DNA from: an uncultured Bacilli bacterium
GTDB taxonomy: Bacteria > Bacillota_I > Bacilli_A > RF39 > UBA660
Direction of reading: 5' to 3'
Length of the DNA: 64,000 nt
Assembly: GCA_947625505.1 (NCBI GenBank)
Contig: CANQON010000006.1
Span: 3,903 to 67,902, forward strand
Shown: positions 1 through 64,000 of the stretch, piece by piece
Layout: each line of letters begins with the position of its first letter
Position numbering within the stretch: the first letter of the stretch is position 1
Program-made: the position numbers and the translations under genes
Notes under the pieces: generated by a model
What the model was told of the DNA's origin: nothing
The model's database searches: none
The model's input: the letters and a program-made list of their open reading frames with translations, nothing else

Positions 1-15
1 ATTGGGGATGTAATT

Positions 16-1497
16 ATGAATGAGGAACAAACACAACATAAAGTATTACCACAACGTTGGAGAAAAAAAGGTATTTTCTATGTAGTAGATTCAGGTGCAG
101 TTTTAGTAAAAAGAAGCCCTTTTAGAAGAGGAAGAAAATTAGATGATAAAGTGATTAATCACTGGACAATTGGATCATATCAAGAAGAATCAGTTGAACA
201 TCGTGGAGATGACATTATATTGGCTGATTGTACAGTTGGAGAACTAAGAGATTTAAAGGAAAAAACTAATCCTAGAGATAAAAAATTAATAGAAAAAATA
301 TTAAGAAAAAAAGAGGCAAAAGAAGATATACCTGACGATTTAAAAGATATAACTATTCCTGCAGACAAAGAGACTATTATACGTCGTAGAATAAATGCTA
401 AGGTAGGTATTCATATTAGATGGCCTTGGCAACAAATATTAATTTTACCTTTAGGTGAACAAAAAATGGATACTCCTTCTGTAAAGATTGATATTGAAGA
501 AACTGATAAAGATGATCCAACTAAGAAAAGCGTATTCCGTTATGAATTAGACACCGATTATCGTTTTGAAATAACTGATCCAGATAAGTATGCATATATG
601 CTTAATTCAATAGCTAATGAAGTAGGTTCTAAAGAAGCTAGAGTAGAATTAAGTAAACGTGTTGGTTCATTATTAGATGCTTTAGTTAGCTCATATGCGA
701 GAACTTATGGAATTCAAAAATTTAATACAGAATCTCCAGATCAATTAAGAGAAAGATTTAATTTTGAGCTTGCTAAAATTGGAAATAGCTATGGAATAGA
801 AATTACTAAGTTCTATGTTAAAAAGATATCATTCCCTCAAGTAGTAATTGAAAGTAGTGAAAAGATTAAAAAGGCTGCTGCTGAAAAGGCTGCTCGTATA
901 GCAAAAGCACAAGCTGAAGCTGAAGCTACAAGACTTGAAGGAGCTGCTAGTGCTGAAAGACAAAAAATGACAATTGAAAAAATGTTAGAGGCTTTAAATG
1001 TTGATCCTAGTTTTGTAAGTTTACCTGCAGAAGATAAGATGAACGCTCTACAAAGAATCATTGTTGCTAATACAGGAAAAGCTATTTTTACAATGAGTGA
1101 TGGAAGAGGACCTGCTGCTAATGATCCAACAGCAAGTTTAATAGCAGCTTTACATGCTTATTTTGGTGTTGATAAGGGTTCTAAAGATGGCAAGCCAATC
1201 GACTCTCATGACAGCGATTCTCATGATGGAGGATCTGGTAGTGATTCTCATGGCAGCGATTCTCATGATCATGATGCAGATAAGAATAGAGAAGATATGA
1301 TTCGTATCTTATCTGATAATAACTTATTAACTGGAAAAGGAACATTAGATTTTGATGCTTGTGAGTTTATTGCTAAAAGACGTGGAGAACCTATTAAAAA
1401 ATACACTGTTGATGATTTAACAGCTGAAGATGTTGCAGCCTTAGTTGCAGAATTTAGTAAAGGTGACTCTAAAGGAGCAGATTCTAAAACAAAATAA
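16..1497 (+). CDS. SPFH/band 7 (stomatin/flotillin-like) domain protein with insertion and low-complexity C-terminal region
   Basis: GIHIRWPWQ, FEITDPDKYAY, YGIEITKFYVKKISFP and an Ala/Glu-rich coiled coil (AAAEKAARIAKAQAEAEA) typical of SPFH proteins. Confidence 0.7.
   Translation: MNEEQTQHKVLPQRWRKKGIFYVVDSGAVLVKRSPFRRGRKLDDKVINHWTIGSYQEESVEHRGDDIILADCTVGELRDLKEKTNPRDKKLIEKILRKKEAKEDIPDDLKDITIPADKETIIRRRINAKVGIHIRWPWQQILILPLGEQKMDTPSVKIDIEETDKDDPTKKSVFRYELDTDYRFEITDPDKYAYMLNSIANEVGSKEARVELSKRVGSLLDALVSSYARTYGIQKFNTESPDQLRERFNFELAKIGNSYGIEITKFYVKKISFPQVVIESSEKIKKAAAEKAARIAKAQAEAEATRLEGAASAERQKMTIEKMLEALNVDPSFVSLPAEDKMNALQRIIVANTGKAIFTMSDGRGPAANDPTASLIAALHAYFGVDKGSKDGKPIDSHDSDSHDGGSGSDSHGSDSHDHDADKNREDMIRILSDNNLLTGKGTLDFDACEFIAKRRGEPIKKYTVDDLTAEDVAALVAEFSKGDSKGADSKTK
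1201..1275 (+). repeat. Intragenic tandem repeat (GAYTCTCATG x4) encoding DSHD/DSHG units
   Basis: gactctcatg / gattctcatg repeated four times; protein DSHDSDSHDGGSGSDSHGSDSHDHD. Confidence 0.85.
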
Positions 1498-1508
1498 AAA
1501 AGACTACG

Positions 1509-2300
1509 CTAATGCGTAGTTTTTTCATACCTTTTTTCTATATAATAAACGAGATAATATAATGTAGTTGCTACTATGCATAAAAGGATTACTCCAGACA
1601 TGACTAGATCTAGATTAAAAACTTGTGAACCATACATAATTAGATAACCTATACCTTTTTTAGATACTAAGAATTCACCCATGATAATTCCAATTAAAGA
1701 CATACTAATGCATATCTTTAAATTACTAATTATATTTGGAATGTTACCTGGAAAGATTAAATAGTAAAATAATTTTGTTCTACTCTTAGTTAGAGATTTT
1801 ATTAATTTTATTTTAGTCTCATCAATACTCATAAAACCATTATATATATTTATCATTAATACAATGGAACTAATAAGTATAGCCATAATAATAATAGATG
1901 TTGTTGTTGCGCCAAACCAAATTAATATGATGGGTCCTAATGCTACTTTAGGAAGACTATTAATAACTGTTAAATAAGGTTCAACAACTTTAGAAATAAA
2001 AGGGAAATACCATAGAATAGATGCAACAATTATACCTAATAACATACTGATAATAAAACTAATAATAGTTTCATAAATAGTTGTATATATATGAATAAAG
2101 AGATTATTACTACTGTACAATTGATATATTGTTTTAATAATATTTTTAGGAGAAGATATAATAAAAGAGTCGATAATTTTTAAATCGGTTAATATTTGCC
2201 ATGCAATTATGAAGATAATAAAGATTAATAGTTGACAAATATACATCTTATATTTATCTTTTTTTTGTTTTCTTAAAAAAAGTTTATGTTCCTTACTCAT
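1509..2300 (-). CDS. NitT/TauT-family ABC transporter permease (YtlD-like)
   Basis: Multiple TM helices, NSLPKVALGP and GEFLVSKKGIGYLI motifs; overlaps the ATPase gene. Confidence 0.85.
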   Translation of the reverse strand: MSKEHKLFLRKQKKDKYKMYICQLLIFIIFIIAWQILTDLKIIDSFIISSPKNIIKTIYQLYSSNNLFIHIYTTIYETIISFIISMLLGIIVASILWYFPFISKVVEPYLTVINSLPKVALGPIILIWFGATTTSIIIMAILISSIVLMINIYNGFMSIDETKIKLIKSLTKSRTKLFYYLIFPGNIPNIISNLKICISMSLIGIIMGEFLVSKKGIGYLIMYGSQVFNLDLVMSGVILLCIVATTLYYLVYYIEKRYEKTTH

Positions 2301-3033
2301 GATCTATTTCCTTCCATATAAGATTATAGTATTCATTAAATAAATGACTATTTCTTCTTTCAATTGGAGACAACTCTTGATCATAAGTTATATTATATAT
2401 TTGTTTTATATGACTAGGTCTTATACTTAAAACGATTACTTTACTACATAAAGTTATAGCTTCCGAAATATCATGCGTTACTAATATCATGGTCTTATTT
2501 TCATTTTTTAAAATGTTATATACATCATTAGATATGTTTAAACGTGATTGAAAGTCTAAAGCACTAAAGGGTTCATCCATTAATAAAATATCGGGTTTAA
2601 TAGCTAAAGTACGAATAAGGGCTACACGTTTTCGCATACCTCCTGATAGATTATTTGGATAACTATTTATAAAGTCTCCTAAACCATATTTATTTAATAA
2701 ATCAATTACGTATTGCTTGTTTTCCTTAGTTAATTGATTAGTTATTCTTAAACCTAGTAAACAGTTATCAAGAACATTTAACCAATCAAATAGAGCATCT
2801 TCTTGAAGCATGTAGCCAATAATACGATTATGATAATCAATAGCGCCTGATGTAGGTTCTTCTTGTTTATTTAAAATCGATAATAATGTAGATTTACCAC
2901 ATCCTGAGGGACCTACTATTGCTATAAAGTCACCTTCATTAACGTCTAAGGAAATATCTTTTATAGCTTTAATTTCATCTTTCATAGTATGATAAGTTTT
3001 CGTGATATTTTTAATAGAAAGAATATTATTCAT
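2293..3033 (-). CDS. NitT/TauT-family ABC transporter ATP-binding protein (YtlC-like)
   Basis: Walker A GPSGCGKS, signature LSGGM, Walker B LLMDEPF, H-loop VTHD. Confidence 0.92.
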   Translation of the reverse strand: MNNILSIKNITKTYHTMKDEIKAIKDISLDVNEGDFIAIVGPSGCGKSTLLSILNKQEEPTSGAIDYHNRIIGYMLQEDALFDWLNVLDNCLLGLRITNQLTKENKQYVIDLLNKYGLGDFINSYPNNLSGGMRKRVALIRTLAIKPDILLMDEPFSALDFQSRLNISNDVYNILKNENKTMILVTHDISEAITLCSKVIVLSIRPSHIKQIYNITYDQELSPIERRNSHLFNEYYNLIWKEIDHE

Positions 3034-4003
3034 TATTTTGATTTTGAACTAATATATTGAATGGAACTCTTTTATCTAAGAATCCATTGAATTCAACTAT
3101 ATCTTGCATATGCTTATATCCAGATTCTGATATAGTTGTTGTATCATACCATGAGTCAATATCACGATATCTTTTAATAACAGTTGTTATATCATTTAAA
3201 TTAGTATCAGGAAAGTAATCTACTAATATTTTAGCTAATTCTTCATCACTATGTGATTTAGTATAATTAATACCTTTTTGAATAGCTTTAGTAAAGTTTT
3301 GAATAACATCAGGATGTTCTTCTATATAACTCTTTAAAGCATTAAATGTTGTATAAGGTACTTCTCCTCCTAATTCACCTACAGATTTGATTACATATCC
3401 TTGTTTTTCCTTTTCTAAAGCTAATCCATTTGGTTCAAATAAGGTAACTAGATCCCCATTTCCTCCAATAAATGCTCCAGATAAAGCAGCAAAATCAATA
3501 CTTGTATCAACAGTTGCTTTAACATTATTTTGATTTAAAGTATAATTTAGTGTCATAGCAGGCATACCTCCATTACGACCTCCTAAAATAGTTTTATTAT
3601 TTAAATAATCTAAAGTAAAGTTATTAACAGGTTCTCTAGATATTAAAAAGCTTCCATCTTTTTTTGTTAATCCTGCAAAGTTTATTAAATAGTCTTTAGC
3701 GCCTTTGTTATATATATATAATGTTTGTTCACTGCCACAAAAACCTATTTCTACATCTTTTGACATAACAGCAGATGCTACTTTATCAGCTCCACTTGTT
3801 AGAATTATTTCAACATCTAATCCATTTTCTTCAAAGAATCCTAAAGCATCAGCTACATACATTGGTGTATAAAATAAACTGTGCGTAACTTCTGCTACTT
3901 TAACTTTGGTTAAGTTATTATCTTCTTTATTATTATTTTTTAATACAAAACAAAAGGTTGATAGAAAAGCGATACAAATAAGGGTAATAATAATCTTTTT
4001 CAT
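3026..4003 (-). CDS. NitT/TauT (NMT1/THI5-like) ABC substrate-binding protein (YtlA-like)
   Basis: Signal/anchor helix, VAEVTHSLFYTPMYVA, GGRNGGMP; SD AAGGAG upstream. Confidence 0.85.
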   Translation of the reverse strand: MKKIIITLICIAFLSTFCFVLKNNNKEDNNLTKVKVAEVTHSLFYTPMYVADALGFFEENGLDVEIILTSGADKVASAVMSKDVEIGFCGSEQTLYIYNKGAKDYLINFAGLTKKDGSFLISREPVNNFTLDYLNNKTILGGRNGGMPAMTLNYTLNQNNVKATVDTSIDFAALSGAFIGGNGDLVTLFEPNGLALEKEKQGYVIKSVGELGGEVPYTTFNALKSYIEEHPDVIQNFTKAIQKGINYTKSHSDEELAKILVDYFPDTNLNDITTVIKRYRDIDSWYDTTTISESGYKHMQDIVEFNGFLDKRVPFNILVQNQNNE

Positions 4004-4233
4004 TTTTTATCTCCTTTCTTAAATATTATATTCATATTAATTTATAATGTGTTACAATAGTATTGTCTTAAGAAATAATAAAAATGAATATTTACATAAT
4101 AACATATGCAATAATTAAAAGAATAAAGGTAACAATATCATAAATTAACAGTTAATTTATGTAAATATTATGTATTGGTATTTAGACAATTATTTAAAGA
4201 TATGATATAAAATTATTTAGATTGGAGTGGACG

Positions 4234-5145
4234 ATGAAAAAGAAAATATTAGAGTGTTCAAATTTAAAGAAAAATTTTGGTAAAAAGACAGTCTTAGATA
4301 ATGTATCTTTTTCAATTGAAGAAGGAGATATCTTAGGCTTTATAGGACCAAATGGAGCAGGTAAAACAACAACTATAAAACTTATCTTAGGTTTACAGAA
4401 AATAACTAGTGGTAGTGTTTTAATAAATGGATATGATATTAATAAAGATTTTGTAAAAGCTATAAATCGGGTAGGAGCTATTGTTGAAAATCCAGATATG
4501 TATATGTATTTATCAGGACGTGAAAACTTAAAGATGATTGCTCGTTTATATAAGAATATAGGTAATGATAAGATTGAAGAAGTAATTAAAATATCAGGAT
4601 TAGGAAAACGTATTAATGATAAAGTAAGTAAGTATTCATTAGGAATGCGTCAAAGATTAGGAATTGCGGCTTCTTTATTAGCTAGTCCCAATTTATTAAT
4701 ATTAGATGAGCCTACAAATGGTTTGGATCCTGAGGGGATAAAGGAACTGAGAGATTTACTTAATCGTTTAGTTAAAGAACAAAAAATAGGTATTTTAATA
4801 TCTAGTCATAATTTATTAGAATTAGAGACAATATGTAATAAGGTATGTATTATTCAAAATGGTAAAATAATTGAATCAAGTACAATTAAAGATTTAAAAG
4901 AACGTTTATCACAGTCTTATTATGTTTTTGAAGTAAATAAGATAAAAGATTTATATAAAATAATTGATGACAAGTTAGAAGTATTTGATGAGCATTTCTT
5001 TAGAATTAAAATTGAACATGATAAAGTACCAGATTTAATCTTAAAATTAACAAGTAATAATTATAAAGTATATCAGGTATATCAATCACAGATTAGCTTA
5101 GAAGATGCCTTCTTACAAAAGACAGGAGGTAATAAAATTGATTAA
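4234..5145 (+). CDS. ABC-2 type transporter ATP-binding protein (BcrA-like)
   Basis: GPNGAGKT, YSLGMRQRLG, LILDEPTNGLD; ATG at 4234 preferred over TTG 4222 (SD GGAG at 4224). Confidence 0.9.
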   Translation: MKKKILECSNLKKNFGKKTVLDNVSFSIEEGDILGFIGPNGAGKTTTIKLILGLQKITSGSVLINGYDINKDFVKAINRVGAIVENPDMYMYLSGRENLKMIARLYKNIGNDKIEEVIKISGLGKRINDKVSKYSLGMRQRLGIAASLLASPNLLILDEPTNGLDPEGIKELRDLLNRLVKEQKIGILISSHNLLELETICNKVCIIQNGKIIESSTIKDLKERLSQSYYVFEVNKIKDLYKIIDDKLEVFDEHFFRIKIEHDKVPDLILKLTSNNYKVYQVYQSQISLEDAFLQKTGGNKID

Positions 5146-6514
5146 TTTAATAAAAAATGAATTCATAAAAATTGTTAAGAAAAAAAGCTTTATTATTATG
5201 CTATTAATTGTTAGTGGCTATTCTTTTTTAACTAATTTTGTATATAAAACACTATTTGACATAACTGCTGATTTTGATTTTGAACAAACAATATCAATAG
5301 ATGATAAAGAAGATTTAGAGTATAAAGTGGGTCTTGAAACAGAGAAAGAATTAAAGTCTTTAACTAGTAAATATGATAAATCTTCATGGCAATATAATTA
5401 TGCTGAAGAGAATGCCTATGACTATATTTATGAAATTAAATCATATGAAATAGGCTTAACTGATGATAAAGAAATTTATGAGCAAGAAAAAGAGAATTAT
5501 GAAGCTTTAAAAAATGATTTAGATAATAAAGATTGGAAAGATATTGTTAAAGAAGAAAAGCTTGAGTATGAAAAAGCTTTAGAAGTAGCTGATGACAAGG
5601 AAAAAGAAACTATTAAGGTCCATATAGAAGCTTTAGATTTAAGACTAGAGAAGAATATTTCTTTTGCTAGAACAGAGATGAATCAAATTTTACTTAACTA
5701 TGAAACTAATAAAATTAATTTATTAGAATATTCTAATGTTGATAATTTATCAGAATCTCAAAAGGAAATTTATTATGGATTGAGAGAAGAAATGCTGATT
5801 GATAAATATTCTTTAGATCATGGTGTAAATGCTGGAGAGAGTGGTAATTCAAGAACTATTTTTATTAATTTCTTTAGTGAATATTCTTTTATTATACTTA
5901 TTATGGTTTTTGTAGTAGCAGGTCCAATTATGAGTAATGAGTATAATAATGGAACAATTAAATTACTATTAACAAGGCCTTATACCCGTACTAAAATATT
6001 ATTAAGTAAATATATTACAGTATTAATCTCTATAATATTCTCTATTTTAATTGTTTCATTAATACAACTAGTAGTGGGAGGAATTGTTTTAGATTTTGAT
6101 TCATTAAAAATACCTGCTGTTGTTTATAGCTCTGTTACTGATTCTTTAACAACATATAATTTAATTACTTACGCAGGGTTAAGCATTTTATCTTTATTAC
6201 CATCAATAATTATTGTATCTACCGTTGTATTTGCTTTAAGTACCTTATTTTCTAGTACAGCTATTGCTACTTTTGGAGGATTTGCTATTTATTCATTAAG
6301 CGATTTATTATATTTATTTAATAGTACAAATAAATGGTGGGTAAAATATTTATGGTCATATAACTGGGATTTTACACCTTATATTTTTAATAAGGCTCCT
6401 AGTATTGAAGGTTTAAATATTTGGTTTTCATTAGCTGTATGCGTAGCATATTTATTAATAATATTAATACCAACTTTTGTATTGTTTAATCGAAAAGATA
6501 TAAGTAATACTTAA
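5138..6514 (+). CDS. ABC-2 type transporter permease with large extracytoplasmic loop
   Basis: NEFIKI N-terminus, EYNNGTIKLLLTRPYTRTKILLSKY, FNRKDI C-terminus; TTG at 5138 follows AGGAGG. Confidence 0.85.
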   Translation: MINLIKNEFIKIVKKKSFIIMLLIVSGYSFLTNFVYKTLFDITADFDFEQTISIDDKEDLEYKVGLETEKELKSLTSKYDKSSWQYNYAEENAYDYIYEIKSYEIGLTDDKEIYEQEKENYEALKNDLDNKDWKDIVKEEKLEYEKALEVADDKEKETIKVHIEALDLRLEKNISFARTEMNQILLNYETNKINLLEYSNVDNLSESQKEIYYGLREEMLIDKYSLDHGVNAGESGNSRTIFINFFSEYSFIILIMVFVVAGPIMSNEYNNGTIKLLLTRPYTRTKILLSKYITVLISIIFSILIVSLIQLVVGGIVLDFDSLKIPAVVYSSVTDSLTTYNLITYAGLSILSLLPSIIIVSTVVFALSTLFSSTAIATFGGFAIYSLSDLLYLFNSTNKWWVKYLWSYNWDFTPYIFNKAPSIEGLNIWFSLAVCVAYLLIILIPTFVLFNRKDISNT

Positions 6515-6541
6515 AACTATATCAATTGATATAGTTTTTTT
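6513..6541 (+). terminator. Rho-independent terminator
   Basis: AAAACTATATC-AATT-GATATAGTTTT plus T run. Confidence 0.7.
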
Positions 6542-6596
6542 CTTCTTGATGAAGATTTATGTTATAATAAAATAGATAGTGATAATAGGAGGAAAC

Positions 6597-8687
6597 ATGT
6601 TAGAAGAATTAAATGATAGACAACAAGAAGCAGTAAAGACAACGGAAGGTCCTCTTCTTGTTATTGCTGGAGCAGGTAGTGGTAAAACAAAAGTACTTAC
6701 AACACGTATTGCTTATTTAATAGAACATTTAGGAATTAGTCCTACATCTATTTTAGCGATTACTTTTACTAATAAAGCAGCTAAAGAGATGAAAGAAAGA
6801 GTTGTTGGTCTTTTAGGGCCTGTAGCGTATCAAATTCAAATATCAACTTTTCACTCATTTGGTTTAAGTGTTATACGTGATTATTATGATAAATTAGGAT
6901 ATAAAAGAGAGTTTACTATTTTAGATAGTGATGATTCATTATTAACAGTTAAAAGAATCCTTAAGGATATGAATTTAGATCCTAAGGTATATAATCCTAA
7001 AAATATAAGAAATCGTATTAGTAGTGCGAAAAATGAAATGATGAGTCCTGATGAGTTAGATCGTTTTAGTGCTTCTGAATTTGATAATATTGTTGTAGAT
7101 GTTTACCGTGAATATCAGAAAAGATTAGAAAATAATAATTCTTTAGATTTTGATGATTTATTATTAAAACCAATTGAGTTATTTAAAGATAATTTAGATA
7201 TATTAAAGAAGTATCAAGAACAGTTTAAGTATATTCTTATTGATGAATATCAAGATACTAATGAAGTACAATATAATTTAACAAAGATGTTAAGTAAGAA
7301 ATATAAAAATATTTGTGTCGTAGGTGATGAGTCACAATCTATCTATGCTTTTAGGGGATCTAATTATCGTAATATATTGAATTTTGAACATGATTATAAA
7401 GATGCAAAAATAATATTGTTAGAACAAAATTATCGTAGTACGAAAACGATTCTTAATGCTGCTAATGACGTCATAAAAAATAATAAGCAGAGAAAAGATA
7501 AAAAGTTATGGACAGAAAATGAGACAGGTGATAAGATTACTTATCATAAAAGTTTAGATGAAAAAGACGAGGCTTTATATGTAACAAGAGAGATTAATAA
7601 ATTATTAGGTGATGGAGCAAGTTTAAATGATATCGTAGTTTTATATCGTACTAATGCTCAATCACGTAATATAGAAGAAGCTATGCTTAAAGATAATATA
7701 CCTTATAAAGTTATTGGTAGTTTCTATTTCTACAATCGAAAAGAAATTAAGGATTTGATTTCTTATCTTAAATTAATTTATAATAATGATGATGATATCA
7801 GTTTAAATCGTATCATTAATTCTCCTAAAAGAGGGATAGGAAATAAGACAATGGAACAACTAGCTATTAAAGCATCAATTAATGGTACTAGTTTATTTGA
7901 AGCAATAGATAGTGGAAAAGAGTTAAAGTTTAAAGAACTTATTTTATCCTTAAAAAAGGAAAGTGAATTGCTATCTTTAACAGAATTAGTTGATGCTGTT
8001 TTAGATAAGAGTGGGTTAAAAGCTGAATTAGAGAGTGAAGGTACTTTAGAAGCTGAAGCTCGTCTTGAAAACTTAGAGGAATTTAAATCTATTACAAAGA
8101 ATTATGAAGAGCGTAATGGAATAATATCTTTAAGTGATTTTCTTGAAGAAATTAGTTTAGTAGCGGATATTGAAGAACATAAAGATAGTACAGATGTTGT
8201 AACGCTTATGACAATTCATTCAGCTAAAGGTTTAGAGTTTAAATATGTCTTTGTTATTGGTATGGAAGAAGGAATATTCCCACATAGTCGTTCTTTACTA
8301 TCTAATGATGAATTAGAAGAAGAAAGAAGATTATGTTATGTAGCAATAACAAGAGCTAAAAAGAAACTATGGCTTGTAAGCGCTAAAAGACGTATGATTT
8401 TTGGTTTAGATAGTATGAATCCTATTAGTCGTTTTGTTAAAGAAATTAGTGATGAATACTTAGATACAGATGAAGAAATAAATGTCTTTAGTAATAAAGG
8501 ACATACTAATTATCATGATAATGTTGATGATAGTATCGAATATAAGCCTGGTGATAAGGTTATACACACATCTTTTGGAGAAGGTGTTGTTATAAGTGTT
8601 GAAAAGTCTATTTTAACAGTGGCTTTTCCACATCCTGTAGGAATTAAAACAATAATGAAAGGACATAAAAGTATTAGAAAGGTATAG
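6597..8687 (+). CDS. pcrA: ATP-dependent DNA helicase PcrA/UvrD
   Basis: AGAGSGKT, TFTNKAA, IDEYQDTN, VGDESQSIYAFRG, TIHSAKGLEF, EEERRLCYVAITRA; ATG 6597 after AGGAGG. Confidence 0.95.
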   Translation: MLEELNDRQQEAVKTTEGPLLVIAGAGSGKTKVLTTRIAYLIEHLGISPTSILAITFTNKAAKEMKERVVGLLGPVAYQIQISTFHSFGLSVIRDYYDKLGYKREFTILDSDDSLLTVKRILKDMNLDPKVYNPKNIRNRISSAKNEMMSPDELDRFSASEFDNIVVDVYREYQKRLENNNSLDFDDLLLKPIELFKDNLDILKKYQEQFKYILIDEYQDTNEVQYNLTKMLSKKYKNICVVGDESQSIYAFRGSNYRNILNFEHDYKDAKIILLEQNYRSTKTILNAANDVIKNNKQRKDKKLWTENETGDKITYHKSLDEKDEALYVTREINKLLGDGASLNDIVVLYRTNAQSRNIEEAMLKDNIPYKVIGSFYFYNRKEIKDLISYLKLIYNNDDDISLNRIINSPKRGIGNKTMEQLAIKASINGTSLFEAIDSGKELKFKELILSLKKESELLSLTELVDAVLDKSGLKAELESEGTLEAEARLENLEEFKSITKNYEERNGIISLSDFLEEISLVADIEEHKDSTDVVTLMTIHSAKGLEFKYVFVIGMEEGIFPHSRSLLSNDELEEERRLCYVAITRAKKKLWLVSAKRRMIFGLDSMNPISRFVKEISDEYLDTDEEINVFSNKGHTNYHDNVDDSIEYKPGDKVIHTSFGEGVVISVEKSILTVAFPHPVGIKTIMKGHKSIRKV

Positions 8688-8695
8688 GTGATTTT

Positions 8696-8866
8696 ATGTA
8701 TAATTTAGTTAATGTTTTAGATATTATTAAGACTTTAGAAGAATGGTCAGATAAATTAAAGGCATGGATCTTTGATAACTATAATAATCCTGTACTATGG
8801 GTTGGAATAGTTGTAGTAGGTGTTTTATTCTTTAAAGTAATGTTTAGCACACTTAATAAAGACTAG
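8696..8866 (+). CDS. Small membrane protein, 56 aa (not in ORF track)
   Basis: SD AGGTGA then ATG; MYNLVNVLDIIKTLEEWSDKLKAWIFDNYNNPVLWVGIVVVGVLFFKVMFSTLNKD; terminator begins at its stop. Confidence 0.7.
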   Translation: MYNLVNVLDIIKTLEEWSDKLKAWIFDNYNNPVLWVGIVVVGVLFFKVMFSTLNKD

Positions 8867-8885
8867 ATTTATATCTAGTCTTTTT
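8861..8885 (+). terminator. Rho-independent terminator
   Basis: GACTAGAT-TTAT-ATCTAGTC then TTTTT. Confidence 0.75.
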
Positions 8886-8913
8886 GTTATAATAAACCTT
8901 GGATGGTGATAGT

Positions 8914-9807
8914 GTGGATTTAATAATAGGTTCTCATGTATCTTTTTCAAAAGATAAACAAATGTTAGGTAGTGTAATTGAAGCATTAAGTTATAAGGCT
9001 AATACTTTTATGTTTTATACAGGTGCTCCTCAAAATACTAATCGTTCTCTTATTGATGATAAATTAACTGAGCTTGCTCATAATTTGATGTTAAATGAAA
9101 ATATTAATATTAAAGATGTAATTGTGCATGCTCCATACATAATTAATTTAGCTAATGATAAAAATTATGATTTTAATATTAAATTTTTAAAAGAAGAAAT
9201 TAAGCGTGTTGAAAAACTAGGTGTATCTAAATTAGTTTTACATCCAGGTAGTCATGTAGGTTTAGGTATTGAAGCAGGTATTAATAATATTATTAAATCT
9301 TTAAATGATTGTTTAACACCTGATACTAAAGTTATCATATGTCTTGAAACAATGGCAGGTAAAGGTAGTGAATTAGGATGTACTTTTGAACAATTAAAGA
9401 CTATTATTGATGGTGTTAAAGAAAAAGATAAGATAGGCGTTTGCTTAGATACTTGTCATATAAGTGATGCAGGATATGACTTAAATAACTTTGATAAAGT
9501 TTTAGAAGAGTTTGATAATATTATTGGTTTAGATAAATTAAAGGTATTACATATTAATGATAGTAAGAATATTTGTGGCGCTAAAAAAGATCGCCATGAA
9601 AATATAGGGTATGGACAAATAGGCTTCGATAATTTATTAAAAATTTTATATCATGATAAATTAAAAGATATTCCTAAAATATTAGAAACACCTTATGTAG
9701 ATACAGAACTAGGTAAACTAGCTCCATATAAGTTTGAAATTCAAATGATTAGAGATAAAAAATTTAATGATCATTTAATTAATGATATAGTTTTGGATAA
9801 TAAATAG
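8914..9807 (+). CDS. nfo: Endonuclease IV (AP endonuclease family 2)
   Basis: IGSHVS, VHAPYIINLA, LHPGSH, LETMAGKG, CLDTCH, HINDSK, DRHENIG, ILETP zinc ligands. Confidence 0.95.
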   Translation: MDLIIGSHVSFSKDKQMLGSVIEALSYKANTFMFYTGAPQNTNRSLIDDKLTELAHNLMLNENINIKDVIVHAPYIINLANDKNYDFNIKFLKEEIKRVEKLGVSKLVLHPGSHVGLGIEAGINNIIKSLNDCLTPDTKVIICLETMAGKGSELGCTFEQLKTIIDGVKEKDKIGVCLDTCHISDAGYDLNNFDKVLEEFDNIIGLDKLKVLHINDSKNICGAKKDRHENIGYGQIGFDNLLKILYHDKLKDIPKILETPYVDTELGKLAPYKFEIQMIRDKKFNDHLINDIVLDNK

Positions 9808-10033
9808 TATATAATTCATATAGCTTGTTATAGGCTTTAGTATTTAATACTTGCTTAGCTTGATTTAAATAATAATGAGGATTATTTAAAATATTTTCGT
9901 AATTATTTTTAATGTTATTATAAAGGTAATCAATTTCTTGATTATTTAAAGATACATTATTATTTTGAGCAAACATAACTATATCATTTTTTGTTAAATG
10001 ATTAATATAAGATTTTATAATTTTTTCTTTCAT
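9779..10033 (-). CDS. DUF2624/YqfT-like small protein
   Basis: 84 aa, convergent with nfo as in the Bacillus nfo-yqfT arrangement; INHLTKNDIVMFAQNNNVSL pattern. Confidence 0.6.
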   Translation of the reverse strand: MKEKIIKSYINHLTKNDIVMFAQNNNVSLNNQEIDYLYNNIKNNYENILNNPHYYLNQAKQVLNTKAYNKLYELYTIYYPKLYH

Positions 10034-10080
10034 ATAATAATATTATATGTTAGATACTGATAAAAATTACAGGAGGTAAT

Positions 10081-12153
10081 ATGAAGAAGAAAAAAAAGAC
10101 ACACTATTATAAAAAATATACAGCTAATGATATTACTACTGTAATTAATAAAAGATATAAGTCATTAAGTTTCATTATTATTGTTTTATTTTCTATTTTA
10201 ACCTTATCTTTATTTTATGTTCAGATTATTAAGCATGGATATTATGCAGTTAAATTAGATGAATTAAGTAAAGTTATTGTAGAAGGAGATAGTGCTCCTA
10301 GAGGCAGAATATATGATCGTAATGGCAAGATAATTGTTGATAATAAAGCTGTTAAAACAATCTATTATAAAAAAGAATCAGGTATTACATCTAAAGAAGA
10401 AATCATTATGGCATATAAGATAGCTGAAAATATTGATATTGATTATAGTAAACTATCTGATTATAATTTAAAGAAATTTTGGGTTATTAATAATCCATTA
10501 TCAGCTGATAAAAAAATAACCGATGAAGAAAGAAAAAAGCTAGATGAAAGAAAAATTACTAATAGTGATATAGAAGAGTATAAAATAGATCGTGTAACAG
10601 AAAAAGATTTAGCAGATTATAAAGATATTGATAAAGAAGCTGCTTATATTTATTATTTAATGAATAATGGCTATTACTATGCTGAAAAAACAATTAAGAA
10701 TAAAGATGTAACAGATGAAGAATATGCTTTTATAGCAGCTAATGAAGAAGAATTTAAAGGTTTTGGTACTAAATTAGATTGGGAAAGATACTATCCATAT
10801 GGTGATACTTTTAGAACTATTTTAGGGAATGTATCAACTAGTAGTAGTGGACTTCCCTTAGAACTTAAAGACTCTTATTTAGCTATTGGTTATAGTTTAT
10901 CTGATCGTGTAGGTACAAGTTATTTAGAATATCAATATGAAAGTATTTTAAGAGGTACTAAAACGAAATATACTTTAGATAATGATGGTAATTATGTTAT
11001 CTTAGAGGAAGGCCAAAGAGGTAATGATATAGTATTAAGTATCGATATTGAACTACAAAAAGAAGTAGAAAAAATAGTTGAACAAGAACTTTTATATACT
11101 AAACAAAAAGAAAAATATACACAATACTTTGATAGAGCCTTTGTTGTCATAAGTGATCCTAATACAGGTGAGATTTTAGCAATGGTAGGTAAACAAATAG
11201 GTAAAGAAAATGGTGAATATAAGATATATGATTATTCGGTAGGTGTTATTAATGCTTCTATAACACCAGGTTCTTCCGTTAAAGCAGCATCCCATATGGT
11301 AGGATATACAACAGGTAGTTTAAAAATAGGGGAAGTAAGAAGTGATGCTTGTATTAAAATAGCCGCAACACCTCTAAAATGTTCTTTAGTACGTTATGGA
11401 AAATTAAACGATCTTAATGCTTTAGCGTATTCATCAAATACTTATCAGTATCAAACAGCTATAAAAGTAGGTAAAGGTACTTATCGTTATAATAAACCTT
11501 TAAAATTAGATCCTAATGCTTTTAATATTTATCGTAATATGTTTGCTCAGTTTGGATTAGGGGTTAAAACAGGTATTGATTTACCTAATGAAAGATTAGG
11601 TTATATGGGATCAGGAACAGCTCCAGGTTTACTACTTGATTTCTCTATTGGACAATATGATAACTATACACCAATTCAAATGTCTCAATATATCAATACG
11701 GTTGCTAATAACGGATCACGTATGAAACCAACATTATTAAAGAAAGTGTATGCTCCAACTAAAGATGGCTTAACGGATTTAATTTATACTAATACGCCAA
11801 TCGTACTTAATAAAGTAAATGCAGAAGATAAATATTTTAGTCGTGTTAAAGAAGGATTAAGATTAGTATTTACTAAAGGAACAGGTAAAGGATATATAAA
11901 TAGTAAGAATAAGCCTGCAGGTAAAACAGGTACTAGTCAAAGTTTTGTTGATACCAATAATGATGGAAAAATAGATACAGAAACTCTTTCTACAAGTTTA
12001 GTTGCTTATGCTCCATATGATAATCCTAAGGTAACATTTACGATTATTACACCTAATGTTAGTAAAGGAAGTGCTACCTATAATCAAATGTCTAAGGTAA
12101 ATAAACGTCTAACCCAAAAAATTTCTAAAAAATACTTTGAAATTTATAAATAA
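10081..12153 (+). CDS. Class B penicillin-binding protein (PbpA/PBP2-like transpeptidase)
   Basis: TM anchor, PRGRIYDRNG, SxxK (PGSSVK), SxN (YSSNT), KTG (GKTGT). Confidence 0.92.
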   Translation: MKKKKKTHYYKKYTANDITTVINKRYKSLSFIIIVLFSILTLSLFYVQIIKHGYYAVKLDELSKVIVEGDSAPRGRIYDRNGKIIVDNKAVKTIYYKKESGITSKEEIIMAYKIAENIDIDYSKLSDYNLKKFWVINNPLSADKKITDEERKKLDERKITNSDIEEYKIDRVTEKDLADYKDIDKEAAYIYYLMNNGYYYAEKTIKNKDVTDEEYAFIAANEEEFKGFGTKLDWERYYPYGDTFRTILGNVSTSSSGLPLELKDSYLAIGYSLSDRVGTSYLEYQYESILRGTKTKYTLDNDGNYVILEEGQRGNDIVLSIDIELQKEVEKIVEQELLYTKQKEKYTQYFDRAFVVISDPNTGEILAMVGKQIGKENGEYKIYDYSVGVINASITPGSSVKAASHMVGYTTGSLKIGEVRSDACIKIAATPLKCSLVRYGKLNDLNALAYSSNTYQYQTAIKVGKGTYRYNKPLKLDPNAFNIYRNMFAQFGLGVKTGIDLPNERLGYMGSGTAPGLLLDFSIGQYDNYTPIQMSQYINTVANNGSRMKPTLLKKVYAPTKDGLTDLIYTNTPIVLNKVNAEDKYFSRVKEGLRLVFTKGTGKGYINSKNKPAGKTGTSQSFVDTNNDGKIDTETLSTSLVAYAPYDNPKVTFTIITPNVSKGSATYNQMSKVNKRLTQKISKKYFEIYK

Positions 12154-12193
12154 TTTGCTATAATAGTAATGCGTAAAAAAAGGAGGCAAGACT

Positions 12194-12361
12194 ATGGCAA
12201 AAAAGGGAGAAGCTAGACAAAGAATAACGCTTCAATGTACAGTATGTAAATCAGAGAACAAACGTACTGAAAAGAATAAGAGAAATACAACAGAACGTTT
12301 AGAGTTAAATAAATATTGTCCAAAATGTAGAAAAGTAACAGTTCATAAAGAGGAAAAATAA
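12194..12361 (+). CDS. rpmG: 50S ribosomal protein L33, zinc-binding form (not in ORF track)
   Basis: [55 protein letters not shown]; SD AGGAGG. Confidence 0.95.
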
Positions 12362-12363
12362 AA

Positions 12364-12582
12364 TTGTTAAGACATCTACATACATTTATTAACTACTCTA
12401 AACTAATTGAAATGCAGGCTAACCAAGTTGCCTTTGGTCCTGTTATTAATAAAAAAGCTACTTTAAAACGTGAAAACTATCGCTTTAAAGTAAAAACAAT
12501 GTGTTATAAACCTAGATATAAAACACATGATACAAGACATAATAAGGAACGTAAAAACCTTATTTTTTGTAGAGAGGAGTGA
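12364..12582 (+). CDS. Small basic hypothetical protein between rpmG and efp
   Basis: 72 aa ORF fills the whole gap; TTG start 2 nt after the rpmG stop; its end overlaps the efp SD. Confidence 0.5.
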   Translation: MLRHLHTFINYSKLIEMQANQVAFGPVINKKATLKRENYRFKVKTMCYKPRYKTHDTRHNKERKNLIFCREE

Positions 12583-12587
12583 GCTAA

Positions 12588-13145
12588 ATGATTAACGTTA
12601 ATGATATTAAAAACGGTATGACTATTTTATTTGAAGATAATATATATACAGTATTAGAGTTCTCACACGTTAAACCAGGTAAGGGTGCTGCCTTTGTTCA
12701 AGCTAAGTTAAAAAACTTAAGAACGGGTTCTATTATTGAAAAAAGATTCAATAGTGGTATGAAATTAGAAAAAGCCATGATTGAAAAGAAAAATATGCAA
12801 TACTTATATGAAGCAAGTGGCGTATATACATTCATGGATACAAATACTTATGAACAATTAGAACTTACTGAAGATCATTTAGGTAATGATAAATATTATT
12901 TAAAAGATGGTTTAGAGGTAATGGTATCAATTTATCAAGGAGAAGTATTAGGAGTTATTTTACCAGAAAAAGTAGAGTTAAAGATTATTGCTACAGAACC
13001 TGCTGTAAAAGGAAATACAACTAATAATGCACAAAAAGATGCTACTGTAGAAACAGGATTAATGGTAAGAGTTCCATTATTTATTGAACAAGATGAAGTT
13101 ATTCTTGTTAATACTAAAGATGGATCATATGCATCACGTGCTTAA
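12588..13145 (+). CDS. efp: Elongation factor P
   Basis: HVKPGKGAAFV, TEPAVKGNT, VRVPLFI, Y.SRA C-terminus. Confidence 0.97.
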   Translation: MINVNDIKNGMTILFEDNIYTVLEFSHVKPGKGAAFVQAKLKNLRTGSIIEKRFNSGMKLEKAMIEKKNMQYLYEASGVYTFMDTNTYEQLELTEDHLGNDKYYLKDGLEVMVSIYQGEVLGVILPEKVELKIIATEPAVKGNTTNNAQKDATVETGLMVRVPLFIEQDEVILVNTKDGSYASRA

Positions 13146-13164
13146 GAGGGAAACCTCTTTTTTT
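13144..13164 (+). terminator. Rho-independent terminator
   Basis: AAGAGG-GAAA-CCTCTT then T run. Confidence 0.75.
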
Positions 13165-13243
13165 ATTACTCTGTATTAACGAAAAGATTTATTGTATTAA
13201 CTCCTAAAATATAGTAAAATAGATTATAGATAATGGAGGATAT

Positions 13244-14428
13244 ATGAAAAAAAATATTAGAGATTTCGATTTAAATAATAAGAGAGTTATCATTAGAGTA
13301 GACTTTAATGTTCCAATAAAAGATGGTGTTATAACCGATGATAATCGTATACGTGAGAGTTTAAAAACAATTAATTATGCTATTAGTAATGGTGCTAAAG
13401 TAATTTTAATGTCCCATTTAGGAAGAGTAAAAACAGAAGAAGATAAAGAAAAAAATACTTTAAAACCTGTAGCTGATAGATTAAGTGAATTATTAGGTAA
13501 AAAAGTTGTATTTGTAGGTGAAACAAGTGGAGCTATCCTAGAAGAAGCTATCTATAACTTACAAAATGGGGATGTATTATTAATGGAGAATACCCGTTAT
13601 GAAGATTTAGATGGTAAAAAAGAAAGTGGTAATGATCCTGAATTAGGTGCTTATTGGGCATCTTTAGGAGATATTTATATAAATGATGCCTTTGGTACAG
13701 CGCATCGTGCTCATGCTTCTAATGTTGGAATAGCTAGTCATCTAGATAATGGTATAGGGTTCTTAATTGAAAAAGAATTAGATAATTTAGATAAAGCAGT
13801 TAATGATCCTGTAAGACCTTTCACAGTAATATTAGGAGGAGCTAAAGTAAGTGATAAAATAGGTGTTATTACAAACTTAGTAGAAAAAGCTGATTATATC
13901 TTAATTGGTGGAGGAATGATGTTTACTTTCTTAAAGGCTCAAGGATATGAAATAGGCTCATCATTATTAGATGAAGAAAGCCTTGATTTCTGTAAAGAAA
14001 TGTTAGATAAATATCCTAATAAAATTATTCTACCTGTCGATTGTGTTTGTACTAATGAAATAAGTGATAATGGAGAATATCGTGCTGCTAGAATTAGTGA
14101 TATACATAAAGATGAAATAGGTGCTGATATATGTCTTCAAACTATCGAACTATTTAAATCATATTTACAAAATAGTAAAACAATCGTATGGAATGGACCA
14201 TTAGGAGCTTTTGAATATGATAAATTTAGTCAAGGTACTAAAGATATACTTGCTGCATTAGCTAATTTAGATGCTACAGTAATTATTGGTGGAGGAGATA
14301 CTGCTTCTTCTGCTATTAATTTTGGTTATAAAGATTCATTTACTCATATATCAACAGGTGGAGGCGCTTCATTAGAGTTATTAGAAGGAAAAGAGCTACC
14401 AGGTATAGCTATTATAAATGACAAATAA
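13244..14428 (+). CDS. pgk: Phosphoglycerate kinase
   Basis: RVDFNVP, SHLGR, NDAFGTAHRAHAS, GGAKVSDK, WNGPLG, STGGGASLE. Confidence 0.97.
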   Translation: MKKNIRDFDLNNKRVIIRVDFNVPIKDGVITDDNRIRESLKTINYAISNGAKVILMSHLGRVKTEEDKEKNTLKPVADRLSELLGKKVVFVGETSGAILEEAIYNLQNGDVLLMENTRYEDLDGKKESGNDPELGAYWASLGDIYINDAFGTAHRAHASNVGIASHLDNGIGFLIEKELDNLDKAVNDPVRPFTVILGGAKVSDKIGVITNLVEKADYILIGGGMMFTFLKAQGYEIGSSLLDEESLDFCKEMLDKYPNKIILPVDCVCTNEISDNGEYRAARISDIHKDEIGADICLQTIELFKSYLQNSKTIVWNGPLGAFEYDKFSQGTKDILAALANLDATVIIGGGDTASSAINFGYKDSFTHISTGGGASLELLEGKELPGIAIINDK

Positions 14429-15447
14429 TGAAAAACTTTCTAAATAAAAATAAAGGAAAAATAAATATTATTGTCTTAGTTATTATTACAGGGATAGTAT
14501 TATATTTTTCTTTAAAAGATGAATTTAACGAAATAGTTAATCAGATATTAAATATTAATATAGGATATCTATGTTTAGCTTTTTTGGCAGTAATATCTTA
14601 TTGGTTATTACGCTCTTTAGCGTTACATAAATTTACTAAGAAGATAAAAGGTAATAATAAGTATTCTAGTTCTTTTCAGTTAATGCTAAGAACACAATTT
14701 TTTAATGCTATTACACCTTTTTCAACAGGAGGACAACCATATCAAATATATTACTTAAAACAAGAAGGAGTTAGTACTACTTTAGCGACAAGTATTATTA
14801 TTCAAAACTTTATTGTTTATCAAATAGCTTTAGTATTACTTGGAATAATTGCTGTATGTTCTAATTTTGCTTTTCATATGTTTGATAAGGTAAGTTTACT
14901 ACAACATCTAGTCTTAATAGGTTTTATAACTAATACATTAGTTATTATTGTTATGTTTATCGTTTCTTTTAGTCATAAACTTAATAAAAAACTAATATCT
15001 TTAGGTATTACAATCTTAACGAAGTTACATTTAGTTAAAGATCGTGAACAAAAGTTAAAAGAATGGTATGCTTATATTGAAAGATTTCATGAAGGTGCCA
15101 AAGTATTATTAGAGAATAAATGGGAGTTTTTTAAGAATATTGTTTATAATATTATTGCTTTAGTAGCTTTATATTCTATTCCTGTAATTTTACTTTATTC
15201 TATGGGAGACTATACTAGTTTTAATCTTTTAGAAGCGATTGCTACTAGTGCATATGTTATGTTAATAGGATCTTTTGTTCCTATTCCAGGCGCTAGTGGA
15301 GGATTAGAATTTGGCTTTATCTCTTTCTATGGTAATTTTATTGGAGGAGCTAAATTAAAAGCTATTATGTTATTATGGCGTTTTGTAACTTACTATTTTG
15401 GTTTAATAGTAGGTGCTGTAGCATTAAATATTAAGAGGGTGAAATAA
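14428..15447 (+). CDS. Lysylphosphatidylglycerol synthase TM / UPF0104 flippase-like membrane protein
   Basis: FFNAITPFSTGGQP, PIPGASGGLEFGF, LLWRFVTYY. Confidence 0.85.
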   Translation: MKNFLNKNKGKINIIVLVIITGIVLYFSLKDEFNEIVNQILNINIGYLCLAFLAVISYWLLRSLALHKFTKKIKGNNKYSSSFQLMLRTQFFNAITPFSTGGQPYQIYYLKQEGVSTTLATSIIIQNFIVYQIALVLLGIIAVCSNFAFHMFDKVSLLQHLVLIGFITNTLVIIVMFIVSFSHKLNKKLISLGITILTKLHLVKDREQKLKEWYAYIERFHEGAKVLLENKWEFFKNIVYNIIALVALYSIPVILLYSMGDYTSFNLLEAIATSAYVMLIGSFVPIPGASGGLEFGFISFYGNFIGGAKLKAIMLLWRFVTYYFGLIVGAVALNIKRVK

Positions 15448-16694
15448 TGCGTATAGGTATTTTTACGGATACATATCCTCCATTCGTTAATGGAGTATCA
15501 ACAAGTATTTTAATGCTTGAAAGAGCGCTTCGTAAATTAGGACATGAAGTATTTATTGTTACTGTTAATCCTGATACGATGCATTATAATTTTGATGAAG
15601 ATAATCATATTATTAGATTACCTGGTATTCCTGTAGGTATTTATGATTATCGCTTGACAGGTATATATCCTTTAAAAGCTATTAATCGTATTAAAGAATG
15701 GGATTTAGATATTATTCATTCCCATACTGAATTTGGTGTAGGTACTTTTGCGCGTATTATGGCAAAACAACTAGATATTCCTATTGTTCATACTTATCAT
15801 ACTATGTATGAAGATTATGTTCATTATATTACCCATGGATATTTTGATAGTGCTAGTAAAAAACTAGTAGAATACTTAACTAAGTTTTATTGTGATAAAA
15901 CAGTAACAGAATTAATTGTACCTACTAAGAAAACATATGATTTATTTAAAGAAAAGTATGAATATGATCGTAATGTTCATATTGTTCCTACAGGTATTGA
16001 AGTTGAAAGATTCTATCGTGAGAATAATGATGAAAAAGAAACAGATAAACTACGTAAGTTATTAGGGTTAAAGAAAGACGATTTTGTAGTATTATTTGTA
16101 GGACGTTTAGCCCAGGAAAAGAATGTTCCTTTCTTAATTGAGAATCATGCTAAAATAGTTAAAGATAATAAGAAATGTAAATTGCTTATTATTGGAGATG
16201 GACCTGATGCTGATAGTTTTAGAAAACAAGTAAAAGAATTAGGTGTTAATAATTCTGTTATTTTTACAGGTAAGATTCCTTTAGAAGAAATTCATAAATA
16301 CTATCAATTAGGTACTGTCTTTGTAACAGCATCTAATACGGAAACACAAGGATTAACATTATTAGAAGCTATGGCTGCTTCTATACCTGTTGTAGCCTTA
16401 GATGATGAAGCATTCCAAGATGCTATTGTCGATGAATTAAATGGCTTTTTATTCCATAATAATGATGAATATTGTGAAGCTATTTTAAAACTGATGAAAG
16501 ATAAAAAGTTATATAATCAAATGTGTAGACAAGCTAAGATTAATGCTGAAGCACATTCATCTAAATATTATGCTGAAAAGGTATTAGATGTTTATTATAT
16601 GGCTTTAGGTGGAAAACCTAGTGATGATAGACCTAAAAGAACTTTTACAACAAAGATGAAAGATGTTATTAAAAGGGGGCTAAAAAATGACTAA
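15447..16694 (+). CDS. GT4 glycosyltransferase, monoglycosyldiacylglycerol synthase-like
   Basis: MRIGIFTDTYPPFVNGV, HTYHTMYEDY, GRLAQEKN, ETQGLTLLEAMA. Confidence 0.88.
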   Translation: MRIGIFTDTYPPFVNGVSTSILMLERALRKLGHEVFIVTVNPDTMHYNFDEDNHIIRLPGIPVGIYDYRLTGIYPLKAINRIKEWDLDIIHSHTEFGVGTFARIMAKQLDIPIVHTYHTMYEDYVHYITHGYFDSASKKLVEYLTKFYCDKTVTELIVPTKKTYDLFKEKYEYDRNVHIVPTGIEVERFYRENNDEKETDKLRKLLGLKKDDFVVLFVGRLAQEKNVPFLIENHAKIVKDNKKCKLLIIGDGPDADSFRKQVKELGVNNSVIFTGKIPLEEIHKYYQLGTVFVTASNTETQGLTLLEAMAASIPVVALDDEAFQDAIVDELNGFLFHNNDEYCEAILKLMKDKKLYNQMCRQAKINAEAHSSKYYAEKVLDVYYMALGGKPSDDRPKRTFTTKMKDVIKRGLKND

Positions 16695-17400
16695 AAAACT
16701 TGTTGTTGGCAATATGAAAATGAATTTAACTTTAGATGAAGTTAAAGATTATATAAGTAAAATGCAAGATTATAAAGACTGTGTTATATGTCCTAGTTAT
16801 TTATATCTTCCATATTTTATTGATGCTGACTTCCTAGTAGGTGCTCAAAACTTATCTTTATATGAAAAGGGCGCTTATACAGGAGAAGTATCAGCCATTC
16901 AAGCATCATCTATTGGTGTTGATTATGCTATTATTGGTCATAGCGAAAGACGATTATTTATTCATGAAGATGATTTAATTGTTAATGCTAAAGTTAAAAG
17001 AGCGCTATCTAGTAAACTTAAAGTTATTCTATGTGTTGGAGAAACACGTGAAGAAAAAAATTTAGGTATTACTAAAGATAAAATAGAAAAACAACTATTA
17101 GATGATTTGGTAGATATTCCCAAAGAAGATATTAGTGATGTTTTAATAGCTTATGAACCTATATGGGCTATAGGTACAGGAGAAGTACCACTTAATGAAG
17201 AAATACATGATATTGTTTCATTTATTAAGAAGACAGTAAAAAAAGAATTTCATTATACTCCTAAAGTATTATATGGTGGAAGTACTAATGAAAAGAACAT
17301 TGAAGAACTTAATACAATTGATAATGTTGATGGTTTTCTAGTTGGTGGAGCTTGTCTAGTTCCTGATAAATTTATTAAAATAATAGAGACCGTTAAATAA
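16687..17400 (+). CDS. tpiA: Triosephosphate isomerase
   Basis: GNMKMN, IGHSERR, AYEPIWAIGTG, LYGGS, GFLVGGA. Confidence 0.96.
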   Translation: MTKKLVVGNMKMNLTLDEVKDYISKMQDYKDCVICPSYLYLPYFIDADFLVGAQNLSLYEKGAYTGEVSAIQASSIGVDYAIIGHSERRLFIHEDDLIVNAKVKRALSSKLKVILCVGETREEKNLGITKDKIEKQLLDDLVDIPKEDISDVLIAYEPIWAIGTGEVPLNEEIHDIVSFIKKTVKKEFHYTPKVLYGGSTNEKNIEELNTIDNVDGFLVGGACLVPDKFIKIIETVK

Positions 17401-17414
17401 TGGTCTTTTTTTTA

Positions 17415-17464
17415 TTCGACATTTTTCGATAACAATCGATAAAGCACCCTAGTATCATTATAAT
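17415..17464 (+). promoter_or_regulatory. spo0A promoter with three tandem 0A boxes
   Basis: TTCGACA (17415, perfect reverse complement of TGTCGAA), TTCGATA (17425), ATCGATA (17435); TATAAT at 17459-17464. Confidence 0.7.
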
Positions 17465-17491
17465 TGCGTAAAAAGAATAAGGAGATGACAT

Positions 17492-18253
17492 ATGAAAAAT
17501 ATCAGAGTTTTAATGATAGATGATAATGAAAATTTAATAGCTGCTGTTAAAGAGTATTTTAGTAAAAGACCTAATATTGATGTTGTTCTAGAAGCTCATA
17601 ATGGTATTGAAGGATACAATATAATTAAAAATAGAGTTGATGATTATGATATTATTGTTTTAGATTTAATAATGCCCGAAAAAGATGGATTATACGTATT
17701 AGAATGTATGAAACAAGATAATATTAATAAAAAGATTATAGTAGCGACTAGTTATAATACAATGGAAGTTATTCGTGAAGTATCCGATTATGGAGTTAAT
17801 TATTATATATTAAAACCTTTTGATTTATCTGATTTAGAGAAAAGAATATTAGATATAACTAATAGAGAATATAGTAATAAAGTTATTGATATGGAAAATA
17901 GTAATATTCAAAGTTCTATATCGAAAATACTACATGAATTAGGTATACCTTCCCATATTAAAGGCTATCAATATATTAGAGAAGGCATAAATATTCTTTA
18001 TGATCGACCTGAAACAGTAGGAGGAATAACTAAAGAATTATATCCTGAATTAGCTAGTAAATTTGATACTACGGTATCAAGAGTCGAAAGAGCCATAAGA
18101 CATGCGATAGAAGTTAGTTGGAATAGGGGGAGTTGGGATTTAATGGAAGAAATATTTGGACATAGTGTTGATGTTGATAAAGCTAAACCTACTAATAGTG
18201 AATTTATTGTAACTATTGCTGATAAGTTAAGACTTGACTATCATCGTATATAA
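17492..18253 (+). CDS. spo0A: Sporulation master regulator Spo0A
   Basis: Receiver domain (IDD, LDLIMP, KPF) plus GIPSHIKGYQY, TKELYP, SRVERAIRHAIEVSW, KPTNSEFI. Confidence 0.96.
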   Translation: MKNIRVLMIDDNENLIAAVKEYFSKRPNIDVVLEAHNGIEGYNIIKNRVDDYDIIVLDLIMPEKDGLYVLECMKQDNINKKIIVATSYNTMEVIREVSDYGVNYYILKPFDLSDLEKRILDITNREYSNKVIDMENSNIQSSISKILHELGIPSHIKGYQYIREGINILYDRPETVGGITKELYPELASKFDTTVSRVERAIRHAIEVSWNRGSWDLMEEIFGHSVDVDKAKPTNSEFIVTIADKLRLDYHRI

Positions 18254-18276
18254 AAAATAACCCTAAGGTTATTTTT
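18253..18276. terminator. Bidirectional terminator
   Basis: AAAAATAACC-CTAA-GGTTATTTTT between convergent genes. Confidence 0.7.
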
Positions 18277-19171
18277 CTTTTGTATATTGTGATACTATAC
18301 CTAATGTTTCATAGCTAAATATTTCAAATTCATCACGAGCTATATCATTTTTAATATAAGTATTATTATCATCTTTAGTAATTAAGTCAATTGTATAATT
18401 AACAACATCAGTACTAGGATAAGGAATATCACTAGTCTTTTTTCTTTTACGCATTAAAACACAAGGTAGTTCTTCACTAGCATATGCTAACCAATATTTT
18501 TTAAAGAAGTTAACGATAATATCTCTTTCCTCATCTGTTAAGTTTTGAGTATCACATAGCTTTTGGATACTTTCATTAGCTCTAAATAAATTACGATCTA
18601 AGAAGACATTTAAATATTCAGGTTTATTTTCTACAAACTTACGATAAAAAGTAGGGGATGATAATCCATAATAAGGAGATGTTTTAAGATTACTAGCAAA
18701 GAAAACACCTGTATTGCCATTAAACATACCAAAGATATTTCTCTTTAAAACTCTAATAACTTCTTTTATTTCATTAACATCCCAAGGCTTATTATCTAAT
18801 TTTATGCCTTCAGCATCGATATCTTTGACAAAGACACTATTTAAAGTATGGAAGTTATATCCATTAAACCAATTATTTGTTATATGTTTAAAAGTATCTT
18901 CACTAATTCCATAAGTATTAAAATAATTGGTTACAATATATTGGATAGCGCCATTATAAATATTTGTATTATCATTAATAATAGTGCGATTACGATTATT
19001 AATGATTAACTGGATAAAATAGTTTATATCATCAATAGATTCAGCATCATGCGTTATTATTCTTCTAGTTAAAAGAAGAGATAAAAGATTCGTATATTCA
19101 TAGTTAGATAATTGATATTGTTTCTTTACAATACTTAGATATTCTTTTGTTTCATTACTAAATTCAAACAT
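18269..19171 (-). CDS. Hypothetical protein, possible ADP-ribosyltransferase-like fold
   Basis: 300 aa ORF with SD-like AAGGAAGTGA; FHTLNS..VKDIDAEGI and GVFFAS...SPYYG motifs. Confidence 0.55.
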   Translation of the reverse strand: MFEFSNETKEYLSIVKKQYQLSNYEYTNLLSLLLTRRIITHDAESIDDINYFIQLIINNRNRTIINDNTNIYNGAIQYIVTNYFNTYGISEDTFKHITNNWFNGYNFHTLNSVFVKDIDAEGIKLDNKPWDVNEIKEVIRVLKRNIFGMFNGNTGVFFASNLKTSPYYGLSSPTFYRKFVENKPEYLNVFLDRNLFRANESIQKLCDTQNLTDEERDIIVNFFKKYWLAYASEELPCVLMRKRKKTSDIPYPSTDVVNYTIDLITKDDNNTYIKNDIARDEFEIFSYETLGIVSQYTKEK

Positions 19172-19182
19172 AGTTCACTTCC

Positions 19183-20046
19183 TTACTTATATAATATACG
19201 ATATAAATTAAATGATGGTTTATTAAATAAACGTAATTTAATATTATTAGTACCTATACCGCTTGATATATATAAATCGGTTTTTTTGATTTTATAATAG
19301 GTATCTATATATTCATTATCTTTTTCAGGTATTAGTAATTGTCTTATACCTGGAATATTTATTTGCCCTTTATGCGTATGTCCTGCTAATAAAAGATTAT
19401 AATTATCAACATTTATCTTTTTACTAAGACTAGGTTCATGCATAATTAAAATATTATATTTAGTTTCATTTGTGGATATTGCTTTATCAATATTCATGAT
19501 TTTTTCTTCAATATCTATTTTATCATTACGCGTAGATAATCCTCCAATAAGAATAGCTTCATAGTCGTTATTATAAATAATTTCATAAGTATTATCTAAT
19601 AATTTAAAGTCAGTCTTATCAATTATCTGTTTAAATTCTTCACGTTTATAATCATGATCTCCTGTAATAATATATTTATAATTACTATTAATTAAATTAA
19701 GTGTATCGGAAATATCAATTATATCTTTATCTGTATATTGGATATCTTTATCTAATAGGTCGCCTGATATAATAACGATATTAGGCTTGCTTTTATTAAG
19801 TTTTTTAATAATATTTGTTAATTCTTCTTTATTTGTTATTTCTCCATAATGTATATCACTTAAATGCGCAATGGTATATCCATAAAAAGAACTAGGAACT
19901 TTACTATTAATAACATTATATTCATTTACATTAATACCTGTTGTTCCTACATAACGAGCACAGGTATAACATAGAGTAATAATTAAGATTAGGCTAATTA
20001 ATATTTTTAACCAAAGGAAATGATGTCCTTTTTTTTCTTCTTCCAT
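19183..20046 (-). CDS. Membrane-anchored metallophosphoesterase (YkuE-like)
   Basis: LSDIH, SGDLLD, GDHD, MHEP, AGHTHKGQ, SSGIG. Confidence 0.88.
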   Translation of the reverse strand: MEEEKKGHHFLWLKILISLILIITLCYTCARYVGTTGINVNEYNVINSKVPSSFYGYTIAHLSDIHYGEITNKEELTNIIKKLNKSKPNIVIISGDLLDKDIQYTDKDIIDISDTLNLINSNYKYIITGDHDYKREEFKQIIDKTDFKLLDNTYEIIYNNDYEAILIGGLSTRNDKIDIEEKIMNIDKAISTNETKYNILIMHEPSLSKKINVDNYNLLLAGHTHKGQINIPGIRQLLIPEKDNEYIDTYYKIKKTDLYISSGIGTNNIKLRLFNKPSFNLYRILYK

Positions 20047-20106
20047 GTATTATCACCTATTATCATTTTAGCATATTCATTACAAAAAAAGAAGAATTAT
20101 TCTTCT

Positions 20107-20967
20107 TTAAATGTGTTTATATGTTAACCTATCTATTAATGGTAATAATAGATTCATAATGCATAAAGCTACTAAAGAACTAGTAGTAATAGACGTATTA
20201 AATCTTATTAAGATAGTAATTATACCTAAGCATATACCATATAAAAAAGTATATTTATCATTAATAGGACTATATTTAGAATAAGGCGCTACTAAGAATA
20301 TATATATTAAAGAATTATCTATTAAAATATTAAATAAACCATATCCTAAATCTAATTTCAAAATACTTGTAATAAGGAAAATACTTAGTATATAACCTAT
20401 ACTTATTTTCCATTTAATAGCTTTAGTACTTAATAATAAGATAATAATAGATATATATATGATAATATTAATAGTATTAGGAATATTACCTTCGATAGCG
20501 TTAATTAATGTTTCTTTACTATAAATAGGTATATTAGATAAGGTTATAGAATGTGTCATTAAGACAATGATTAATAAACCTAAAAGTAAAGGATTAAGAT
20601 TAATATCCCATAAAATGCTAAGTAAACGACTAATAATAATACTCATTAAAATACCAAATATAAGAAATGTAATAGGAGTATAACTAGGAGCTAATAAACC
20701 TATTAATAAACCAGAGAATATGCCCTTAAGTGTTAAGTAATTCTTCTCTTTAAATATTAAATCAAATATAAGATTAGTTATATATGATGTCATAGTACCT
20801 ATGATAATAAATATTAAAGGATTTAATAAATCATTTAGGTTTTGACTATGTTGATAAGGAATAACACCATTTTTATAAAATAAGTAATTAGCAATTATTA
20901 CAATCGTAAAAAGAAGTATTACTCTTTGTTTTTTAGCTGTTAAGAAAGTATGAATATAATTAGACAT
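20107..20967 (-). CDS. Degenerate RnfD/NqrB-family membrane protein
   Basis: GLLIGLLAP..TP, NPLLLG, GNIP, SP...TFLYG..LG, MNLLLPLID; overlaps rnfC; cofactor motifs missing. Confidence 0.7.
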   Translation of the reverse strand: MSNYIHTFLTAKKQRVILLFTIVIIANYLFYKNGVIPYQHSQNLNDLLNPLIFIIIGTMTSYITNLIFDLIFKEKNYLTLKGIFSGLLIGLLAPSYTPITFLIFGILMSIIISRLLSILWDINLNPLLLGLLIIVLMTHSITLSNIPIYSKETLINAIEGNIPNTINIIIYISIIILLLSTKAIKWKISIGYILSIFLITSILKLDLGYGLFNILIDNSLIYIFLVAPYSKYSPINDKYTFLYGICLGIITILIRFNTSITTSSLVALCIMNLLLPLIDRLTYKHI

Positions 20968-22216
20968 GTTCTACCTCCTTAACTTTTTCTTTTGCACATT
21001 TAACACTATCACACAAAGGAATTAAAGAAGGGCATACATAGGAACATAATCCACAATCTATACACTTTTGCACACTCATCTTTTGTAATTTATCAATATT
21101 ATCAAGATTATTGTGGATAACATTGGGATATAAGTGACAAGGACATACTTTTGCACACTTTCCACACCTTATACATTCTTCTTCTTGATAGTTATGTGGC
21201 TTTAGAAGAGAAAGTGCTGATAAATTTTTAGTTACCATTGAATCATTATCAGGGAGCTTATATCCTCTCATTGGTCCATTAGCAAGCATGATATATTGTT
21301 CATCATTAAGATGTAAATAATCTAGTATTTCTTTAATTGGTGTACCTATCTTAACTAAAATATTAGTTCCTTTAATATTACCTGATATGGTAATAATCCT
21401 TTCATATGGAGGCATACCTGTCTTTAAGACGTTGTATATAGCGTAGATAGTTGAAATATTATTAACAATAATACCTACCTCCATAGGTAGTGTATCATAA
21501 TTTTTTTTAGTAACATATTTAATTAGCTTTCTTTCCCAACCCATAGGATAAGTATTACCTACTAGTTTTACTTTAATACGAAGATAAGTTCCTACATATT
21601 GATTAACTAAATCAGCTAATTTTTTATTCCTCTTTTGAATACATATTAAGCATTCATCTATTTTATTAATATCTAGGATTGCATCAATAGCTTCTAATAT
21701 ATCCGTTATTTTATTTTTAGTTAGTGTATAGTCAGCTGTTATATAAGTTTCACATTCTACAGCATTAACAATTAAAGTATTAATCTTTTTATCGGTATTA
21801 TATTTAATATAAGTAGGATTACCTTCTTTACCAATAATCCCTGTATTTTTTATTAACTCAATAAATTCATCTTTAGTATAGCTATGAATATCTTCTTTTA
21901 AACCAATTCTTTTCTCTAATTTCTCTTTAAAGTCATTTTCAATAATTAAGCATTTTACTTTTTCCCCGTTTATATATGTTTTTTCTGTTATATCTTTAAC
22001 AATACCACTTACACTAGAATGAAGATATGATTTAATAGATCCTTTATTATTAGCAACCATCATTCCTTTATATACATGATCACCTATTTTAGGAATAACA
22101 GTTAAATCTTTATCATTACCAATAATTAAGGGTATATATATTTCATTAGGCTTTTTATATTCTACAAGTTTATTAAGAGTTAGTTTTTGTTTATGAATAA
22201 TTCCTTCTATTCTCAT
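20960..22216 (-). CDS. RnfC/RsxC-like protein with 2x[4Fe-4S] domain
   Basis: HSSVSG, NAVECETYITAD, YPMGWER, GPMRG, CIRCGKCAKVCP and CIDCGLCSYVCP. Confidence 0.85.
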   Translation of the reverse strand: MRIEGIIHKQKLTLNKLVEYKKPNEIYIPLIIGNDKDLTVIPKIGDHVYKGMMVANNKGSIKSYLHSSVSGIVKDITEKTYINGEKVKCLIIENDFKEKLEKRIGLKEDIHSYTKDEFIELIKNTGIIGKEGNPTYIKYNTDKKINTLIVNAVECETYITADYTLTKNKITDILEAIDAILDINKIDECLICIQKRNKKLADLVNQYVGTYLRIKVKLVGNTYPMGWERKLIKYVTKKNYDTLPMEVGIIVNNISTIYAIYNVLKTGMPPYERIITISGNIKGTNILVKIGTPIKEILDYLHLNDEQYIMLANGPMRGYKLPDNDSMVTKNLSALSLLKPHNYQEEECIRCGKCAKVCPCHLYPNVIHNNLDNIDKLQKMSVQKCIDCGLCSYVCPSLIPLCDSVKCAKEKVKEVEHV

Positions 22217-22318
22217 ACAATACTCCTATTCTAGTATCATTATACCTTTTTTATAATTAAAAAAAAAGCTTTTTATCTTTCAAAAAAAGGTAAGGTATGC
22301 TATAATGATACTTAGCAA

Positions 22319-22347
22319 TTGACAAAGTGACATTTATTGTCTATAAT
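22319..22347 (+). promoter_or_regulatory. Consensus sigma-A promoter of the valS leader
   Basis: TTGACA-17 nt-TATAAT; a second TGCTATAAT lies at 22298-22306. Confidence 0.85.
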
Positions 22348-22354
22348 ATAGCTC

Positions 22355-22580
22355 GAAAAAACGAAGAACAAGAGGAGTAAATTAACTAGTAGTTAAAAGA
22401 GATGAAAAGTCATTGGCTGAAAGCTTTTCTTAATGAAGATTAATTGAAGGTAGCTTGGGAGTTGTATATCTAAGTAAATAGGATATAACGTTAACTGCGT
22501 TAAAGTATGAGTGCATAATAAGTATTATGAAATAGGATGGTACCACGTGTAAGCGTTCCTATACATAATACTTTTTTGTT
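22355..22580 (+). promoter_or_regulatory. T-box riboswitch (Val specifier)
   Basis: AGAGA and GGCTGAA stem I motifs, specifier GAAG-GTA-GC (GTA 22450-22452 = Val), T-box GGATGGTACCACG, terminator AGTATTATG..TAGGA / TCCTA..CATAATACT plus T run. Confidence 0.9.
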
Positions 22581-22646
22581 TATATTTATACTTAATAAGT
22601 AATATAATTAAAAAATAATTATTAAAAATGTAAAGGGAGTGTTATT

Positions 22647-25172
22647 ATGTTAGAAGCAAAATATAATCACAAAAAGGTAGAAGAAGGAAAGTATAATAAT
22701 TGGAAACAAAAAGGATACTTTGAAAGTGGCGATTTAAGTAAAAAGCCATATTGTATAGTTATTCCTCCTCCTAATGTTACAGGTAAATTACATTTAGGAC
22801 ATGCTTGGGATACAACTTTACAAGACATATTAATTCGTTATAAGAAAATGAATGGATATGATGTATTATGGTTACCTGGTACTGATCATGCTGCTATCGC
22901 AACCGAAGCACGTGTTGTAGGCAAACTAAAACAAGAAGGAATCGACAAGTATGAATTAGGTCGTGATAAATTCTTAGATGCTTGTTGGGATTGGACACAT
23001 AAGTATGCAGGTAATATTCGTGAACAATGGGCTAAACTAGGTCTTACTTTAGATTATCGTAAAGAAGCTTTTACCTTAGATGAAAATTTAACACGAGCTG
23101 TTAAAAAAGTATTTGTTGATTTATATAATGAAGGACTAATATACCGTGGAGAACGTATTATTAACTGGGATCCTGTTGCGAAGACAGCCTTATCTAATGA
23201 AGAGGTATTCTATAAAGATGATGAAGGTGCTTTCTATCATTTAAAATACTTTATTGAAGATTCTGATGAATATCTTGATGTTGCGACAACACGTCCAGAA
23301 ACTTTATTTGGAGATACAGCTGTAGCTGTTAATCCTAAAGATAAACGTTATAAACATTTAATAGGTAAACATGTTGTTTTACCTGTTGTTAATAAATTAA
23401 TTCCTATTGTTGGAGATGAACATGCTGATCCTGAATTTGGTACAGGGGTAGTTAAGATTACACCTGCTCATGATCCTAATGACTTTGAAGTAGGTAATCG
23501 TCATAACTTAGAACGTATTGTTGTTATGAATGAAGACGCTACAATGAATGAAAATGCAGGTAAGTATGTTGGTATGAGTCGTGAAGCTTGTCGTGAAGCT
23601 TTAGTAAATGATTTAAAAGAAGAGGGAATCTTAATAAGTATTGAACCTATGGTACATAGTGTTGGACATAGTGAAAGAACCGATGCTGTTGTAGAGCCTT
23701 ACTTATCTAAGCAATGGTTTGTTAAGATGCGTCCTTTAGCAGATCGTGTTTTAAAGAATCAAAAAGATAAAAAGAATAAAGTAAATTTTGTACCTACACA
23801 TTATGAAAAAATAATGAATCATTGGATGGAAATAACTTATGATTGGTGTATATCACGTCAATTATGGTGGGGACATCGTATTCCTGCTTGGTATAAAGGT
23901 GATGATATATATGTAGGTATAGAGCCTCCTAAAGGTGATGGATGGGTACAAGATAATGATGTATTAGATACATGGTTTAGTAGTGCTTTATGGCCATTTG
24001 CTACTTTAGGATGGCCTAATGAAACGGATGATTATAAAAGATATTATCCTAATGATGTTTTAGTAACAGGATATGATATTATTCCATTCTGGGTTAATAG
24101 AATGACTTTCCAAGGATTAAAGTTTACAGGTAAAAGACCTTTTAAAGATTGTTTAATACATGGATTAATTCGTGATAAGAATGGTGTTAAGATGAGTAAA
24201 TCCTTAGGTAATGGTGTTGATCCTATGGATGTTATAGATGAATATGGATGTGATGCTTTAAGGTTCTTCTTAACTACTAATTCAGCTCCAGGCGCTGATT
24301 TAAGATATGATGATGAAAAAGTTAAATCAGCATGGAATTTTATTAATAAATTATGGAATGCCTCTAGATTTGTTTTAATGAATCTTGAAGGATTTACTAC
24401 TAAAGATTATACTTTAAAGAACTTATCTTTACCTGATAAATGGATGCTAAATAAATTAAATAAAACAGTTAAAGAAGTAAGAAAAAATATGGATTCATAT
24501 GATTTCCATAATGTAGGTAATGCTTTATATTCATTTATTTGGGATGATTTCTGTGATTGGTATATTGAGTTATCTAAGAGTGATATGTCTAATACTAATA
24601 AGAGTGTTTTACTTAAAGTATTAACCGATATTGTTAAAATGTTACATCCTTTTATGCCATATGTAACTGAAGAGATATATTTAATGTTACCTATTAAAGA
24701 TCAAGAATCTATTATGTTAGAAAATTATCCTAAAGCTACAAAGAATAAATATGATGAAGAAGAAGATACTTTAGATAAGATTATTGAAGATATTATCGCT
24801 ATTAGAAATTTAAAAGCAACTAATAATATTACAAAACAAGCTAAGGTTAAATATGAAGTAGACTCTTCTTTAGAAACAATTTATACATCACAATTAAAGA
24901 TTAAAGAAGAAAATATTTTACAAGATAATAACGAATATTTAACAAGTAATTATAAATCTAAATATATTAATATTACTTATTATTATGAAGGTACTAAAGA
25001 AGATGAAAGCCGTAAAGAAGAAGAAATTAAAAAACTTGAAGCTTCTATTGAACGCCGTGAAAAATTATTAAGTAATGAAAATTATGTATCTAAAGCTCCT
25101 TTAAATATTGTTGAAGCTGATCGTAAGAAATTAGCTGAAGAAAAAGAAAAATTAGCTATATTAAAGGGTTAA
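22647..25172 (+). CDS. valS: Valine--tRNA ligase
   Basis: [41 protein letters not shown]-terminal coiled coil. Confidence 0.98.
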
Positions 25173-25173
25173 A

Positions 25174-25521
25174 ATGGTATTTATTCATTATCCTAAATGT
25201 TCAACATGTAAGAAAGCTAAAGAGTTTTTAGATACTAATAATATTAAGTATGAAGAAAGAAATATTGTCTTAGATAATCCTAAATATGAGGAATTAAAAG
25301 AATGGATTACTATTATTCCTATTAAGAAATTATTTAATACTAGTGGATTAAAATATAAAGAATTAAAACTAAAAGATAAATTAGATACCATGAGTGATGA
25401 AGAAAAGCTAAAATTACTTGCTAGTGATGGAATGTTAGTTAAAAGACCATTACTTATTGATAAATCTAAAATATTAGTAGGTTTTAAAATAAAAGAATGG
25501 GAAGATAATTTTAAAATATAA
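25174..25521 (+). CDS. ArsC/Spx family protein (YusI-like)
   Basis: YPKCSTCKKA, FNTSGLKY, LASDGMLVKRP. Confidence 0.9.
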   Translation: MVFIHYPKCSTCKKAKEFLDTNNIKYEERNIVLDNPKYEELKEWITIIPIKKLFNTSGLKYKELKLKDKLDTMSDEEKLKLLASDGMLVKRPLLIDKSKILVGFKIKEWEDNFKI

Positions 25522-25562
25522 GCTATACAATGTATAGCTTTTTTATTATTTTTTTGATATAC

Positions 25563-26522
25563 TTAAAAAGAGAATAGGAAGTGTGTGTATGAATTGTAAG
25601 AATTGTGGAGCACCTTTAAGAGAAGGCGCTAAATTTTGTCAATCATGTGGAACAGCTGTTAGTCAAGATAAAGAAGTAAATACAAATACAGAAGTAAAAA
25701 GTGTAGATAATGTTACAGAAAGTACTACAGATACTACTAACAATGTAGTAACACAAGAGCCTAGTAATGTGGTAGCACCTACACCTGATATGAATCAAGT
25801 GTCTCAGACACCAGTTATGAATCAAGTAAATCCTAATATGGGATTTAATCAAGTACCTCAATATAATCAACAAATGTATTATCAACCTGTTCCTCCAAAG
25901 AAAAACTTAACAGCTTTATGGATTGCTTTAGGTGTTGTAGGAGGATTATTACTTTTAGGAGTAGCTATTATATTTATTTGTGTAGCTGTATATAGTAGTA
26001 ATGCTAGTGATACTGAGTATAATACTAATGAACCAACTGTTAATGAAAATGGTGATAAAGTATATCGTGTTGGTCAAAAGTTTGAATTTGATGACTTAGA
26101 AATTACTGTTAACGATGATTATAAATTTACAGTTGTTGATAATAAATATTCTGATTATTATAATGAGCCTGTTGTTAAAATACCTGTAAGAATAAAAAAT
26201 ATAGGTAGTGAGAATAAGAAACTAAATATGTTCTATTTTAGTTTAGAATCTCCAGATGGTGATGATTTACATAATGTAGCCACTTTATTCACATTGTCTA
26301 ATAGTGATTCTGCTGATTACGCTAATTATTTAAAGCCAGGGGAATCATATGATAAATATTTATACTTTATTTATGATGGCTCAGGAACATATACATTAGA
26401 GTTTGATAATTGGTCTACAACAGTAGAAGTAAAATTAAATATCAAAAAGTGATTCAATAATCACTTTTTTTGTTGATTATTTGAATAATTTTTGGTATAT
26501 TTAAAAAGAGAATAGGAAGTGT
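25563..26522 (+). repeat. 22-bp direct repeat upstream of both zinc-ribbon genes
   Basis: TTAAAAAGAGAATAGGAAGTGT at 25563-25584 and 26501-26522. Confidence 0.85.
25589..26452 (+). CDS. Zinc-ribbon membrane protein with DUF4352-like extracellular domain
   Basis: CKNCG..FCQSCG, Q/P/N-rich linker, one TM helix, beta-sandwich (VGQKFEFDDLEITV, LKPGES). Confidence 0.7.
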   Translation: MNCKNCGAPLREGAKFCQSCGTAVSQDKEVNTNTEVKSVDNVTESTTDTTNNVVTQEPSNVVAPTPDMNQVSQTPVMNQVNPNMGFNQVPQYNQQMYYQPVPPKKNLTALWIALGVVGGLLLLGVAIIFICVAVYSSNASDTEYNTNEPTVNENGDKVYRVGQKFEFDDLEITVNDDYKFTVVDNKYSDYYNEPVVKIPVRIKNIGSENKKLNMFYFSLESPDGDDLHNVATLFTLSNSDSADYANYLKPGESYDKYLYFIYDGSGTYTLEFDNWSTTVEVKLNIKK

Positions 26523-26526
26523 AAAT

Positions 26527-27297
26527 ATGATATGTAAGAATTGTGGAAGAGAAGTTAATGGTCCTTTTTGTACTAGTTGTGGAACACCAGTAGATACTAA
26601 TACCCCAAATATGAATGCCACTACTACTCCAGTAGCGCCTACACCAGTTATGAATCAGGTACCTCAAACTCCAGTTATGAATCAAGTAAACCCTAATATG
26701 GGTAATCAAATGCCTCAATATAATCAACCAATGTATACTACTCCTTATACAGCTCCTAAAAAGAATAATACAGGTTTAATAATAGCGATTGTTGTCGTTG
26801 CTGTAGTATTGTTAGGAATTGTTGGAATTAGTATGGCATCACATGGTGATGATAGTGAGGTAACAACTAATGAAAGCGGTGAAAAAGTATCTGAAGGAGT
26901 ATCTATCACAGTAGATGGCTATACTTATAAAGTACCTAGTCGTTATACAGCTAAAGAATCTAATGGTAGATTACAATTAACTAGTAAAGATAATGTTGAT
27001 TTAGCTTTAATTGATATTGTTGATGGTGATTTTAATAATATTAGAAATAATCAAACATATATTAAAAACTACTTAACAACTTCAGGATATACTGTTTTAA
27101 ACATTGGTAATAGAGTTGTAGGTGGAATGGATTTTGTTACTATTGAAGTATCTCAAAATGGACAAAAAATGTTAATGGGATATGCTAAATTCAATAGTAG
27201 TAAAGTATTCTTAGTAACAGTTGGTAATACAAGTTATACAATTGATTACGACTTACTTGCTGATGTTGTTCCAATAATGCGTTCAGCTCAAAGCTAA
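26527..27297 (+). CDS. Zinc-ribbon membrane protein, paralog with a different extracellular domain
   Basis: CKNCG..FCTSCG, near-identical TPVMNQVNPNMG..PQYNQ linker, one TM helix. Confidence 0.7.
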   Translation: MICKNCGREVNGPFCTSCGTPVDTNTPNMNATTTPVAPTPVMNQVPQTPVMNQVNPNMGNQMPQYNQPMYTTPYTAPKKNNTGLIIAIVVVAVVLLGIVGISMASHGDDSEVTTNESGEKVSEGVSITVDGYTYKVPSRYTAKESNGRLQLTSKDNVDLALIDIVDGDFNNIRNNQTYIKNYLTTSGYTVLNIGNRVVGGMDFVTIEVSQNGQKMLMGYAKFNSSKVFLVTVGNTSYTIDYDLLADVVPIMRSAQS

Positions 27298-27308
27298 TAA
27301 GAAAGTCA

Positions 27309-27337
27309 AAAAGAAATTCGAGAGAATTTCTTTTTTT
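27309..27337 (+). terminator. Rho-independent terminator
   Basis: AAAAGAAATTC-GAGA-GAATTTCTTTT plus T run. Confidence 0.75.
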
Positions 27338-27358
27338 GATATTAAATAAATGGTATAA

Positions 27359-29359
<2,001 letters not shown>

Positions 29360-29399
29360 TATGATTATATTTAGAACATGATGGGTGTGTGGAAGTTTT

Positions 29400-31613
29400 A
29401 TGATAGAAGAATGGAATGGTTTTAAAGGTACTAAATGGCAACAAACGATTGATGTTGAAGACTTTATTATCAATAATTATAAAGAGTATACAGGAAGTTC
29501 AGAATTCTTAAAAGGAATAAGTAGAAAAACAAGTCGCGTTTGGAGTAGATGTCAAAAACTATTAGATAAAGAGGATATAACCAAAGTATTAGATGTAGAA
29601 ACTAGTTATTTTTCTAGTATTAATGGTTTTGAACAAGGATACATTGATAAAAAAAATGAAGTAATCGTTGGATTACAAACTGATGAACCTTTAAAACAAT
29701 TTATTAATCCCTTTGTAGCTTTAGATTCTTCTTTAGAAGCTTCTAAAAATTATGGATATCGTTTTGATCGTAATATGGAAGAACATTTTAGAGAGTTCGC
29801 TATATCACATGAAGAAGCTACAGAAGCATCTTATACTAAAGAGATAAAAAAATATCGTGAAGTTCATTTATTAGAGGGATTACCTGATAATTATGGAAGG
29901 GGATTTATTGTCTCTGATTTTAGACGTTTACCTTTATATGGAGCTGATTATTTAATAGCGCGTAAAGAACATGATTTAGATCGTTTAAGACGTGATATTA
30001 ATTATTCTATTGTACGTACAAGAGAAGAAGTAATAAAACAAATTGATGCTTTAAAGAAGATAAAAGATATGGCTAAGCATTACGATATTGATATATCAAG
30101 GCCTGCTAAAAATACTAAAGAAGCTATTCAATGGTTATATTTTGCTTATTTAGGAGCTAGTAAAGATACTTGCAGTGCTTCTTTACCAGTAGGAAATAAT
30201 ACACCATTTTTAGATATTTATATTAATAGAGATTTAGAAAATGGTAGTATTAAAGAAGAAGAAGTGCAAGAATTAATTGATCAATTTATTATTAAATTAC
30301 GTTTAATAAGATTTTTGCATACACCTGAATATAAAAATTATTTTCCAGGTAAGAATCCTTTGATTACTGAAGTAATTGGGGGATTATATAATGGTAAATC
30401 GCTTATTACTCAAACAGCATATCGCTTCTTAAACTCCTTAGAAAATTTAGGAACATATCCTGTACCTAGTTTTGCTATTTTATGGAGTTCGAAATTACCA
30501 ATTAATTTTAAAAGATATTGTGCTAAAACTATGTTAAGTCATCATACTATTGAGTTATTAAATGCTGATAAGTTAGATAGTTTTAATTATGCTGTTACGG
30601 GTTTAGCAGGTTTATCTAAGATAGGTAAACAAATTGATTACTATGGTGGTAGTTGTAATTTACCTAAAGCTTTATTATATGCTATTAATGAAGGTAAAGA
30701 TGAAATAACAGGAGAACTTGTTATTCCTGATATAGAACCTATTAAGGATGATGTTTTAAATTATCCAATAGTTGTTAAAAACTTTGTTAAAGTATTAAGT
30801 AAATTAATATGTATTTATGCTGATGCTTTAAATATTGTGCATTATATGCATGATAAGTATGCTTATGAAGGATCTTTAATGGCATTTAATGATACAGTAG
30901 TTGAAAGATATATTACTTTTGGTATAGCAGGATTATCTACTTTAGTAGATTCTTTATGTGCTATTAGATATGCTAAAGTCCATGTAAATCGTGATGATAA
31001 AGGTTTAACTACGGATTTTAATATTGATGGTTCTTTCCCTAAATTTGGTAATAATCAAGATGAAGCTGATCGTATTGCTAGTGATATTATTAAATTATTT
31101 AATAAAGAATTACGTAATCATCATATGTATCGAAATGCTAAAATAAAAGTTGGTGTTGAAACAGTAGGATTAAATATGGTATATGGTAATAATACAGGAT
31201 CAACACCTAATGGACGCTTTAAAGGAGTACCTTATGCTATAGGAGCATGTCCTGTAGGAAATGCCGATACTAAAGGACTTTTATCTTCTTTAAAGAGTGT
31301 TATGAAATTACCAAAAGAACTATGTACTAATGGTATTATTACGACAGTTAATATTAGTGGTAATGCTTTAGGTAGTAAAAAGAGCGAAAGAGCAGAGAAT
31401 ATTATAGGCTTATTAGATAGCTACTTTAATCAAAATGGTAGTCAGTTAGAAATAAATATCATTGATAAAAGTACTATTACTTCAGCTATAAAAGATGATC
31501 GTAATTATACTAATTTAGTTCTTCATAATGGGGGATTTGCTGTAAGATTTAAAGATATAGATAATAATTTATCTAATGATTTAGCTGAAAGAACATTTCA
31601 TGAGGTATTATAA
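29400..31613 (+). CDS. Pyruvate formate-lyase (PflB) homolog lacking catalytic residues
   Basis: PFL scaffold motifs IDVEDFI..NY, IVGLQTDEPLK, GLPDNYGRG, EAIQWLYFAYL, HYMHDKYAYE, GSTPNGR, RTFH; Cys-Cys replaced by Gly-Leu and RVSGY by HNGGF. Confidence 0.85.
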   Translation: MIEEWNGFKGTKWQQTIDVEDFIINNYKEYTGSSEFLKGISRKTSRVWSRCQKLLDKEDITKVLDVETSYFSSINGFEQGYIDKKNEVIVGLQTDEPLKQFINPFVALDSSLEASKNYGYRFDRNMEEHFREFAISHEEATEASYTKEIKKYREVHLLEGLPDNYGRGFIVSDFRRLPLYGADYLIARKEHDLDRLRRDINYSIVRTREEVIKQIDALKKIKDMAKHYDIDISRPAKNTKEAIQWLYFAYLGASKDTCSASLPVGNNTPFLDIYINRDLENGSIKEEEVQELIDQFIIKLRLIRFLHTPEYKNYFPGKNPLITEVIGGLYNGKSLITQTAYRFLNSLENLGTYPVPSFAILWSSKLPINFKRYCAKTMLSHHTIELLNADKLDSFNYAVTGLAGLSKIGKQIDYYGGSCNLPKALLYAINEGKDEITGELVIPDIEPIKDDVLNYPIVVKNFVKVLSKLICIYADALNIVHYMHDKYAYEGSLMAFNDTVVERYITFGIAGLSTLVDSLCAIRYAKVHVNRDDKGLTTDFNIDGSFPKFGNNQDEADRIASDIIKLFNKELRNHHMYRNAKIKVGVETVGLNMVYGNNTGSTPNGRFKGVPYAIGACPVGNADTKGLLSSLKSVMKLPKELCTNGIITTVNISGNALGSKKSERAENIIGLLDSYFNQNGSQLEINIIDKSTITSAIKDDRNYTNLVLHNGGFAVRFKDIDNNLSNDLAERTFHEVL

Positions 31614-32206
31614 TGAAAGGTACTATTAGTTCAATTAATCCTATGAGTTTTGATTCAGGCCCAGGAATACGTGTTAGTGTTGAATTAAATAATACTAATG
31701 AATTAAGTTTAACACCTAATGAAATGGTAGATCGTATTCGTAAGTTTCGTCCTTATATAGGACCTGATGGTGGAGGAGTTACTTTCTATGGAAATCTTTT
31801 TGAACAAAAGGATTTCTTAAAAGAAACTTGTTTAATATCTCATAAAGCAGGTATTAATACATGTATTATAACTAATGGTATAGATTATGTAGACGATGAA
31901 GCTCTATTTAAACATATAGATTTAGTTATTTTAGATATAATAAGTTTGCCAATGTATAATTATAATGATATAGCTATTGAAGATCTTATGAATATCAATC
32001 GTTTTCTTAATAAATTAGAAGAAAAACAAATTAATTTATGGATTAAGCAAAAAATATATAAAGATAAAAATGATAATGAAGAATATATTAATGCCTTAAA
32101 AAAATTTTTAAATATGTTTCATAATATAAATGATATTGAATTAATAGGTATTGATGTAGATTCTAATCGATTAAATTATTTAGAAAGTTTATTAAAGGAG
32201 GTATAG
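31613..32206 (+). CDS. PFL-activating enzyme (PflA) homolog lacking the radical-SAM motif
   Basis: MKGTISSI..SFDSGPGIR, GGGVTF, GINTCIITNG, DLVILDI; no CxxxCxxC and no GGE; TAATG coupling to the upstream gene. Confidence 0.8.
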   Translation: MKGTISSINPMSFDSGPGIRVSVELNNTNELSLTPNEMVDRIRKFRPYIGPDGGGVTFYGNLFEQKDFLKETCLISHKAGINTCIITNGIDYVDDEALFKHIDLVILDIISLPMYNYNDIAIEDLMNINRFLNKLEEKQINLWIKQKIYKDKNDNEEYINALKKFLNMFHNINDIELIGIDVDSNRLNYLESLLKEV

Positions 32207-32207
32207 T

Positions 32208-33335
32208 GTGAAAAGATATCGTTTTATTGCTATCTTATATTTTGTTATCATGGCATATTTTGTTTTAACAAGTAAAAGTTTAACAATGTACGCTACCACA
32301 TTAGATTATGTAGGATGTGGATCAGCTAGTGGAATACCTAAACCTATACCTCAATTAACAACAGTAGCGTATACTTTATTAATTGTTGGAACACCTCTTA
32401 TTTTAATAACTTTTTCTATTGTTGCTTTGATTAAAGCTATATCTGGTGGTAAAGCTGATGAAATATTAAAAGCTAAAACTAAATTATTTAAAAAATTTAT
32501 GGCAGCAGGAATAATCTTTTTATTATCAGCTATTGTTCAATTTGTTATAGGTAGAGTAACGACAACGGTAGATGATGAAAGTACAGTAACAGCTTGTCTT
32601 CAATGCTTTCTATACTATAGTGATCAGAACTGTTATAAATCAAGTTCAGGTAATGGTGTAACAGAAGATACTACTAATCCTACCTATGATGATAAAGCCC
32701 AACCTACAACAGGGAATCGTGATAAAACACCTTCAGGTAATGTAAGTAATGGAACTATTAAGAAAGGTTCTAAAACTATTTTAGTAGGAGATTCAAGAAC
32801 AGTAGGAATTTGCCAACTATCTTCCTCTGGTTATTATTCAGGAGCATGCCGTGATTACAATGCTGTATGTCAAGGTGGTATGGGATATAATTGGTTTAAA
32901 GCAACAGGGGTAGCAGGAGTAAATGGTTTATTAGAGCAAAACGCTAATACAAGACATAATATTGTTATTTTACTAGGTGTAAATGATATATCTAATACTG
33001 AATATTGGGCTGATAATGCTGTCAAAGAATATATGGGAATTATAACTGAGCATGCTAATGGAGATTGGAAAAATCAAAATATTATTTTTGCTTCTATTAC
33101 TCCAATTGGGGCAGAACAAACTGGAGGGAAGTGGCCTGTAAGTCAAACAAATATTAATTACTTTAATACCCAAATACGTTCTAAAATAGCTTCATCAGGA
33201 TTAAGTAATGTAAGTTATTGTGATATTAGTACAGGAATAGACTTAAATGGTAAATTTGCAGGAGATAATTTACATTATACAGGAGCAGGATATACAACTA
33301 TGTATAACCAAATAGTTAATAAGTGCTTAAAGTAG
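32208..33335 (+). CDS. Membrane protein: pilin-like two-TM hairpin fused to SGNH/GDSL hydrolase
   Basis: N-terminal anchor, TM-KAISGGKADEILKAK-TM, S/T/G linker, then GDS (LVGDSRT), G, GxND (LGVND) and DxxH (DNLH) blocks. Confidence 0.7.
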   Translation: MKRYRFIAILYFVIMAYFVLTSKSLTMYATTLDYVGCGSASGIPKPIPQLTTVAYTLLIVGTPLILITFSIVALIKAISGGKADEILKAKTKLFKKFMAAGIIFLLSAIVQFVIGRVTTTVDDESTVTACLQCFLYYSDQNCYKSSSGNGVTEDTTNPTYDDKAQPTTGNRDKTPSGNVSNGTIKKGSKTILVGDSRTVGICQLSSSGYYSGACRDYNAVCQGGMGYNWFKATGVAGVNGLLEQNANTRHNIVILLGVNDISNTEYWADNAVKEYMGIITEHANGDWKNQNIIFASITPIGAEQTGGKWPVSQTNINYFNTQIRSKIASSGLSNVSYCDISTGIDLNGKFAGDNLHYTGAGYTTMYNQIVNKCLK

Positions 33336-33355
33336 CAAGAAATTGCTACTTTTTT
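33329..33355 (+). terminator. Rho-independent terminator
   Basis: AAAGTAGCAA-GAAA-TTGCTACTTT plus T run. Confidence 0.8.
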
Positions 33356-33389
33356 ATTTCTAACATGGTATAATAAAGTAGGTGATAAT

Positions 33390-36300
33390 ATGAAGAAGAC
33401 AATAACAGTTGATGGTAATGAAGCTTGTAGTTATACATCATATATGTTTACGGAGGTAGCAGGAATATATCCTATTACACCTTCTAGTCCTATGGCAGAA
33501 CATGTCGATGAGATGAGTTCTAAAGCAGTAAATTTATTTAATAATCCTGTTAAAGTAGTAGAAATGCAAAGTGAAGCAGGAGCTGCTGGCTTTATTCATG
33601 GTTCATTAAAAGCAGGATGCTTAACAACTACTTTTACAGCTAGTCAAGGATTATTACTTATGATACCTAATATGTATAAAATAGCAGGAGAGATGCTTCC
33701 AGGGGTTATTCATGTGGCAGCTCGTGCTTTATCTACACATGCTTTAAGTATCTTTGGTGATCATCAAGATATATATGCTTGTCGTATGACAGGTTTTGCG
33801 ATGTTAGCATCTTCATCAGTTCAAGATGCTGCTTATTTAAGTGCAGTCGCACATTTATCTAGTATTAAAGCTAGTCTTCCTTTTATGCATTTCTTTGATG
33901 GCTTTAGAACTAGTCATGAAATTCAAAAGATAGAAGTATTGCAAGCAAGTGATTATCAAGATATGCTAGATTATGAAGCTCTAGATAGATTCCGTCGTCG
34001 TGCTTTAAATCCTCATCATCCAAAAACGCATGGTACAGCGCAAAATGAAGATATTTATTTTCAAACAACGGAAGCTCGTAATATTTATTATGATAGATTA
34101 CCTGATATCGTTAATGATTATATGGAAAAAATAAATACGAAAGCAGGTACTGATTATAAACCATTTAATTATTATGGTAGTGAGACAGCATCTAAAGTTA
34201 TTGTTGCGATGGGTTCAGTATGTGAAACAATTAAAGAAGTAATTGATGCTAAAAAAGATGTAGGATTAATAGAAGTACATTTATATCGTCCATTTAGCTC
34301 TAAATATTTATTAAATGTATTACCTAGTACAGTTAAAAAAATAGCTGTATTAGATCGTACTAAAGAAGCAGGTAGTAATGGAGAACCTTTATATTTAGAT
34401 ATCGTTAATGCTTTAAAAGGTAAAAATATTGAAATAGTAGGTGGAAGATATGGTTTAGCTAGTAAGAATACAACACCTAGTGATATTAATGCGGTATATG
34501 AGATGTTAGATAATCCTAAAAATAACTTTACTTTAGGTATTGTTGATGATGTAACACATCTTAGTTTAGAACCTATAAATATTGAAACAAAAAAATGCAA
34601 TGAGTGGTTATTCTATGGATATGGTTCTGATGGTATGGTAGGAGCTTCTAAATCCATTATTAAATTAATTGGTGATAATACCGATGACTATGTACAAGGA
34701 TATTTCCAATATGATTCTAAAAAATCAGGAGGAGTAACTTGTAGTCATTTAAGATTTAGTACAGATAAGATAAGATCAACTTATTATGTAATGAAACCTT
34801 CATTAGTTGTTATAACAAAAGATAGTTATTTAGAAGATTATGATCTATTAAGTGATCTTGATGATAGCGCTACTGTGATAATCAATACTATTCATAATGA
34901 AGAAAAAATAAATAAAATGTTAAATAACCATCTAAAGAAATTATTATTAGATAAACATGCAAAAGTATATTTAATTAATGCTTATGATTTAGCTGAACAA
35001 GTAGGATTAAAAGGTAAAATTAGTACGATTATGGAAAGCACTATTATGTATTTAACTAGTGTTATGCCTTACGATGAAGCATTAAAATATATTGAAGATG
35101 GTATTAAGAAAAAGTTTGCTAAAAAAGGCGAAAGTGTCGTTAATGCTAATCTTGAAGCTATTAAACTTGCTACTACTAACTTAAAAGAAATAACAATTGA
35201 TAATAATTTTAGTGATAAGGAAGAAGAAAAAACATCATTAGTTAAAACGATTATGAAAAGGAAAGGTGAGTCTTTAAAAACATCTGATTTTGTAAGACGT
35301 GCTGATGGAGTTTTTGAAAGTGGAACTAGTGTTTTAGAAAAGAGATATATTAGTGATGTTGTACCTGCATGGATAAGTAGTAATTGTTCTAATTGTAATC
35401 AATGTTCATTATATTGTCCACATGGTGTTATAAGACCTTTCATATTGGATGAAGAAGAATATAATAATGCTCCAGAAGAAATAAAGAAACGTGCTGTTAA
35501 GGCTATAGGTATGGATTATTATTATATTATTAGTGCTTCAGTAGCTGATTGTACAGGATGTGGTGTATGTGTAAGTGTATGTCCTGGTATGAAAGGCAAT
35601 AAAGCTCTTACAATGGATAAAATAAATCCTAAAGAACAAGAAGTATTTAATTATCTTGATAAGAATATTAAACCTAAAGATGTAGGTAATATCTTTACTG
35701 TTAAAAATAGTCAATTTAATAAACCTAAATTTGCTTTTTCAGGTGCTTGTGCAGGATGTGGAGAAACAGCTTATATTAAATTGTTAACACAATTATTTGG
35801 GGAACATTTAATTATTAGTAATGCGACAGGATGTTCTTCTATCTACGGAGGAAGTGCTCCTACAACACCTTATACTATTCCATGGGCTAGTAGCTTATTT
35901 GAAGATAATGCAGAATATGGATATGGTATGCTAATAGCTAACAATGTTATACGTACGCGTATAGCAGGTATTATGGAAAAGAATATGGATAATGAAAATA
36001 GTGAACTATTTAAAGAATGGCTAGATAATTCTAATAGTTATGAACATACAAAGCATGTTTATGATAACTTAACAGACAATATACCAGAAGAATTAAAAGA
36101 ATTAAAAGACTATATTACTGTTCGTAATATCTGGTGTATTGGAGGCGATGGATGGGCTTATGATATTGGTTATGGAGGAATAGACCATGTCTTAGCTAGT
36201 CGTGATAATATTAAAATATTAGTCCTTGATAGCCAAGTATATTCTAATACAGGAGGACAATCATCTAAAGCTAGCCCTAAAGGCGCTATTGCATCCTTTG

Positions 36301-36761
36301 CTTCAATGGGTAAGAAAACAAATAAAAAGGATTTAGCTCGTATCGCTATGTCTTATCCAGATGTTTATGTAGCCCAAGTATCATTAGGAGCTAATCCTAT
36401 GCAAGTAGTAAAAGCTTTTAAAGAAGCTAATGAATATGATGGTCCTGCTATTATTATAGCTTATACTCCATGTATTTCTCATGGCATTAAGGGTGGAATG
36501 GAACATAGTGTTGATATGGAAAAATTAGCTACTAATTCAGGATATTTCTTAACCTTTAGAAGACATCCAATAGATGGATTTACTTTAGATAGTAAAAATG
36601 TTAATTTTGACTTATATGAAGAATTCTTAAATAGTCAAACAAGATATAATATGTTAAAAGTAATTAATCCTGATAAAGCTAATGATTTATTACAAGCTAA
36701 TAAGGATAATGCTATTAAGACTTATAATTACTATGAAGAATTAGGAAAAAGTAATCAATAG
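33390..36761 (+). CDS. nifJ: Pyruvate:ferredoxin/flavodoxin oxidoreductase (PFOR)
   Basis: DGNEA, YPITPSS, EMQSEAGAAG, FFDGFRTSHE, two ferredoxin CxxCxxCxxxCP motifs, GACAGCGE, GGDGWAYDIG, YSNTGGQ. Confidence 0.97.
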   Translation: MKKTITVDGNEACSYTSYMFTEVAGIYPITPSSPMAEHVDEMSSKAVNLFNNPVKVVEMQSEAGAAGFIHGSLKAGCLTTTFTASQGLLLMIPNMYKIAGEMLPGVIHVAARALSTHALSIFGDHQDIYACRMTGFAMLASSSVQDAAYLSAVAHLSSIKASLPFMHFFDGFRTSHEIQKIEVLQASDYQDMLDYEALDRFRRRALNPHHPKTHGTAQNEDIYFQTTEARNIYYDRLPDIVNDYMEKINTKAGTDYKPFNYYGSETASKVIVAMGSVCETIKEVIDAKKDVGLIEVHLYRPFSSKYLLNVLPSTVKKIAVLDRTKEAGSNGEPLYLDIVNALKGKNIEIVGGRYGLASKNTTPSDINAVYEMLDNPKNNFTLGIVDDVTHLSLEPINIETKKCNEWLFYGYGSDGMVGASKSIIKLIGDNTDDYVQGYFQYDSKKSGGVTCSHLRFSTDKIRSTYYVMKPSLVVITKDSYLEDYDLLSDLDDSATVIINTIHNEEKINKMLNNHLKKLLLDKHAKVYLINAYDLAEQVGLKGKISTIMESTIMYLTSVMPYDEALKYIEDGIKKKFAKKGESVVNANLEAIKLATTNLKEITIDNNFSDKEEEKTSLVKTIMKRKGESLKTSDFVRRADGVFESGTSVLEKRYISDVVPAWISSNCSNCNQCSLYCPHGVIRPFILDEEEYNNAPEEIKKRAVKAIGMDYYYIISASVADCTGCGVCVSVCPGMKGNKALTMDKINPKEQEVFNYLDKNIKPKDVGNIFTVKNSQFNKPKFAFSGACAGCGETAYIKLLTQLFGEHLIISNATGCSSIYGGSAPTTPYTIPWASSLFEDNAEYGYGMLIANNVIRTRIAGIMEKNMDNENSELFKEWLDNSNSYEHTKHVYDNLTDNIPEELKELKDYITVRNIWCIGGDGWAYDIGYGGIDHVLASRDNIKILVLDSQVYSNTGGQSSKASPKGAIASFASMGKKTNKKDLARIAMSYPDVYVAQVSLGANPMQVVKAFKEANEYDGPAIIIAYTPCISHGIKGGMEHSVDMEKLATNSGYFLTFRRHPIDGFTLDSKNVNFDLYEEFLNSQTRYNMLKVINPDKANDLLQANKDNAIKTYNYYEELGKSNQ

Positions 36762-36772
36762 ATTACTTTTTT
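36747..36772. terminator. Bidirectional terminator
   Basis: AAAAGTAATC-AATA-GATTACTTTT between convergent genes. Confidence 0.7.
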
Positions 36773-37464
36773 TAGTTATCTTTATTTTTAATATATTCTT
36801 TTAACATTTTAGTTAGAGCTCTTTTTTCAATACGTGATACATAACTACGAGATATACTAAGCATTTTAGCAATTTCTTTTTGGGTTTTCTTTTGTTCATC
36901 ATTTAAACCATAACGTTTATTAATTATTTCTTTCTCACGATCATTTAAAACATTAAAGTATTTATCAATGAGTTTTAGATTGTTTTGATTATGAATGTCT
37001 AAAGCAAAATCAGGTTTAGGTGTTTTAATAATATCTAATAATGTTATTTCATCACCTTCCTTGTCATAACCAATAGCTTCATTTAAACTAATATTGCGAT
37101 TATTCCTTTTATTAGCTCGATAATACATTAATATTTCATTTTCAATACATTTAGCAATATAAGTCGTTAATTTAGCATTATGTTTACTATTAAAGGAGTC
37201 AATACCTTTAATTAGTCCTATAGTGCCTATACTGATAAGATCATCTGTATCTTCATTTTTATTATCGTATTTTTTAACGATATGTGCGACTAATCTTAGG
37301 TTATGTTCTATTAAAGTATTACGAGCTTCCTTATCATTATTTTTAAGTCTTTCTAATAAGATATCTTCTTCCTCTTTAGATAAGGGATCAGGAAAAATAT
37401 TATTTGAGTAAGCTGCACAAAATAAATGAAAATCATTAAATAACCATTTTAATAATTTAAACAT
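36772..37464 (-). CDS. sigK: Sporulation sigma factor pro-sigma K, uninterrupted
   Basis: Pro-peptide then FPDPLS, LIEHNLRLVAHIVKKY, DDLISIGTIGLIKGI, TQKEIAKMLSISRSYVSRIEKRAL. Confidence 0.93.
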   Translation of the reverse strand: MFKLLKWLFNDFHLFCAAYSNNIFPDPLSKEEEDILLERLKNNDKEARNTLIEHNLRLVAHIVKKYDNKNEDTDDLISIGTIGLIKGIDSFNSKHNAKLTTYIAKCIENEILMYYRANKRNNRNISLNEAIGYDKEGDEITLLDIIKTPKPDFALDIHNQNNLKLIDKYFNVLNDREKEIINKRYGLNDEQKKTQKEIAKMLSISRSYVSRIEKRALTKMLKEYIKNKDN

Positions 37465-37480
37465 AAATCACTTCCAATAA

Positions 37481-37508
37481 AGTATATGATATTTAAACAA
37501 AGGTTATT
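37481..37508 (-). promoter_or_regulatory. Candidate sigma-E/K promoter of sigK
   Basis: Minus strand ATAA-N15-CATATACT about 17 nt upstream of the ATG. Confidence 0.5.
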
Positions 37509-37558
37509 TTAAAAAAAGATTAAGTATGTTATAATGTAAGTAGAAAGTAGGAAAGTAT

Positions 37559-38110
37559 ATGGATAAAAAGGAAAAAGATAATATCGAAAAAGAACATAAA
37601 GAGATAAAACATAAAACAGTAAAAACTGATAAACATAAAAAAGAAACAAAAAAAATAGATAAGAAAGTATTAATAATAGGAGGAGTTATCCTTATTGTTA
37701 TAGTTGCTGTATTAATTATTTTTGTTCCAAAGTTATTAAATAAAGAAGAACCTGAAGAAAATATCCAAGTTAATAAGCCTTCTGATACTAATAATGAAGA
37801 GATAGATTATTCTAATGATATAGATAAGCTAATTAGTGTTACATCTGATGAAACAAAAAAACGTACTAAAGCATTTAATACATTAACAGCTAATGATAAG
37901 TATTATATTATTATTGATAATGTTAAAGCGATGATTAATGAAGATAGCTCTATTAAATCCGCATGTACTAAAGATTGGTGTTCTATGGAAGTTAGTGCAA
38001 TGAATTATTATTATGCTTCTAGTTATATTACAAATTGTACAGGAGTAGTTCGCGCTAAAGTAACTGGTGAAAAAATCGAATATGATTTAAGTGGTGTTAA
38101 TTGTTCATAA
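37559..38110 (+). CDS. Hypothetical membrane-anchored protein with Cys-containing extracellular domain
   Basis: Lys-rich N-terminus, single TM, four Cys in the C-terminal domain; own TGTTATAAT promoter. Confidence 0.65.
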   Translation: MDKKEKDNIEKEHKEIKHKTVKTDKHKKETKKIDKKVLIIGGVILIVIVAVLIIFVPKLLNKEEPEENIQVNKPSDTNNEEIDYSNDIDKLISVTSDETKKRTKAFNTLTANDKYYIIIDNVKAMINEDSSIKSACTKDWCSMEVSAMNYYYASSYITNCTGVVRAKVTGEKIEYDLSGVNCS

Positions 38111-38168
38111 AAGACTGCATTAAGCAGTTTTTTTTATTATTTATGTTATAATAAATATGGTGATTAAA

Positions 38169-40388
38169 ATGGAAAATTATATAATGGGAACGTTTAAACA
38201 AAAAATATTTCAATCAGATAAGGGTTATATAATTGGCCTTTTTAAGATTAAAAATACTGATATGGAATCTATGCAAGATTATGTTAATAAAACAATCACT
38301 ATTACAGGTTATTTCCATGAGTTAAATGAAAATGAAAACTATTATTTTAAGGGTGAAGAAACAGTTCATCCTAAATATGGTTTTCAATTTAATGTAAAAG
38401 AGTATGAAAGAGTAAAACCTGAAGATAAAGATGGTATAGTTGAATTCTTATCTAGTGATTTATTTCCAGGTATTGGTGAAAAGTTAGCTCAAAAAATTGT
38501 TGATGTATTAGGAGATAAAGCTCTAGATGTAATTCTAGAGAATCCTAATAATTTAATGTTAGTTCCTAAAATGGGTTCTAAAAAAGCTAAAACGATATAT
38601 GACACATTAGTTAAATATGAAGAAAGTCATAAGATGATAGTTTATTTAACCGAATTAGGTTTTGTTATGCGTGATGCTTTATTAATTTATAATAATTATA
38701 AAGGTAATACTATTGATGTAATTGAAAATAATATATATAGATTAATAGATGATATTGATGAGATTAGTTTTTTAAAAGTCGATATGCTTGCTAAAAAGAT
38801 GAATATTGAACCTGATAGTATAGAACGTATTAAAGCTTGTATATATTACATTATGAAAGAATTAACTTTTAAGACAGGCGATACTTATTTATATTTAGAG
38901 GATATTTATAAAAACACCATAAGTTATTTAAACTTTGACTTAGATATGGATTATTTCCAAGAATTATTAGTCGAGTTAAATGGTGAATTAAAAGTAGAAA
39001 TAAAAGATGATAAATATTATTTACATGATTTATATGAAGCTACTAATAATATAGTGTATAAATTAAATTATTTAATGCATAAAGAGACAACACATTATGA
39101 TAACTTAGATGCTCATCTTCATGAATTAGAAGAAAATAATAATATAACTTATAATGATAAGCAACTTTTAGCGATTACTAAAGCTTTAGAAAACAATGTT
39201 TTAATTATAACAGGAGGCCCTGGTACAGGTAAAACAATGATTATTAAAGCTATTGTAGATTTATATAAAAGCTTAAATAGTTATAATCGTAAAGATATAA
39301 CTGATCATATTGCTTTATTAGCGCCTACAGGTAGAGCTAGTAAAAGACTAAGTGAATCTACTAATTTACCTGCTAGTACAATTCATCGTTTTTTAAGATG
39401 GAATAAAGATAGTAATACATTCGCTATTAACGAATATAATCCTGACTTTAGTCATTTAGTAATTGTTGATGAAGTTAGTATGATTGATATATCTTTAATG
39501 GATAGCTTATTAAAAGGATTAACCAATAATATTAAGTTAATATTAGTAGGAGATTATAATCAATTACCTAGTGTAGGTCCTGGAATGTTACTTAAAGACT
39601 TAATAGATAGTCAAACTATTGATACTGTTCATTTAGATATTTTATATCGTCAAAAAGAAAATAGTTATATTCCTATTTTAGCTAATGAGATTAGAAATGA
39701 TGATTTAGGAGACTTTACATCTGTTAAAGATGATTATACCTTTATCAAGTGCGGTGGAAGTAATATAATTACTAATTTAACAAATGTATGCAAGCAAATA
39801 TTATGTAAAGATTATGACTATAAACACTTTCAAGTTATGGCACCTATGTATGCAGGTGTTAATGGCATAGATAATTTAAATAAAGTATTGCAAAGTATTT
39901 TTAATCCTCCAAGTAAGGAAAAGAAAGAATTAAAATATGGTGATGTTATATATCGAGAGAATGATAAAGTTTTACAATTAGTTAACGATCCTGATAATAA
40001 TGTCTTTAATGGCGATATTGGAATAATAAAAAGTATAAATACCACAATGACTAAAAGTGGTAAAACAGAGATAACCATTGATTTTGATGGTAATTTAGTA
40101 GTTTATCAAACTAAAGATTTAGGTAATATTAAACATGGCTTTATTATTAGTATCCATAAATCACAAGGTAGTGAATTTGACTTAGTTGTTATGCCAATTA
40201 CCCAAAGTTATCATCGTATGTTATATCGTAAATTAATATATACAGGAGTAACAAGAGCTAAAAAGAAATTAATCATGATAGGGGAACCAGAAGCTTTTCA
40301 ATATAGTGTTCATAGTAATTATGAACAAATAAGAAAAAGTGACATGATTGATAAATTAAGAGAAGTTTGTATAAAAAATAATTCATAA
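38169..40388 (+). CDS. recD2: ATP-dependent RecD-like helicase RecD2
   Basis: HPKYGFQF, HhH FPGIG, GGPGTGKT, APTGRASKR, VDEVSM, GDYNQLPSVGPG, IHKSQGSEF, YTGVTRAK. Confidence 0.95.
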   Translation: MENYIMGTFKQKIFQSDKGYIIGLFKIKNTDMESMQDYVNKTITITGYFHELNENENYYFKGEETVHPKYGFQFNVKEYERVKPEDKDGIVEFLSSDLFPGIGEKLAQKIVDVLGDKALDVILENPNNLMLVPKMGSKKAKTIYDTLVKYEESHKMIVYLTELGFVMRDALLIYNNYKGNTIDVIENNIYRLIDDIDEISFLKVDMLAKKMNIEPDSIERIKACIYYIMKELTFKTGDTYLYLEDIYKNTISYLNFDLDMDYFQELLVELNGELKVEIKDDKYYLHDLYEATNNIVYKLNYLMHKETTHYDNLDAHLHELEENNNITYNDKQLLAITKALENNVLIITGGPGTGKTMIIKAIVDLYKSLNSYNRKDITDHIALLAPTGRASKRLSESTNLPASTIHRFLRWNKDSNTFAINEYNPDFSHLVIVDEVSMIDISLMDSLLKGLTNNIKLILVGDYNQLPSVGPGMLLKDLIDSQTIDTVHLDILYRQKENSYIPILANEIRNDDLGDFTSVKDDYTFIKCGGSNIITNLTNVCKQILCKDYDYKHFQVMAPMYAGVNGIDNLNKVLQSIFNPPSKEKKELKYGDVIYRENDKVLQLVNDPDNNVFNGDIGIIKSINTTMTKSGKTEITIDFDGNLVVYQTKDLGNIKHGFIISIHKSQGSEFDLVVMPITQSYHRMLYRKLIYTGVTRAKKKLIMIGEPEAFQYSVHSNYEQIRKSDMIDKLREVCIKNNS

Positions 40389-40431
40389 GCGTTATTATTT
40401 GATATAATAATGGTGAAAGGTAGAGAAGTAT

Positions 40432-40944
40432 ATGAATCCAAATATGAATTATAATATGTATCCTAATCAATATCAGACACCCATGTATCCACAGTATAAT
40501 ATGCCTAAGAAGAAGAGTAAAGTATGGCTAATTGTTTTAATACCAGTATGTTTATTTGTTTTAGGATTAGTTGTCCTATATTTTATAGGTAGCAGTGTTA
40601 TTAAGTCTGGCGAACTTATCGATGGTGAATGGTCATGTAGTGGAGTATCTGTTGAATTTAATCATGATGATAAAAAATTTGAAATGTATAGCACTTATGA
40701 TAAATCAGAGCTTGATGTCCGTGGAACTTATAAGGTTACTAGCTATAATATGGAAACATCTAATGGCGAAACAACTTATCGTTATACGACAGTATTAACA
40801 GCTAAAGAACGTATCTATAAAGGTGAATCATATGATGGAGAAATTACTAATAACTATGAAATTACCTTAAATGATGATGAGGATGAATTAGTTATGGTTA
40901 ATGATGAAGAGGGAACTTATTATATTTGTGAGAAAGTTGATTAA
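40432..40944 (+). CDS. Hypothetical membrane protein with N/Q/P/Y-rich N-terminus
   Basis: MNPNMNYNMYPNQYQ, PKKK-TM, GEW beta-rich ectodomain. Confidence 0.65.
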   Translation: MNPNMNYNMYPNQYQTPMYPQYNMPKKKSKVWLIVLIPVCLFVLGLVVLYFIGSSVIKSGELIDGEWSCSGVSVEFNHDDKKFEMYSTYDKSELDVRGTYKVTSYNMETSNGETTYRYTTVLTAKERIYKGESYDGEITNNYEITLNDDEDELVMVNDEEGTYYICEKVD

Positions 40945-40946
40945 TA

Positions 40947-40975
40947 GTATGTTTTAAGATAATCTGTTCATACTA
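40947..40975 (+). promoter_or_regulatory. Candidate sigma-G-type (forespore) promoter
   Basis: GTATG-17 nt-CATACTA. Confidence 0.55.
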
Positions 40976-41026
40976 AAGATGTATATAAGTTAATATATAC
41001 AATGATTCTAGTATGAGGTGATAAAT

Positions 41027-41179
41027 GTGCAAATGTGTAGAGATATTGCCATGATTATGGTAGGCGCTTTAGGGGTATTAGCTTTTCAAAAATATAGGGA
41101 GCCTGTTATGCGAAAGGTTGACTGTATGATGGATAAGGCTATGGACTACGCTGAAGATAAACTAGATCAAATGAAATAG
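41027..41179 (+). CDS. Small protein, 50 aa (not in ORF track)
   Basis: SD GAGGTGA; MQMCRDIAMIMVGALGVLAFQKYREPVMRKVDCMMDKAMDYAEDKLDQMK; terminator at stop; alternative ATG at 41033. Confidence 0.7.
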   Translation: MQMCRDIAMIMVGALGVLAFQKYREPVMRKVDCMMDKAMDYAEDKLDQMK

Positions 41180-41200
41180 AAAGCTAAGGCTTTCTATTTT
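41174..41200 (+). terminator. Rho-independent terminator
   Basis: AAATAGAAAGC-TAAG-GCTTTCTATTT. Confidence 0.75.
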
Positions 41201-41202
41201 AT

Positions 41203-41231
41203 TTGACAAAAATAAGTAAACATAATATAAT
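41203..41231 (+). promoter_or_regulatory. Consensus sigma-A promoter
   Basis: TTGACA-17 nt-TATAAT. Confidence 0.8.
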
Positions 41232-41249
41232 ACTCCATTGAGGTGCGTT

Positions 41250-41681
41250 ATGCGTAAGTTTGATGTTGAAAAACATAATAAAATTAATCATACATCTAGT
41301 AATATTATTTATTTAAATCAATATGTAGAACCTCCAACATTTTTAGTAACAGCTAGTCTTAAAGTTCGTGCTTATTTAGGTTCTATGGGATTAGAAAAAA
41401 CAAATGATGGAAATAATAAAGAGATGGCTATCTATGATATTAAAAGTAAATTAGATTTAAGATATGTACATGCTTATTTAGAAAAACCTATATTTACTTT
41501 ATTAAATATTGAAGCTATTCCAGAAGATTTAAGAAAAGATTGGTTTGAGTTAACTCGTAATATTATGGAAGGTATTGGAAGAGTAGAACAAGTAAGTTCT
41601 AGTGTCTTCGCTATTATACCAGATGATGTCGTTTTCATCGATGATAGTAAGAAAAAAGTAAAAAGAAATGGGCTTAAGTAA
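41250..41681 (+). CDS. Hypothetical protein
   Basis: Consensus promoter, SD GAGGTG, ATG 41250, hairpin at stop; no recognised family. Confidence 0.65.
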   Translation: MRKFDVEKHNKINHTSSNIIYLNQYVEPPTFLVTASLKVRAYLGSMGLEKTNDGNNKEMAIYDIKSKLDLRYVHAYLEKPIFTLLNIEAIPEDLRKDWFELTRNIMEGIGRVEQVSSSVFAIIPDDVVFIDDSKKKVKRNGLK

Positions 41682-41737
41682 TACTTAAGCCTATTTATAT
41701 ATAGATTAATTCATGATATAATGATATAGGTGAGCTT

Positions 41738-42229
41738 ATGAAAAAAAAGTTAGTTATCTTTAGTAGTATTTTTGTTATTATTGATCAATTAATAAAACTA
41801 TTAGTATCTAATTTTATACCTTATAACAAAGAGATTGGTGTTATTAATAACTTTTTTTATTTAACTAATGTTCACAATAATGGTGCTGCATTCAGTACTT
41901 TTGAAGGTAATTTATTTTTTATAATGTTAATGACAATTGTTTCCATTGTTATTGTATATTATTTTTTTGTTAAGAATCAAACATTAAAAAAAATGGATTT
42001 ATTATTTGTTAGTATGTTATATGGAGGAATTATTGGTAATTTTATAGATCGTCTTTTATATGGATATGTAATTGATTATTTAGGATTTATATTAATAAAT
42101 AATTATCATTTTCCTATCTTTAATTTAGCTGACATGTGTATTGTTATATCTGTATTTTTATTAATCATAATAAGCTTTAAGGAGGAAATATGCAAGAATA
42201 TCGAATCGAAGAAGAAACAGGAAGAATAG
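41738..42229 (+). CDS. lspA: Lipoprotein signal peptidase II
   Basis: IDQLIK, NNGAAFS, GNFIDRL, VIDY, FNLAD. Confidence 0.95.
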   Translation: MKKKLVIFSSIFVIIDQLIKLLVSNFIPYNKEIGVINNFFYLTNVHNNGAAFSTFEGNLFFIMLMTIVSIVIVYYFFVKNQTLKKMDLLFVSMLYGGIIGNFIDRLLYGYVIDYLGFILINNYHFPIFNLADMCIVISVFLLIIISFKEEICKNIESKKKQEE

Positions 42230-43086
42230 ATACTTGTTTAGCAAATTTATTAGGCTATAGTCGTAGTAAAATAGCTAAAATGTTAAAAGATAATGCGATA
42301 TTAGTAAATGATACTCCTGTTAAAGCTAGTTATCAGTTAAAAAAAGGAGATATCATTAAAGTAGGGGAATACGTTGAAGAAGAAATGAGCGCTGAACCTG
42401 AAAAAATGGAATTAGATATCGTCTATGAAGATGATGATGTTATGGTTATTAATAAAGCTAATGGTATTGTTGTTCATCCTGCTGTAGGTAATAATCATGG
42501 TACTTTAGTTAATGGCTTATTATATCATTCAAATAAATTAAGTGATATTAATGGCGAATTTCGTCCTGGTATAGTTCATCGTATTGATGCTTATACAACA
42601 GGTTTATTAATGGTAGCTAAAAATAATGAAGCTCATGAAATATTAGCTCGTGAATTAAGTGAAAAAAAGACAACACGTAAATATTGGGCATTAGTATGGG
42701 GAATTATTAGACATGATACAGGAACAATAGATGCTCCTATAGGCAGAGATTTAAATGATCGTAAAAAAATGTGTGTTACAAGTATAAATAGTAAACCTGC
42801 TGTTACCCATTTTAAAGTTTTAGAAAGATATAAAAATGCTACTTTAATAGAGTTAAAACTTGAAACAGGTAGAACACATCAAATAAGAGTACATATGAAT
42901 TATATAGGATATCCTGTTGTTAATGATCCTGTGTATGGTAATCGTAAATTAATAGATGATACAGGTCAATGCTTACATGCTAAAACCTTAGGATTTATTC
43001 ATCCTAAAACAAATGAGTATATGGAATTTGATAGTGAATTACCTGAGTGTTTTATAAATATATTAAATAAATTTAAGGAAGAATAA
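42190..43086 (+). CDS. RluA/RluD-family 23S rRNA pseudouridine synthase
   Basis: S4 domain, VHRIDAYTTGL, LETGRTHQIRVH, LHAKTLGFIHP; canonical lspA neighbour. Confidence 0.93.
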   Translation: MQEYRIEEETGRIDTCLANLLGYSRSKIAKMLKDNAILVNDTPVKASYQLKKGDIIKVGEYVEEEMSAEPEKMELDIVYEDDDVMVINKANGIVVHPAVGNNHGTLVNGLLYHSNKLSDINGEFRPGIVHRIDAYTTGLLMVAKNNEAHEILARELSEKKTTRKYWALVWGIIRHDTGTIDAPIGRDLNDRKKMCVTSINSKPAVTHFKVLERYKNATLIELKLETGRTHQIRVHMNYIGYPVVNDPVYGNRKLIDDTGQCLHAKTLGFIHPKTNEYMEFDSELPECFINILNKFKEE

Positions 43087-43097
43087 GAGGTGATATC

Positions 43098-44264
43098 ATG
43101 AATATAACACTAGATAAAAATGATGAAATTGTTATGAAATTACTTCATTACTTTATAACAGAACAAGGATATAACCCAATTATTTTACATGGCGCTAAAG
43201 ATGAAATATGGTTAGAGAATACTGATGGTGATTATAAAATTATTCGAATAGTAACTAATTATATTCATAATGATGAACAATTTGATTGGGATATCTATCG
43301 TACTAAGCAAATAATGCGTACTATTAAAAGAAAAACCTTTAGTTTTGGGATGAATGCTTTAAGTATTTTTATTAACTTAGGTGATAATGTTCATTTAGAA
43401 GAAAATCATACGAAAAATATTGATTGTATTGAAATTAAAAATATTGATGATTTAAATAAATATGATTTCCTTAAAGAAACATTCCCAACTATAACTAAAA
43501 TAGGAAATGTAACAGAACAAGGCTTAGAATTATTTATGAAATTAACCGAAGAGATAAATAAAAAGAATAGAGAAGACGCTATTAAAGCTGATGAAGTATT
43601 TAGTAGAAAAAGACCTATTATTACATATGCTCTTATCATAAGTAACATTATTATGTTTATTATGACTTTATTAGCAGGAGGTAATATCTTTGGTATTGAT
43701 GCTAATCTATTATACTCTTTTGGAGGCTTAGTTAATTATAACACAATGACTAGCCCATTAGATTACTGGCATTTATTACCTAGTATGTTTTTACATGCTA
43801 ATTTACTACATCTTCTTGTTAACTTATATGCTCTATATGTTCTAGGCCCTCAATTAGAAAGCTTTTTTGGTAAAGTTAAATACTTATTTATCTATTTAGT
43901 AAGTGGTTTAATAGGTGGACTTGTATCAATGATCTTTTTAGGAGATAATGTTGTATCTGTTGGAGCAAGTGGAGCTATCTTTGGACTTATTGGAGCTTTC
44001 TTATTCTTTGGATATCATTACCGTGTATACTTTAGTGGCATAATTAAATCACAAATAATACCATTACTTATTGTTAACCTTATTTTAGGTGTTATGATTA
44101 GTGGTATAGATTTAGGTGCTCACTTTGGAGGAATTATTGGAGGATTCTTAGCTGCTAAAGCTATGGGTGTTAAATATAAAACAACAGTAAGTGATAATGT
44201 TAATGGCTTTGTTATGTTAGGTATTTTGACTATTTTTGCTATCTATTTAGGTATTACTATTTAA
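43098..44264 (+). CDS. Rhomboid intramembrane serine protease (GluP-like) with soluble N-terminal domain
   Basis: FLHANLLHLLVN, VGASGAIFG, AHFGG. Confidence 0.9.
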   Translation: MNITLDKNDEIVMKLLHYFITEQGYNPIILHGAKDEIWLENTDGDYKIIRIVTNYIHNDEQFDWDIYRTKQIMRTIKRKTFSFGMNALSIFINLGDNVHLEENHTKNIDCIEIKNIDDLNKYDFLKETFPTITKIGNVTEQGLELFMKLTEEINKKNREDAIKADEVFSRKRPIITYALIISNIIMFIMTLLAGGNIFGIDANLLYSFGGLVNYNTMTSPLDYWHLLPSMFLHANLLHLLVNLYALYVLGPQLESFFGKVKYLFIYLVSGLIGGLVSMIFLGDNVVSVGASGAIFGLIGAFLFFGYHYRVYFSGIIKSQIIPLLIVNLILGVMISGIDLGAHFGGIIGGFLAAKAMGVKYKTTVSDNVNGFVMLGILTIFAIYLGITI

Positions 44265-44290
44265 CTGAGAAGTATTTCTTCTCAGTTTTT
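44263..44290 (+). terminator. Rho-independent terminator
   Basis: AACTGAGAAG-TATTT-CTTCTCAGTT plus T run. Confidence 0.75.
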
Positions 44291-44389
44291 GTTTATATTA
44301 TAAGTGTAAAGTAACGTATAATTCATTAAAAAGATGGATTAAAATAAATAGGGATGTGATACAATAAAATTGATAATAGAGGTGATAAT

Positions 44390-45325
44390 ATGCCTAATCA
44401 AAGTATGCTAGAGGAAGAAAAAATAAAAAAGCAAAAAGAAGAAGAGACTAAAAAAAGTAAAGATGCAGACGCTAAGAAAGAAGAAGTAGCGAAAGCTTTT
44501 GGAATTAGCTTAGCTGATATTGAACATGTTGAATTAAATAATGGCAAAGAATTCTTTAAGTTTTATAATCCTAAAGATCGTACAGTTAAAATGATTGAAA
44601 ATAGGGATTATGGTAATGGTTTAAGTAAACAGTTTAAAAGTATTCAACAAGAACTATCTTTTACTCAAAGTGATAACGAAAGAGATAATGCAGCACGTAT
44701 TTATGAACATTCATCTGCTCATAAGAATATCGAATTATCTTTAATTCCTATTGAAGAGTTAAGAAGTAATCGTTTTAAATATATGCGTGCTATTAACGAA
44801 CTATCAACCATTGATAGAAAGAAAGTTATGGCTTTAATAAAAAGTAGTAAAGAAGTACGTTTAACACATATAAACATTGAGAATGCTATTGGTATAGATG
44901 AAGATCATAATGTTATTGACGTTGTATTTGATTATGCTAATAATCGTGCTATTATTAGAAATGCACGTGTATTAAATTATCAAGATCAAAATGAATACAC
45001 TGATAACGATGAAGAATTAGTTGAAATATCTGGTGCTGACTTCGATAAGTTAGTAGAAAATATTACGATAAGTGATGATACTCCTGTTGTAACTGATCCT
45101 GAAGAACGTATGACAGTTCGTGGAGAAGAAATAAGCGTTCAAACAGCTGTTCAATTATATGAAATGCCAGAAGCTATTGATAAGATGGACTTATCACCAA
45201 AGAAACGTCGTATTTATATGGGTATCGTAGAGGCTTTAAAACGTCGTATTGCGGCTAAAACAAATGAAAAGAAAACCCAAAAACAAAAAGTATTAGTAAA
45301 TGAAAACGATCATAAAGCTGCTTAG
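44390..45325 (+). CDS. Hypothetical soluble protein
   Basis: 311 aa ORF, SD GAGGTGA, host-like codon usage; no recognised family. Confidence 0.7.
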   Translation: MPNQSMLEEEKIKKQKEEETKKSKDADAKKEEVAKAFGISLADIEHVELNNGKEFFKFYNPKDRTVKMIENRDYGNGLSKQFKSIQQELSFTQSDNERDNAARIYEHSSAHKNIELSLIPIEELRSNRFKYMRAINELSTIDRKKVMALIKSSKEVRLTHINIENAIGIDEDHNVIDVVFDYANNRAIIRNARVLNYQDQNEYTDNDEELVEISGADFDKLVENITISDDTPVVTDPEERMTVRGEEISVQTAVQLYEMPEAIDKMDLSPKKRRIYMGIVEALKRRIAAKTNEKKTQKQKVLVNENDHKAA

Positions 45326-45337
45326 CTTTATGATTTT

Positions 45338-45715
45338 TTATATGTTAGGATTTTCTATATCTGCATTTGTTTCTGTACTAGATAAAGAAATAACATATAA
45401 AGCAATTAATTCTGATATAACAACTAAAATAGACGCTATTATTTGTAAATTATAACTTTTTAAATCTTGCTTTTTAGCTTTAGCTATTTTATATAGTTCA
45501 TAATTAATATATAGAAAGAAGAATCCTGATAATAAAATAACAATTCGATTAATCGTTGTTAACGATAGAGTATCCTTATTATTTAATATTGTTTTTTTAC
45601 CTAATTTAGCTAGTTTTTGATTATAAGTTATAACAATAGCGATAATCGATGTTACAACACCTATTACTAACGTTATAATTTGATAGTCAATATACTTTAT
45701 TTCTTCTTTCTTCAT
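45338..45715 (-). CDS. Hypothetical three-TM membrane protein
   Basis: Start reassigned to the ATG at 45715 (MKKEEIKY); three hydrophobic helices. Confidence 0.6.
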   Translation of the reverse strand: MKKEEIKYIDYQIITLVIGVVTSIIAIVITYNQKLAKLGKKTILNNKDTLSLTTINRIVILLSGFFFLYINYELYKIAKAKKQDLKSYNLQIIASILVVISELIALYVISLSSTETNADIENPNI

Positions 45716-45792
45716 AATACAATATATGATTTTTATGATATAATTTAAACAGATGATTTTATCATTTATTAACAATGAATACAGGTGATCTA

Positions 45793-47592
45793 ATGAAACA
45801 ACAAAATATTAGAAATTTCTCTATTATAGCGCATATTGATCATGGTAAAAGTACTTTAGCTGATCGTATTCTAGAGGCAACTGGTGCTATTAGTGAAAGA
45901 GAAAAGAAAGATCAATTATTAGATAGTATGGATCTTGAACGTGAAAGAGGAATAACAATTAAATTAAATGCTGTTAGATTAAACTATCATTATAATAATG
46001 AAGATTATTTACTACATTTAATTGATACTCCAGGTCATGTTGATTTTACATATGAAGTATCACGTTCTTTAGCAGCTTGTGAGGGAGCCTTACTTGTAGT
46101 AGATGCAGCCCAAGGTATTGAAGCTCAAACTTTAGCTAATCTATATCAAGCTTTAGATAATAACTTAACTATTATTCCTGTTATTAATAAGATTGATTTA
46201 CCTAATGCCGATATACCTAAAGTAACTAAAGAATTAGTAGATACGGTTGGTTTTGATGAAAAAGATATTTTATTAGTAAGTGCTAAAACAGGAGTAGGAA
46301 TAAAAGAGTTATTAGAAGCTATTATTGAAAGAATACCTGCTCCTAAAGGCAATATTAATGATAAATTACAATCTTTAATTTTTGATAGCTATTTTGATTC
46401 ATACCGTGGAATTGTAACATTATTACGTGTAGTTAATGGTAAAGTAAAAATAGGAGATAAAATTAAAATGATGGCAACTAATGCTACTTATGAAGTAACA
46501 GAATTAGGCTATCATAATCCTCATGAAATTAAAGTTAACGAGTTATCAGCAGGTGAAGTAGGATATTTATGTGCTAGTATTAAAAGTATTGAAGATGTTA
46601 AAGTAGGAGATACAATTACTTTAGAAGATAATCCATGTATAAAGCCATTAGAAGGGTATAAACCAATGAAACCAATGGTATTCTGTGGATTATATCCGAT
46701 AGAATCTAGTAAATTTCCTGATTTAAGAGAAGCTTTAGAAAAGTTAAAATTGAATGATGCATCTTTAGAATTTGAACCAGAAACATCTCAAGCCTTAGGA
46801 TTTGGTTTTCGTTGTGGCTTTTTAGGACTTCTTCATATGGAAATAATAGAAGAACGTATTGAAAGAGAATTCAATATTGATTTGATAGCTACTTCACCAT
46901 CCGTTGTATATGAAGTATTACTTACCGATAAAAGTATGATCTTAGTAGATAGTCCTAGTAAGTTACCTGATAGACAGCGTATTGAAGAAATAAGAGAGCC
47001 TTATATTAAAACAAATATATTTGTTCCTAGTGAATATATAGGACCTATTATGGAATTATGCCAAAATAAAAGAGGCAATTATATATCAATGGAATATATA
47101 GATGCTTCTAGAGTTAATATTCACTATGAAATACCATTATCAGAGATTGTTTATGATTTCTTTGATAAATTAAAAAGTTATACAAAGGGATATGCCTCTT
47201 TTGATTATGAATTAGTAGGATATAAACCTAGTAATTTAGTTAAGATGGATATTTTACTTAATGGAGAAATTGTTGATGCTTTAAGTATAATAGTGCATAA
47301 AGATTTTGCATATCCTAGAGGAAAAGCTATTGTAGAGAATTTACGTAAGTTGATTCCTCGTCAACAGTTTGAAGTACCTATTCAAGCCGTAATAGGTACT
47401 AAAGCTATCGCACGTGCCGATATTAAAGCTATGCGTAAGAACGTTTTAGCGAAGTGTTATGGTGGCGATGTATCTCGTAAAAGAAAATTATTAGAGAAAC
47501 AAAAAGAAGGTAAGAAACGTATGAAGATGGTTGGTAGTGTTGAAGTACCACAGGAAGCATTCTTATCAGTATTAAGTATGGAAGAAGAGTAG
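45793..47592 (+). CDS. lepA: Elongation factor 4 (LepA)
   Basis: [50 protein letters not shown]. Confidence 0.98.
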
Positions 47593-47607
47593 TAAAGGAG
47601 GAATATT

Positions 47608-49320
47608 ATGAGTGCTATTTATAATCGTAATGAAATAATTGAAGATTACTTAACTCATAATTTTACTCAAACGGAATTAGCGCATTATTATGATACTAAG
47701 TATTATCCTGGATATATATCTAGTCAAACAATTAGTAAAATAATTAATAATAAGAATTTACCTCAAGATATTAAGGATAAAATAGCTTTAAAAAAACAAG
47801 AGTTAAAAGGTAAAGGTAATGCTAATCAAGAATATCATGAGTTATGTAAAAAAATAGATCGTGAATTAGGTAAGATTGTGTTATTGCCTTCTTTTGTTAA
47901 TGAAGAAAATATTATGATGTTAAGGGTAGTTTATCTATATATTAATAATTGTACTTATACAGATATAAGTAATCTTTTAGGTTTATCTAAAGCTACGGTA
48001 TCTAAATATATTAATGAGTTATTAAAGACAGGTATTCTTAATGAAATAACGCGAACTATATTAAGAAATAAGTTGGATAATCAAAGTAAGTATAATAAAA
48101 ATGATGTAACGGAAGATATTAGATTAGCTGTTTCAACTTTTATTAAACTAAATGGTGATTATCAAGAAACAATGAAACAATTAAATATTTCTGAACGTAC
48201 TTTAAGTCGTTATTTAAGTACACCTAAATTAGAAGAAATAGTAGGTGAAGATGAATATCGTTCTTTTAAACAACTTGTTGATAGATATAATCATCAAAGA
48301 ATTATGGTAGCGAGCGCTAAATCAATACGTAATAAAAAGATTCAAAGTAGTTTAAGTCGCGCTAACACACCTAGAAGTATGGATATTAGTAAATTACTTA
48401 AATTAATATTAATAGATGAAATAATAGATATTAATGAATTAAAAAATAAATCTAATATACCTAGTTTTTTAATTAAAGATTATTTACAAAATTTAGATGA
48501 AATAAGATCTTTATTTGGTGAATATGTATATCAAGAATTACTTGGTGTTTATAGTAGTATTATCAAAGATGAAGATGATTTACAATTATCTTTAGTAGCT
48601 ACTTATTTAAAAGGAAGATATACTTATGAAGAAATAAGTAGTTTATTCTTTATTAATTCTAATAAAGCAAGACAATTATTAACAACTGATTTAGAAGAAT
48701 TAGAAAATAAAACAGGCAAAAATATTTCTTTAGCTATTCAAGAACATACTAAAGAAGTATCTAGAATTAAGAGAAGTTGTCCTAAAGATAAGTATACTAT
48801 TAGTGATCCTAATATGATTGAATTAGTACGTGATGATTTATTATATGTTAATAAGGGGCAATATACAACCTTACAATATATTATCATGTTCTATAAATAT
48901 CATGGTGTTTTAATTGATATGGCTATTAAAGAAGATATTCCTTATCAACTATTATATACTGATTTATCTAGTATTATAAATAGTGATATTTTAAATGTTG
49001 AAGCAAAAGAAAAACTATCTTTATATATGAAGTATGAAGAAACTTTATATGCTTTACCTAATGTTATTCAAAAATGGGATTTAATATCTAAATGTATCAA
49101 CACTTTATATAATAATGGTTTAGATGTAGCTCAAACACTTAAAGATTTAGAATTACCAATAGAGATATTTGAACGTATTATATTTGATGCTTCAGCACCT
49201 ACATTATTTGTTAAAGAAGTTATTTTAGATGCTAGAAAACAAGTTCAAAAGTATAAACAGAGTCTTCAAAAAGAAAATAATATTAATTTAATTGAAAGTA
49301 TTAAAGCGTGTATTAAATGA
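47608..49320 (+). CDS. Hypothetical protein with multiple tandem helix-turn-helix-like modules
   Basis: TYTDISNLLGLSKATVSKY, YQETMKQLNISERTLSRY and further weaker HTH-like repeats; SD AAGGAGG. Confidence 0.65.
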   Translation: MSAIYNRNEIIEDYLTHNFTQTELAHYYDTKYYPGYISSQTISKIINNKNLPQDIKDKIALKKQELKGKGNANQEYHELCKKIDRELGKIVLLPSFVNEENIMMLRVVYLYINNCTYTDISNLLGLSKATVSKYINELLKTGILNEITRTILRNKLDNQSKYNKNDVTEDIRLAVSTFIKLNGDYQETMKQLNISERTLSRYLSTPKLEEIVGEDEYRSFKQLVDRYNHQRIMVASAKSIRNKKIQSSLSRANTPRSMDISKLLKLILIDEIIDINELKNKSNIPSFLIKDYLQNLDEIRSLFGEYVYQELLGVYSSIIKDEDDLQLSLVATYLKGRYTYEEISSLFFINSNKARQLLTTDLEELENKTGKNISLAIQEHTKEVSRIKRSCPKDKYTISDPNMIELVRDDLLYVNKGQYTTLQYIIMFYKYHGVLIDMAIKEDIPYQLLYTDLSSIINSDILNVEAKEKLSLYMKYEETLYALPNVIQKWDLISKCINTLYNNGLDVAQTLKDLELPIEIFERIIFDASAPTLFVKEVILDARKQVQKYKQSLQKENNINLIESIKACIK

Positions 49321-50411
49321 TAACAGCTGCTTATATTCATATTCCATTCTGTGAAGATATATGTACTTATTGTGATTTTTGTAAATATTATTATAATAAA
49401 AAGTTTATTCTTCCTTATTTAGAAGCTTTAGATAAAGAAATAAAAAAAAGATATCATGAAGAAGTATTAAAGTCTATCTATGTAGGGGGAGGGACTCCTA
49501 GTAGTTTAAGCCTTGATGAGTTAAGAATTTTACTAAAGATATTATCTATATTTAAAATAAATGATACAGAGTATACTTTTGAATGTAATATCGAAAATAT
49601 TACAGAAGAGAAAGTAAAATTATTAAAAGAGTATGGTGTTAATCGTTTAAGTATAGGTGTTCAAACCTTTAATGAAAAGTTTTTATCTTACTTAAATCGT
49701 AAACATACGAAAGATTTAGTATATAATAAAATAGCTATGATTAAGAAATATTTTGATAATATTAATATTGATCTAATATACGCTATTCCAAATGAAACTT
49801 TAGAAGATTTAAAAGAAGATTTAGATAATTTCTTAAAGTTAGATATTGATCATATATCAACTTATTCTCTTATTATTGAAGAACATACTATTTTAGGTAA
49901 TAAGAAGACAATGCCTGTTGATGAAGAATTAGATTATCAAATGTATCAATTAATCATCAATAAATTAAAAGATTATGAGCATTATGAATTAAGTAATTTT
50001 GGTAAAAAAAGATCAAGACATAATTTAGTTTATTGGAATAATGAAGAATATTATGGCTTTGGATTAGGCGCTAGTGGATATGAAGGAAACACTAGATATA
50101 CTAATACTCGAAGTTTAACTGAGTACTTAAATGGACATTATCGTATATATGAAGAACAATTATATTTAAACACGACTATTGAAAATTATTTTATTTTAGG
50201 ATTACGTAAAATAAAAGGAATAAATAAAAGAGATTTTAAAAAGCGATATAATATTGATATAGATAAAATAGATATTATTAATAATTTAATAAAACAAGAT
50301 AAATTAAAATTAGATAATGATAATTTATATATTAATCCAAAATATCTTTATGTTAGTAATGATATTTTAGTAGAGTTTATGGGAGTTGATTATGAAAGAT
50401 ATATTTGCTAA
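49317..50411 (+). CDS. hemW: Radical SAM heme chaperone HemW (HemN-like)
   Basis: YIHIPFCEDICTYCDF, YVGGGTPS, NRLSIGVQ, HYELSNF, HNLVYW. Confidence 0.92.
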   Translation: MITAAYIHIPFCEDICTYCDFCKYYYNKKFILPYLEALDKEIKKRYHEEVLKSIYVGGGTPSSLSLDELRILLKILSIFKINDTEYTFECNIENITEEKVKLLKEYGVNRLSIGVQTFNEKFLSYLNRKHTKDLVYNKIAMIKKYFDNINIDLIYAIPNETLEDLKEDLDNFLKLDIDHISTYSLIIEEHTILGNKKTMPVDEELDYQMYQLIINKLKDYEHYELSNFGKKRSRHNLVYWNNEEYYGFGLGASGYEGNTRYTNTRSLTEYLNGHYRIYEEQLYLNTTIENYFILGLRKIKGINKRDFKKRYNIDIDKIDIINNLIKQDKLKLDNDNLYINPKYLYVSNDILVEFMGVDYERYIC

Positions 50412-50964
50412 AGAATTAAGTTATATTCATGATAATCGTATTAGAGAAAGTATTGGTAAATTAATAGATATGTTACCTGAATATTTTTTTAGAGTACCTG
50501 CATCTAGTACAGGTAAATATCATCCCAAATGTTCAAATGTTGAGGGAGGATTAGTTAATCATACAAAGATTGCTGTTAGATATGCTAAAGAGTTATTACA
50601 TAATGCTATTTTGTTTAATAATTTTAGTGATCATGATCAAGATATAATTATTGCTAGTTTGATTCTTCATGATGGATTTAAGCATGGTTTAACAGAAGAA
50701 AAATATGTACGTTTTGATCATCCTTTAATAGCTGCTAATTTTGTTAAGGAACATGCTATAGAAGTAGGATTAACAGAAGAAGAGGGGAATCTCTTATATG
50801 AAGTAATCTCATCACATATGGGTGTATTTAATACTAGTAATTATAGTGATGTAGTACTTCCACTACCTAAAACTAATATGCAAAAATTCGTTCATATGTG
50901 TGATGATTTAGCTAGTAAAAAGTTTATAAACGTTGAATTTAAAGGGCATGATATCGTAGAGTAA
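50392..50964 (+). CDS. HD-domain phosphohydrolase
   Basis: PASSTGKYHP, GGLVNHT, LILHDGFK, HP, SHMG, VHMCDDLAS. Confidence 0.85.
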   Translation: MKDIFAKELSYIHDNRIRESIGKLIDMLPEYFFRVPASSTGKYHPKCSNVEGGLVNHTKIAVRYAKELLHNAILFNNFSDHDQDIIIASLILHDGFKHGLTEEKYVRFDHPLIAANFVKEHAIEVGLTEEEGNLLYEVISSHMGVFNTSNYSDVVLPLPKTNMQKFVHMCDDLASKKFINVEFKGHDIVE

Positions 50965-50994
50965 AAACTATTTTAAATAGTTTTTATTTTTATA

Positions 50995-51060
50995 TTGACA
51001 AGTGTATGATAAACACTTTATAATGTAGTTATAGATAAGTGTAATAATAACACATCTATA
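50995..51060 (+). promoter_or_regulatory. thyX-tmk promoter with two palindromic operator-like sites
   Basis: TTGACA-18 nt-TATAAT; AAGTGT-N7-ACACTT (51000-51018) and AAGTGT-N7-ACACAT (51037-51055). Confidence 0.65.
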
Positions 51061-51074
51061 GAGAGGGATAGAAT

Positions 51075-52463
51075 ATGCGAGTAGAGTTATTAGCAGGAAA
51101 TAATATTAAAAAAAGAATTAAAATGATTGCGGCAGCAGGGAAGTTGTCACGAACTAAAGGAGATGTATTTGAAGTACTAGATAGTTGTGAAGTATATGAA
51201 AAAAATTTGGGTTTGGTTAAAGCAATATTAGGTATGGGGCATAAATCTATTATGGAACACGACTATTTTGTATTTGCTATAGGTGATGTAACACCTATTA
51301 TTGAACAAACAATCATAGGTTATAGATTAACATCTTTTACGATTAAATCGGGAAGAGAAACTAATTTTAAAAGTGCAGGACATTATACGCCTACTTTTAA
51401 AGATAAAGATAATAATTTAGTAGCTAATCAACAAGAATTAGTTGATAGGTATAACAGTCATATGGATATGTTATTTGATGAGTATGAAAATTATATTAAT
51501 AAAGGTGTAAAAGAAGAAGATGCACGTTTTGTTCTGCCTTATTCTTTTTTAACAAATATTATTATGGGATGTAATGCTCATGAATTAGAACGTATGATTA
51601 ATGAGTTTTTATATGGAAAACTTAGTAAGATTGATGAAATAAAGAAATTTGGTGAAGAATTATTAAAGATTGTAAGTAGTAAAGCACCTTATTTAACACC
51701 ACATATTAATGGTAATGGATATCAATTAGATGATTGGTATGATAAATATCGTATAGGAGGAGATATTAAGACTTATGATAAAGTAAGATTAGTATCTAGT
51801 ACACCTCATATTGATGAAAAAATAATTTTAAGTACCATTATGTATCATGAACAAGTAACAGAAGAACAAGCTAAAAAAATATTAAAAAGAATGCAAAAGA
51901 GTAATCCTAATATAATGGCAGAATTAATGAATGAAATAAAATATTCTAATGAACAAAGAGAATTAGAACAAGTTAATTTCCAATTTGAAATACCAATATC
52001 ATTAATTGTCTTAAAACATTTAACAAGACATCGTATGCATTCATTATTAGTGCCTTCTTTTGTTCCTATGTGGGATTTAAGTAATTATCAAACTCCTCCT
52101 AGTATTAAGAAAATAGATTTAGAGCATTATCAAGAATTACAAAAAATTAATTTAGAGGAATATCAGTATTTTAAAAGCTTAGGTATTCGTGATGAAGATT
52201 TAATATATTTCTATTTATGTGGAACATTCACTAATGTAGTAACAACGATGAATGGTAGATCTTTAGAATGGATATCACGTATGAGATGTTGTAATAAAGC
52301 GCAATGGGAGATTAGAAATATTGCTAATGAAATGGTAAGACAAGTAAAAGAGGTAGCGCCTGTTTATGGTACTTGTTTAGGAGCTAGTTGTGAAGCTTTC
52401 TTAACTTGCCCTGAAGGAAGAGAAAGCTGTGGTAAAGTAAAAGTACTTAGAGGTGAAAAGTAA
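51075..52463 (+). CDS. thyX: FAD-dependent thymidylate synthase, tandem two-domain form
   Basis: GHKSIMEH, EDARFVLP, RHRMHSLLVPS (RHRx7S), R.C..AQWEIR, C-terminal Cys cluster; about twice the usual length. Confidence 0.88.
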   Translation: MRVELLAGNNIKKRIKMIAAAGKLSRTKGDVFEVLDSCEVYEKNLGLVKAILGMGHKSIMEHDYFVFAIGDVTPIIEQTIIGYRLTSFTIKSGRETNFKSAGHYTPTFKDKDNNLVANQQELVDRYNSHMDMLFDEYENYINKGVKEEDARFVLPYSFLTNIIMGCNAHELERMINEFLYGKLSKIDEIKKFGEELLKIVSSKAPYLTPHINGNGYQLDDWYDKYRIGGDIKTYDKVRLVSSTPHIDEKIILSTIMYHEQVTEEQAKKILKRMQKSNPNIMAELMNEIKYSNEQRELEQVNFQFEIPISLIVLKHLTRHRMHSLLVPSFVPMWDLSNYQTPPSIKKIDLEHYQELQKINLEEYQYFKSLGIRDEDLIYFYLCGTFTNVVTTMNGRSLEWISRMRCCNKAQWEIRNIANEMVRQVKEVAPVYGTCLGASCEAFLTCPEGRESCGKVKVLRGEK

Positions 52464-53137
52464 TGCGCGGAAAAGTCATCCTAGTAGAGGGAACTGATTG
52501 TTCTGGTAAAGAAACCCAAGCTAATTTATTAGTACAATATTTAAAAGAACAAGGCATAGAAGCTATAAAAATAGGCTTTCCTGATTATGAAAGCCCAACA
52601 GGTAAGATTATTGGAGGTCCTTATTTAGGAAAAGAATATATATGTCATGGATGGTTTCCTGAAACAGCAGCTAATGTAGATGCTAAAGTATCAGCTTTAT
52701 ATTATGGTGCTGATTTCTTATATCATAAAGATATGATGAATGAAATATTAGAAAGTGGAAAATGGATTGTTTTAGATCGTTATTTTTATTCATCATTTGC
52801 GCACCAAGGAGGAAAGATTGCTAGTAAAAATAAACGTATGGAAATGTATAAATGGTTAGAAAAATTAGAGTTTGACTTGTTAGGATTAATTGATCCTGAT
52901 ATTAAGTTATTCTTACATATGCCATATGAATGTAGTCTTACATTAAAGAAGAATAGGGAAGAGCCTGCCGATGAAAATGAAAAGAATGAACATCATTTAA
53001 GGAGTGCTGAAAAAGCATATAAAGAAATTGCTAAATTATATGGCTTTATCACAATTAAATGTGGTGATACAAATAAAATAAAAACAATTGAAGAAATTCA
53101 TAAAGAAATTATAAAAAAATTAAAAAAGATGTTATAA
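52463..53137 (+). CDS. tmk: Thymidylate kinase
   Basis: EGTDCSGKETQ P-loop, FPDYESPTG, LDRY; coupled to thyX. Confidence 0.85.
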   Translation: MRGKVILVEGTDCSGKETQANLLVQYLKEQGIEAIKIGFPDYESPTGKIIGGPYLGKEYICHGWFPETAANVDAKVSALYYGADFLYHKDMMNEILESGKWIVLDRYFYSSFAHQGGKIASKNKRMEMYKWLEKLEFDLLGLIDPDIKLFLHMPYECSLTLKKNREEPADENEKNEHHLRSAEKAYKEIAKLYGFITIKCGDTNKIKTIEEIHKEIIKKLKKML

Positions 53138-53159
53138 TGATTATAGGGAGCTGATTAAT

Positions 53160-53579
53160 GTGCAAAAAGAAGATTATATCTCGTTAAGCCTTGATAAGTT
53201 AAAACAAACTATTGAACAGTTTAAAATGGATACATTAGATAACCAAGGTAAAACCATAATCAATTTATTAAAAGGAATAATGGTTGTAGAAAAACAGTCA
53301 GCTACACCTATTTCTATATATAATCAGTTAAAGGAAAGTTATTTTCAAAGTGATTTAGCAACGGCACATTTTATATGTAGTTTATATGGATATGAACCTA
53401 ATACTATGGATATGTACTTAGATATTTGCTTAGAACAAGTATTTGAAGATGAAATAGATATGAATGCTATTAAAGATAGAGTAAATAAGTTAAGAGAGTT
53501 AATGCGTAGTATTAATGGTGAATTAGAAGCTTCCTTAAATCAAAAATTACAAAAGTATCAATTAGAATTTAAGCTATAA
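53160..53579 (+). CDS. Hypothetical protein
   Basis: 139 aa ORF with own TGTTATAAT and SD GGGAG. Confidence 0.6.
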   Translation: MQKEDYISLSLDKLKQTIEQFKMDTLDNQGKTIINLLKGIMVVEKQSATPISIYNQLKESYFQSDLATAHFICSLYGYEPNTMDMYLDICLEQVFEDEIDMNAIKDRVNKLRELMRSINGELEASLNQKLQKYQLEFKL

Positions 53580-53641
53580 AAGATATTTACTTTTTTAGCT
53601 TTTTTTTTTATAATTATATTAGTATAGGGATAGGTGATACG

Positions 53642-54928
53642 ATGCATAGCTTTTTAAGAAAATTAAGAAGAAGATTAAACTTTCTAGATGAAAAAGAAAG
53701 AGATAAGGTTATAAATACATATCGTGATAAAATAAATGAAGAAATAAAAAAAGGAAAGAAAGAAAAAGATGCCGTTAATAGTTTAGGATCTCTTGATAAA
53801 GTAGTTAAAAAAGTATGTCAAGAACATAATATTGATTATGATTATTGCCATCGTCAAAATAATTTTGATAAAGATGTAACTAATTTATCTAATGTTATTG
53901 CTGAATTCTTAAGAGATATTATTAGAATTGTTCGTAAAGTTAAACTAAGTACATCTTTAGAATCTTTCTTAGAAGTAGTTATTAAGGTAATTGTATTAGT
54001 TTTATTATTTGTTGTAGCTAAGTTACCATTTATCTTATTAGAATCTTTAGCAGGATTTATAAATCGTTTTGTTTTCTATCCATTTAATAGTACATTTGAT
54101 ATGGCTGTTAACCTAATCTTATCTTTAGCATATTTAGTTGTATGTGTTATTATGACTCTTAAAGTCTTTGGTACTTATCAAGTAAAAGAGAAGAGACAAG
54201 TCAAAGAAGAAGAATTAGAAAAAGTAGATAAAGAGTATAATTGGTTAGATTTTATTGTACGTCTTGTTATCTATTTAGTTATTTTAATACCATTAGCTTT
54301 ATTAGCTTTAGTTGATTTGTTCATCTTAACTGTATCTGCTTATTTAGTAGCACGTGGTATCGATATGATAGGTATACCAATTATGTTAGCAGGTATCTTT
54401 GGATTATTATTTGCTTTATTTGCTATTATACGTGATTGTTTATATCGTAAGAGAAGATCATATTTACTTGCTGTTATGTTATCCGTTTTAGTCTTTATAA
54501 CAGGTATATTTATTACTATCAACGATTTCTCTAAATTCCAATATCCTAATAATTTAGATTTAAGTTCTATTAAGATAACAGAAGAAGAGAAAACTATTGA
54601 ATTAAACGATGTAGATAGTCGTATATATGTTAATAATGGTGATTATGAAGTATTATTAGATAATAATTTAATTGATGGTGAGATTAGAGTCGTTGTTAAT
54701 TATTATGATCAATATATTGATGTTAATTATTATCAAGAAGAAAAAAATAATGTTAATTACCTAGTTTTCGATTATAAATTAGATGATAAAATTACTTATA
54801 GTAATATAACAGAAAATGTTATTAAGGATTTAAAGAAAGGTTATATCTTTAATTATTCTAATGTTAAGAAAATAAAAGTAAAAGTATATGCTAATGATCG
54901 TACAAAGCTTAATTTAGAACAAAAATAA
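53642..54928 (+). CDS. DUF1700 (HAAS-like) membrane protein
   Basis: FLRKLRRRLNFLDEKERDKVINTY...AVNSLGS N-terminus followed by several TM helices. Confidence 0.75.
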   Translation: MHSFLRKLRRRLNFLDEKERDKVINTYRDKINEEIKKGKKEKDAVNSLGSLDKVVKKVCQEHNIDYDYCHRQNNFDKDVTNLSNVIAEFLRDIIRIVRKVKLSTSLESFLEVVIKVIVLVLLFVVAKLPFILLESLAGFINRFVFYPFNSTFDMAVNLILSLAYLVVCVIMTLKVFGTYQVKEKRQVKEEELEKVDKEYNWLDFIVRLVIYLVILIPLALLALVDLFILTVSAYLVARGIDMIGIPIMLAGIFGLLFALFAIIRDCLYRKRRSYLLAVMLSVLVFITGIFITINDFSKFQYPNNLDLSSIKITEEEKTIELNDVDSRIYVNNGDYEVLLDNNLIDGEIRVVVNYYDQYIDVNYYQEEKNNVNYLVFDYKLDDKITYSNITENVIKDLKKGYIFNYSNVKKIKVKVYANDRTKLNLEQK

Positions 54929-54934
54929 TGGATA

Positions 54935-54962
54935 AAGTCATCCTTTAAAAAGGATGACTTTT
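54935..54962 (+). terminator. Rho-independent terminator
   Basis: AAAGTCATCC-TTTAAAAA-GGATGACTTT. Confidence 0.75.
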
Positions 54963-55015
54963 ATTTGATATTTACGCTTGTTAGTGCTATAATTAACATT
55001 GAATTGAGGTGTAAC

Positions 55016-57139
55016 ATGAAAGATACATTAAAAGTAGGTTTAGCCAAATTAAAAACAATTGTTTCAACCAATATTTTAATGATTACTTTTATTATAAGTA
55101 CTGTTATTAATTCGGTTATAGTACGTGCTATGACAATAGGAATAGAAAATGCTTATTATATAAAACCTGTCATAGCTGATTTAACTATAGCTATTTTTGT
55201 AAGTTCTTTTGCTTTTTTCTTTAAGCCTAAGAATCGTTTTAAATACTTCTTTATTTGGAGTATTATATTTACTTTAGTATGTTTAATCAATGGAGTATAT
55301 TATAAGAATTATGTTTCTTTTGCTTCATTCTCCTTACTTGCTACTTTAACACAGTTAAAAGATTATACTAATGCTTTAGTTGATAATATCTTAGATGTTA
55401 AAGACTTTATTTATGTATGGCAATTATTCTGCTTAATATTTGTTCATCTTCAATTAAGAAAGAAAAAATATTATGATAAAGTTGAACAAGTAGAGAATCG
55501 TAAAGTTAGATTTTTAAATACGATTGTTGTTACCTTAATTACCTTAGGTTTCTTTATGAGTATGCTAACAAGTCTTGATGTTAGTCGTATGCGTAAACAA
55601 TGGAATCGTGAATATGTTGTTCAAGAATTTGGTATTTATACATATCAATTTAATGATTTATTTAGTTATATAAGAATTAAGACGAATAGCATGTTTGGAT
55701 ATGATGAAGCTGCTAAATCTTTTAGAGAGTATTATGGTACTAAAGAAAATGATGCTCATACTAATCGATATACTAATATATTTGCAGGAAAAAATGTTAT
55801 TGTTATTCATGCTGAGAGTATTCAAAACTTCTTAATAGAGGATGATAATTTAGAAGGTAAGCCTGCAACATTTAATGGCTTAGAAGTAACTCCTAACTTA
55901 AATAGAATAGCTAAAGAAGGATTATATTTCTCTAATTTCTATTCTGAAGAAGGTGCAGGTACTAGTAGTGATACAGAATTTACATTTAATAGTTCTTTAC
56001 TTCCTTCATCATTAGGTACAGTATTTATAAATTATTATAATCGTGATTATGTTACAACTCCTAAATTATTTAAAGAATTAGGTTATGCAACATCTAGTAT
56101 GCATGCTAATAAAGGTAGTTCATGGAATAGACAATTAGTTCATCCTAGATTAGGTTATGATGAATTATATTTCTATAAAGATGCTTATGATATACCAAAA
56201 GAAAGTATTTTAGGATTAGGATTAAATGATAAAGATTTCTTTAAACAATCTGTTGAACATATTAAGAAGATTGATGAAAAAAATGATAAATGGTATACAA
56301 CTTTAATTATGTTAACAAATCATACTCCATTTGATGGTATTATTAAGTATGAAGAAGAAACAGGAGATGTTTTCCCTGTTGATTATAAGTATGAAAAAGT
56401 TAATGAAGAAACAGGTAAAAAAGAGACTGTAAGTGCTCCATATATGGAAGGTACAGCCTTAGGATATTACTTCAAGAGTGCACATTATGCTGATGCTGCT
56501 ATTGGTGAGTTTATTGATGAATTAGATGAAGAAGGATTACTAGATAATACGGTTTTAATCATCTATGGAGATCATGATAATAAACAAAAAACAAAATATT
56601 ATAATCGTTATTATAACTACGATTATGAAAATGATCGTGTTCTAAAAGAAGGCGATGAGGGTTATAAAAATGTTGATTACTATTTCTATGAATTAAATCG
56701 TAGCGTTCCATTTATTATATGGACTAAAGATATGAAAGGAACTAAGTATAATCAAGAGATAACTAAAGTAATGGGTATGATAGATGTTCAACCTACTTTA
56801 GGAAATATGTTTGGTTTCTATAATAAATATGCTTTAGGTCATGATATCTTTAATATTGAAGAGAATGTTGTTGTATTCCCTTCAGGAAACTGGTTAACAG
56901 ATAAATTATATTACAATAGTGCTAAAGAAGAATTTAGACAGATAGATTCAAATAGTTCTATTCCAAATGAATATATAGATTATTATAAAAAATATTCTGA
57001 GAAAATAATTGAAGTATCTAATAATATTATTACATACGATTTAATTAAGAAAGTAGGAGAGAATCCTGATAATGAATTGTTAGAAGAGGTTGGTGACGAT
57101 AGTGGCGAAAAAACGCAAAGTAAAACTAAAAAAGGATAA
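55016..57139 (+). CDS. LTA synthase family (LtaS-like) phosphoglycerol transferase
   Basis: Five TM helices, IHAESIQ, GTSSDTEF, SMHAN, LTNHTPF, YGDH, VPFII. Confidence 0.9.
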   Translation: MKDTLKVGLAKLKTIVSTNILMITFIISTVINSVIVRAMTIGIENAYYIKPVIADLTIAIFVSSFAFFFKPKNRFKYFFIWSIIFTLVCLINGVYYKNYVSFASFSLLATLTQLKDYTNALVDNILDVKDFIYVWQLFCLIFVHLQLRKKKYYDKVEQVENRKVRFLNTIVVTLITLGFFMSMLTSLDVSRMRKQWNREYVVQEFGIYTYQFNDLFSYIRIKTNSMFGYDEAAKSFREYYGTKENDAHTNRYTNIFAGKNVIVIHAESIQNFLIEDDNLEGKPATFNGLEVTPNLNRIAKEGLYFSNFYSEEGAGTSSDTEFTFNSSLLPSSLGTVFINYYNRDYVTTPKLFKELGYATSSMHANKGSSWNRQLVHPRLGYDELYFYKDAYDIPKESILGLGLNDKDFFKQSVEHIKKIDEKNDKWYTTLIMLTNHTPFDGIIKYEEETGDVFPVDYKYEKVNEETGKKETVSAPYMEGTALGYYFKSAHYADAAIGEFIDELDEEGLLDNTVLIIYGDHDNKQKTKYYNRYYNYDYENDRVLKEGDEGYKNVDYYFYELNRSVPFIIWTKDMKGTKYNQEITKVMGMIDVQPTLGNMFGFYNKYALGHDIFNIEENVVVFPSGNWLTDKLYYNSAKEEFRQIDSNSSIPNEYIDYYKKYSEKIIEVSNNIITYDLIKKVGENPDNELLEEVGDDSGEKTQSKTKKG

Positions 57140-57752
57140 TATTTTAATTATTATTCTCTCAATAATACTTGTAGGCTTATTAGTATATCTATTCATGATG
57201 GCTAAAGATATCTTTAAGAAAGAAGAAGAGAAAGTACCTGAAACAAAAGTTGTTGATAAATTAGATGACTATGGTTATTTCTTAACTGATAATAATACGG
57301 AATATTATAAAAAACTATTTGATGAATTAAAAGATACACTAAATGCTGAAGAATTAGATGATGAGGCTTACGCTACTTTAGTTGCTAAAATGTTTACGGC
57401 TGATTTCTATGATTTAGATAGTAAACTTAGTAAAGGACAAGTAGGAGGAACACAATTTATTATTGATAAATATGAGGAAACATTCATTAAGAAAGCTACT
57501 TCAAGTAATGGTATGTATTATTATATAGAAAGTAATCTATATGATGAGCGTAAACAAGAATTACCTAAAGTAAAAAACGTTGAATTAGTATCTTTAAAGA
57601 GTTATCCATATAAATATCAAGATATAAATGATGAAAAAGGATATCAAGTTAATGTTAAAATAGAATATGAAAAAGACTTAGGATATCCTACAACCGTAGC
57701 TTTAAAGCTTGTTCATGTAGATAATAAAATATATGTCGCTGAAGTTGCATAA
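57102..57752 (+). CDS. Hypothetical membrane-anchored protein
   Basis: Basic N-terminus plus TM helix, ADFYDL..K...VGG and DLGYP motifs; GTG after GGTGA. Confidence 0.65.
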   Translation: MAKKRKVKLKKDNILIIILSIILVGLLVYLFMMAKDIFKKEEEKVPETKVVDKLDDYGYFLTDNNTEYYKKLFDELKDTLNAEELDDEAYATLVAKMFTADFYDLDSKLSKGQVGGTQFIIDKYEETFIKKATSSNGMYYYIESNLYDERKQELPKVKNVELVSLKSYPYKYQDINDEKGYQVNVKIEYEKDLGYPTTVALKLVHVDNKIYVAEVA

Positions 57753-57816
57753 AGAAGATGTAAATCTTCTTTTTTTATAGTAAAAATGATATACTAATAG
57801 TATTGGAGGATAAAGT

Positions 57817-58329
57817 ATGGTAGAACAAATAGTTAGTACAATTGTAGATTTATTTAGTGGTTTAAAAAGTATTCCTTTTGGACGTGAAATATTAGTATTC
57901 ATTATTTCTTTAATGCCTATATTAGAACTAAGAGGAGGATTAATTGCTGCTGCTTTATTACATTTAAATCCTATATCTAGTTATGTTATAAGTATTATTG
58001 GAAATATTATACCTGTACCATTTATCCTATGGTTTATAAACTATATATTAAATTGGATGCGTAATAGCAAAAGATTTAAAGGTATAGCTAATTGGTTAGA
58101 TAAAAAAGTAAATAAACATAAATCACAAATAGAGAAGTTTGGTTTTTGGGGACTAGTCTTTTTTGTAGGTATTCCATTACCTGGTACAGGAGCATGGACA
58201 GGTTGTTTAATAGCTGCTGTTTTAGAAATGGATAGAAAGAAATCATTTGTAGCAGCCATGATAGGTATCTTTATAGCGAGTATCATTATGATGATCTTAT
58301 CATTTGGTGTTCTAGGTTCATTAATATAA
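57817..58329 (+). CDS. Small multidrug export-like protein (COG2426)
   Basis: ISLMPILELRGG, GNIIPVP, FVGIPLPGTGAWTG. Confidence 0.9.
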   Translation: MVEQIVSTIVDLFSGLKSIPFGREILVFIISLMPILELRGGLIAAALLHLNPISSYVISIIGNIIPVPFILWFINYILNWMRNSKRFKGIANWLDKKVNKHKSQIEKFGFWGLVFFVGIPLPGTGAWTGCLIAAVLEMDRKKSFVAAMIGIFIASIIMMILSFGVLGSLI

Positions 58330-60329
58330 TGCGTAGTTTAGATAGTATTAAAGGTATAGGTCCTAAAACCATTAAATTGTTAGATAAATTAGGAATTAAT
58401 GATACTAATAGTTTACTTACTTATTATCCTTATCGTTTTGATGTAATTGCTAAAAGCAATATTGAAGCATTAGAACAAGATGATCATGTTATAACTGATG
58501 GTATAGTAGAAAATATACCTACAGTATTTTTCTTTAGTAAAAAACTTAATAAAATGACTTTTCGATTAAATACAGGTGATAATATTTATAATATTGTTAT
58601 CTTTAATCGTGCTTTTATGAAAAGTAATTTAAAAATAGGTACTAAGGTTATTATTATAGGTAAATATGATAAAAAACACTCTAGCATTGTAGCTAGTGAT
58701 ATTAAATTAGGTGTTCTACCTCCTAGACCTATGATAGAACCTATATATCATGTTACAAATGGTATAAGTAGTAATCAACTACATAAAATCATCTTAAATT
58801 ATTTAAATGATAATATAGAAGTAGAAGAATATATACCTGATTATTTAGTAGATAGATATAAACTAATTAACAAAAAAGATAGTATTTTAGAAATACATCA
58901 ACCTAGTAATAAAATTAATTTAAATAAAGCTTTAAACTATTTAAAATATGAAGAATTATTTTTATTTATGTTAAAGATGAACTATTTAAAACAAACAAGA
59001 GATAATATAGATGGTTTAAAAAGAAATGTTGAGTATGCTAAAGTAGAAGAATTTATCAACACTCTTCCATTTAAATTAACTGATGATCAAGATAAATGTG
59101 TGCATAACATATATGATGATTTAATGAGTACTAAAAGAATGAATAGATTAGTTCAAGGTGATGTAGGAAGTGGTAAAACAATTGTCGCTATTATCACTTT
59201 ATATATTAATTATTTAAGTCATTATCAAGGAGTATTAATGGCACCTACAGAAATATTAGCTATTCAACATTATAATAATTTAACTAATTTATTTAAAAAT
59301 ACTAATATTAAAGTAGAACTATTAACTGGTAAATTAAAACTAAGTGAAAAGAAAAAAATATATAAAAGATTAATTGATAATGAAATAGATATCTTAATAG
59401 GTACCCATGCTTTATTTAGTGAAGATGTCATATATAATAATTTAGGATTAGTAATTACCGATGAGCAACATCGTTTTGGTGTTAATCAAAGAAGTAGTTT
59501 AAAAAATAAAGGTATTACTCCTGATATATTATATTTAAGTGCTACCCCAATACCTAGAACATACGCTATTAGTTTATATGGTGATATGGATTTATCTAGT
59601 ATTCATACTATGCCAAGTGGTAGAAAAGATATTATTACTATTTTAAAAAAAGATGAAGAAATAAAAGATGTATTAGACCTTATGTATCAAGAGTTAAAGA
59701 AAAAGCACCAAATATATGTAGTAGCGCCTTTAATCGAAAAATCAGAAAATAGTGATATGGAAAATGTTTATGTTTTAAAAGAAAAAATGGATAAAGCCTT
59801 TGGTAAGATATGTAAAACAGCTATCTTACATGGTAAAATGTCAGCTAAAGAAAAAGATGAAGTAATGAATCAATACAAGAATAATGAAATAAGTATACTT
59901 ATTAGTACAACAGTTATCGAAGTAGGTGTAGATGTAAAGAACGCTACAATGATGGTTATCTTTGATAGTTATCGCTTTGGCTTATCACAATTACATCAGT
60001 TAAGAGGTAGAGTAGGACGTAATGATTTACAAAGTTATTGTGTCTTAATAAGTAGTAAAGAAACAGAAAGACTAAATATTTTAACAAAAACTAATGATGG
60101 CTTTAAAGTAAGTGAAGAAGACTTCAAATTAAGAGGAAGTGGCGACTTATTTGGTACTAGACAAAGTGGAGATATGCACTTTAATTTAGCCGATATTAAG
60201 CAAGATTTTAATATATTATTAAGAGCTAAAGAAGATAGTGCTGAAATATTAAATAGTCAAGAATTTGTCAACAACGGGAAATATAGTAATCTTAAGATAT
60301 TACTTGAAAAATCAATGAATATATCATAA
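58329..60329 (+). CDS. recG: ATP-dependent DNA helicase RecG
   Basis: QGDVGSGKT, MAPTEILA, DEQHRFG, SATPIPRT, TTVIEVGVD, QLHQLRGRVGR, DFKLRGSG. Confidence 0.97.
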   Translation: MRSLDSIKGIGPKTIKLLDKLGINDTNSLLTYYPYRFDVIAKSNIEALEQDDHVITDGIVENIPTVFFFSKKLNKMTFRLNTGDNIYNIVIFNRAFMKSNLKIGTKVIIIGKYDKKHSSIVASDIKLGVLPPRPMIEPIYHVTNGISSNQLHKIILNYLNDNIEVEEYIPDYLVDRYKLINKKDSILEIHQPSNKINLNKALNYLKYEELFLFMLKMNYLKQTRDNIDGLKRNVEYAKVEEFINTLPFKLTDDQDKCVHNIYDDLMSTKRMNRLVQGDVGSGKTIVAIITLYINYLSHYQGVLMAPTEILAIQHYNNLTNLFKNTNIKVELLTGKLKLSEKKKIYKRLIDNEIDILIGTHALFSEDVIYNNLGLVITDEQHRFGVNQRSSLKNKGITPDILYLSATPIPRTYAISLYGDMDLSSIHTMPSGRKDIITILKKDEEIKDVLDLMYQELKKKHQIYVVAPLIEKSENSDMENVYVLKEKMDKAFGKICKTAILHGKMSAKEKDEVMNQYKNNEISILISTTVIEVGVDVKNATMMVIFDSYRFGLSQLHQLRGRVGRNDLQSYCVLISSKETERLNILTKTNDGFKVSEEDFKLRGSGDLFGTRQSGDMHFNLADIKQDFNILLRAKEDSAEILNSQEFVNNGKYSNLKILLEKSMNIS

Positions 60330-60368
60330 TTTCCTAGAAAATAGACCTTTACATATAATTTATGTCTA

Positions 60369-60397
60369 TTGACTTATTTCCCAAAATAAGATACACT
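60369..60397 (+). promoter_or_regulatory. Sigma-A-type promoter with no downstream ORF
   Basis: TTGACT-17 nt-TACACT. Confidence 0.65.
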
Positions 60398-60403
60398 AAT
60401 AAT

Positions 60404-60501
60404 GGCATGTTACTCCATGCCCGTACTATTACGATTTAATGTGATAGTACACAACCAAAACCCCCTGAAGTTCCCTCGAGAGAGGGAACGCTTTTTGTTT
60501 T
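60404..60501 (+). ncRNA. Candidate ~95-nt structured small RNA
   Basis: Upstream promoter; hairpins GGCATG/CATGCC and GTACTATTAC/GTGATAGTAC; terminator GTTCCCTC-GAGA-GAGGGAAC plus T run. Confidence 0.5.
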
Positions 60502-60532
60502 ATAAGGGTTTCTGAGGTTTTTAATTTTTTCT

Positions 60533-60574
60533 AGATACCAAGCCAGATACCAAAAACCTTTTTTCAGATACCAA
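60533..60574. repeat. Three direct repeats AGATACCAA, likely integrase arm-type sites
   Basis: Copies at 60533, 60545 and 60566, immediately downstream of the integrase gene. Confidence 0.7.
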
Positions 60575-60597
60575 ATTTATTTTTTATTTAAGTTTAT

Positions 60598-61716
60598 TTA
60601 AATACCTAGATTTAAATTATCTATGGTATTTTTTACATTAGTAAGATTGTTTGGAAACATATGAGCATAAGTATCTAATGTTTCTTTAGTACTAGCATGT
60701 CCTAAATACTTAGATACAGTTGTTACTGGTTGACCAGTATTAATTAATAGAGATGCACAACTATGTCTAAAAGAGTGTAGTGGTATTCTTCTAATATCAG
60801 CACTTTCAGCAATTCGTTCATTTATTCTATGCATCATACCAAATGTTAATGGATCTAATTCTCCAAATATAAACCATTTTTCATTAAACCCATAGTATTT
60901 CTTCTTTTCATTATAAAGATTTATTAAATCGTTATATAATACATCAGTAAGAGGTAATGTCCTAATACTTTTAGAAGTTTTAGGTGGTGTTAGTTCATAA
61001 TACTTTTGACTATCTTTAATACTATTAGCTTGTTTAGTAATAGATACTAATTTATTATTCCAATCTATATCAGACCATTGTAGTCCACGACATTCACCAC
61101 GACGTAATCCACAATAATATAACATTTCAAACATTGTCTTATCATTTAAATTAGTAGCACCCGTAATATATTTTTGAAATTCTTCAAAAGTATAAACATC
61201 TTTTTCTTCTTTCATCTCATTTGGATCTTTGAAGAACTCTATTTTCTTATAAAAACGCATTAAATTAATATCATACATTTTCATACCCCAGTTAAGAATA
61301 ATTTTAAGAAATTTTTGAATATCATTTCTACTAGAACATTTAATAGGTTTATCCCATAATTCTTGTTGAAACTTGTGATATAGACTACCATCCATATCCT
61401 TTAACTTAACATTTTCAAAACTAGTAAAATATCTTCTTCTTTTTAAATATGTTTCCATAGTTCTTCTACGAACTTTATTTTTTTGTGATTCAATATATTG
61501 GTCGGTAAGAGCACCAAATGTCATATCCATATCTCCACCAAATTCAACCTTATTATTTAAAAACTCTCTTTCAGCATTCATTGCATCTAGTTTAGTTTTA
61601 TATGCTTGTGAAAATTTCTTCTTCCATTTTCCACTCTTATCTTTTTCGTTCCAATAATATTTATATTTACGACCATCTTTAGTCCATTGATTTTTAGGTA
61701 ATTTATATATTCCCAT
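60598..61716 (-). CDS. Tyrosine recombinase / site-specific integrase
   Basis: N-terminal arm-binding domain; GLRRGE, PKT, HSFRHS, LGHAS, TYAH catalytic set. Confidence 0.95.
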   Translation of the reverse strand: MGIYKLPKNQWTKDGRKYKYYWNEKDKSGKWKKKFSQAYKTKLDAMNAEREFLNNKVEFGGDMDMTFGALTDQYIESQKNKVRRRTMETYLKRRRYFTSFENVKLKDMDGSLYHKFQQELWDKPIKCSSRNDIQKFLKIILNWGMKMYDINLMRFYKKIEFFKDPNEMKEEKDVYTFEEFQKYITGATNLNDKTMFEMLYYCGLRRGECRGLQWSDIDWNNKLVSITKQANSIKDSQKYYELTPPKTSKSIRTLPLTDVLYNDLINLYNEKKKYYGFNEKWFIFGELDPLTFGMMHRINERIAESADIRRIPLHSFRHSCASLLINTGQPVTTVSKYLGHASTKETLDTYAHMFPNNLTNVKNTIDNLNLGI

Positions 61717-61800
61717 ATATCGTTCCTCCTTTGTTGGAATTTATAAATATACCAGTTCGTAACAACATTATTTTATCATATAAACTGATAATATTATAAA

Positions 61801-63183
61801 TTATCTCTCTAAATCATTTTTTGATTTTGAATGTTTTTTTAAATAATCTCTTGTTGTATCAATAGCATAATCAATATCATTTGCTTCATACCAAGTATAT
61901 GGTATATGAAGAATATCAAATACTTTAGAAGTAAGAGAATATATTTTATTTTGAATTTTTTCTTTAAATAATTTAAATTCATTAGATAATTTTTGAAATC
62001 TTGTTTTCCAATCATTTATCTCATTATCTTTTTCATAAATAATTTGTTTTTGATTACTAATAATCTTATTTTGTTCTTTATAGGTTTTTCCAGATTTAAA
62101 ATCATTTACTTGTTTTGTGAGTGATTTAATCTCTAAATCTTTTCTTAAATTATCTTCAGCAAGTTCTTTTGAATAAGTAGATAGATTATATATATCTTCA
62201 TCTTTATATTGCTTAATAAGACCTTTTTTAACAGGATTTAAAATATCTTTAGAAGTTTCTTTATCAACTTTATCAATAAACTCATTTTCGCTTTTATTTG
62301 CCTCTTTTAATAGTTCATTTTCTTTTCGTATTTTTTTGTTTAAAGCATTTAATTCTTTTTGTTGTTTCATAGCATTAGTTAAATGAGTTTTATCTCCACC
62401 AATTTCTCCTCTAAATAGGTTATAACCTTTAGATTTAATAAATTCGTTATAATCATCTTGTAAAAGAGTATAAGATGCATTACCACCTTTTTGTTTCCAA
62501 AATTGATCTGAATTTAAAAATTTACCTTTAACAGTTTCATAAATATTTTTTCCATTCTCATCTTTCTTTTGAATAGGTACTAATTTATTTTCTCCCTTTT
62601 TATTAGTTATCTCATGTTTTAATTGATGACCATTTTCATCTAGTTCAAATACTTTTCTTTTAACTTCATTAACTACTGGTGTAAAGTAAATATGCATGTG
62701 TGGTGTAGATTCATCAAGATGTATTGCTGCATATCTAATATTTTCTTTACCAACATAATCAGAAATAAAGCTAAGACTTTCATCAAAGAATCTTCTTATT
62801 TCAGTAGGTAATTGATGTTCTTCATCTATAATTACATGTCTAATTGGTTTGCTAGCATTATCTCCAGTTTTGTAAACTTCACCAGTATCTTTAAATTCCA
62901 TTCCATAATGCTCAAAGAATTCTTGACCACTTGATATTATTAGTCCATTTAATACCTTAGTATTTTTTTTATTTGGATTATAGTTTATATTGTTAGAGTA
63001 AAGATAATCATAAGTTGAACTAGCAAGAGTAGGACCATCATAATTTATTAATTCTATATTATATGGAGTTCTAGTGTTATCATATTTGCCTGATCCTTTT
63101 CGTTCTTTTAATTCTTTATCTAATCCACCAATATCTGATGCTTTAAATTTCTCTAATCGTAGTGCTTGTTTACCTGAGTACAT
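61801..63183 (-). CDS. Mob/Pre (MOB_V) relaxase, plasmid recombination protein family
   Basis: RTPYNIEL, YAAIHLDESTPHMHIYF (HxDExxPHxH), LQDDY, L.RGE, C-terminal coiled coil. Confidence 0.88.
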   Translation of the reverse strand: MYSGKQALRLEKFKASDIGGLDKELKERKGSGKYDNTRTPYNIELINYDGPTLASSTYDYLYSNNINYNPNKKNTKVLNGLIISSGQEFFEHYGMEFKDTGEVYKTGDNASKPIRHVIIDEEHQLPTEIRRFFDESLSFISDYVGKENIRYAAIHLDESTPHMHIYFTPVVNEVKRKVFELDENGHQLKHEITNKKGENKLVPIQKKDENGKNIYETVKGKFLNSDQFWKQKGGNASYTLLQDDYNEFIKSKGYNLFRGEIGGDKTHLTNAMKQQKELNALNKKIRKENELLKEANKSENEFIDKVDKETSKDILNPVKKGLIKQYKDEDIYNLSTYSKELAEDNLRKDLEIKSLTKQVNDFKSGKTYKEQNKIISNQKQIIYEKDNEINDWKTRFQKLSNEFKLFKEKIQNKIYSLTSKVFDILHIPYTWYEANDIDYAIDTTRDYLKKHSKSKNDLER

Positions 63184-63228
63184 TTATTTTTTCCTCCTTT
63201 CAAATCTGTTTTTAAAATAATACTCTAT

Positions 63229-63280
63229 CTCACTAGGGCATAATTATATGCCCAACCGTGAGCTAAGGAATATTCCTTAG
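63229..63280. other. Candidate oriT / hairpin cluster upstream of the relaxase
   Basis: CTCAC..GGGCATA-ATTA-TATGCCC..GTGAG and CTAAGGAA-TA-TTCCTTAG inverted repeats. Confidence 0.4.
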
Positions 63281-63439
63281 AATCCTTTATGCTTGTAATA
63301 GCTAGAGCCAATATTTGTTTGCTCAAATAAAGGCATCCCCTATTACAAGATTAATTAAATGATATACTATATCCTTTAATTAATTGATAATGAATTCACT
63401 ATCGCCACTTCCAACCTAACAGGTCAGAACGTGCCACGT

Positions 63440-64000
63440 TTATTCATTATTTTCTGAAGGTTCTTCATAAGTACAATGCCATAATCTTTGATTACCATTT
63501 CTTTTATTTGTTATATGAAGACCTTCGTGCTCCAACACTTTCAAATTTCTTTGAATTAAGCCTCCAAGTTGTGTTGGAGTTAATAAAATATTTGTTTTAG
63601 ATAAAATATCTGATATTGTATAATCAAAATCTTTTTTAGAAACTGCATATTTTATAAATAGGAGTAGATTATAATCAGTTTCATCATTTGTATTCTCATC
63701 GACAACACTGAATGTTTGATTATCATTTCGTTTTAAATTCAATTCTAATCTACCTAAATCTCTGCCTTTATAATCTAAAGTTAGTTTATTATAATCATTT
63801 CTTGATTCCTTTAATTTAATAATTCCAGATACATCAGCATTTAATCCAACACTACCCATAGTGTCATCTCTTTTATTTAAATGATGAGTAACAAGTAATG
63901 TGATATTATACTTTTTACATAATTCTTTTAATTTTCTAAATACAACATCATTTATTTCTTGATAGTTATTTAAATCATAACTAGTATCAAATTTTATATC
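63440..64000 (-). CDS. AAA_25/RepA-like helicase, 5' end outside the window
   Basis: Frame stays open to the window edge: ..NNYQEINDVVFRKLKELCKKYNITLLVTHHLNKRDDTMGSVGL..; the HHxxK and GS motifs and KGRD are typical of AAA_25. Confidence 0.75.
   Translation of the reverse strand, partial: DIKFDTSYDLNNYQEINDVVFRKLKELCKKYNITLLVTHHLNKRDDTMGSVGLNADVSGIIKLKESRNDYNKLTLDYKGRDLGRLELNLKRNDNQTFSVVDENTNDETDYNLLLFIKYAVSKKDFDYTISDILSKTNILLTPTQLGGLIQRNLKVLEHEGLHITNKRNGNQRLWHCTYEEPSENNE

Follow-up and report, generated by a model that had tools for sequence, protein, structure and literature searches.

What role is left for a full-length pyruvate formate-lyase (PFL) homologue in which the residues needed for catalysis have been replaced? 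The question is raised by a locus in the window, by which is meant the whole 64,000-nucleotide stretch of DNA analysed in this study, from the genome of an uncultured Bacilli bacterium (G000). The gene, here called dPFL, is followed by a gene for a similarly altered relative of the PFL activase, here called dPflA, and the two lie between genes for a DNA ligase and for pyruvate:ferredoxin oxidoreductase (PFOR):

27377..29359, + strand: LigA, NAD-dependent DNA ligase; conserved upstream neighbour, with no terminator-like site between it and dPFL
29400..31613, + strand: dPFL, 737-aa PFL homologue; alternative GTG start at 29385; catalytic and substrate-binding residues gone
31613..32206, + strand: dPflA, 197-aa PflA-like protein; CX3CX2C loop deleted, GGE motif altered, C-terminal segment deleted
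32208..33335, + strand: membrane-anchored protein with an SGNH/GDSL-like C-terminal domain; starts 1 nt past the dPflA stop
33329..33352, + strand: terminator-like hairpin and T run that closes the dPFL-dPflA-SGNH unit
33390..36761, + strand: PFOR; conserved downstream neighbour, with an extended -10-like site just upstream

The dPFL frame (29385/29400..31613, + strand) is unbroken, and its database relatives (730-742 aa) point to the ATG at 29400 as the start. The protein has the full-length PFL architecture, with Pfam matches to PFL-like (PF02901, 2.3e-137, residues 16-596) and Gly_radical (PF01228, 1.7e-17, residues 614-717), and phmmer aligned residues 4-735 with E. coli PflB chain 1h16_A from end to end (E 5.6e-180). 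A first-pass annotation of this DNA had described a full-length PFL homologue in an unbroken 2.2-kb frame, and the frame and both searches confirm this. Against the curated PFL equivalog TIGR01255 (formate C-acetyltransferase) dPFL matched profile positions 1-744 but scored 782.8 bits, under the cut-off of 994.2. The AlphaFold2 model (pLDDT 83.5, pTM 0.87) predicts a ten-stranded barrel fold that Foldseek matched to E. coli PFL (1cm5/2pfl) with a TM of 0.94 at 40% identity, and a search of the ESM Atlas returned only ordinary formate acetyltransferase clusters. Alignment with E. coli PflB places the following changes in the protein, at the residues where the first-pass annotation had put them:

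29904..29906, + strand: Phe169 in place of pyruvate-binding Arg176 (ygrgFiv versus ygrgRii)
30360..30362, + strand: Leu321 in place of Trp333 (gknpLite versus gdpiWate)
30600..30605, + strand: Gly401-Leu402 in place of Cys418-Cys419 of the Cys loop (yavtGLag versus yaiaCCvs)
30651..30653, + strand: Ser418 in place of pyruvate-binding Arg435 (yyggScnl versus ffgaRanl)
31524..31538, + strand: altered glycyl loop HNGGF (lHNGGFav versus iRVSGYav); Gly712, equivalent to Gly734, is kept at nt 31533-31535

The position of Asn145 is also changed, to Glu. Passages of a review (PMC13450708) describe Cys418 and Cys419 as adjacent on the Cys loop and both essential, and review passages also assign pyruvate binding to Arg176 and Arg435 and the holding of the CoA adenine to Asn145. 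The glycyl loop had been recorded as changed from RVSGY to HNGGF, which it is, with the refinement that the radical glycine itself is retained and only its neighbours are altered.

These replacements are not peculiar to the window. Residues were counted over de-duplicated rows of a MAFFT alignment comprising 71 true PFLs and two sets of dead PFLs, 43 A-type and 23 B-type. Arg176, Trp333, Cys418, Cys419, Arg435 and Asn145 are each present in 71/71 true PFLs, and Gly734 in 70/71, the remaining row having a gap. Among the A-type rows Arg176 is replaced in 43/43 (F in 34, Y in 7 and H in 2), as is Arg435; position 401 is Gly in 40/43, Cys is found at position 402 in none, and no row has the Cys pair. 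Gly712 is kept in all 43. The cysteine of GGSC (window-protein Cys419) had been raised as a candidate to take over the lost function, but it occurs in 29/71 true PFLs and in just 33/43 A-type rows. Cys642 is conserved in all three groups and a Cys at 713 is found only in 15/43 A-type rows, so that the Cys loop of dPFL has no Cys and, within the aligned rows, no invariant Cys elsewhere is specific to the dead clade. The earlier proposal that catalysis was lost while the fold was kept is thus supported for catalysis of the PFL type: the catalytic residues are replaced, and the model predicts that the fold remains.

The second gene is also disabled, and it had been overlooked in the first-pass annotation. 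The ATG of dPflA shares one base with the dPFL stop (TAATG). All dPflA rows in the alignment have a clean deletion of 16-17 residues that removes the iron-sulfur cluster loop; no CX3CX2C motif was present in the PflA-like ORF of 8/8 A-type genomes, whereas the motif was present in 21/21 true PflA ORFs. The 197-aa window protein has no Cys triad. The GGE motif of activases binds SAM, and in this region the window protein reads GGVTFYGN-L against GGVTFSGGEP in the true PflA rows. Asp16 and Asn38 of the activase are reported anchors of the Gly loop; dPflA mostly has Ser, Asn or Ala at the first of these positions, and the second falls inside the deleted loop. The GPGIR motif is kept. Against the PflA model TIGR02493, dPflA scored 86.1 bits, below the cut-off of 231.75, with profile positions 41-196 of 235 matched. 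Even so, it is confidently predicted to keep a partial TIM-barrel PFL-activase fold (pLDDT 93.4), with PFL-AE 3cb8_A as the best PDB match (TM 0.88, rmsd 2.4). A complex prediction for dPFL residues 611-737 with dPflA, run without controls, scored 0.00 and is evidence neither way.

A Cys-less PFL was found in 20/20 genomes of the genus g1 (19/19 plus the window's genome). The dead copies cluster in a single clade (SH-aLRT 100), which is nested with the true PFLs of the family, and dPFL is best explained as a paralogue of the PFL native to this lineage, passed on by vertical descent. With the A-type alignment as query, a scan of metagenomes found 80 loci at 41-52% identity; all those checked were true PFLs, and the scan yielded no additional A-type DNA for dN/dS at lower saturation. 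Contigs from 4 DNA runs covered the stretch in short pieces only, and near-identical pieces of dPFL are present in DNA runs X5 and X6 of a second study, for example 30699-30949 with 0 differences. A search for RNA runs containing window 27400-36700 listed none, so direct evidence of expression was not obtained from it.

Taken together, the data suggest that dPFL and dPflA are probably a selected pair of pseudoenzymes in a non-radical role, likeliest a ligand-binding or structural one on the PFL barrel. The analysis shows the loss of every catalytic determinant examined, both folds kept in the models, purifying selection, occurrence in all searched genomes of the genus and independence from a true PFL; the non-radical role is inferred. 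With no thiyl-forming Cys, no pyruvate-binding Arg and an altered site for the CoA adenine, dPFL would be incapable of glycyl-radical chemistry, and selection is nonetheless keeping the gene. In the window's lineage it would be translationally coupled to an equally disabled dPflA, and the dead activase of the A-type lineage may persist as a partner in binding or as an aid to folding. True PFLs have 291 sites with at least 95% conservation; the A-type keeps 155 of these and has fixed a new residue at 17. Several of the re-fixed sites (Pro263, Asn266, Tyr414, Gly417, Lys583, Gly585 and Glu684) are ones that we take, partly from familiarity with the E. coli structures, to line the old active site, which would mean that part of this region was refitted and then fixed. 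Residues that once touched pyruvate would now be free to vary, and the former contact positions 402, 418, 587 and 589 are indeed variable in the A-type. Such variability argues against a new, conserved ligand bound in precisely the same place.

The location of the gene offers another reading, and the first-pass annotation had named PFOR as a possible target of regulation: the ligand of dPFL could be PFOR, or a metabolite from the pyruvate/acetyl-CoA node, and dPFL would in this way tune the only remaining pyruvate-oxidising route. The locus order is conserved, with ligA upstream at 17/18 loci and PFOR downstream on the same strand at 16/18, all misses being contig ends, and dPFL and PFOR are separated by about 100 bp in 4 B-type genomes. 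PFOR is also the only enzyme for the pyruvate oxidation step found in the window, and since no working PFL or PFL activase was found in this genome, pyruvate oxidation would rest on it. However, PFOR is equipped with a promoter-like site of its own, a terminator-like hairpin or T run precedes it in both locus types examined, and the slot between dPFL and PFOR takes unrelated insertions of 0 to 2.2 kb. The equally conserved position of ligA means that the adjacency may be simple synteny, and the pyruvate-binding Arg residues and the CoA-adenine Asn are gone. A role in tuning PFOR is considered unlikely.

The first-pass annotation had also suggested that dPFL regulates a true PFL, and a role as a regulator, heterodimer partner or activase sink would fit with the 15/20 genomes of the genus that have both a dead and a true PFL, and with the description of PFL as a homodimer in passages of one paper (PMC12338860). 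The window's own genome is hard to reconcile with this. An intact pflB-pflA pair was looked for elsewhere in it and none was found, dPFL being the single PFL-like gene. The genes that flank the true pflBA in genome G007, for a sigma factor and a pseudouridine synthase, are 3 nt apart in G000 on an intact contig (C2:135935-137627). The true operon has been cleanly lost while dPFL-dPflA is intact. Four further genomes (88-95% complete) had neither a true PFL nor a true PflA, although one of the four, G012, contains a PFL-like fragment of 28 residues, possibly the sign of a contig end. The only other glycyl-radical system in G000 is NrdDG, with NrdG beside NrdD, and the search for a cognate radical-SAM activase for dPFL in this genome (94.85% complete) returned only NrdG and dPflA, which has no cluster motif. 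This argues that dPFL is neither a regulator of a true PFL nor a hidden radical enzyme, and the regulatory role is considered very unlikely. G000 also encodes one FNT channel, a short (211 aa) stand-alone protein beside a phospholipase-D-like gene. The idea that dPFL gates such a channel, as a FocA-gating protein, was set aside, as nothing ties the FNT channel to dPFL.

It could also be argued that dPFL is a functionless relic in slow decay. It evolves faster than the true PFL: the path for the dead and the true protein was 0.77 versus 0.12 in the A-type pair G019-G004 and 0.17 versus 0.07 in the B-type pair G013-G005, and such a difference within the same genome pairs indicates relaxed constraint. 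The variable pyruvate-contact positions fit with decay as well, and so does the fate of the activase, which is shortened to 122-145 aa in some A-type lineages and missing altogether beside the B-type orthologues, where the radical Gly has become Glu in 11/23 rows. The activase half may thus be disappearing rather than essential. Against this, the PFL match was free of stops in all 20 genomes of the genus, in spite of an A+T-rich genome, and 43 A-type and 23 B-type non-redundant proteins are full length. Pairwise dN/dS (NG86) over 11 genome pairs was 0.04-0.34 for dPFL and 0.16-0.38 for dPflA, values that are rough because dS was near saturation (0.85-2.1) in most pairs. Invariant sites were kept or re-fixed as described above, the fold predictions for the two proteins are of high confidence, and dPFL has outlived the true enzyme where the latter was lost. 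A check of orthologues and dN/dS had been proposed in the first-pass annotation, and it returned orthologues with the same kind of substitutions under purifying selection. If a pseudoenzyme is defined as an enzyme homologue that has lost its catalytic residues and is kept by selection, then dPFL shows the residue loss together with purifying selection and retention, and decay of a relic is an improbable explanation.

About equally improbable is a working unit with the downstream SGNH hydrolase, in which dPFL would be, for example, the cytoplasmic part of a surface acyl or acetyl system carried on a fast-changing, exchangeable cassette. A 1-nt overlap and a 1-nt gap link the three genes; the ribosome-binding sites of dPflA and of the SGNH gene each lie within the gene before, and a single terminator-like hairpin follows the third gene. 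A membrane-module gene follows dPflA in 7/7 A-type genomes with a continuing contig (the window and 6 loci), although in G018 it consists of the module without the SGNH domain. In the comparison of G019 with G006 the flank shows 97-99% identity, which drops to about 79% from the first dPFL bases and to 66% further on, whereas two other stretches of 10-12 kb are 90-96% identical; this drop comes from a single genome pair. The N-terminal membrane module of the SGNH protein, which had no significant match in Pfam or NCBIfam, is present in multiple copies elsewhere in G000 with no PFL-like neighbour found in the searches run. As a member of this multi-copy family, the SGNH gene is probably a passenger in the slot, which in other genomes holds 1 to 3 module genes, a lipoprotein-like ORF or nothing. 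B-type dPFL is mostly without such a neighbour, and dPFL, dPflA, the SGNH protein and the upstream ORF had no match among defence-system models.

Least probable is that dPFL is still a radical enzyme through its retained Gly, another Cys and another activase: Gly712 is invariant in the A-type, NrdG is present, and passages of one paper (PMC12338860) report that E. coli PflB C418A/C419A still accepts a glycyl radical, but the same passages describe that mutant as catalytically inactive, the Cys loop has no Cys, no invariant Cys is specific to the dead clade, and the cognate activase has no cluster loop.

The preferred reading of dPFL and dPflA as a selected pseudoenzyme pair can be extended, more tentatively, to the proposal that a PFL has become a protein without radical chemistry that serves a new, selected function in the cell and that its activase was converted alongside it, which may make this the first natural pair of a pseudo-glycyl radical enzyme and a pseudo-activase, and that Cys-less PFLs arose more than once, including in Tetraselmis virus 1 (TetV-1). 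No published description of such a dead PFL or dead activase was found in the literature searched. Glycyl radical enzymes are studied as catalysts. If the proposal is true, a full-size member is under selection without its radical machinery and next to a gutted radical-SAM partner, a second, non-catalytic life of the fold, and the pair would be a natural system for studying non-chemical roles of both the body of PFL and the scaffold of its activase. Within this gut genus, retention of the dead PFL is more faithful than that of the real enzyme. There is also a consequence for annotation. The dead-clade proteins themselves have no source name, and four Cys-less homologues that do have one are called pyruvate formate-lyase or formate C-acetyltransferase. 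Because Cys-less copies are annotated as PFL, metabolic reconstructions of gut bacteria and of TetV-1 may credit them with formate production that they probably cannot perform.

The closest known system is PflB-PflA of E. coli (1h16/2pfl and 3cb8), which is similar in its two-gene order, full-length homology, predicted folds, radical Gly and activase GPGIR motif. It differs in that dPFL has Cys418, Cys419, Arg176, Arg435, Trp333 and Asn145 replaced and dPflA has lost the CX3CX2C loop, with Asn38 in it, as well as the GGE motif and the C-terminal segment, and both proteins score under the curated cut-offs.

The annotated pyruvate formate-lyase of TetV-1 (YP_010783456.1; TetV_428) is homologous to PFL over its full length and shares 44% identity with a true PFL across 734 residues. 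Cys418-Cys419 are replaced by Tyr-Asp, Arg435 by Tyr and Trp333 by Asn, and the glycyl loop is changed with the Gly kept. The viral protein differs from dPFL in that Arg176 is kept and in its source, a giant virus of a green alga, and the tree gives it an independent origin, at a position without starred support. A scan of viral contigs with this protein found no relative. Passages of a preprint (bioRxiv 10.1101/2024.08.30.610430) report that the gene is transcribed throughout infection, and passages of the literature treat it as a working fermentation gene; if the proposal of repeated origins is true, this viral fermentation protein would not be a formate-lyase at all. For one of the other Cys-less homologues, P0201, none of the best 120 relatives exceeds 47% identity, and these proteins are therefore not called a family here.

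GrcA/YfiD is likewise derived from PFL and has no catalytic site of its own, and GrcA models give weak matches to the last 75 residues of dPFL. Passages of a review describe GrcA as a radical carrier of 127 aa, dependent on an activase and a PFL body that are both intact. In contrast, dPFL keeps the whole 737-aa body and, to judge from the residues lost in both proteins, probably no radical could be made on it.

The nearest parallel in structure is the C418A/C419A mutant of E. coli PflB (1cm5), the top Foldseek match of the dPFL model, which like dPFL has the full PFL fold without the Cys pair. That protein is man-made, keeps the substrate-binding Arg residues and, in the passages that describe it, can have the radical installed by intact PflA. 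The natural protein dPFL has lost those Arg residues as well and is paired with an activase that is predicted to be incapable of radical chemistry.

The pyruvate formate-lyase (PFL) homologue dPFL is, judged by its sequence, unable to perform PFL chemistry. All of the active-site substitutions listed by the first-pass annotation were recovered at the same coordinates when residues 4-735 were aligned with the E. coli PflB chain 1h16_A (E 5.6e-180), and the frame is unbroken, as had been claimed. Besides the changes listed below, this alignment places Phe169 at Arg176, Leu321 at Trp333 and Ser418 at Arg435, and the Asn145 position is occupied by Glu138. Asn145, Arg176, Trp333, Cys418, Cys419 and Arg435 (E. 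coli numbering) are invariant in the 71 non-redundant true PFLs aligned here. The accessible text of a 2026 review (PMC13450708) describes both cysteines as essential for catalysis, Arg176 and Arg435 as hydrogen-bonding pyruvate, and Asn145 and Gln146 as stabilizing the CoA adenine. dPFL has the Pfam domains PFL-like (2.3e-137) and Gly_radical (1.7e-17), and its 782.8 bits on the curated PFL model fall short of the cut-off of 994.2. Its AlphaFold2 model (pLDDT 83.5, residues 65-101 low) matches E. coli PFL with a TM of 0.94; with the catalytic residues replaced, this upholds the annotation's core proposal that catalysis was lost and the fold kept.

Features of the dPFL region in the window
29400-31613, +, dPFL, a single open frame of 737 codons with an alternative GTG start 5 codons upstream
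30600-30605, +, Gly401-Leu402 of dPFL, replacing Cys418-Cys419 (alignment to 1h16_A)
31524-31538, +, HNGGF of dPFL, replacing RVSGY in the glycyl loop with the radical glycine retained
31613-32206, +, dPflA, a 197-aa PflA-like ORF, with a 1-base overlap between its ATG and the dPFL stop codon (TAATG)
33329-33352, +, hairpin and T run after the gene for a 375-aa protein

The first-pass annotation described a single gene; the dead PFL is real, but the unit is larger, a dPFL-dPflA pair whose second member had been missed. The dPflA start codon has GAGG 8 bases upstream, and the product matches the PflA model at profile positions 41-196 only (86 bits against a cut-off of 232). No CX3CX2C motif is present in the ORF, and alignment with true PflA shows that the iron-sulfur loop of 16-17 residues is cleanly deleted, the GGE motif altered and the C-terminal PYHxxG segment missing; the cysteine motif for iron-sulfur cluster binding is thus gone from dPflA. 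GPGIR, DRIRKFRPY, GGVTF and HKAGINTCI are still strongly conserved. The AlphaFold2 model of dPflA has a pLDDT of 93.4, and its top PDB match is the PFL activase PFL-AE (3cb8_A, TM 0.88, 19% identity); both proteins are thus predicted to retain their folds.

The genome of the window (1.66 Mb, 59 contigs, 94.85% complete), whose named relatives are MAGs of uncultured Bacilli, was compared with 41 related genomes, and a PFL-like match was found in all 19 of those from the same genus. Motif reading of 42 translated matches separated three groups. A-type dPFLs (the window and 7 other genomes) have Phe, Tyr or His for Arg176, lack Trp333, keep the glycine, and read x-[T/N]-G-x at the cysteine loop and YYGGx around Arg435. 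B-type dPFLs (12 genomes) have Lys or Glu for Arg176, keep the Trp, and have Ser for Arg435, G-[S/C/A] at the cysteine loop and RYAEC or RLSGC at the glycyl loop. True PFLs, with YAIACCVS, FFGAR and RVSGY, occupy a second locus. The search for orthologues that the annotation had suggested found copies with the same kind of substitutions, and the best 120 database clusters comprised 41 A-type, 19 B-type and 60 true PFLs. A-type and B-type dPFLs are orthologues: they form a single clade (SH-aLRT 100), and both lie in the slot between ligA (DNA ligase) and the gene for pyruvate:ferredoxin oxidoreductase (PFOR), with ligA at 17 of 18 fetched dPFL loci and PFOR at 16 of 18, the misses being contig ends. 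dPflA lies 3' of dPFL in 8/8 A-type genomes and at 0/11 B-type loci, and a PflA with CX3CX2C at 21/21 true PFL loci.

With a larger outgroup set, the Cys-less metagenomic protein P0186 is sister to the A+B clade (support 99). The enlarged clade adjoins the family's own true PFLs, where the enclosing branches have supports of only 89-91, a position that fits duplication of the lineage's own pflBA. A dPflA search of 150 other genera of the family, each represented by a single genome, found only ORFs at most 40% identical, nearly all of true-PflA length. The genome and metagenome scans gave another 160 PFL loci: 154 had the cysteine pair and glycyl loop, 3 kept the cysteine pair with a cut or split C-terminus, 1 had no ORF and 2 were Cys-less, both identical in the tree to dead PFLs of genus members (G018 and G017). 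As far as searched, the dead pair is confined to one uncultured genus.

The dN/dS check proposed by the annotation gave low values for both genes, and no internal stop was found in any PFL-like match in any genome searched.

Nei-Gojobori dN/dS in 11 genome pairs (values rough because dS is 0.85-2.1 in most pairs)
dPFL, 0.04-0.34
dPflA, 0.16-0.38
true PFL, 0.06-0.25
LigA, 0.02-0.34
PFOR, 0.04-0.16

Both dPFL and dPflA are thus maintained by selection, with dS near saturation in most pairs. Tree paths are longer for dPFL than for true PFL between the same genomes, at 0.77 versus 0.12 for an A-type pair (G019-G004) and 0.17 versus 0.07 for a B-type pair (G013-G005), so the constraint is real but relaxed. 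Of 291 sites with 95% or higher conservation among true PFLs, B-type keeps 216 and A-type 155; A-type has re-fixed 17 to another residue, and 43 are variable. The positions of Cys419, Arg435, Leu604 and Ile606 have become variable. The re-fixed sites include Phe169, Glu138, Gly401, Tyr414, Gly417 and Glu684, together with Ser261, Pro263 and Asn266 in the loop holding Ala272/Ala273, and Lys583, Gly585 and Ser588 adjoining Leu604/Ile606. These segments presumably correspond to the lining of the E. coli PFL active site.

The annotation had also called for a check for an intact pflB-pflA elsewhere; this was run, and none was found in the window's genome. Its one PFL-like gene is dPFL, none scores above the PFL cut-off, and the sole other activase-like gene is nrdG, adjoining nrdD. 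In G007, the closest relative with a true PFL, pflB-pflA lies between sigma-factor and pseudouridine-synthase genes; in the window's genome these are 3 nt apart (C2:135935-136734 and 136738-137627), and therefore the operon is absent from an intact contig rather than hidden in a gap. Neither true PFL nor true PflA was found in four more genomes of the genus (88-95% complete); in one of these, a 28-residue N-terminal PFL fragment may lie at the end of a contig. Overall, 20/20 genomes have the dead copy, and the true enzyme was found in 15/20. A short, stand-alone FNT (formate/nitrite-transporter) channel of 211 aa is encoded in the window's genome (G000:C4:32848-33429, L147), where no formate-producing PFL was found.

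dPFL overlaps dPflA by 1 nt, and a 1-nt gap separates dPflA from the 375-aa gene. No terminator-like site was found between ligA and dPFL, and the PFOR gene is preceded by an extended -10-like site and a ribosome-binding site of its own. In the 375-aa protein, a hydrophobic leader and two more hydrophobic spans are followed by a linker rich in Ser, Thr, Pro and Asn and by an SGNH/GDSL-like domain. Its N-terminal membrane module (window 32208-32777; leader, conserved Cys-Gly motif and hydrophobic spans), matched by no Pfam or NCBIfam model, occurs in 8 more copies with other C-terminal domains, a nine-member family in this genome (other genes at G000:C3:81593-86207 and C3:106301-108029). The A-type slot between dPFL and PFOR holds one to three module-bearing genes, with three in tandem in G019 and G006; the 11 B-type slots hold a spacer of ~100 bp (4), a lipoprotein-like ORF (4) or something else (3). 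The 375-aa protein is probably a passenger in this variable slot, not a partner. In the dPFL-PFOR gap of G016 (L134), a 116-codon frame resembles the C-terminal domain of the first membrane protein in the G008 slot and is apparently what is left of that gene.

In one genome pair the cassette also appears to have been exchanged. G019 (L129, 6983-10400) and G006 (L131) are 97-99% identical across 7 kb upstream including ligA (dS 0.11), ~79% identical from the first dPFL bases (dS 0.91) and 66% identical across dPflA plus the membrane gene. Elsewhere, two 10-12 kb stretches of these genomes show 90-96% identity. Since synonymous divergence is greater in the cassette than in its flank, one or other member of this single pair must have received a divergent but intact cassette allele.

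dPFL would serve a non-radical role: the favoured reading is that the PFL barrel acts in binding or as a structural element, with its former active-site region partly refitted. In the A-type lineage the dead activase may be retained as a partner or folding helper, although B-type orthologues lack dPflA, it is only 122-145 aa in some A-type lineages, and the Gly-loop anchor residues are lost. The accessible text of a modelling paper (PMC9326890) has Asp16 and Asn38 of PFL-AE anchoring the Gly734 loop; the former position usually holds Ser, Asn or Ala in dPflA, the latter falls within the deletion, so canonical Gly-loop binding is not to be assumed. Regulation of a true PFL, as the annotation had suggested, is made unlikely by the window's genome, which lacks pflBA yet keeps dPFL-dPflA; the pair does not depend on a true PFL. 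Two of the three roles the annotation had proposed are weakened or stay putative.

When 1.84 billion cluster representatives were searched with a profile, the whole A-type group fell into one representative. Of the 149 others listed (including fragments), 41 deviate in at least one of six key positions by pairwise BLAST, and aligning the longer sequences together confirmed that several are full-size and lack the cysteine pair. PFL-like representatives without it include P0186, P0201, P0203, P0205, P0213, P0233 and a 590-643-aa group (P0275-P0324); one group, 21-24% identical, has no radical domain at all. Apart from a viral protein described below, those looked up were single sequences on 15-83 kb contigs and one eukaryotic transcript, and no close relative of P0201 was found; conservation is therefore not claimed for them, and apart from P0186 they look independent and mostly single. 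In three same-class genomes a true PFL appears split into an ORF matching query residues 1-661 and a nearby glycyl-radical-domain ORF of 83-86 aa (G026:C1:213301-215805; G034:C1:632029-634337; G032:C47:1970-4375), and alignment to PDB entries 38la and 38lb likewise ends at about residue 660.

The annotation knew of no described dead-PFL family, and no natural inactive homologue of PFL or other glycyl radical enzymes was found described in the accessible full-text literature; the accessible text of the 2026 review makes no mention of pseudo, inactive or noncatalytic PFL-type members. Among the Cys-less proteins is the annotated PFL of Tetraselmis virus 1 (P0189, YP_010783456.1), 44% identical to true PFL over 734 residues. 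With YAISYDAS, QYHGGYCNI and FCVSGNYI, it carries Tyr-Asp at Cys418-Cys419, Tyr at Arg435 and Asn at Trp333, and keeps Arg176 and the glycine. The accessible text of two papers treats it as a fermentation gene, constitutively transcribed in one (bioRxiv 10.1101/2024.08.30.610430), and does not mention these changes; the word 'cysteine' is absent from that preprint. dPFL and dPflA are a pseudoenzyme pair derived from a well-known enzyme-activase system, and the nearest experimental analogue of dPFL is the E. coli PflB C418A/C419A mutant, which by the accessible text of its report (PMC12338860) accepts the radical yet is inactive, and which, like dPFL, has no cysteine pair.

Follow-up and report, generated by a model that had tools for sequence, protein, structure and literature searches.

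Organization of the locus

The window analysed here is the whole 64,000-nucleotide stretch of DNA from an uncultured Bacilli bacterium (GCA_947625505.1 CANQON010000006.1:3903-67902). It carries a pyruvate formate-lyase (PFL) paralogue (PFL*), followed by a descendant of the PFL activase (PflA*) and a membrane-protein gene, which together form a coupled unit between ligA and a PFOR gene (Table 1). The TAA stop codon of PFL* and the ATG of PflA* share one A, which is the TAATG coupling described in an earlier reading of this DNA from the sequence alone (the sequence-only reading). The database gene call for PFL* begins at the ATG at 29400, giving a protein of 737 aa. The 375-aa membrane protein showed weak Pfam GDSL matches and contains the motifs GDS194, GVND257 and DNLH353. 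None of the three proteins of the unit had a match in PADLOC, and a promoter scan was uninformative in this 24% G+C DNA (60 sites against 78 expected).

Table 1. Features of the PFL*-PflA* locus, in positions of the window
Feature	Position	Strand	Description
ligA (NAD-dependent DNA ligase)	27377..29359	+	conserved; lies upstream of the dead pair
PFL*	29385..31613	+	PFL paralogue without catalytic residues; GTG start at 29385, 742 aa
TAATG stop/start overlap, PFL*/PflA*	31611..31615	+	GAGGT 8 nt upstream, within the final PFL* codons
PflA* ORF	31613..32206	+	197 aa; PFL activase descendant without cluster motif and without SAM motifs
GPGIR, residues 16-20	31658..31672	+	remnant of the activase peptide-binding loop
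First in-frame gap site, 16 residues	31685..31696	+	between residues 25 and 28; CX3CX2C-HN gone; MAFFT and hhalign
GGGVTFYGN, residues 53-61	31769..31795	+	beta2 GGGVT motif retained, GGE gone
Second in-frame gap site, 21 columns	32150..32155	+	after residue 180; canonical LPFH...KG stretch gone; MAFFT and hhalign
PflA* stop TAG, one base, next GTG start	32204..32210	+	GGAGGT inside the final PflA* codons
Membrane protein, 375 aa, C-terminal SGNH/GDSL hydrolase domain	32208..33335	+	third gene of the coupled unit; not PflA*-specific
Terminator-like hairpin	33329..33352	+	10-bp stem, then T run; ends the unit before PFOR; consensus scan only
PFOR (nifJ-type pyruvate:ferredoxin oxidoreductase)	33390..36761	+	conserved downstream flank

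PflA* is not an assembly artefact, because contigs from another study's run span 31577-31916 and agree with the window there, with two substitutions and no indels.

PFL* lacks the catalytic residues of PFL

PFL* scored 782.7 bits against TIGR01255, for which the cut-off is 994.2. When aligned to E. coli PFL (1H16), it has Thr, Gly and Leu at the positions of A417, C418 and C419, Phe at R176 and Ser at R435; Arg176 and Arg435 bind pyruvate (PMC13450708). The RVSGY motif reads HNGGF, with the Gly734 position retained, the radical glycine fingerprint of glycyl radical enzymes (GREs) being RVxG[FWY] (PMC13450708). A similar pattern was observed across the branch to which the window belongs (group A). 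Cys418 is replaced by Gly in 35 of 38 proteins and both arginines are replaced in all 38. The radical glycine is present in 38/38 (consensus RN[SG]G), V732 is replaced by Asn in 34/38, and the Y735 position holds Tyr, Cys, Ile or other residues. Judged from these replacements, PFL* is catalytically dead as a formate C-acetyltransferase.

Two in-frame deletions remove the radical SAM chemistry of PflA*

We compared the PflA* family (A2) with 17 canonical activases (A4) by profile-profile alignment using hhalign, which returned a probability of 100% and an E-value of 4e-48. A single clean 16-column gap lies exactly opposite canonical QGCxLRCxYCHNPxTW, and MAFFT places it identically. The sequence-only reading had estimated an in-frame loss of about 15 residues including all three Cys, and the alignments bear this out. 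The PflA* translation contains MKGTISSINPMSFDSGPGIRVSVELNNTNELSLTP and, further on, GPDGGGVTFYGNLF, as that reading had quoted them. A second clean gap, of 21 columns, was absent from it; here, canonical LPFHxLGxxKYxKLGIxYxLxDxP is missing.

The GGE motif (Gly77-Gly78-Glu79), which in PFL-AE sits at the SAM methionine and the cluster (PMC10267522), is also gone, as claimed earlier: the window protein has YGN-L at this place, and GGE occurs in none of the 40 family members. G54, G55 and T57 of the preceding strand are invariant across the family. The retention of GPGxR, likewise noticed before, extends to all 40 members, in which G16, P17, G18 and R20 do not vary. Asp104, Asp129, Lys131 and Asn106 form the cation, SAM and cluster environment of PFL-AE (PMC10267522). 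At the Asp104 position, the window protein has I86 and 25/40 members have Glu. The Asp129 position is D108 in the window protein, with Asp in 5/40 members; the Lys131 position is I110, with Lys in 0/40; and the Asn106 position is N88, with Asn in 13/40.

Every search identified PflA* as a homologue of activases. TIGR02493 is the best match for all 40 family members (best E-value 9.8e-31), with window PflA* scoring 86.1 bits against a cut-off of 231.75; against Pfam Radical_SAM it scored 19.6 (cut-off 29.5). CxxxCxxC is missing from window PflA* and from 49 of its 52 database relatives; all 49 have GPGxR and none has GGE. Because both deletions are accompanied by the loss of GGE and of positions of the SAM, K+ and cluster environment, the sequence indicates that PflA* cannot hold a cluster or SAM, or make a 5'-deoxyadenosyl radical. 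Installation of a glycyl radical by PflA* on a cognate GRE would be implausible on the same grounds. With the loop and GGE missing from PflA* and the Cys-Cys pair missing from PFL*, the earlier claim that enzyme and activase lost their chemistry together is supported.

PflA* could in principle still be a radical SAM enzyme whose cluster is held by other cysteines, as a C-x2-C-x7-C set (73, 76, 84) is complete in 27/40 members, beside a near-invariant His77. However, C73 and C84 are the sole cysteines of the window protein, and one family member contains just one Cys. Residues C76 and C84 align with C94 and C102 of E. coli, a pair that canonical activases share and that does not ligate the cluster. 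The family has furthermore lost GGE and the equivalents of Lys131 and Asp129, the latter being Asp in the five members counted above, and the scores fall far under the curated cut-offs. The sequence-only reading had itself named an alternative cysteine set as evidence that would speak against it; this candidate was rejected because C84 is the only invariant cysteine of the family, and we regard continued radical SAM catalysis as extremely improbable.

PflA* forms a conserved family with an activase-like fold

The ESM Atlas model of P0006, a family member 57% identical to window PflA*, has a pTM of 0.89 and matched a PflA cluster with a TM score of 0.91 over residues 1-198. The profile of the PflA* family matched 8FO0 and 3C8F at an E-value of 1e-19 over residues 47-200. 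PflA* thus shares descent with PFL activases and, as predicted from the model of its 57%-identical relative, a partial (beta/alpha)6 barrel fold. The same architecture is common to 49 protein clusters, mostly of 191-201 aa; shortened forms of 122-145 aa and of about 170-181 aa also occur. In the tree, the PflA* clade has a support of 1.0. The family alignment contains 15 invariant and 37 nearly invariant columns, and some of its motifs, such as SLPLYNYN, are conserved in the family but not in the canonical alignment. In an order-wide sample of 201 genomes, PflA* was found in the window's genome only.

PflA* is strictly linked to PFL*, but PFL* persists without it

PFL* lies directly upstream of PflA* in all 11 loci for which DNA was available, and in at least 9 of these 11 its stop codon overlaps the PflA* ATG or sits 1 nt before it. 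Thirteen additional pairs were deduced indirectly from matching contig sizes. Thus, the co-occurrence of the two dead genes proposed as a check in the sequence-only reading was found throughout this lineage. Among 60 relatives, seven genomes carry a group-A PFL*, and all seven carry PflA*. No fused PFL*-PflA* was found among proteins of 346-2000 aa, which is weak evidence.

The dead PFLs occupy one chromosomal site, ligA-PFL*-...-PFOR. Upstream, ligA was found in L004, L038, L039, L040, L123 and all nine group B/C loci examined; downstream, PFOR was found in L004, L038, L040, L087, L089, L093 and 8/9 group B/C loci. Groups A, B and C form one clade (SH-like support 1.0) nested in the canonical PFLs of the same order, and the dead pair arose once. 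No group B/C PFL was found among the 399 scored genomes of a class-wide sample, in which the best identity was 53%. Whereas group A has PflA*, none of the nine loci examined in sister groups B and C contains an activase gene. Since these sisters retain PFL* all the same, the function of PFL* does not require PflA*. The radical glycine is present in 11/11 group B proteins, so its retention is independent of PflA*; one sister branch has lost it. The columns at which group A, but not groups B/C, departs from canonical PFL are scattered along the protein, and no enrichment of these changes was seen in the glycine-loop domain.

These observations bear on the earlier proposal of a two-component pseudoenzyme system. 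The two genes are strictly linked in 11/11 loci, but the proposal is weakened because the sister lineages retain a dead PFL at this site although no activase gene accompanies it. The sequence evidence on whether PflA* has kept its docking to PFL* is mixed as well. In PFL-AE, Asp16 and Asn38 anchor the Gly734 loop, and the peptide-binding region comprises residues 10-20 (PMC9326890). GPGxR is universal in the PflA* family, yet the Asp16 equivalent is Ser in 33/40 members, including the window protein, and Asp in 3/40, and Asn38 falls within the deleted loop.

The downstream gene raises the question of a new partner or ligand. PflA* might serve the membrane SGNH hydrolase, or a small molecule might occupy its emptied barrel, with adjacency to PFL* being merely inherited gene order. 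The SGNH gene is conserved downstream in 10/11 dead loci and starts 1-4 nt past the PflA* stop in 6/11, a tight coupling that would agree with such a role. However, TG-clade genomes contain several copies of this family (2-9 matches each), and it also stands directly 3' of a group-B PFL* that lacks PflA*; it does not track PflA*, and we rejected it as a PflA*-specific partner. As for a ligand, most members have Glu at the Asp104 position, and Lys and Glu at those of Arg166 and Glu197, so part of the old pocket may persist, and the motifs absent from canonical activases would also be compatible with a new function. Against this, no Pfam or PADLOC family suggests another role for PflA*, and we consider a new partner or ligand very unlikely.

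PflA* is maintained by purifying selection

We estimated dN/dS from Nei-Gojobori counts; because synonymous sites are near saturation, the values are upper bounds. In the closest gene pair (L091/L092), dN/dS was 0.15 for PflA* (0.09 for its N-terminal half) and 0.14 for PFL*. A neutrally evolving PflA* should have accumulated 12-18 nonsense hits per pair, while none was observed in the 11 loci. PflA* is therefore not a decaying gene but is maintained by purifying selection. The constraint is uneven: the C-terminal half evolves faster (median pN 0.36 against 0.285 in the N-terminal half), and this, together with the shortened forms, fits a partial relaxation of constraint.

A rival reading is a slow relic, that is, an activase gene that became useless after PFL* lost its chemistry and is being lost, persisting by inertia or because its frame carries the ribosome-binding site and the coupling for the downstream membrane-protein gene. 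Its wholesale absence from groups B and C, the truncated forms, a dN about twice that of flanking ligA and PFOR, a median pairwise dN/dS of 0.42 (with dS saturated) and the Shine-Dalgarno sequence of the next gene inside the last PflA* codons all point this way. However, these genomes are small (about 1-1.7 Mb), yet the 49 clusters hold an open frame of nearly constant length. The closest pair shows constraint on a par with PFL*, and the frame is free of nonsense hits in all 11 loci. Selection for translation-through alone would leave the amino acids unconserved, in contrast to the invariant and near-invariant columns described above, including SLPLYNYN. A slow relic is thus rather unlikely.

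Most relatives also carry a canonical PFL system

An intact canonical pair was found in six of the seven PflA*-carrying relatives (G552, G556, G559, G561, G566 and G570), where it was verified by CxxxCxxCHN, DGPGIR, CC and R[VI]SGY. The canonical operon is located elsewhere, away from PflA*. In most relatives, the dead pair is not the cell's only PFL system. With the queries used, no canonical PFL or PflA was detected in G558, which has PflA*, and neither was found in the window's genome, which is 94.85% complete.

The closest canonical activase found, P0045, is 37% identical to PflA* and has the LVDRIRKFRPYF and KKAGINTCI stretches in common with it. It belongs to a ligA-linked canonical pflB-pflA operon of related uncultured Bacilli (L041; P0286 and P0045), which lies at the same position after ligA. 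The PFL of this operon is one of the canonical proteins that, together with the dead clade, make up the next-larger clade in the tree (node support 0.84). Unlike in the window, both genes are intact, with CPLRCLFC and RVSGYAV present.

The coexistence of live and dead pairs in these six genomes would allow PflA*, with or without PFL*, to act on the live PFL/PflA pair of the same cell as a regulator or decoy, for instance by competing for the glycine-loop domain of the lyase or through mixed complexes like those of dead 'prozyme' paralogues. PflB with Cys418Ala/Cys419Ala still receives a glycyl radical in vivo, so cross-talk between live and dead partners is chemically conceivable (PMC12338860). 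However, PflA* is kept in the window's genome and in G558, where no canonical pair was found; it is linked to PFL* and not to the canonical operon, and it has lost Asp16 and Asn38, which anchor the peptide. We consider this role distinctly unlikely. An idea involving gating of FocA was rejected because none of the 19 dead-PFL genomes among the 60 relatives gave an FNT match; the window's genome has an FNT channel.

A proposed accessory role for PflA*

As the dead pair is under selection and always joined, it probably has a new, non-radical job. On the sequence evidence, we would give even odds to PflA* being a non-catalytic accessory partner of PFL*. The pflB-pflA operon between ligA and PFOR was inactivated once, in a lineage of gut Bacilli with small genomes, most of which retain a second, intact pflBA elsewhere. 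One deletion took the 16-residue loop with the three [4Fe-4S] cysteines and Asn38, and another the 21 residues past the last core strand; GGE and the Asp104 and Lys131 equivalents were replaced besides, and the Asp129 equivalent largely so. PFL* and PflA* would still be made from the same message through their overlapping stop and start codons, and PflA* would stay folded and survive as a stoichiometric protein partner of PFL*. Docking might use what survives of the surface by which activases recognize the lyase, and PflA* would then act on the glycine-loop domain at the C-terminus of PFL*. We infer both this physical binding and its effect. PflA* would be an accessory and not the core of the new function, because sisters with no activase gene at the locus still keep PFL*.

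A more specific version, which we put forward tentatively and think more doubtful than the general one, is that PflA* is a radical SAM activase recycled as a permanent cofactor-free subunit. It would act as a clamp on the glycine-loop domain, flipped out or half open, of a PFL-fold protein that lacks the cysteines, and the two would form a non-radical device with a new function, for example metabolite sensing or binding, at a fixed locus beside PFOR in this small-genome gut clade. If true, an enzyme and the activator dedicated to it would here, for the first time, be seen to have become a pseudoenzyme pair.

GREs and their activases are regarded as strictly radical machinery. A dead lyase of ~740 aa kept at one locus across a reduced-genome clade points to a non-radical use of the PFL fold. 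In the loci found here, the dead lyase is accompanied by a dead activase, stands alone, or stands alone and also lacks the glycine. These three states offer a natural series in which to ask what activases do besides chemistry, such as docking or opening the glycine-loop domain. According to one account of GREs, there is no structure of an activase-lyase complex, and that of PFL-AE with a 7-mer peptide is the sole structural information to date (PMC13450708). The finding also matters in practice. PFL* and PflA* score under the curated cut-offs but would readily be taken for pflB and pflA in metabolic reconstructions from gut MAGs, and formate production would be mispredicted.

Comparison with known systems

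A term search of the 2026 GRE review and a full-text literature search returned no description of a conserved Cys-less PFL or a cluster-less activase. The nearest known protein is PflA/PFL-AE (TIGR02493; E. coli 3C8F, 3CB8 and 8FSI), with clear homology and a gene that likewise directly follows a PFL homologue. PflA* shares with it GPGxR near the N-terminus, the GGGVT strand and the cysteine equivalent to C102. In contrast, it lacks CX3CX2C, Asn38, GGE, the Lys131 equivalent and the LPFH...KG stretch, has Ser in place of Asp16, and is 197 aa long compared with about 235-245 in canonical PflA.

BSS-beta and MASS-delta are small non-catalytic GRE subunits that contact the glycyl radical domain and regulate its movement (PMC13450708). 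Their likeness to the role suggested for PflA* is a functional analogy only, with no sequence relationship. Moreover, they contain Fe-S or Fe centres and work with active radical enzymes; PflA* and PFL* are both dead, and their binding is proposed. The trypanosome AdoMetDC 'prozyme' activates its live paralogue. It is described as a catalytically dead duplicate (PMC6221367), and, like PflA*, it is under selection beside live copies. Unlike in the prozyme case, an enzyme and its activator died together here, and they persist even in a genome in which no live pair was found.

A PFL activase homologue with two internal deletions

The PflA* gene is an open frame with a G+C content of 24%. Its top family was PFL activase (TIGR02493), at 86.1 bits where the cut-off is 231.75 and with only profile positions 41–196 of 235 matched; Pfam Radical_SAM reached 19.6 bits (cut-off, 29.5). 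Both strings quoted in the sequence-only reading, GPGIRVSVELNNTNELSLTP and GGGVTFYGNL, were found in the translation. That reading had also held that about 15 residues, including all three cluster cysteines, were missing in frame. Profile-profile alignment of 40 family sequences with 17 canonical activases (probability 100%, E = 4e-48) gave two clean gaps, in which MAFFT concurred. The first gap, of 16 columns, falls where canonical activases have QGCxLRCxYCHNPxTW and bears out this deletion. The second had been overlooked and comprises 21 columns after residue 180, where canonical activases have LPFHxLGxxKYxKLGIxYxLxDxP. Contigs from another study's run covered positions 31577–31916 with two substitutions and no indels, indicating that the PflA* sequence is not an assembly artefact.

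Residue equivalents were taken from an HMMER alignment of PflA* to E. coli PFL activase (PFL-AE) and counted over the 40 members. In PFL-AE, Gly77-Gly78-Glu79 is the GGE motif, Asp104 and Asp129 are K+ ligands, and Lys131 and Asn106 are donors to the cluster (available portion of PMC10267522). GGE, already described as lost, occurred in 0/40 members, as did Lys at the Lys131 equivalent. Asp was kept at the Asp129 equivalent in 5/40, and the Asp104 equivalent was Glu in 25/40 and Ile in the window PflA*. Judged by its sequence, PflA* cannot be a radical SAM enzyme.

The earlier reading had allowed for a cluster bound by an alternative cysteine set. A C-x2-C-x7-C pattern (positions 73, 76 and 84) was whole in 27 of the 40 members, with C84 as its sole invariant cysteine; the window PflA* has two cysteines in all and lacks C76. 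In E. coli numbering, C76 and C84 correspond to C94 and C102, which canonical activases have as well. A cluster held by these cysteines was therefore rejected, and we consider it extremely improbable that PflA* is still an active enzyme. PflA* is a true PFL activase homologue that fails the TIGR02493 family's tests for the cluster motif, GGE, the cation, SAM and cluster environment, and the score.

Conservation and selection

A search of 5.8 billion proteins returned 52 relatives of PflA*, mostly of 191–201 aa, some of 122–145 or 170 aa. CxxxCxxC was absent in 49, all of which keep GPGxR, as had been claimed for the window PflA*, and none of which has GGE. An exhaustive representative search added only one further 50%-identity cluster at E ≤ 1e-30, plus fragments. 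In the family alignment, 15 columns were invariant and 37 nearly so; conserved columns include GPGxR, RK.R within a DRIRKFRPY stretch, GG.T, HKAG..TC and a SLPLYNYN stretch that is not conserved in canonical activases. The ESM Atlas model of one member, P0006, was confident (pTM 0.89) and PflA-like (TM 0.91 to a PflA cluster, residues 1–198), so the predicted fold is retained.

Nei-Gojobori counts on 11 PflA* loci gave a median dN/dS of 0.42 over 55 pairs; as synonymous sites were near saturation, all dN/dS values here are upper bounds. For the closest pair (L091/L092), the value was 0.15 (0.09 for residues 1–110, 0.21 for the remainder), and that for its PFL* was 0.14. Of all single-base changes open to this gene, 5.4% would create a stop, and neutrality at the observed divergence would give 12–18 nonsense hits per pair; none was observed in the 11 loci. 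The dN of PflA* was approximately double the values for its flanking genes, ligA and PFOR. These results indicate that PflA* is a conserved family under real constraint, looser than that on housekeeping genes. With a doubled dN on one side and no nonsense change on the other, a reading of PflA* as a slow relic is unlikely.

Shortened forms (P0042–P0049 and P0051, 122–145 aa) are reduced to roughly the first 110 residues, and others end early at about 170–181 aa; the membrane-protein gene still lies 3' of them. The conserved core of PflA* thus seems to be its N-terminal half.

Coupling to a Cys-less PFL

PFL* scored 782.7 bits against TIGR01255 (cut-off, 994.2). In alignment with E. coli PFL (1H16), A417-C418-C419 is replaced by T-G-L, R176 by F and R435 by S, and RVSGY by HNGGF, with the loop glycine retained. 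Arg435 and Arg176 hold pyruvate (available portion of PMC13450708). The proposed joint loss of chemistry was upheld, as the PFL* active site is lost and PflA* lacks both cluster loop and SAM site. PFL*, the homologue paired with PflA*, thus falls short of the PFL family's tests for the Cys pair, the two arginines and the score. Database sources gave no name for the two proteins, and neither a clade of Cys-less PFLs nor an activase lacking its cluster was described in the accessible portions of the full-text literature and of a 2026 glycyl radical enzyme review.

The claimed TAATG coupling was present, and the two dead genes co-occurred: a Cys-less PFL lay directly 5' of PflA* in all 11 loci with DNA (the window, L004 of genome G552, three contigs from metagenomes and, among G552 relatives, six genomes). 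In at least 9/11, the PFL* stop overlaps the PflA* ATG or ends one base before it, and GAGGT or AAGGT lies within the last PFL* codons. Equal longest-contig sizes point indirectly to 13 further PflA*/PFL* cluster pairs. A weak search found no fused PFL*-PflA* form.

Coordinates of features in the window and at related loci
Feature	Location	Strand	Description
T-box leader	window 22355-22563	+	107.3 bits, gathering score 93; 5' of the 841-aa ORF
841-aa ORF	window 22647-25172		
256-aa ORF	window 26527-27297	+	just 5' of ligA; N-terminal zinc-ribbon-like CxxC...CxxC, Pro/Asn-rich low-complexity stretch, one membrane helix
TAATG overlap	window 31611-31615	+	PflA* ATG shares A with TAA stop of 742-aa PFL-like frame
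PflA* ORF	window 31613-32206	+	197 codons
Membrane-protein gene	window 32208-33335	+	375 aa
Terminator-like hairpin	window 33329-33352	+	3' of membrane-protein gene
Shortened PflA*	L091:1498-2037		
Shortened PflA*	L092:1492-2043		
Shortened PflA*	L093:1507-2022		
Shortened PflA*	L042:295-699		
Dead PFL	L099:1474-3723		ligA-PFOR site
Dead PFL	L108:1498-3753		ligA-PFOR site
Site with group-B dead PFL	L077:5667-8653		genome G118 (same genome as G560)
Formate/nitrite transporter family gene	L109:1501-2082 (G000:C4:32848-33429)	-	window's genome; 108 bits, over cut-off
NrdD/NrdG loci	L110-L113 (G000:C1:120274-122290, G000:C24:11962-14601), L002		window's genome
Tandem array	G552:C10:32530-35803		relatives of membrane-protein N-terminal domain

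In 10/11 loci, a third gene 3' of PflA* codes for a membrane protein in which the SGNH hydrolase motif set (GDS194, GVND257, DNLH353) is intact. N-terminally, the window's copy has two or three membrane helices; it also has a Cys-containing motif (GCG36 and CLQCF130) and no significant Pfam family (T4SS_pilin at E 9.1 only). Its first ~170 aa are part of a family that has 2–9 matches per related (TG-clade) genome, partly in tandem arrays of 130–160-aa genes. Because this family is multi-copy and also lies directly 3' of a group-B PFL* with no PflA* between, it does not track PflA*, and we rejected it as a PflA*-specific partner. That PflA* serves some other partner or ligand is improbable. PADLOC gave no hits.

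Origin and distribution of the locus

Among the best 120 PFL relatives, Cys-less proteins fell into three groups: A, which includes the window's PFL* (loop RN[SG]G, glycine retained in 38/38), B (RLSGC, retained in 11/11) and C (RYAEC, replaced by Glu in 8/8), so that RYAEC PFLs have neither cysteines nor glycine. C418 was replaced by Gly in 35/38, 11/11 and 8/8, respectively, and Arg176 and Arg435 were replaced in all three groups. In a FastTree phylogeny rooted on PFLs of another family, A, B and C formed one clade (SH-like support 1.0) nested in canonical PFLs of the same order, beside the type at locus L041, where the PFL (RVSGYAV) and activase (CPLRCLFC) that follow ligA are both intact. 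Root-to-tip length was 0.15 in the canonical sister and reached 1.05 in A, 0.62 in B and 0.72 in C. PflA* was likewise one clade (support 1.0, stem 0.94); its closest canonical relative, P0045 of the L041 activase type, has the DRIRKFRPYF stretch in common with it.

Eight of nine group B/C loci read ligA, PFL*, PFOR, sometimes with a ~250-aa ORF before PFOR, and none of the nine had an ORF with GPGxR. The dead PFLs of L099–L108, a group B/C sister clade at the same ligA-PFOR site with no activase gene, are still conserved (66–100% identity to P0256 in 12 genomes), and their RLSGC branch retains the loop glycine.

Among 60 relatives of G552, seven had group A with PflA*, 12 had group B or C, and none had both, which fits one locus in alternative states. 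Genome G118 is from a species assigned to the genus of the window's genome; it has a group-B dead PFL, no PflA*, and an intact canonical pair elsewhere. Its LigA and PFOR share 74% and 73% identity, respectively, with those of the window. What is called one genus therefore includes more than one state of the locus.

A further PFL match was present in 15/19 dead-PFL genomes, and an intact second pair (CxxxCxxCHN, DGPGIR, CC, R[VI]SGY) was confirmed in six PflA* carriers (G552, G556, G559, G561, G566 and G570). The window's genome, 1.66 Mb in size and 94.85% complete, showed no canonical PFL or PflA. If PflA* regulated the live pair or acted as its decoy, it would find a target in those six carriers and none seen in the window's genome; we regard this role for PflA* as unlikely. 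A formate/nitrite transporter family gene is present in the window's genome, in which no canonical PFL was found. The other radical SAM match of this genome is NrdG-like, has its cluster motif (CSHDCPGC) intact and lies beside NrdD; with two NrdD-type anaerobic ribonucleotide reductase genes, one in a 1014-aa frame, the genome therefore still operates a single glycyl radical system.

In an order-wide sample of 201 genomes, PflA* occurred in the window's genome only, and 28 of the 29 loci fetched from other genomes held canonical activases by the motif test. In a class-wide sample of 399 scored genomes, PFL identity to a group C protein did not exceed 53%. Within the scope of these samples, no dead form was found outside this sub-lineage.

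Our analysis shows that the lyase active site of a ligA-linked pflBA operon was lost once; in most cases this operon was redundant with a second, intact pair. Loss of the activase's cluster loop, SAM site and C-terminal stretch came afterwards in one daughter lineage, but the activase gene there is still under purifying selection and coupled in translation to the dead lyase. The other daughter lineage has no activase gene left at the locus.

Proposed role of PflA*

E. coli PflB reportedly interacts with the FocA formate channel and regulates formate translocation. A FocA-gating role was rejected: the window's genome has an FNT channel, but 0/19 dead-PFL relatives had a match.

In the reading that we favour, PflA* would be a partner of PFL* without catalytic activity, produced at a constant ratio to it, and would act on its C-terminal glycine-loop domain. 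The peptide-binding region of PFL-AE comprises residues 10–20, including GPGxR, with Asp16 and Asn38 as anchors (available portion of PMC9326890). GPGxR is invariant in the PflA* family; both anchors are lost, the Asp16 equivalent being Ser in 33/40 and Asn38 lying inside the deletion. Group B PFL* retains its glycine without any PflA*, and group-A-specific changes showed no concentration in the glycine-loop domain. As this sequence evidence for docking is mixed, we rate the partner model at about even, and keep about a tenth for explanations we have not thought of. A precedent for such a role is given by the small subunits of other glycyl radical enzymes, which contact the glycine-loop domain and control its movement (available portion of PMC13450708).
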